In this document: piece by piece, positions 1-6,802 of the stretch
Layout: each line of letters starts with the position of its first letter
Position numbering within the stretch: position 1 is the stretch's first letter
Notes under the pieces: model-generated
Databases searched by the model: none
Told to the model about the DNA's origin: nothing
Seen by the model: the letters and a program-made list of their open reading frames with translations, nothing else
Position numbers and translations under genes: made by a program
Source: a virus
DNA: 6,802 nt
IMG/VR virus record: IMGVR_UViG_3300011982_000008
Coordinates: 1 to 6,802 of that record
Direction: 5' to 3' (one strand)

Positions 1-77
1 CAGACCCCCACCCCTGTACTAGACAAACAGAATTACTCACGCGCACGCACGTATAGAGGTCACGCGCGCACGATTAG
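1..77. repeat. Terminal redundancy of the linearised circular genome (identical to 6726-6802)
   Basis: I compared the 77 nt at 1-77 (cagacccccacccctgtactagacaaacag...cgattag) base by base with 6726-6802 and they are identical. A direct terminal overlap of this kind is an assembly signature of a circular molecule. The unit genome is ~6,725 nt. Confidence 0.95.
38..72. repeat. Two alternating purine-pyrimidine (Z-DNA-prone) tracts: CACGCGCACGCACGTATA (38-55) and CACGCGCGCACG (61-72)
   Basis: Alternation is perfect for 18 and 12 nt, separated only by GAGGT. The two tracts are also imperfect direct repeats of each other (CACGCGC(A/G)CGCACG). They sit immediately next to the G4/hairpin element in the circular map. 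Confidence 0.5.
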
Positions 78-90
78 TAATATAGGGGTG

Positions 91-120
91 AAAAACTGAG
101 CAAATGTGCTGTCAGTTTTT
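91..120. terminator. Bidirectional terminator-like hairpin flanked by A5/T5: AAAAACUGA-gcaaaugugcug-UCAGUUUUU
   Basis: The 9-nt arms aaaaactga and tcagttttt are reverse complements, with an extra GCA/TGC pair inside the loop. Read on either strand it gives a stem followed by UUUUU. It is positioned where a minus-strand transcript leaving VP2 would end, after crossing 850 down to 121. The stem is short and AU-rich at its ends, so strength is uncertain. Confidence 0.35.
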
Positions 121-129
121 CCAATAGTA

Positions 130-420
130 AACAAGGCGATGGCATAACGCGGAGGGTTATGCAGATAACGATGTATGCTTTGCGAATAGTCCGCTCGATG
201 TGGTCGCTAGCGCTATGCACTTCGCTTACGCTCAGCTTAAGGCCGCTCGTCGCGGCCTGTTTTCGCTACCACTTCGCTGCATCACCTCACTTCGTTCGGT
301 TCTTCGCTCGTGCTAACGCTCAAACAAAGGGTGTATAAGGGCGTTCGTTCCTCACGCTATGCGCTCATAAATTTCGCGCGTGTGTCTTACGCGCCGTTCG
401 TCACGGCGCGCGCTCGTTGC
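130..420. other. Non-coding GC-rich island (~57% GC against ~35-40% elsewhere) with CGCT/TTCGCT motif saturation and multiple short GC stems
   Basis: Per-60-nt GC counts are 53%, 62%, 50% and 63%. There are ~15 copies of CGCT in 230 nt (CACTTCGCT at 218 and 270, TTCGCTCG at 303). Hairpins are GGCCGC-ucguc-GCGGCC followed by UGUUUU (241-263), GCGCG-N9-CGCGC (375-393) and CGCGCCG-uucguca-CGGCGCG (389-409). By hand translation the minus (genic) strand has stops in all three frames. The plus strand has only a 59-aa ORF (159-338) of implausible composition. Confidence 0.5.
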
Positions 421-452
421 AGAGTTAATGGTAAATGTTAATAAGTATTTAC

Positions 453-503
453 AAATGGTTCGATATTTATATTTTGCGTTAAAATATGTATTAAAATGGT
501 TCG
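453..503. repeat. Second direct-repeat pair: AAATGGTTCG at 453-462 and 494-503 (41-nt spacing)
   Basis: Exact 10-mers, each followed by a T/A-rich run. They lie between the GC island and the 27-nt repeats. They look like a possible binding-site array together with the GTTAA motifs. Confidence 0.4.
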
Positions 504-514
504 TTTTTTATAGT

Positions 515-594
515 GTCGCGTAAAATTTGTTAACTGCAACACCTAAAATATTAACAATATTTAGATTGTCGCGTAATTTATGTTAACTGCAACA
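515..594. repeat. Iteron-like direct repeats: two 27-nt copies, GTCGCGTAAAATTTGTTAACTGCAACA (515-541) and GTCGCGTAATTTATGTTAACTGCAACA (568-594), 53 nt apart
   Basis: They are 24/27 identical. Blocks of 9 and 12 identical nt flank a 6-nt variable core. Each is preceded by TAG(T/A)T. Each contains the HpaI palindrome GTTAAC and the partial palindrome TGTT-N6-AACA. They are embedded in a region with recurring GTTAA(T/C) motifs (424, 436, 530, 551, 583, 626). Confidence 0.55.
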
Positions 595-710
595 AAACAA
601 AATAACACCACACTTCACAGCGCAGTGTTAATAAAAAATAAATAAACTAATCAATGAATGAACTTAAAAACCAAAAAACTTAAATTTGCAATAAACTAAA
701 TGAACTAAAT

Positions 711-854
711 ATGAATTACAACGAAAATTACTACAAAGAAAAAGCAAAATTGTTCAAAACAATTCGAATTGTACTCATCTGTATAGCATTAATACCTATC
801 ATAATGATAATAATGATATTCGGAATGATGGCAATACAAACAATACTTGATTAA
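711..854 (+). CDS. Antisense small single-pass membrane protein ORF (47 aa, MNYNENYYKEKAKLFKTIRIVLICIALIPIIMIIMIFGMMAIQTILD)
   Basis: ATG at 711, TAA at 852-854; I translated it by hand. The product has a charged N-terminus and then a ~27-residue uninterrupted hydrophobic helix. It is the only plausible ORF on the strand opposite all other genes, and it converges on the VP2 stop with a 3-nt overlap. AT-rich DNA readily yields Ile/Leu/Met-rich ORFs, and microviruses are not known to use the antisense strand, so confidence is low. Confidence 0.2.
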   Translation: MNYNENYYKEKAKLFKTIRIVLICIALIPIIMIIMIFGMMAIQTILD

Positions 855-2158
855 CGACTTTGCAGATAACCGTCTAATGCATCGGCAATAGCATCATCAG
901 AATAGTGTTTTAAACGCTCGACAAGTTCCTCATTACTATTATAATTAAAGCCAAGAGACGTTGCAATCTTGCTCCAAATCAAATCACCCTTTTGCATTAC
1001 GAATTGTTGAAGATTTTGAGGACGTTGTTTCTGCATAATAGAAGCCAATCGTTCAGCACCGCCAAAGAAATACTCAAACTCAGATAACTTAGTTTTCTGC
1101 GCCTCAGTCAATGTTTGTTGGCCAAGCAATTGAGCATAACGTTGTTGTGTTTGAACATTCTGGTTATTTAATCTTGTAGCAGACCTATTTAGGTCAAATT
1201 GACTACCTAACACACGTGTTTCAGCGTTAATCTTTTGATATTCGGAGCGAAGATTAACTAATTGTTGCTGCAATATCTGCAATTGTTCGGGCATGAGATA
1301 CCCAAGATTATACTTCTTAGTAAGATACTCGATATTGAGATTTTTCTCAGTAACCTTGCCATTAATAATATCTTGAGTAAGCTTATCAATCGTTTTAAAC
1401 AACTGAACATTCTCACCACGTGCTCGTTGTTCGGCCAATGTGACAGGACGACCAGTAGCCTCATCAGTCAGAGGTACACCATTGGAATCGTATGCTTGCA
1501 GTTGAGACATAGCATTTTGAATTTCAGTAGCAAAAGCAGAAGCAGCATCAACACGAGCAGCTTGCTTACTTTGTTCAAGCCGATTGAGCGTTTCCTGCGC
1601 TTGCGCACCAGCTTTAGCACCAGTAGCAGCATTAGTGATTTTATCAGCGGCTTTTTGGTTACCAAAATCATAATCAGCTTTCTCGTAAGCTAAACCTTGA
1701 GCCAAGTAATTACCTACTTGGCCGAATGCATCACCTAAACCATCTAATAGATTTTGACTAGTGTTAGCAGATGGAGCGGCTACGGAATTACCTAAGTTAG
1801 TACTATTGGCTATACTAGCACTACTTGCAGCAGCTTGGCCATTATACAAATAAGGGTTATAACCGGCATCCTCAATACGCTCACGAACAGCACTCTCGTT
1901 ACTCCATGCTCTATTCTCTGCATTAACCTTATCCTGATAGGCCATTTGTTGAGCATTCACCTTATCTTGTTGTTCAACTTGCTTTTGCCACATTTCACGC
2001 TGAAATGCTTGGTCACGCTTTTGTTGAGAATTACCGCCAAACAATTTCATTGCGCCACCTACTACAGCAGCACCGGCACCAATAAGGGCAGGAATAATAT
2101 GTTTTTGACATTGACAATTATTTAAATTTTCAATAGTCCAATATCTAATTTTAATCAT
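851..2158 (-). CDS. Minor capsid / DNA pilot protein (VP2-like), 436 aa from ATG 2158 (449 aa if the upstream GTG at 2200 is used)
   Basis: The long ORF is open to 2200, but the codon at 2200 is GTG and the first ATG is at 2158-2156 (MIKIRYW...). Between them sits a GC hairpin plus U-tract (2164-2198), so I prefer the ATG. The N-terminus has a Gly/Ala-rich hydrophobic segment (IIPALIGAGAAVVGGAMKLFGG), followed by a long Gln/Ala-rich predicted coiled-coil region. This is the architecture of microvirus VP2/H pilot proteins. TAA at 853-851. Confidence 0.6.
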   Translation of the reverse strand: MIKIRYWTIENLNNCQCQKHIIPALIGAGAAVVGGAMKLFGGNSQQKRDQAFQREMWQKQVEQQDKVNAQQMAYQDKVNAENRAWSNESAVRERIEDAGYNPYLYNGQAAASSASIANSTNLGNSVAAPSANTSQNLLDGLGDAFGQVGNYLAQGLAYEKADYDFGNQKAADKITNAATGAKAGAQAQETLNRLEQSKQAARVDAASAFATEIQNAMSQLQAYDSNGVPLTDEATGRPVTLAEQRARGENVQLFKTIDKLTQDIINGKVTEKNLNIEYLTKKYNLGYLMPEQLQILQQQLVNLRSEYQKINAETRVLGSQFDLNRSATRLNNQNVQTQQRYAQLLGQQTLTEAQKTKLSEFEYFFGGAERLASIMQKQRPQNLQQFVMQKGDLIWSKIATSLGFNYNSNEELVERLKHYSDDAIADALDGYLQSR

Positions 2159-2163
2159 AAGCC

Positions 2164-2198
2164 ATAAAAATAAGGCTGCCCGCCTAATGGCAGGCAGC
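2164..2198 (-). terminator. Intergenic hairpin plus U-tract (intrinsic terminator/attenuator-like) just upstream of the VP2 ATG
   Basis: Plus-strand positions 2175-2184 (gctgcccgcc) pair with 2189-2198 (ggcaggcagc). That gives a 10-bp GC-rich stem with one mismatch and a TAAT loop. On the minus strand it is followed by CUUAUUUUUAU. It lies between the 38-aa ORF stop (2206) and the VP2 ATG (2158), and overlaps the GTG-initiated N-terminal extension of the long ORF. Confidence 0.4.
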
Positions 2199-2205
2199 AC
2201 AAGGG

Positions 2206-2322
2206 TTAGACTTCACTGGAATCACTCTTTTCAGATTTTTTCTTAGCAAATGTTTCAGGCAATTGCTTGAGAAAAGGGAGAAGCAACTCGATAATAAACA
2301 AAATTTTCTTAAAGATTTTCAT
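2206..2322 (-). CDS. Small Lys-rich ORF (38 aa, MKIFKKILFIIELLLPFLKQLPETFAKKKSEKSDSSEV) between VP3-like and VP2-like genes
   Basis: ATG at 2322-2320 and TAA at 2208-2206. The product has a hydrophobic N-terminal half and a Lys-rich C-terminal half (8 Lys). It is immediately followed by the hairpin plus U-tract at 2164-2198. It could be a J/VP8-like small DNA-binding or membrane peptide. It could equally be a chance ORF in AT-rich intergenic DNA. Confidence 0.3.
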   Translation of the reverse strand: MKIFKKILFIIELLLPFLKQLPETFAKKKSEKSDSSEV

Positions 2323-2367
2323 AACTAAATTACTTTAAATTAATAATAATATTGAACTAAAAAAAAA

Positions 2368-2781
2368 CTATTCTGTAGGAGAAACATCAGAAGCAGATTC
2401 AACAGGTTGAGCCTGATTAACACCTTCCATAAATTCCTGATACTTCATACCAACAAAATCCCAATCAGTAAGAGTATTATGATACCTGGAGGGCAAGAGG
2501 GCTGCCAAATCCTCATCAGAAACATCATTACGAGAATTAGCAGGAATTTCCTGTAACATACTCATAATACGCTCTTTTTCTGCCAATGTAACAGAACCTG
2601 ATAACAACTTAGTTACAGGGTTTTCACGATTACCAGTGACAGAATCAACAGGCGCGACCACATCAATAATTTCCCTAATCTCATGGTTAAGGCAGGGGTT
2701 AGAGGGCTTAGCAGGAATAGCCAGTAACTTATCACGCTGGTCGTCAGTCATATAAGAAAAAACAACTTCAATTCTATCCAT
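2368..2781 (-). CDS. Putative internal scaffolding protein (VP3-like), acidic, 137 aa
   Basis: ATG at 2781-2779 lies 5 nt after the VP1 TAA (tight packing). TAG at 2370-2368. The protein is Asp/Glu-rich and ~140 aa, and its position between capsid and pilot genes matches gokushovirus VP3. I cannot confirm homology by eye. Confidence 0.5.
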   Translation of the reverse strand: MDRIEVVFSYMTDDQRDKLLAIPAKPSNPCLNHEIREIIDVVAPVDSVTGNRENPVTKLLSGSVTLAEKERIMSMLQEIPANSRNDVSDEDLAALLPSRYHNTLTDWDFVGMKYQEFMEGVNQAQPVESASDVSPTE

Positions 2782-2786
2782 AACAA

Positions 2787-4442
2787 TTAAATACTAGGTA
2801 AACCATCAACAGACATATCACTTATCTTAGTAATTCCAAAATAACAGCCACCAAACAATTGGTCAGTCAACTGACTACCATTGTAAGACACTGCAAAGAC
2901 AGAATCACACCATTTAGGACTGATTTTCAACAAATCAATACCAAGAGTCTTGTTAGCCGTAAAATCGTCAGACAAAGACCGATTACGGGCAATAGTCCAA
3001 AAAGACAATGGTGCAAAGGCACCAAATTGACCGTGGTTAACATCCATAGCTGTTTTGTATTCAGAATACCGCAGTTGCCAACCAAGGGGGTAATCAGTGG
3101 AAGGAACAGCCTTTGGTGTAGTATCACTAGGAGTCGGAATCATATCGGTAACATTATGGAGCAAAAGAGGCTGCATACCTAAATTTTCAAACTCAGGTAT
3201 AAAATAATCACCGCGAGTTACTTTTTCAACAAAGGGGTCAACACGAGTACTATCATATTGCATGGCAGGCACAGCAGAGTAGATACACATCAAAACACCA
3301 TGTTCCTTTGCATCAAATGAAATGTGACCAGAACCTTCAGCTATAGATTTGCCGACAACCTTGCCAAGATAACCGGCATCAGAAGTAGTACCAGAAGTGC
3401 CAGATGTCTGGGTAACATCACCTACATTAAAATTGCTGTCAAAGCCACCAATATAGAATACTTGACCATCACGACCTTCAGACACTTTTACACCAAAATG
3501 CGCCTCAACTTGTTCGGCATAAGTCTTACCGGCACGCATAGAAATGGACAACATCTTATCCAATGCAAATGCAGAGCGAATAGAAGACACATCAATACGC
3601 CCATCATTATTTGTCCTCTTATAGAATACACTCTTATTATCAAGGGTACCAAATGAGGAATTATTACCAGAGATACTGAGAGCATTACCTAAATTGGAGG
3701 GCATGGAAATGAGAGGAGAAGGGCGCAGATTAGTCAAATAGTCAGAGGGAGCATTACGATAACGAAGTTTCAAAAATCTATCAAAAAAAGATTTACCAGT
3801 GAAAAAGCCGCTAACATCATCAAAATTAAATGAAGCTACATCATAAGGCTCAAAAATGTTGTTACGATAGAAATCGGAATATATTTTCTGATAGGCGGCT
3901 GCACGAAATGGAGTAACAGAGCCGTTGAAGATATAATCAAACTTCTTAGTTTTACCCAAGTCAACAGGATAACCATAGCCAAAAAGGTCAAGCAATCTAA
4001 TGGCATTATCTTTCGAAGAGAATCCAAAAATATCTTTGGCAGTCTGGTCAGTATCAGGCAGCTTAAGAATATGTTCAAACAATTTTGAACGCTCTACACG
4101 AGGAACAGAAAGGTCAGAAGAATATTTACCGATAAATATAGAAGACTTGACATCATTCGTATTTACAAGGAACTGGTCAAACAAATGCCACATTTGAGAA
4201 TAAGGCACAAAAAAGAACTCATAAACACCGCGAAGTGACATGAATGCAGCACTATTCATTGGGAGAGTACGCATAAAATCACGCGCATTTATCTCAACAT
4301 GGTCATGCGGAATCAAATCCAAAGACAACACAGGCAGCAAGGCACCAACAGGGGCGGTAAACATGTGCCGTTGGGATAAATCAAACGCATTTCGCGGTCG
4401 ATTAGCCTTACTAGGCCGAATATCCAATTTTTTAACACTCAT
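2787..4442 (-). CDS. Major capsid protein (Microviridae VP1/F-like), 551 aa
   Basis: ATG at 4442-4440 and TAA at 2789-2787, both verified. The N-terminus NRPRNAFDLSQRHMFTAPVGALLPVLSLDLIPHDHVEINARDFMRTLPM...GVYEFFFVPYSQMW matches the conserved Microviridae VP1 pattern (R-N-x-F-D-L-S...G-x-L-P...D...P-x-D...R...FFVP-x-x-x-W). Size is typical for VP1. No SD upstream. Confidence 0.9.
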   Translation of the reverse strand: MSVKKLDIRPSKANRPRNAFDLSQRHMFTAPVGALLPVLSLDLIPHDHVEINARDFMRTLPMNSAAFMSLRGVYEFFFVPYSQMWHLFDQFLVNTNDVKSSIFIGKYSSDLSVPRVERSKLFEHILKLPDTDQTAKDIFGFSSKDNAIRLLDLFGYGYPVDLGKTKKFDYIFNGSVTPFRAAAYQKIYSDFYRNNIFEPYDVASFNFDDVSGFFTGKSFFDRFLKLRYRNAPSDYLTNLRPSPLISMPSNLGNALSISGNNSSFGTLDNKSVFYKRTNNDGRIDVSSIRSAFALDKMLSISMRAGKTYAEQVEAHFGVKVSEGRDGQVFYIGGFDSNFNVGDVTQTSGTSGTTSDAGYLGKVVGKSIAEGSGHISFDAKEHGVLMCIYSAVPAMQYDSTRVDPFVEKVTRGDYFIPEFENLGMQPLLLHNVTDMIPTPSDTTPKAVPSTDYPLGWQLRYSEYKTAMDVNHGQFGAFAPLSFWTIARNRSLSDDFTANKTLGIDLLKISPKWCDSVFAVSYNGSQLTDQLFGGCYFGITKISDMSVDGLPSI

Positions 4443-4453
4443 AAGACAAAAAT

Positions 4454-4540
4454 TTAATAACTAAAAATGTAAAGAATAAAACAAATAAATGCAAGCATTA
4501 AAGCAAGAACTAATATAACAAACAAATCATCACTTTTCAT
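4454..4540 (-). CDS. Tiny hydrophobic peptide ORF (28 aa, MKSDDLFVILVLALMLAFICFILYIFSY) filling the Rep-VP1 gap
   Basis: The ATG at 4540-4538 starts 1 nt after the Rep TAA (TAA-T-ATG). The TAA at 4456-4454 lies 11 nt before the VP1 ATG. The product is a single predicted transmembrane helix with a short charged N-terminus. The T-rich strand could produce such an ORF by chance, so confidence is low. Confidence 0.25.
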   Translation of the reverse strand: MKSDDLFVILVLALMLAFICFILYIFSY

Positions 4541-4541
4541 A

Positions 4542-6245
4542 TTAATCAATTTTGCGACTACCAAATAAAACACTATTATTCAACTTCTTAGACTTATTAC
4601 GTTTAGCCAAGCGTTGAAGTTGCTGATTAACATACACTTCAAAAAATGGAGTAGAACAAATGGAATTAAAAACTACTTTATAATAGTCCAATTTACCATA
4701 AGTATAAAAATCACCAAATTCGCACAACTCATCGAGGAATACACGAACATAGGGGTTAGTCATATCAATAGGACTATCACCAAACATAGGCATATTTTCA
4801 GACAATAGCGGATAAGCATCTATCATAGCAGGCTGAAAACCAACCTCATCAACCAAATCATTAAACAAAGTATAGAATTGTATCAATTGGTCAGACTTAC
4901 GCAGAACATCAAACTTATCTAACATCATCACATAAGCGTGAATATCATCTACATAGGGATAAAATCGAGTAAAATTAACCAAACGAACAACTCGCCAAGC
5001 ATGCCGAGAACAATACCAATTTTGGTCAGTATCCATATCAAGAATATTATACTCAAACTCATGATAACGCTTAAGCCAATTCCTATATTTCATATTCGGA
5101 AACTTTCGCAGGTAATCCGTTTCCGAAATTTCATATACAGAATTGTGCGCAGAACTATTTGAATAATAGATAATAGACAATTCTAAGTCTTGTTGCCATT
5201 CAGCTCGATGTCTAGAATAGAATGAATACAATTGTAATTTAAAGTCAAAAGATAAGTCACTATATCCTTTACATTTGCGGAATAAGGAATTGCACAAATC
5301 TGAGTTAAGCGGAATATCAAAGTGTTCGAATTGTTGAGATTGTCGGTTATAGACTTCTCGACCAACGCGGTAAGTTCCTCGATAGACATTTTCGAATATT
5401 TCCTCTCGGTCAACTTTGTAACAACCAATAACTGGGCTTTTAGACTGAATATGAAACGGGCGCGAAGACTTATACTCCAAAACTTGAGGTAAACCAAGAT
5501 TGCCACTAACATACTCCGCAACATAATAGGCTGTGTTCGCATCACACAATTTGATGTAATCTTTGGTAAGGTGTATATTCGCATACGGCCGAAAGTGAAA
5601 AGAATTGCGCTGTCCTCTAACACGTTCGAATTGACCCCACGAACGTACGACAATATCCTTAATCTCTCTGAGAATAACCTCATTATCGAAGAATAAGACA
5701 CCATGATAATGCGGACGATAGGTCTGCGGTCCATATTCGGATGCAATGAAATAACGAATTTTTTTGTCATCATCAATTATATTTAGTTTATCTATCCAAA
5801 AGCGAACACGCTTAATAAAATTCTGAATATCCTTCTTACAACAAGTAGCAAACATATCACCATCACAATCACCTTGAATAACAGGAAGATATGTTTCATA
5901 ATCAATATTCCATTTACCTTTAACCTTATCAAAGTAATTTAAAGGACAAGAATTAAACATGTATTCAACACGACCAATAGGACGTATTTGAGGGCAATCG
6001 TTAGAATCCAAGAATCTTTCCCAACGTGGAATAAACTGATTATCGTAAGTCAAAGTAAACATCATTGAATACTTATGCTTATTTATTTCCTCACGAACAC
6101 GATTAGATTGTTTTGAAGCGGCAGCATTAAGACACGCAGCACACTTACCACAAGGGACAAACATATCCTCGTGTGTCCAGCGGTTAAATGTACGAATAGG
6201 AGCAATACAACCGCCAAATACTTTATAAGCACTAGAATCCATCAT
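4542..6245 (-). CDS. Rolling-circle replication initiator protein (Microviridae VP4/Rep, HUH endonuclease), 567 aa
   Basis: ATG at 6245-6243 and TAA at 4544-4542, both verified on the minus strand. The translation carries the N-terminal Cys cluster PCGKCAACLN (zinc-finger-like, as in gokushovirus VP4), RCR motif I FTLTYD, HUH motif II RPHYHGVLFF and motif III AYYVAEYVSG (paired catalytic Tyr, YxxxY spacing). The ATG overlaps the TGA of the upstream 96-aa ORF (ATGA). At 567 aa it is much longer than the ~300-350 aa typical of gokushovirus VP4, with a ~230-aa C-terminal extension of unknown function. Confidence 0.9.
   Translation of the reverse strand: MMDSSAYKVFGGCIAPIRTFNRWTHEDMFVPCGKCAACLNAAASKQSNRVREEINKHKYSMMFTLTYDNQFIPRWERFLDSNDCPQIRPIGRVEYMFNSCPLNYFDKVKGKWNIDYETYLPVIQGDCDGDMFATCCKKDIQNFIKRVRFWIDKLNIIDDDKKIRYFIASEYGPQTYRPHYHGVLFFDNEVILREIKDIVVRSWGQFERVRGQRNSFHFRPYANIHLTKDYIKLCDANTAYYVAEYVSGNLGLPQVLEYKSSRPFHIQSKSPVIGCYKVDREEIFENVYRGTYRVGREVYNRQSQQFEHFDIPLNSDLCNSLFRKCKGYSDLSFDFKLQLYSFYSRHRAEWQQDLELSIIYYSNSSAHNSVYEISETDYLRKFPNMKYRNWLKRYHEFEYNILDMDTDQNWYCSRHAWRVVRLVNFTRFYPYVDDIHAYVMMLDKFDVLRKSDQLIQFYTLFNDLVDEVGFQPAMIDAYPLLSENMPMFGDSPIDMTNPYVRVFLDELCEFGDFYTYGKLDYYKVVFNSICSTPFFEVYVNQQLQRLAKRNKSKKLNNSVLFGSRKID
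5183..5776 (-). CDS. Candidate overprinted gene: 197-codon ORF in the +1 frame inside Rep (ATG at 5773)
   Basis: Same strand as Rep. The frame offset (6245-5776=469, remainder 1 mod 3) shows it is the +1 frame. It is open for 594 nt in a ~37% GC genome, where other off-frame ORFs top out at 65-80 codons. It starts TTG-ATG-ATG (MMMTKKF...), encodes a basic Leu/Ile/Arg-rich product, and spans the Rep HUH and Tyr motifs. It is analogous to gene B inside gene A of phiX174. Confidence 0.3.
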   Translation of the reverse strand: MMMTKKFVISLHPNMDRRPIVRIIMVSYSSIMRLFSERLRILSYVRGVNSNVLEDSAILFTFGRMRIYTLPKITSNCVMRTQPIMLRSMLVAILVYLKFWSISLRARFIFSLKAQLLVVTKLTERKYSKMSIEELTALVEKSITDNLNNSNTLIFRLTQICAIPYSANVKDIVTYLLTLNYNCIHSILDIELNGNKT

Positions 6246-6532
6246 AATATACGATATACAATCCTACATTTATGGTCAATAGTACTAGAGTCAGCAAACT
6301 CAAGGACTTCAAAATCAATAAGAGTTTTGAGAGAGCCAAATAATTTGTCAAGTTCAGAGGTATATCTGTCATCATAATACAAGATAAAGCCTACTGAAGT
6401 AGGATGCAAATGAATTAACTCAAAATCACTTCCAAGAAGTGTCCTAAGAAACAGGCGGTAAGAATAATACTGAAATGTTCTCATCTTTAAGTTATTTTTT
6501 AATTCAACGGCAAAGATAGAAAAAATAAACAT
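6242..6532 (-). CDS. Hypothetical protein, 96 aa, translationally coupled to Rep
   Basis: ATG at 6532-6530 is verified. The TGA at 6244-6242 overlaps the Rep ATG at 6245-6243, giving the classic ATGA coupling overlap. It is on the same strand as all structural genes and is the first ORF downstream of the putative promoter region. No recognisable motif. It is not strongly basic, so it is probably not a J/VP8-type DNA-binding protein. Confidence 0.5.
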   Translation of the reverse strand: MFIFSIFAVELKNNLKMRTFQYYSYRLFLRTLLGSDFELIHLHPTSVGFILYYDDRYTSELDKLFGSLKTLIDFEVLEFADSSTIDHKCRIVYRIL

Positions 6533-6697
6533 AATGCCAATTATGAAAATGAAATTTATCGAATATATTTAACAAATATTACTACACCCACCCACCTTTT
6601 TAACAAAAATATGAAATTCCCAAAAACACACATACAATAAAACTTCAATAGAAGAATATAAGTTAAAGAGAATTAGATAAATACACATGTTAAGATA

Positions 6698-6728
6698 CTG
6701 GGGGACGGGGCTCCGCCCCATCCCCCAG
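6698..6728. promoter_or_regulatory. Strong G/C hairpin in the control region (14-bp stem, one C·A mismatch, TCC triloop)
   Basis: CTGGGGGACGGGGC-tcc-GCCCCATCCCCCAG; I checked the pairing position by position. It lies ~165 nt upstream (on the transcribed strand) of the first gene (96-aa ORF, then Rep). It is the only such GC-rich structure in the otherwise AT-rich upstream region. Candidates are a Rep-recognised origin hairpin, a packaging signal or a terminator of read-round transcription. Confidence 0.5.
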
Positions 6729-6739
6729 ACCCCCACCCC
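6716..6739 (-). other. Canonical G-quadruplex motif on the minus (predicted virion/mRNA-sense) strand: GGGG-T-GGGGG-TCT-GGGGG-AT-GGGG
   Basis: Read directly from the sequence. The plus strand has C-tracts 6716-6719, 6722-6726, 6730-6734 and 6736-6739 with 1-3 nt spacers (i-motif-capable). The complement therefore has four G-tracts of at least 4 with loops of 1, 3 and 2 nt. The motif overlaps the 3' arm of the hairpin at 6698-6728, so the two structures are mutually exclusive. Confidence 0.5.
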
Positions 6740-6802
6740 TGTACTAGACAAACAGAATTACTCACGCGCACGCACGTATAGAGGTCACGCGCGCACGATT
6801 AG
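6726..6802. repeat. Second copy of the terminal overlap (= 1-77); not an independent locus
   Basis: Exact duplicate of 1-77. Confidence 0.95.

What the first reader, a model, noticed from the sequence alone, without database searches (positions are those of the whole stretch)
1..850. Unusually large and complex non-coding control region (~1.3 kb with 6533-6725, ~20% of the genome) for a microvirus
Microviridae genomes are normally packed almost end to end. In circular order this one has a G4/hairpin (6698-6739), Z-prone tracts (38-72), a bidirectional terminator-like hairpin (91-120), the GC island (130-420), two families of direct repeats (453-594) and an A-rich spacer, all without a convincing gene. 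At ~6.7 kb the genome is also at the upper size limit for the family. Packing so many distinct structural elements into one intergenic region argues for a regulatory or replicative module. Reading the sequence does not explain it.
Basis: partly seen in the sequence, partly recalled or inferred. Interest (0 to 1): 0.55.

Follow-up and report, generated by a model that had tools for sequence, protein, structure and literature searches.

The report
Conserved control region of temperate microvirus
The long "empty" stretch of this small single-stranded DNA phage is a conserved control region holding the site it uses to integrate into Prevotella-type bacteria, gene start and stop signals, a tiny overlooked membrane-protein gene on the opposite strand, and a deeply conserved hairpin-rich core that most likely serves as its replication origins.

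Summary
The window is a circular 6725-bp microvirus; all large genes are on the minus strand. The gap is real but smaller than claimed (about 1.04 kb, 15.5%; about 0.95 kb truly non-coding). It is normal for this lineage: complete relatives have 600-1250-nt gaps at the same place.

Comparison with about 60 relatives, including prophages in Hoylesella/Prevotella, resolves several parts.
- **attP (6524-6551):** a dif-like site. Prophage ends are hybrid phage/host sites. This kind of site is already published.
- **Promoter boxes:** two Bacteroidetes-type -7 boxes at fixed positions either side of attP.
- **Terminator (603-630, minus strand):** 99.7% paired on the gene-sense strand against 81.5% on the other.
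- **Small gene (711-854, plus strand):** a transmembrane ORF with its own promoter, conserved in 34 of 34 relatives.
- **Core (90-162):** a 27-mer plus a hairpin with at least 13 covarying perfect stems and a fixed loop. It persists in relatives with only 25-31% capsid identity.
- **GC island:** a modular array of covarying hairpins. It holds nearly all stable single-strand structure in the genome.

My inference is that the core is the origin nicked by Rep and the island is the complementary-strand origin. This is untested. There is no significant similarity to the phiX174 origin and no Rfam match. The region appears to be a new variant of a known kind and is moderately interesting.

The parts
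6242..6484 (-). First gene of the Rep operon (ORF80). The mechanical ORF of 96 aa starts at 6532, but the likely start is the ATG at 6484-6482.
   Evidence: The gene caller in the 97%-identical relative L012 gives 80 aa. A conserved -7 box lies between attP and this ATG.
6511..6518 (-). P_rep: Bacteroidetes-type -7 promoter box TATCTTTG, 26 nt upstream of the ORF80 ATG
   Evidence: It sits a fixed 5 nt from the attP left arm in window, L001, L009, L071, L067, L014, L012 and L013. It stays attached to the Rep operon in prophages.
6524..6551 (.). attP: dif-like 28-mer AATAAACATAA | TGCCAA | TTATGAAAATG (11-6-11)
   Evidence: Prophages L057, L014 and L047 are flanked by hybrid sites made of one phage arm and one host arm. 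The host right arm is always TTATGATAAAT. The same kind of site was published for Bacteroidetes microviruses (PMC3091885).
6585..6611 (-). Conserved block: second -7 box TATTTTTG (6604-6611) followed by GGTGGGTGGGTG (6585-6596). Candidate upstream promoter (P_up) that reads across attP into the Rep operon.
   Evidence: 82-99% identical in six relatives. The box is at a fixed 52 nt from the attP right arm in all A/A2/D genomes and lies on the far prophage end in L057, L014 and L047. The promoter function is inferred.
6698..6739 (-). G/C-rich hairpin (6698-6728) plus a C-run (6729-6739). On the packaged strand this is a G-run that repeats the 5' arm of the hairpin.
   Evidence: Stems covary: window CTGGGGGACGGGGC..., L001 TTCGGGGGCGGG...CCCGCCCCCGAA, L041 TTGGGGGCGGGG.... 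Other groups keep a hairpin plus repeated arm but place it next to the terminator. It is the most stable 100-nt window of the packaged strand. The single non-Watson-Crick pair is T.G on the minus strand and C.A on the plus strand.
38..72 (.). Two alternating purine/pyrimidine tracts: CACGCGCACGCACG (38-51) and CACGCGCGCACG (61-72)
   Evidence: Read directly from the sequence. Conserved in groups A and D. L092 and L093 have (CA)n or (CG)n at the same place. Function unknown.
90..121 (.). Hairpin 1: A-run, CTGA...TCAG, T-run. It has the shape of a bidirectional terminator. Its right arm is part of the 27-mer.
   Evidence: Present in groups A, A2, B, D and E, with a compensating change in L079 (GAAAAAAT / ATTTTTTC). 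Absent in group C, L092, L093, L096 and the distant relatives, although the right-arm sequence is kept there.
110..136 (-). Core 27-mer TGTCAGTTTTTCC-AATAGT-AAACAAGG. On the packaged strand it reads CCTTGTTT-ACTATT-GGAAAAACTGACA. Candidate Rep recognition and nick site (viral-strand origin).
   Evidence: Invariant blocks across 38 distinct copies. A recognisable version is in the same orientation and synteny in relatives with 25-31% capsid identity. It is present in every complete circular genome examined and is always found with microvirus genes. Its function is inferred.
142..162 (.). Hairpin 2: 7-bp stem GCATAAC/GTTATGC with loop GCGGAGG (consensus NCGGNGG)
   Evidence: 97% of cells paired; 6 of 7 pairs changed on both sides; 0 of 500 shuffles reach the score; the slid controls collapse; no wobble pairs at all; at least 13 different stems.
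163..425 (.). GC island: a modular array of GC-rich hairpins (for example 241-257 and about 389-412) with YCGTYA-like loops. Island b (359-425) is nearly invariant.
   Evidence: Indels are not multiples of 3, and whole hairpin modules are gained or lost. Stems show compensatory changes. Island b is 97-99% identical where capsid genes are 66-71%. No strand asymmetry. No Rfam match.
426..600 (.). AT-rich segment with repeats: AAATGGTTCGWTWTTTATA at 453-471 and 494-512, and a 35-nt unit at 507-541 and 560-594 (a 53-nt tandem duplication)
   Evidence: The first pair is conserved in group A. The duplication is found only in window, L051 and L012. The whole segment is absent from L141, L070 and L041, and group D has unrelated sequence there, so it is dispensable.
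590..630 (-). Intrinsic terminator of the structural operon: 11-bp stem (603-630) including conserved tandem U.G/G.U pairs, loop UGUGAA, and a U-rich tail (602-590)
   Evidence: 29 distinct copies. The plus strand is 81.5% paired, and all 59 non-pairs are A.C. The minus strand is 99.7% paired with 58 G.T wobbles. The tail has 8.2 T in 12 nt. The terminator scan found it independently.
681..688 (+). P_TM: -7 promoter box TAAATTTG for the small plus-strand gene
   Evidence: A TAnnTTTG box lies 38-50 nt after the terminator hairpin in 34 of 34 distinct relatives.
711..854 (+). Small transmembrane protein gene (47 aa) on the strand opposite all other genes. It converges on the pilot gene and overlaps its stop.
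   Evidence: ORFs of 26-72 aa with a strong hydrophobic segment sit at the same position in relatives of all groups. Gene callers called it in L012 and L014-L017. There is a weak Pfam DUF6814 hit below threshold.

Best explanation
The region is the cis-acting control region of a temperate microvirus of Prevotellaceae. This is an Alpavirinae-type phage that has no integrase.

Read along the packaged, gene-sense strand (the window's minus strand), the order after the pilot gene is as follows.
1. The antisense of a small transmembrane gene that has its own promoter.
2. The intrinsic terminator of the structural operon.
3. An optional AT-rich repeat segment.
4. A modular array of GC-rich hairpins.
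5. A deeply conserved core made of hairpin 2, the 27-mer CTTGTT-N6-8-GGAAAAACTGACA, and hairpin 1.
6. Purine/pyrimidine tracts and a G-rich hairpin.
7. A promoter box, the dif-like attP, a second promoter box, and then the Rep operon.

**Shown by comparative evidence:** attP and its recombination geometry; the terminator and the strand on which it folds; the small gene and its promoter box; and the existence, covariation and deep conservation of the core and island hairpins.

**Inferred:**
- The core is the viral-strand origin. The two-tyrosine HUH Rep would bind the conserved 3' block and nick at or near CTTG, or in the neighbouring hairpin.
- The GC-hairpin island and the G-hairpin are the parts of the incoming single strand that remain folded. 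Host priming enzymes would start complementary-strand synthesis there.
- Integration at attP separates the upstream promoter from the Rep operon, which would lower replication-gene expression in the prophage.
For: **attP.** Hybrid phage/host 28-mers with a CATAA-N6-TTATG core lie at both ends of prophages L057, L014 and L047. The circular forms (window, L001, L009) carry phage arm plus phage arm. No integrase was found among the ORFs. There is published precedent (PMC3091885) and experimental proof in gokushoviruses (PMC7062461).

**Terminator.** 99.7% against 81.5% pairing on the two strands, a U-tail, and an independent hit in the scan.

**Small gene.** 34 of 34 relatives have the promoter box at a fixed distance, followed by a transmembrane peptide.

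**Core.**
- Invariant blocks in 38 copies.
- Hairpin 2 covaries strongly and has no wobble pairs.
- It is retained in relatives with 25-31% capsid identity, in the same orientation and synteny.
- It is present in all complete circles and never found without microvirus genes.
- It lies about 350-450 nt upstream of rep, a usual place for a double-strand origin (established knowledge of rolling-circle plasmids).
- Rep has FTLTYD, PHYHGVLF and YVAEYVSG, matching phiX174 A (RLHFHAVHF, FYVAKYVNK).

**Island.**
- 14 of the 15 most stable single-strand windows lie in this region.
- Stems show compensatory changes.
- Perfect Watson-Crick stems with no strand bias fit DNA hairpins.
- Island b is 97-99% identical while the genes are 66-71%.

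**Precedents.** The phiX174 primosome hairpin, and conserved intergenic hairpins in other microviruses (PMC9865509).

**Promoter boxes.** They sit at invariant distances either side of attP, and P_up is split from the operon in prophages.
Against: - There is no direct evidence for nicking or priming.
- The phiX174 origin 30-mer matches the core no better than chance: 12-15 of 30, rank about 30 to 600 per genome.
- The island shows no clear strand preference, so an RNA role is not excluded.
- Hairpin 1 is missing in several groups.
- The AT repeats and many island modules are dispensable, so much of the region's bulk may be non-essential.
- TAnnTTTG boxes are not enriched in the genome, 12 found against about 9 expected, so the promoter calls rest on positional conservation only.
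- High identity of some modules may partly reflect recombination between lineages and not only constraint.
- phiX174 has its origin inside gene A, so an origin inside rep is not excluded here.
Confidence: 0.55

Rival explanations
1. The GC island, alone or with the core, is transcribed as a structured non-coding RNA. It could be a small RNA ending at hairpin 1 on the minus strand, or a read-through 3' UTR of the structural operon. Such an RNA would regulate lysogeny, the small membrane-protein gene or host genes.
For: - Hairpins covary.
- The region folds better than shuffles as RNA on the minus strand, z = -2.85.
- Alifold slightly favours the minus strand.
- Hairpin 1 has the shape of a bidirectional terminator and would end such a transcript.
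- The phage lacks any recognisable repressor, so an RNA regulator would fill a gap.
Against: - No Rfam match in the window or in 10 relatives.
- No conserved promoter box was found on either strand upstream of the island (and reading).
- Hairpin 2 and the island stems have no G.U pairs, whereas the true RNA hairpin next door has 58.
- The structural operon has a strong terminator before the island.
- Modules are gained and lost freely.
Confidence: 0.2
2. The conserved core is read by host proteins and not by the phage Rep. It would be the complementary-strand priming site, recognised by a primase, PriA or RNA polymerase, or a terminator/insulator. The viral-strand origin would lie elsewhere, for example inside rep as in phiX174.
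For: - Hosts of the whole clade are related Bacteroidales, so a site recognised by the host could also stay conserved while phage proteins diverge.
- Hairpin 2, with a fixed loop and variable stem, resembles recognition hairpins of single-strand initiation sites. Conserved loops in intergenic hairpins of other microviruses were interpreted this way (PMC9865509).
- There is no similarity to the phiX origin.
Against: - The motif's invariant blocks are single-stranded sequence, not only structure, and they keep a fixed orientation relative to rep at a constant short distance upstream of it. This is typical of Rep-recognised double-strand origins.
- Hairpin 1 is not universal, so a pure terminator role does not explain why its right arm is conserved.
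Confidence: 0.2
3. The region is largely non-functional filler: foreign or host-derived DNA recently inserted, or hidden protein-coding genes that were missed.
For: - The GC content of the island (0.52-0.56) differs from the genome (0.37).
- Modules are exchanged between lineages.
- One small gene had indeed been missed.
Against: - The region is present at the same position across the clade and in distant relatives.
- Several pieces are more conserved than the genes.
- Stems are kept by compensatory changes.
- Indels are not multiples of three, and no ORF other than 711-854 is kept.
- No Pfam or PHROG hit for the island ORFs.
- The element is never found outside microvirus contexts.
Confidence: 0.04

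Closest known systems
dif-like attachment sites of integrase-less phages that use host XerC/XerD: Bacteroidetes microvirus proviruses BMV1-7 (Alpavirinae), enterobacterial gokushovirus EC6098, and Vibrio CTXphi/VGJphi
   Same: A 28-bp 11-6-11 site with the inner CATAA...TTATG palindrome. The prophage is flanked by hybrid phage/host sites. There is no phage recombinase. The site lies in a non-coding region next to rep.
   Different: Nothing essential differs; this part is a further example. Xer dependence has not been tested in any Bacteroidetes host. I found no clear second, inverted dif-like site of the CTXphi kind here.
Intergenic region of Ff filamentous phages (M13/f1/fd)
   Same: A single non-coding region of about 0.5 kb in a small ssDNA phage. 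A terminator is followed by a series of hairpins that together hold the complementary-strand origin, the viral-strand origin nicked by the phage Rep, and an AT-rich enhancer (established knowledge, from memory). The overall logic and order are closely parallel.
   Different: No sequence similarity was tested or claimed. The region here also carries attP and an opposite-strand gene. No packaging-signal role is expected for a microvirus. The functions here are inferred.
phiX174 30-nt viral-strand origin (CAACTTG|ATATTAATAACACTATAGACCAC) recognised by protein A
   Same: The Rep has the same HUH and two-tyrosine motifs. The motif is about 27-30 nt on the packaged strand, with a conserved CTTG block, an AT-rich spacer and a conserved 3' block, next to a GC hairpin. 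Like the phiX origin, it is one of the most conserved sequences in the clade.
   Different: There is no significant sequence similarity. It lies in an intergenic region upstream of rep, not inside the rep gene. The flanking hairpin is on the other side.
Complementary-strand origins of ssDNA replicons: the phiX174 primosome assembly hairpin, the phage G4 primase origin, and conserved intergenic hairpins of reekeekee-/roodoodooviruses
   Same: Stable hairpins in the packaged strand of an intergenic region, kept by compensatory substitutions, with loops more conserved than stems (PMC9865509).
   Different: This region is much larger and more modular, with several hairpins and whole modules gained and lost. 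It is GC-rich within an AT-rich genome. The host machinery in Bacteroidetes is unknown.

Membership tests
Xer/dif-exploiting integrative phages (IMEX type) | A 28-bp site with two 11-bp arms and a 6-bp spacer, and an inner CATAA / TTATG palindrome resembling bacterial dif | tested here: met
   Window 6524-6551 is AATAAACATAA|TGCCAA|TTATGAAAATG. The same architecture is present in L001, L009, L071, L057, L014 and L047.
Xer/dif-exploiting integrative phages (IMEX type) | The integrated copy is flanked by hybrid sites, each made of one phage arm and one host arm | tested here: met
   L057: TAAAATCATAA|TGCCAA|TTATGAAAATG and AATAAACATAA|TGCCAA|TTATGATAAAT. L014 and L047 are analogous. The host right arm is constant, TTATGATAAAT.
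Xer/dif-exploiting integrative phages (IMEX type) | No phage-encoded integrase or recombinase | tested here: met
   Pfam and PHROG scans of all ORFs of 47 aa or more find only the capsid and Rep. The other ORFs are pilot-like, 137 aa, 80 aa, and small peptides.
Xer/dif-exploiting integrative phages (IMEX type) | Integration depends on host XerC/XerD and targets the chromosomal dif | not testable with these tools
   This needs host genetics. An empty attB and its position at the replication terminus were not examined.
Intrinsic (Rho-independent) terminator | A stable stem-loop on the transcribed strand followed directly by a U-rich tract, downstream of an operon | tested here: met
   603-630 with tail 602-590 on the minus strand. 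It is 99.7% paired, including 58 G.U-type pairs, against 81.5% on the other strand. The tail has 8.2 T in 12 nt.
phiX174-type viral-strand origin | An initiator of the HUH class with two catalytic tyrosines (YxxxY) | tested here: met
   Rep has PHYHGVLF and YVAEYVSG. phiX174 A has RLHFHAVHF and FYVAKYVNK. The HUH segment aligns at E = 0.005.
phiX174-type viral-strand origin | Sequence similarity to the 30-nt origin conserved among phiX174-like phages | tested here: not met
   The best ungapped match at the core is 12-15 of 30, ranking about 30th to 600th among all positions in 15 genomes. I therefore do not file this as a phiX-type origin. It may work like one.
phiX174-type viral-strand origin | Site-specific nicking of the packaged strand by Rep, needed for rolling-circle synthesis | not testable with these tools
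   This needs biochemistry or end-mapping.
Complementary-strand (single-strand) origin of ssDNA replicons | Exceptionally stable secondary structure in the packaged strand, kept by compensatory substitutions | tested here: met
   14 of the 15 most stable 100-nt windows lie in 6641-6725 plus 1-420. Covariation is seen in hairpin 2 and the island hairpins.
Complementary-strand (single-strand) origin of ssDNA replicons | Primer synthesis starts there on single-stranded template | not testable with these tools
   This needs an in vitro priming assay or primer mapping in a Bacteroidetes host.
Known structured RNA families (Rfam 15) | A match to a curated covariance model | tested here: not met
   No hit at E <= 1 in the window and none at E <= 0.1 in 10 relatives. 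No tRNA or tmRNA.
Bacteroidetes sigma-A promoters (-7 box TAnnTTTG) | A -7 box at a conserved position shortly upstream of a gene start | tested here: met
   P_TM is present in 34 of 34 relatives. P_rep and P_up sit at fixed distances from attP. The box is not enriched genome-wide, and transcription starts were not mapped.
Alpavirinae / microviral 'Family 5' (Bacteroidales microviruses) | Capsid phylogeny placing the genome with Bacteroides/Prevotella proviruses; temperate; gene order Rep, capsid, scaffold-like protein, pilot | tested here: inconclusive
   The closest capsids include proteins named from Hoylesella shahii, H. buccalis and Prevotella sp., and many sit on long bacterial contigs. 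Prophages were confirmed. No formal phylogeny against reference Alpavirinae was made.

The most novel reading that the evidence does not exclude
In a phage with no repressor and no integrase, the control region itself would act as the lysis/lysogeny switch.
- Xer recombination at attP physically separates a conserved upstream promoter, and the origin core, from the Rep operon.
- The structural operon reads antisense through the small membrane-protein gene, which would give mutually exclusive expression states.
- The modular GC-hairpin island would be a new class of exchangeable single-stranded DNA or RNA structure cassettes, for example a structured RNA or a decoy acting on host factors or defences, and not merely a priming site.
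Probability: 0.15. Interest if true: 0.7.

Novelty: new variant of a known kind. Interest (0 to 1): 0.45.

Why it matters
Microviruses of Bacteroidales are among the most abundant phages of the human mouth and gut, and almost nothing is known about how they replicate, integrate or choose lysogeny.

This analysis turns an unannotated gap of about 1 kb into a map of testable elements:
- an exact attP with its host partner arm;
- the operon terminator;
- three promoter boxes;
- an unannotated opposite-strand membrane-protein gene;
- a core of about 70 nt that is conserved across lineages whose capsids are only 25-31% identical, and is the prime candidate for the replication origin.

Such a map is needed to build replicons, revive prophages, or engineer these phages for Prevotella or Bacteroides. 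The core motif is also a practical marker. It finds microvirus prophage ends in bacterial genomes, and it explains why assemblies often break in this region.

Tried and rejected
- **Known RNA or tRNA.** Rfam at permissive thresholds on the window and 10 relatives, and ARAGORN, found nothing.
- **Hidden proteins in the island.** ORFs 159-338 (+) and 74-220 (-) have no family hits. They are broken by indels that are not multiples of 3 in relatives. Rejected.
- **Sequence homology of the core to the phiX174 origin.** I first recalled this from memory and then verified the phiX174 sequence. The sliding-match test gave chance-level scores. Rejected as homology and kept only as a layout analogy.
- **Strand test on the GC island.** Folding the same alignment and its reverse complement gave only small differences: -66.0 against -60.6 kcal/mol with RNA parameters and -28.2 against -25.5 with DNA parameters. 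Inconclusive.
- **Invalid and misaligned calls.** An earlier fold_alignment call had one sequence in the wrong orientation and should be ignored. The MAFFT alignment of the terminator in minus orientation was misaligned (A4). I used the gap-free A5 and its exact reverse complement instead.
- **Promoter for an island transcript.** No conserved TAnnTTTG or sigma-70-like site was found.
- **A middle hairpin that would put AACAAG in a loop.** It is clear in group E (9 bp, covarying between L049 and L082) but only 2-4 bp elsewhere. It is not general.
- **GenBank phage similarity.** There is no near match to the genome. Only three matches of 33-42 nt to the region were found, and these led to L002 and L003.
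- **Contigs lacking the core.** They proved to be incomplete or prophage-end fragments containing host DNA. They are not counterexamples.
- **Pattern-scan false positives.** Pattern scans of genomes and metagenomes returned many chance hits, which I removed by requiring hairpin 2. The island-b scan gave three chance hits, L142-L144.
Full report
**What the window is**

Bases 1-77 are repeated at 6726-6802, so the window is a circular genome of 6725 bp. All large ORFs are on the minus strand:
- an 80-96-aa ORF (6242-6484/6532);
- Rep (4542-6245; Pfam PF23343, PHROG 942);
- the major capsid protein (2787-4442; Pfam Phage_F);
- a 137-aa ORF;
- a small ORF;
- a pilot-like protein (851-2158).

It is a microvirus. 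There is no near match among GenBank phages. Capsid homologues are numerous. Many lie on bacterial contigs of 20-300 kb, and some are named from Hoylesella shahii, H. buccalis and Prevotella sp.. The lineage therefore integrates into Prevotellaceae.

**Check of the observation**

Every listed sequence feature is present, and coordinates are given under 'parts'. The numbers in the finding are off.
- The ORF-free gap is 193 + 850 = 1043 nt, which is 15.5% of the genome.
- With the Rep-operon start moved to the ATG at 6484 and the small ORF 711-854 counted as a gene, about 951 nt (14%) is non-coding.
- The gap is not unusual for this clade. L001, L002 and L003 have 640-1030-nt gaps at the same position.
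- In a capsid-based sample of 80 viral contigs, complete genomes at 49% capsid identity or more regularly have 600-1250-nt gaps.
- Published surveys put genome sizes at 3,989-6,723 bp among 81 genomes and note that Alpavirinae are among the longer ones (PMC3394797). A later set has a median of 5,078 and a maximum of 8.3 kb (PMC9239249).

**The attachment site (a known kind)**

In prophages L014-L017, which sit between a host S1-domain gene and fur, the intergenic region is split across the two prophage ends. Both ends carry TAATACCAATTATG.

The junctions resolve as follows.
- The window's 6524-6551 reads AATAAACATAA|TGCCAA|TTATGAAAATG.
- In L057 one junction is host-arm|TGCCAA|TTATGAAAATG and the other is AATAAACATAA|TGCCAA|TTATGATAAAT.
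- L014 and L047 behave the same way.
- L009 is the circular form of the L047 type.
- The host right arm is TTATGATAAAT in every case.
- The two closest relatives of the window, L012 and L013, carry phage-left plus host-right arms, so they are integrated copies.

This is the dif-like att site, with proposed XerC/D-mediated integration, described for Bacteroidetes microviruses (PMC3091885). It was shown experimentally for enterobacterial gokushoviruses (PMC7062461).

**Transcription signals**

*Terminator.* A hairpin at 603-630 was collected from 29 distinct relatives.
- On the window's plus strand the 11-bp stem is 81.5% paired, and all 59 non-pairs are A.C or C.A.
- On the gene-sense strand it is 99.7% paired, with 58 G.T/U wobbles including an invariant tandem UG/GU.
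- The loop is UGUGAA, and the tail averages 8.2 T in 12 nt.
- The terminator scan found it independently.
- It is the intrinsic terminator of the structural operon, and it lies beyond the antisense of ORF 711-854.

*Small gene.* Between 38 and 50 nt beyond the hairpin on the plus strand, 34 of 34 distinct relatives have a Bacteroidetes-type -7 box (TAnnTTTG). An ATG follows it and opens a 26-72-aa peptide with a strong transmembrane segment. Gene callers had called this ORF in L012 and L014-L017. A real small gene therefore sits on the strand opposite all the others.

*Boxes flanking attP.*
- TATCTTTG (6511-6518, minus strand) is 5 nt from the left arm and about 26 nt before the ORF80 ATG.
- TATTTTTG (6604-6611, minus strand) is 52 nt beyond the right arm.
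- In prophages the second box ends up at the far end, pointing into host DNA and separated from the Rep operon.
- The box motif alone is not enriched in the genome: 12 found against about 9 expected. These calls therefore rest on positional conservation, and the promoter activity is inferred.

**The conserved core**

A 27-mer, TGTCAGTTTT(T)CC-N6-8-AACAAG(G), at window 110-136, retrieves relatives from viral, metagenome and genome collections. It is always on the strand opposite the genes and a few hundred nt upstream of rep.

It is followed by hairpin 2 (142-162). Across 38 distinct copies:
- 97% of cells are paired;
- 6 of 7 pairs changed on both sides;
- no shuffle reaches the score, and the slid controls collapse;
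- there is not a single one-sided (wobble) change;
- at least 13 different stems surround a fixed NCGGNGG loop.

Hairpin 1 (90-121) is present in most groups and shows a compensating change in L079. It is absent in others, although its right-arm sequence is kept there.

All contigs with terminal redundancy, which are complete circles, carry the core. Contigs lacking it are incomplete, and several end inside or beside the element.

A covariance model built from the core finds weaker versions in relatives whose capsids are only 25-31% identical. These read TGTCA(C/T)TTTT(G)CC-N7-8-(G/A)AC(A/G)AG plus a stem-loop. All are in the same orientation and lie between the pilot gene and rep.

A non-coding motif that outlasts most of the capsid sequence points to recognition by a conserved protein. 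Rep is the obvious candidate. It has FTLTYD, the HUH motif PHYHGVLF, and the two-tyrosine motif YVAEYVSG. These match phiX174 protein A, which has RLHFHAVHF and FYVAKYVNK.

On the packaged strand the motif reads CTTGTT, then an AT-rich spacer, then GGAAAAACTGACA. This recalls the layout of the phiX174 origin, CAACTTG|ATATTAATAAC|ACTATAGACCAC, which I verified. The resemblance does not survive an objective test. Sliding the phiX 30-mer over 15 genomes gives only 12-15 of 30 matches at the core, ranking 30th to 600th. I therefore propose that the core works like a Rep-recognised origin, but I do not file it as a phiX-type origin.

**The GC island and other structured parts**

*Modular hairpins.* Among close relatives the island (163-425) aligns with large indels that are not multiples of three, and whole hairpin modules are gained or lost. 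One example is a 50-nt hairpin present in L057, L005 and L071 but not in the window.

*Covarying stems.*
- GGCCGC/GCGGCC against GGCCGT/ACGGCC.
- CGCGCCG/CGGCGCG against CGGGCCG/CGGCCCG in L141.
- GGGGGGG/CCCCCCC in L070.
- Loops recur as YCGTYA-like sequences.

*Conservation.* Island b (359-425) is 97-99% identical in L057, L071 and L001. Their capsid genes are 66-71% identical, and the adjacent island a is 76-78%. Module distribution cuts across the capsid groups, so the region is a recombining mosaic containing a few strongly constrained pieces.

*Folding.*
- The region folds better than shuffles: z = -3.3 and -3.0 as DNA, and -2.85 and -1.5 as RNA, for the minus and plus strands respectively.
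- It holds 14 of the 15 most stable 100-nt windows of the packaged strand.
- A comparison of the two strands on identical columns shows no decisive asymmetry.
- Taken together with the complete absence of wobble pairs, this contrasts with the terminator next door and fits hairpins that act as DNA. An RNA role is not excluded.

*Other points.*
- No Rfam family matches.
- The G/C hairpin at 6698-6728 covaries. On the packaged strand it is always preceded by a G-run that repeats its 5' arm. In other groups the same unit sits beside the terminator.
- The AT-rich repeats (426-600) are absent from L141, L070 and L041, and group D has unrelated sequence there, so they are dispensable. The 53-nt duplication is specific to window, L051 and L012.

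**Interpretation**

*Shown:* attP and its recombination geometry; the terminator and its strand; the small opposite-strand gene with its promoter box; and the reality, covariation and deep conservation of the core and island hairpins.

*Inferred:* the core is the viral-strand origin, and the GC hairpins are the complementary-strand origin. The nearest functional analogue is the intergenic region of Ff phages. The phiX174 and G4 origins, and the conserved intergenic hairpins reported in other microviruses (PMC9865509), are further precedents.

*Rivals:* a structured RNA (about 0.2); a core recognised by the host, with the Rep origin elsewhere (about 0.2); and filler or hidden genes (about 0.04).

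*Literature:* I found no paper that describes this region, the core motif or the opposite-strand gene. The search covers open-access text only.

**Verdict**

The finding is a real and conserved feature, but it is ordinary for its lineage, and part of it is already explained in the literature. The undescribed parts make it a new variant of a known kind: the cis-acting control or origin region of a small ssDNA phage. Interest is moderate, because it makes the replication and lysogeny control of a very abundant but unstudied group of human-associated phages directly testable.

Noticed in passing
window 711-854 (+), promoter box 681-688: A small transmembrane protein gene lies on the strand opposite all other genes. 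It converges on the pilot gene and overlaps its stop. The structural operon reads through it antisense before terminating at 603-630, which suggests mutually exclusive expression. The gene might be a lysis, exclusion or lysogeny-associated protein. It has a weak, sub-threshold Pfam DUF6814 hit.
   Followed up: partly
window 2173-2199 (-): A strong GC hairpin, GCTGCCTGCC-ATTA-GGCGGGCAGC, followed by CTTATTTTTATGG on the minus strand, lies between the small ORF (2203-2331) and the pilot gene. It looks like an internal terminator or attenuator. It is the only highly stable single-strand window outside the control region. The mechanical pilot ORF start (GTG at 2200) lies inside the hairpin. The likely start is the ATG at 2158, giving 435 aa as called in L012.
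   Followed up: partly
L012, L076, L011, L063 (contig ends); window about 130-420: Assemblies of relatives often end inside or next to the GC-hairpin island or the 27-mer. L076 starts 20 nt before hairpin 2, and L012 breaks in the island. The structured region seems hard to assemble or sequence, so many public 'complete' microvirus contigs of this clade may lack it.
   Followed up: partly
L057:1860-2300 compared with window 6561-6725 and 1-84: The left part of the control region is 97-99% identical between the window and prophage L057, while their genes are 71-86% identical. L071 has group-A island modules but a capsid of another group. Control-region modules appear to be exchanged by recombination between lineages.
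   Followed up: partly
window 6604-6611 and 6585-6596 (-): A conserved -7 box and a GGTGGGTGGGTG tract lie just outside attP relative to the Rep operon. After integration they sit at the opposite prophage end and point into host DNA, towards fur in L014. This could couple Rep expression to excision, or could affect the neighbouring host gene.
   Followed up: partly
L067, about 270-300 nt before the core, read on the strand that carries the core (minus strand of the locus): This 'viral' contig carries two dif-like sites 35 nt apart: one with the host-type right arm (TTATGATAAAT) and one with the phage-type right arm. It may be a circle excised imprecisely, or an assembly across a prophage junction.
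   Followed up: no
L049 (12480 nt), core at 6178 and 12324: Two copies of the element lie exactly 6146 nt apart in one metagenome contig. This is either a tandem (dimeric) prophage or a concatemer assembly of a circular genome.
   Followed up: no
window 6150-6060 (-), Rep residues about 32-39: The Rep N-terminus has a CGKCAAC cysteine cluster ahead of the HUH domain. The Rep is long (567 aa) compared with typical microvirus initiators. The large C-terminal part has no family hit.
   Followed up: no
L082/L049 core, equivalent to window 121-141: In one group the variable middle of the 27-mer pairs with the spacer before hairpin 2 (CCCTCTTAG-AACAAG-CTAAGAGGG, covarying with CCCTACTT...AAGTAGGG). 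This puts the invariant AACAAG (CTTGTT on the packaged strand) in a hairpin loop. Elsewhere the pairing is only 2-4 bp.
   Followed up: partly

Follow-up and report, generated by a model that had tools for sequence, protein, structure and literature searches.

The intergenic region and its GC-rich island

The window, i.e., the whole analysed stretch of 6,802 nt, contains a complete circular microvirus genome of 6725 nt with its large genes on the minus strand. Because bases 6726-6802 are a terminal redundancy that repeats bases 1-77, the intergenic region is a single stretch of ~1043 nt (6533..6725/1..850). The phage is a temperate Prevotella microvirus, with the host assigned by a homology search with host proteins. 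Its relatives (denoted by L numbers) are found both as free circles and as proviruses, the provirus site lies between rpsA and fur in Prevotella, and the dif-like attachment core is a direct repeat at both provirus junctions (L196 and L198). No repressor-like protein was recognised among the phage proteins. The BMV/"Alpavirinae" proviruses of Bacteroidales hosts likewise have no integrase and carry dif-like att repeats that suggest XerC/D integration (PMC3091885). The gene set, size (~6.1-6.8 kb), host, absence of integrase, and dif-like att are common to them and this phage. That work gives no description of a GC-rich island, its structure, or its types, and the genome records leave the island unannotated.

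The positions of all elements are given in Table 1. The gene of the 47-aa membrane peptide, which flanks the same intergenic region without being part of the island, is also called in L196-L199, L205, and L206, and its antisense-strand -7 box is conserved. At the position of the G-rich hairpin relatives have other GC hairpins or G/C homopolymers.

Table 1. Elements in and around the intergenic region, in window coordinates
Element	Position	Strand	Details
Two (GY)n direct repeats, CGUGCGCGCGUGA and CGUGCGUGCGCGUGA	37..72	-	Downstream of the core
Hairpin Pf	90..121	-	On invariant GAAAACUGAC
Single-stranded tract ..CCUUGUU..	127..137	-	CTTGTT at 130-135; candidate Rep nick site/plus-strand origin
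Hairpin Pe	142..162	-	7-bp stem, loop CCYCCGN; first element of the core
GC-rich structured non-coding cassette (type-1 island)	165..424	-	Gene-sense (packaged) strand, read from 424 down to 165
Hairpin Pd	241..257	-	GGCCGC-GACGA-GCGGCC
Long-range helix P3	264..318	-	310-318 pairs with 264-272; encloses a purine-rich variable segment
Hairpin Pc	341..357	-	4-bp stem, constant 9-nt loop GAGGWACGA
Hairpin Pa	389..411	-	9-bp G/C stem, loop GACGA
5' boundary CUCUGCARCGAGCG of type-1 and type-2 islands	411..424	-	Nearly invariant in 14 sequences
Hairpin P0	603..630	-	12 bp, GUGA loop, tandem U-G/G-U, then a U-rich tail
Gene of a 47-aa single-helix membrane peptide	711..854	+	-7 box TAAATTTG at 681-688
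dif-like attachment core CATAATTGGCATTATG	6530..6545	-	Overlaps the first start codon; outside the island
Bacteroidetes-type -7 box TATTTTTG of the main gene cluster	6604..6611	-	TAnnTTTG scan
Strong G-rich hairpin	6698..6728	-	6726-6728 correspond to circle positions 1-3

The initial annotation had described an island of ~57% GC within a ~37% GC genome, and the measured values agree with it (55.3% for 130-420 and 36.1% for the rest, with a peak of 58% in a 100-nt profile). The structured region is bigger than the 130-420 given there, with the island at ~165-424 and the conserved core extending on to ~90. Regarding the tetramer CGCT, for which a ~10-fold excess had been claimed, the enrichment is real, while the fold value varies with the null model. 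The island has 13 copies on the plus strand (44.7 per kb, compared with 1.9 per kb elsewhere), a 7.5-fold excess over the mononucleotide expectation and a 2.5-fold excess over the mean of 1000 dinucleotide shuffles (5.2 +/- 1.8), none of which reaches 13. The bias is strand-specific, with 13 occurrences of CGCT versus a single AGCG. Repeated words also include GCGAAGTG, with 3 copies in the window, and GGCTGATCTAA, with 2 copies in type 4, and L010 has tandem units of 21 nt.

As had been proposed, the island is non-coding: neither strand carries a conserved ORF, and open stretches shift frame and position among 14 relatives. The 59-aa plus-strand ORF at 159-338 has no family match in Pfam or PHROG. 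Its description as antisense to every gene is refuted by the conserved 47-aa gene, which lies on the plus strand.

Fold, conserved core, and strand

All 3 GC stems with TCGTC-type loops that had been reported for the island are present, namely at 389-411 and 241-257 (both with loop TCGTC) and at 341-357 (loop TCGTTCCTC). According to the covariation check on relatives, 11 type-1 islands have 69 base pairs in common, of which 95.9% are paired and 19 show compensatory changes. In partner-slid controls on the same 11 sequences, only 36-44% are paired, with 2-5 compensatory pairs, and none of 500 shuffles matches the combined pairing and compensatory signal. The alignment identity of the island with L005, L003, L011, L007, and L194 is 70-82%. 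In these alignments structure, not sequence, is conserved.

Among the island hairpins the stems vary, while the loops (GACGR and GAGGWACGA) are constant. Pa has 2 pairs with compensatory changes and a third that goes from G-U to G-C, and its counterpart in type 2 is GGGGGGG-UAACGA-CCCCCCC. As for Pc, its stem occurs as GCGU/ACGC, GUGC/GCAC, GUGU/ACAC, and GUGCGC/GCGUAC around a loop that is constant in types 1-3 and is found in PV067920 too. The 9 bp of helix P3 are 96% paired, with U-A to A-U and C-G exchanges at 2 positions and an invariant U-G. Pd is 100% paired with 2 compensatory pairs, and its variant stems bear the same GACGR loop. Several further pairings were considered and dropped. 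A closing helix of the 5' boundary (AACGAG) with CUUGUU (130-135) and pairing of the variable dinucleotide before CUUGUU with upstream GAUGC words both lack covariation, and a kissing interaction of the CCUCC loop with GGAGG words as well as its pairing with the leader GGUGGG are inconsistent among relatives.

The island occupies a slot between the terminator-like hairpin P0, which marks the end of the gene cluster and the upstream limit of the slot, and a core common to all island types, which consists of the CCYCCG-loop hairpin (142-162), CTTGTT (130-135), and the GAAAACTGAC hairpin (90-121). P0 has covarying stems in 14 of the relatives scanned, type 4 included. Pe is 100% paired in 19 sequences of 4 island types, with all 4 Watson-Crick pairs occurring at one position. 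CTTG is invariant in the same number of sequences (19) and is found in PV067920 and PQ006894 too. The tract around it might be a Rep nick site or a plus-strand origin; it resembles the phiX174 origin CAACTTG/ATATT, and a scan for the phiX174 origin gave nothing above chance. Within Pf, AAAACTGACA is invariant and pairs with an arm on its 3' side in types 1-3 and on its 5' side in type 4, which means that the sequence is fixed and the hairpin is formed in different ways. Pf is terminator-like in types 1-3, and the type 4 arm has no terminator shape after it. The (GY)n repeats are conserved in all clades, including type 4.

The packaged strand of Microviridae is the gene-sense strand, and 13 of the 14 islands compared have their lower shuffle z-score on it. 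For the window, the sense values are −3.1 with RNA parameters and −2.9 with DNA parameters, and the antisense values are −1.5 and −2.75, respectively, the DNA-parameter scores thus being nearly equal on both strands. Paired columns contain 25 G-U versus 12 A-C pairs, but with helices that are 91% Watson-Crick this strand assignment is weak.

Since a sigma-70 promoter scan is uninformative for Bacteroidota, transcription signals were sought with a TAnnTTTG scan, which finds conserved boxes at both places where genes start. As a positive control, 13 of the 17 relatives of types 1-3 that were scanned have a sense box 187-336 nt beyond the core. In the 70-170 nt ahead of the island, downstream of P0, no sense box is present in the window, L003, L011, L196, L200, and L201, and none was found on the antisense strand near the island. 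Six relatives have sense boxes just upstream of P0, and in L008 the box is preceded by TTTG at 18 nt. For the non-coding RNA that the initial annotation had listed among its alternatives, a covariance-model search of Rfam 15 gave no match to the window at E <= 1. Five relatives of types 1-4 gave only RsaF (E = 0.31), which is far below the gathering score and at chance level. The window has no tRNA or tmRNA.

Distribution and exchange of island types

The possibility that relatives lack the island was not borne out: nearly all of those with a contig reaching the slot have a GC-rich island between P0 and the core. Distant GenBank microviruses from the human gut and rodent faeces also have one at the same place. 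There are at least 4 unrelated island types, and they are independent of Rep, capsid, pilot protein, and host species. For example, L205 (type 2) and L010 (type 3) have Rep, capsid, and pilot proteins that are 96%, 90%, and 93% identical, respectively, and the Rep identity of L194 and L196 (type 1) to L001 and L004 (type 3) is 87-88%. In 2 host groups a single host species has 2 island types. Based on these comparisons, the island is swapped as a cassette between near-identical phages.

An exact 38-mer from the island has no match in IMG/VR, and a 19-mer has only chance matches in unrelated phyla among 185,579 species genomes. Short-pattern scans of IMG/VR (ACTCTGCARCGAGCG and GTGAGGAACGAACG) gave mostly chance hits, and a re-screen with the core motif returned only duplicates of known relatives. 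A pattern for the promoter region retrieved 4 metagenome loci, all matching the intergenic region, with only L194 spanning it whole; in species genomes the same pattern found none. Both blastn (word size 11) of window positions 1-850 against INPHARED (50,697 phage records) and megablast of the whole genome against phage records came back empty, while a separate blastn used a core query too short for sensitivity. The type-1 island shows no similarity to 72,556 plasmids.

Readings of the island and comparison with known origins

The readings below concern an element that is real, non-coding, conserved in position, covarying, and better folded on the sense strand, and whose exchange is unrelated to phage proteins and host species. 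A structured complementary-strand origin, as proposed in the initial annotation, remains the best-supported reading, albeit by indirect support, while a sense-strand RNA predicts the same comparative signal. We see about an even chance that the island is a new, modular single-strand (complementary-strand) origin cassette, cis-acting on the packaged strand. Every microvirus needs such an origin. The folded molecule would in that case be DNA, not RNA, and would prime synthesis. Once the circular ssDNA has been injected, hairpins Pa, Pc, and Pd and helix P3 would fold, the folded G/C-rich hairpins would resist SSB coating, and the constant loops GACGR and GAGGWACGA would be shown to a host priming enzyme, presumably primase, the PriA primosome, or RNA polymerase. 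From a primer at the island, host polymerase would then turn the ssDNA into the double-stranded replicative form. The cassette lies directly 5' of the shared core (CCYCCG hairpin, CTTGTT, and GAAAACTGAC hairpin), which may itself be a Rep-dependent plus-strand origin. Because the element would rely on host factors and not on phage proteins, types 1-4 could replace each other by recombination.

The origin reading is supported by the fixed position across a broad clade, as expected of an essential replication element, by the strong covariation in the island, by the better gene-sense folding of 13/14 islands, by an exchange independent of phage proteins and host, as in plasmid sso elements, and by the absence of a conserved promoter box from the 70-170 nt ahead of the island in this lineage. 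However, a sense-strand RNA would give equal covariation and strand bias, and the invariant U-G in P3, like the conserved tandem U-G/G-U of P0, is seen more typically in RNA hairpins than in DNA hairpins. With 260-400 nt, a long-range helix, and an optional inserted domain, the island is also more elaborate than the phiX174 and G4 origins. In addition, the boxes upstream of P0 in 6 relatives could drive an RNA of P0 plus island, the island of types 1-3 is followed by the terminator-like Pf, and the phage and plasmid searches revealed no sequence similarity to any known origin.

In the human mouth and gut, Bacteroidota microviruses of this kind rank among the commonest phages, and the island is a concrete candidate for the start of second-strand synthesis in Bacteroidota ssDNA phages. 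It offers defined hairpins, constant loops (GACGR, GAGGWACGA, and CCYCCG), and natural swap variants, the latter being in effect ready-made experiments. Should it prove to be an origin, it would represent a new modular class of single-strand origins and a useful part for ssDNA vectors in Bacteroidota.

A structured non-coding RNA transcribed from the gene-sense strand, either as its own gene or as a processed 3' end of the late transcript, is the main rival, possible but somewhat unlikely. Acting in trans or in cis, it might, for instance, provide RNA-based control of immunity or lysogeny, manipulate the host, or stabilise a transcript, and diversifying selection of the kind seen in heteroimmune regions of temperate phages would account for its discrete exchangeable types. 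High GC content in an AT-rich genome together with multi-helix covariation is a classic signature of structured RNA, and the better sense-strand folding with RNA parameters, the conserved G-U pairs, and P0 with its GUGA (GNRA-type) loop and tandem G-U point the same way, as do the likeness of Pf to an intrinsic terminator after the island and the canonical Bacteroidetes boxes just upstream of P0 in 6 relatives. On the other hand, the type 4 Pf arm is not followed by a terminator shape, a conserved promoter box before the island is missing in the window, L003, L011, L196, L200, and L201, and, as P0 is terminator-like and lies upstream, late transcripts should end before the island. No type has an Rfam match at E <= 1 apart from the chance-level RsaF, and an island that hardly any relative lacks, distant lytic-looking gut microviruses included, is more readily understood as an essential cis element than as an accessory RNA. 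We know of no non-coding RNA in Microviridae, and a literature search found none. That the island is a first structured-RNA family in Microviridae, with exchangeable cassettes for immunity, specificity, or manipulation of the Prevotella host, seems unlikely. The differing types in near-identical phages and in the same host species do fit specificity or immunity cassettes, and the phage is temperate with no repressor-like protein recognised. If true, such RNA cassettes, expressed from the provirus or during infection, would explain the unrelated types in near-identical temperate microviruses of one host species, and they could constitute an RNA-based lysogeny or immunity module in phages without a recognisable repressor.

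Action of the island as double-stranded DNA, either as an accessory to the plus-strand origin (Rep binding or enhancer, iterons) or in Xer recombination at the nearby att, appears improbable. The island adjoins a conserved core that may be a Rep origin, it contains repeated words (GCGAAGTG, the L010 tandem units, and GGCTGATCTAA), and the phage integrates at a dif-like site; plasmid Xer sites do use accessory sequences. However, compensatory changes keep pairing within the strand, for which a double-stranded binding site would have no use, and the att core is ~350 nt away with other elements in between, the island having no second dif-like copy. The Rep-binding iteron field suggested earlier finds no support, since island types do not follow Rep (different types with 96% identical Rep). 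A folded ssDNA attP like that of CTX-phi, in which 2 inverted dif-like sites form the recombined hairpin, was rejected, the att core being at 6530-6545 and the only other near-match (3 mismatches) at 800-815, outside the island. A captured host fragment, an assembly chimera, or a functionless small selfish insertion is very improbable, even though the island stands out sharply from the genome by its base composition and several of the relatives' IMG/VR contigs break off within or close to it. The first 2 of these, raised in the initial annotation, are refuted, since circles and proviruses that were assembled independently, from many samples and with many assemblers, contain this element at an identical position. 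Moreover, the island lies wholly within the provirus, ~350 nt from the junction, is richer in GC than the host flank (~40% GC), and keeps its pairs by compensatory substitutions; the 19-mer has only chance matches in the 185,579 species genomes, and plasmids and deposited phages have no match. A small protein encoded by the island is hardly credible. Besides the 59-aa ORF, a 118-aa sense ORF is called over the island in L196 and L197, but neither the window nor the closest relatives of L196 keep the long L196 frame open, the island has indels of 1, 2, 4, 10, and ~50 nt, and there is no Pfam or PHROG match.

Returning to the single-strand origin, the phiX174 complementary-strand origin is a PriA primosome assembly site, and that of G4 comprises 3 primase-recognised hairpins; origins of this kind are needed because the virion carries ssDNA. 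The island is likewise non-coding, hairpin-rich, and located on the packaged strand of a microvirus intergenic region, with covarying hairpins Pa, Pc, Pd, and Pe on the gene-sense strand and no conserved ORF, and it has several stable G/C hairpins, as in G4. It differs from both in its 3-5 times greater length, its long-range helix, its optional inserted domain, and its several unrelated exchangeable versions; it belongs to a phage of a Bacteroidota species and shows no sequence similarity to them (blastn, 50,697 phage records).

The sso elements of rolling-circle plasmids form 5 unrelated classes that are non-coding, orientation-specific, and 160-340 nt long, act via ssDNA structure and not via sequence, and are shuffled as cassettes among related replicons (PMC5703833, PMC4595007). 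The known examples (ssoA, ssoU, ssoT, ssoW, ssoL, and ICEBs1 sso1) combine few short conserved motifs with variable stems, and the island behaves alike. Its size, structure, and constant orientation relative to the genes would suit such an orientation-specific element of 150-350 nt, and its 4 types differ among phages with 87-96% identical Rep, as in an exchange of sso classes. The island differs in belonging to a phage of a Gram-negative anaerobe and in having no match among plasmid records, and, given 2 island types within one host species, host range is not an obvious driver. The ssoA-type motifs are RSB and CS-6 (TAGCGT), neither of which was identified in the island. A likeness of its TAGCG words to CS-6 was rejected since these are in stems and not in a terminal loop, and a possible likeness to the pUC/ColE1 region and to the n'-site word AAGCGG was dropped for want of literature confirmation.

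Regarding layout, the packaged strand of Ff phages (M13/f1/fd) has the terminator of the upstream genes, the minus-strand priming hairpins, the plus-strand origin directly 3', and the promoter for the genes that follow. The matching order here is P0, island, conserved core, and -7 box, with the core as the presumed plus-strand origin. On the same presumption, the layout also matches the sso-upstream-of-dso arrangement of rolling-circle plasmids. Compared with Ff, there is no sequence similarity, the island is more GC-rich and more variable, and a packaging-signal role is not expected in a microvirus. Finally, reekeekee- and roodoodooviruses, which are small Microviridae, have intergenic hairpins with compensatory substitutions that were proposed as unproven minus-strand origins (PMC9865509). 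Those are single hairpins of 13-64 nt, while the island is multi-domain, has 260-400 nt, and shows cassette exchange.

Genome organization and intergenic elements

Bases 1-77 of the window are identical to 6726-6802, and the window thus represents one full circular genome, 6725 nt long. According to the gene set and the position of all large ORFs on the - strand, it is a microvirus whose gene-sense strand is the - strand of the window; in Microviridae the packaged strand is the gene-sense strand. Non-coding DNA forms a single stretch of ~1043 nt (6533..6725/1..850). A promoter scan with the Bacteroidetes -7 box TAnnTTTG reports conserved boxes at both gene-start sites, those of the 47-aa gene and the main cluster.

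Features of the window and of related phages (coordinates descend along the sense strand within the intergenic region)
Feature	Position	Strand	Remarks
96-aa protein	6242-6532	-	ORF
Replication initiator (Rep)	4542-6245	-	PHROG 942, Pfam REP_ORF2-G2P
Major capsid protein	2787-4442	-	Pfam Phage_F, E = 4e-28
137-aa protein	2368-2781	-	ORF
Pilot-like protein	851-2200	-	ORF; gene stop at 851
47-aa ORF	711-854	+	one membrane helix; convergent with pilot gene, overlaps pilot stop
-7 box TAAATTTG	681-688	+	47-aa gene; conserved, perfect Bacteroidetes box
P0	630-603	-	12-bp hairpin, GUGA loop, tandem U-G/G-U, U-rich tail; called terminator-like
Spacer between P0 and island		-	lineage-specific, AT-rich; includes the next two features
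27-nt direct repeat GTTGCAGTTAACAnAnnTTACGCGACA	593-567 and 540-514	-	
Two GAACCATTT words	453-461 and 494-502		in spacer
Island start CUCUGCAACGAGCG	424-411	-	
Pa	411-389	-	island; loop GACGA
GCGC hairpin	379-361	-	island
Pc	357-341	-	island; loop GAGGAACGA
CCUUAUACA	340-332	-	island
P3 long-range helix	318-310 with 272-264	-	island; encloses purine-rich segment
Pd	257-241	-	island; loop GACGA
Conserved AGCGCUAGCGACCACA	214-199	-	island
Pe	162-142	-	core common to all types; loop CCCUCCG
CCUUGUU	around 135-130	-	core common to all types
Pf	121-90	-	core common to all types; built on GAAAACUGAC
Two (GY)n direct repeats	72-37: 37-51, 60-72 (= 6762-6776, 6785-6797)	-	beyond core
Very strong G-rich hairpin	6728-6698	-	
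AT-rich stretch	between G-rich hairpin and -7 box	-	
-7 box TATTTTTG	6611-6604	-	upstream of main cluster
dif-like att core CATAATTGGCATTATG	6530-6545	-	overlaps first start codon; duplicated at both provirus junctions
att core copies in relative L196	5598-5614 and 12270-12286		provirus junctions
att core copies in relative L198	~5531-5547 and ~12130-12146		provirus junctions
AAGGGGGTATAGGGGGCTTTGCCCCCATAGCG module in relative L001	3253-3300		
AAGGGGGTATAGGGGGCTTTGCCCCCATAGCG module in relative L231	3201-3241		
AAGGGGGTATAGGGGGCTTTGCCCCCATAGCG module in relative L232	3401-3451		

Composition and conserved structure of the island

The initial annotation described a GC-rich island in an AT-rich genome (~57% vs ~37%), which agrees with the measured GC content of 55.3% at 130-420 and 36.1% elsewhere. 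The reported excess of CGCT also holds, with 13 copies in the island (44.7 per kb vs 1.9 per kb elsewhere), a number reached by none of 1000 dinucleotide shuffles; its reverse word AGCG has a single copy. The sense strand of the island is purine-rich and T-poor (17.5% T vs 36% elsewhere), and the three GC stems with TCGTC-type loops are present at 389-411, 241-257, and 341-357. As had been noted, the island has no coding capacity: neither strand has a conserved ORF, and a protein-coding island is excluded by frame analysis. Neither the Rfam search suggested in that annotation (at E <= 1) nor a search for tRNAs gives a hit.

Regarding single-sequence folding, the sense strand is moderately better than its shuffles (z = -3.1 for RNA and -2.9 for DNA), with antisense values of -1.5 and -2.75, respectively, and of 14 islands, with all types included, 13 have their lower z-score on the gene-sense strand. 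Covariation across relatives, also proposed initially as a check, supports a 69-pair structure built by hand on the alignment of 11 type-1 islands, in which 95.9% of its pairs are formed, compared with 36-44% when partners are slid by 1-3 columns; 19 pairs are changed on both sides vs 2-5 when slid. None of 500 shuffles matches the observed pairing, compensatory cells, or covariation score, statistics that overstate independence because few sequences are compared (11-19 distinct ones, partly related). One position of P3 varies between U-A, A-U, and C-G, and a ~50-nt domain, which lengthens a small hairpin in six relatives, has covarying stems of its own (GAC/GUC, GUC/GAC, and GCC/GGC). Across 19 sequences from four island types, pairing in Pe is 100%, with all four Watson-Crick pairs at one position. 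As for P0, Pc, Pa, and Pd, their stems vary and the loop of each is constant. Since AACGAG/CUUGUU does not vary, this closing helix is unproven. Paired columns contain more G-U than A-C (25 vs 12), giving modest strand support since 91% of paired cells are Watson-Crick. The observations establish that the element is conserved, non-coding, strand-biased, and highly structured, whether it acts in cis or in trans.

Provirus context and exchange of island types

The suspicion of an assembly chimera or host fragment is contradicted by both the relatives and the provirus context. A GC-rich peak lies at equal distance downstream of the pilot gene in 13 IMG/VR relatives collected via the pilot protein, wherever the contig reaches. 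Of the 116 homologues that a protein search finds for the pilot protein, many belong to contigs 50-430 kb long. Those close relatives that were inspected are proviruses, all inserted between rpsA and fur-hisS-purA in Prevotella, and a more distant clade is integrated at another site. Host HisRS, the one flanking protein on which host assignment is based, matches its Prevotella conceptionensis counterpart at 98% identity. The sequence CATAATTGGCATTAT(G/A), matching window 6530-6545, is present at both provirus junctions, in line with the integration at dif-like sites, without an integrase, that has been described in proviruses of Bacteroidetes microviruses (PMC3091885). The whole island lies within the provirus, ~350 nt from the right junction, and an island 19-mer scanned across 185,579 species genomes gives chance matches only. 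The att position also rules out a CTX-like folded attP as the identity of the island.

Among proviruses of the distant clade, L211 and L212/L213 have an identical pilot protein and a common left host flank (5'-nucleotidase gene); their right flanks differ after ~7790 (TetR/malic enzyme vs 663-aa protein/AspRS), pointing to rearranged host DNA or to a second context of integration. IMG/VR contigs of five relatives (L002, L004, L006, L009, and L012) stop within or just before the island. Possible causes are G/C hairpins that are poorly covered or assembled, and strains that differ in island type.

No fewer than four unrelated sequences occupy the position between P0 and the core: type 1 (present in the window as well as in 11 relatives), type 2 (L008, L009, L205, and L207), type 3 (L001, L004, L010, L193, and GenBank OR149004), and type 4 (the distant clade, with a shorter island of 40-45% GC). 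Types 1 and 2 have a common architecture, and a GAGGWACGA hairpin is common to types 1-3. Island type is independent of any phage protein: type-2 L205 and type-3 L010 have 96%, 90%, and 93% identity in Rep, capsid, and pilot, respectively, and Rep identity is 87-88% between type-1 L194 and L196 and type-3 L001 and L004. It is also independent of the host, as grouped by fur identity, one group having types 1 and 2 and another types 2 and 3. These comparisons establish that the island sequence is replaceable wholesale with phage proteins and host unchanged.

Twelve deposited microviruses sampled from humans, pigs, and rodents (OR149004, PV067920, PQ006894, and nine more) contain the type-3 32-nt module AAGGGGGTATAGGGGGCTTTGCCCCCATAGCG at 85-95% identity, which makes it far more conserved than the DNA around it. 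All 12 matches are in unannotated DNA, 3' of the pilot gene in the three records inspected. PV067920 and PQ006894 contain a CTTGT..AAAA(C/G)TGAC core, and the former also has a P0-type hairpin.

Possible roles of the island and adjacent elements

Every microvirus needs a complementary-strand origin. The reading we rank first, at about even probability, is that the island would be such a modular single-strand origin, because of its profile, this need, and an Ff-like order of elements. Known single-strand origins are orientation-specific, act via ssDNA structure, and span 160-340 nt; they come in several unrelated classes that related replicons exchange, and they need RNA polymerase, primase, or primosome from the host (PMC5703833, PMC4595007). 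The comparative profile of the island resembles theirs, and it is from this likeness that we infer function, every functional statement on the island being of that kind. In other Microviridae, such a role has been proposed, though not proven, for intergenic hairpins (PMC9865509). The order P0, island, common core, promoter would mirror the intergenic region of filamentous (Ff) phages if the core is the Rep origin, as its invariance and a loose CTTG/TT likeness to the phiX174 nick site suggest; a direct scan for the phiX174 ori finds nothing. If the island is an origin, its functional class would be known, and the sequence family, modular hairpin set, and cassette exchange in a phage would be new. 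The literature search found no paper describing the island, and deposited genomes leave it without annotation.

A serious rival, if on balance an unlikely one, is a sense-strand structured RNA, which accounts at least as well for GC content, G-U pairs, the GNRA-type loop, and discrete types. However, P0 upstream of the island is terminator-like, the island occurs in nearly all relatives, and a promoter is missing in the window's lineage, where the scan finds no TAnnTTTG box between P0 and the island or antisense beside it. Six relatives have sense-strand boxes just upstream of P0 (with TTTG 18 nt before the box in L008), which could mark an RNA start at P0 or be chance matches in T-rich DNA. 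Action as double-stranded DNA, either Xer accessory DNA or the Rep-binding iteron field considered initially, is contradicted or poorly supported: island type is independent of Rep, and double-strand roles do not require intra-strand compensatory changes.

As for adjacent elements, GTTGCAGTTAACAnAnnTTACGCGACA has two copies in the window and one in most type-1 relatives, and type-2 relatives lack the AT-rich spacer that it forms with GAACCATTT; this spacer may serve as an operator or represent a single unit of CRISPR-repeat type. The alternating (GY)n repeats are kept in every clade, including the distant one; any two tracts are able to pair on the sense strand via G-C and G-U, and they are also Z-DNA-prone. 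The G-rich hairpin has quadruplex potential, given four sense-strand G-tracts in 6698-6728 and upstream to 6745. At its position relatives carry other GC hairpins or long G/C homopolymers (L209 and L008), and some have runs of N. Gene calls in several relatives include the 47-aa ORF, which lies on the opposite strand to all other genes; its peptide could act in lysis or exclusion or be toxin-like. According to one report, hardly any genes on the complementary strand are known in Microviridae (PMC3394797).
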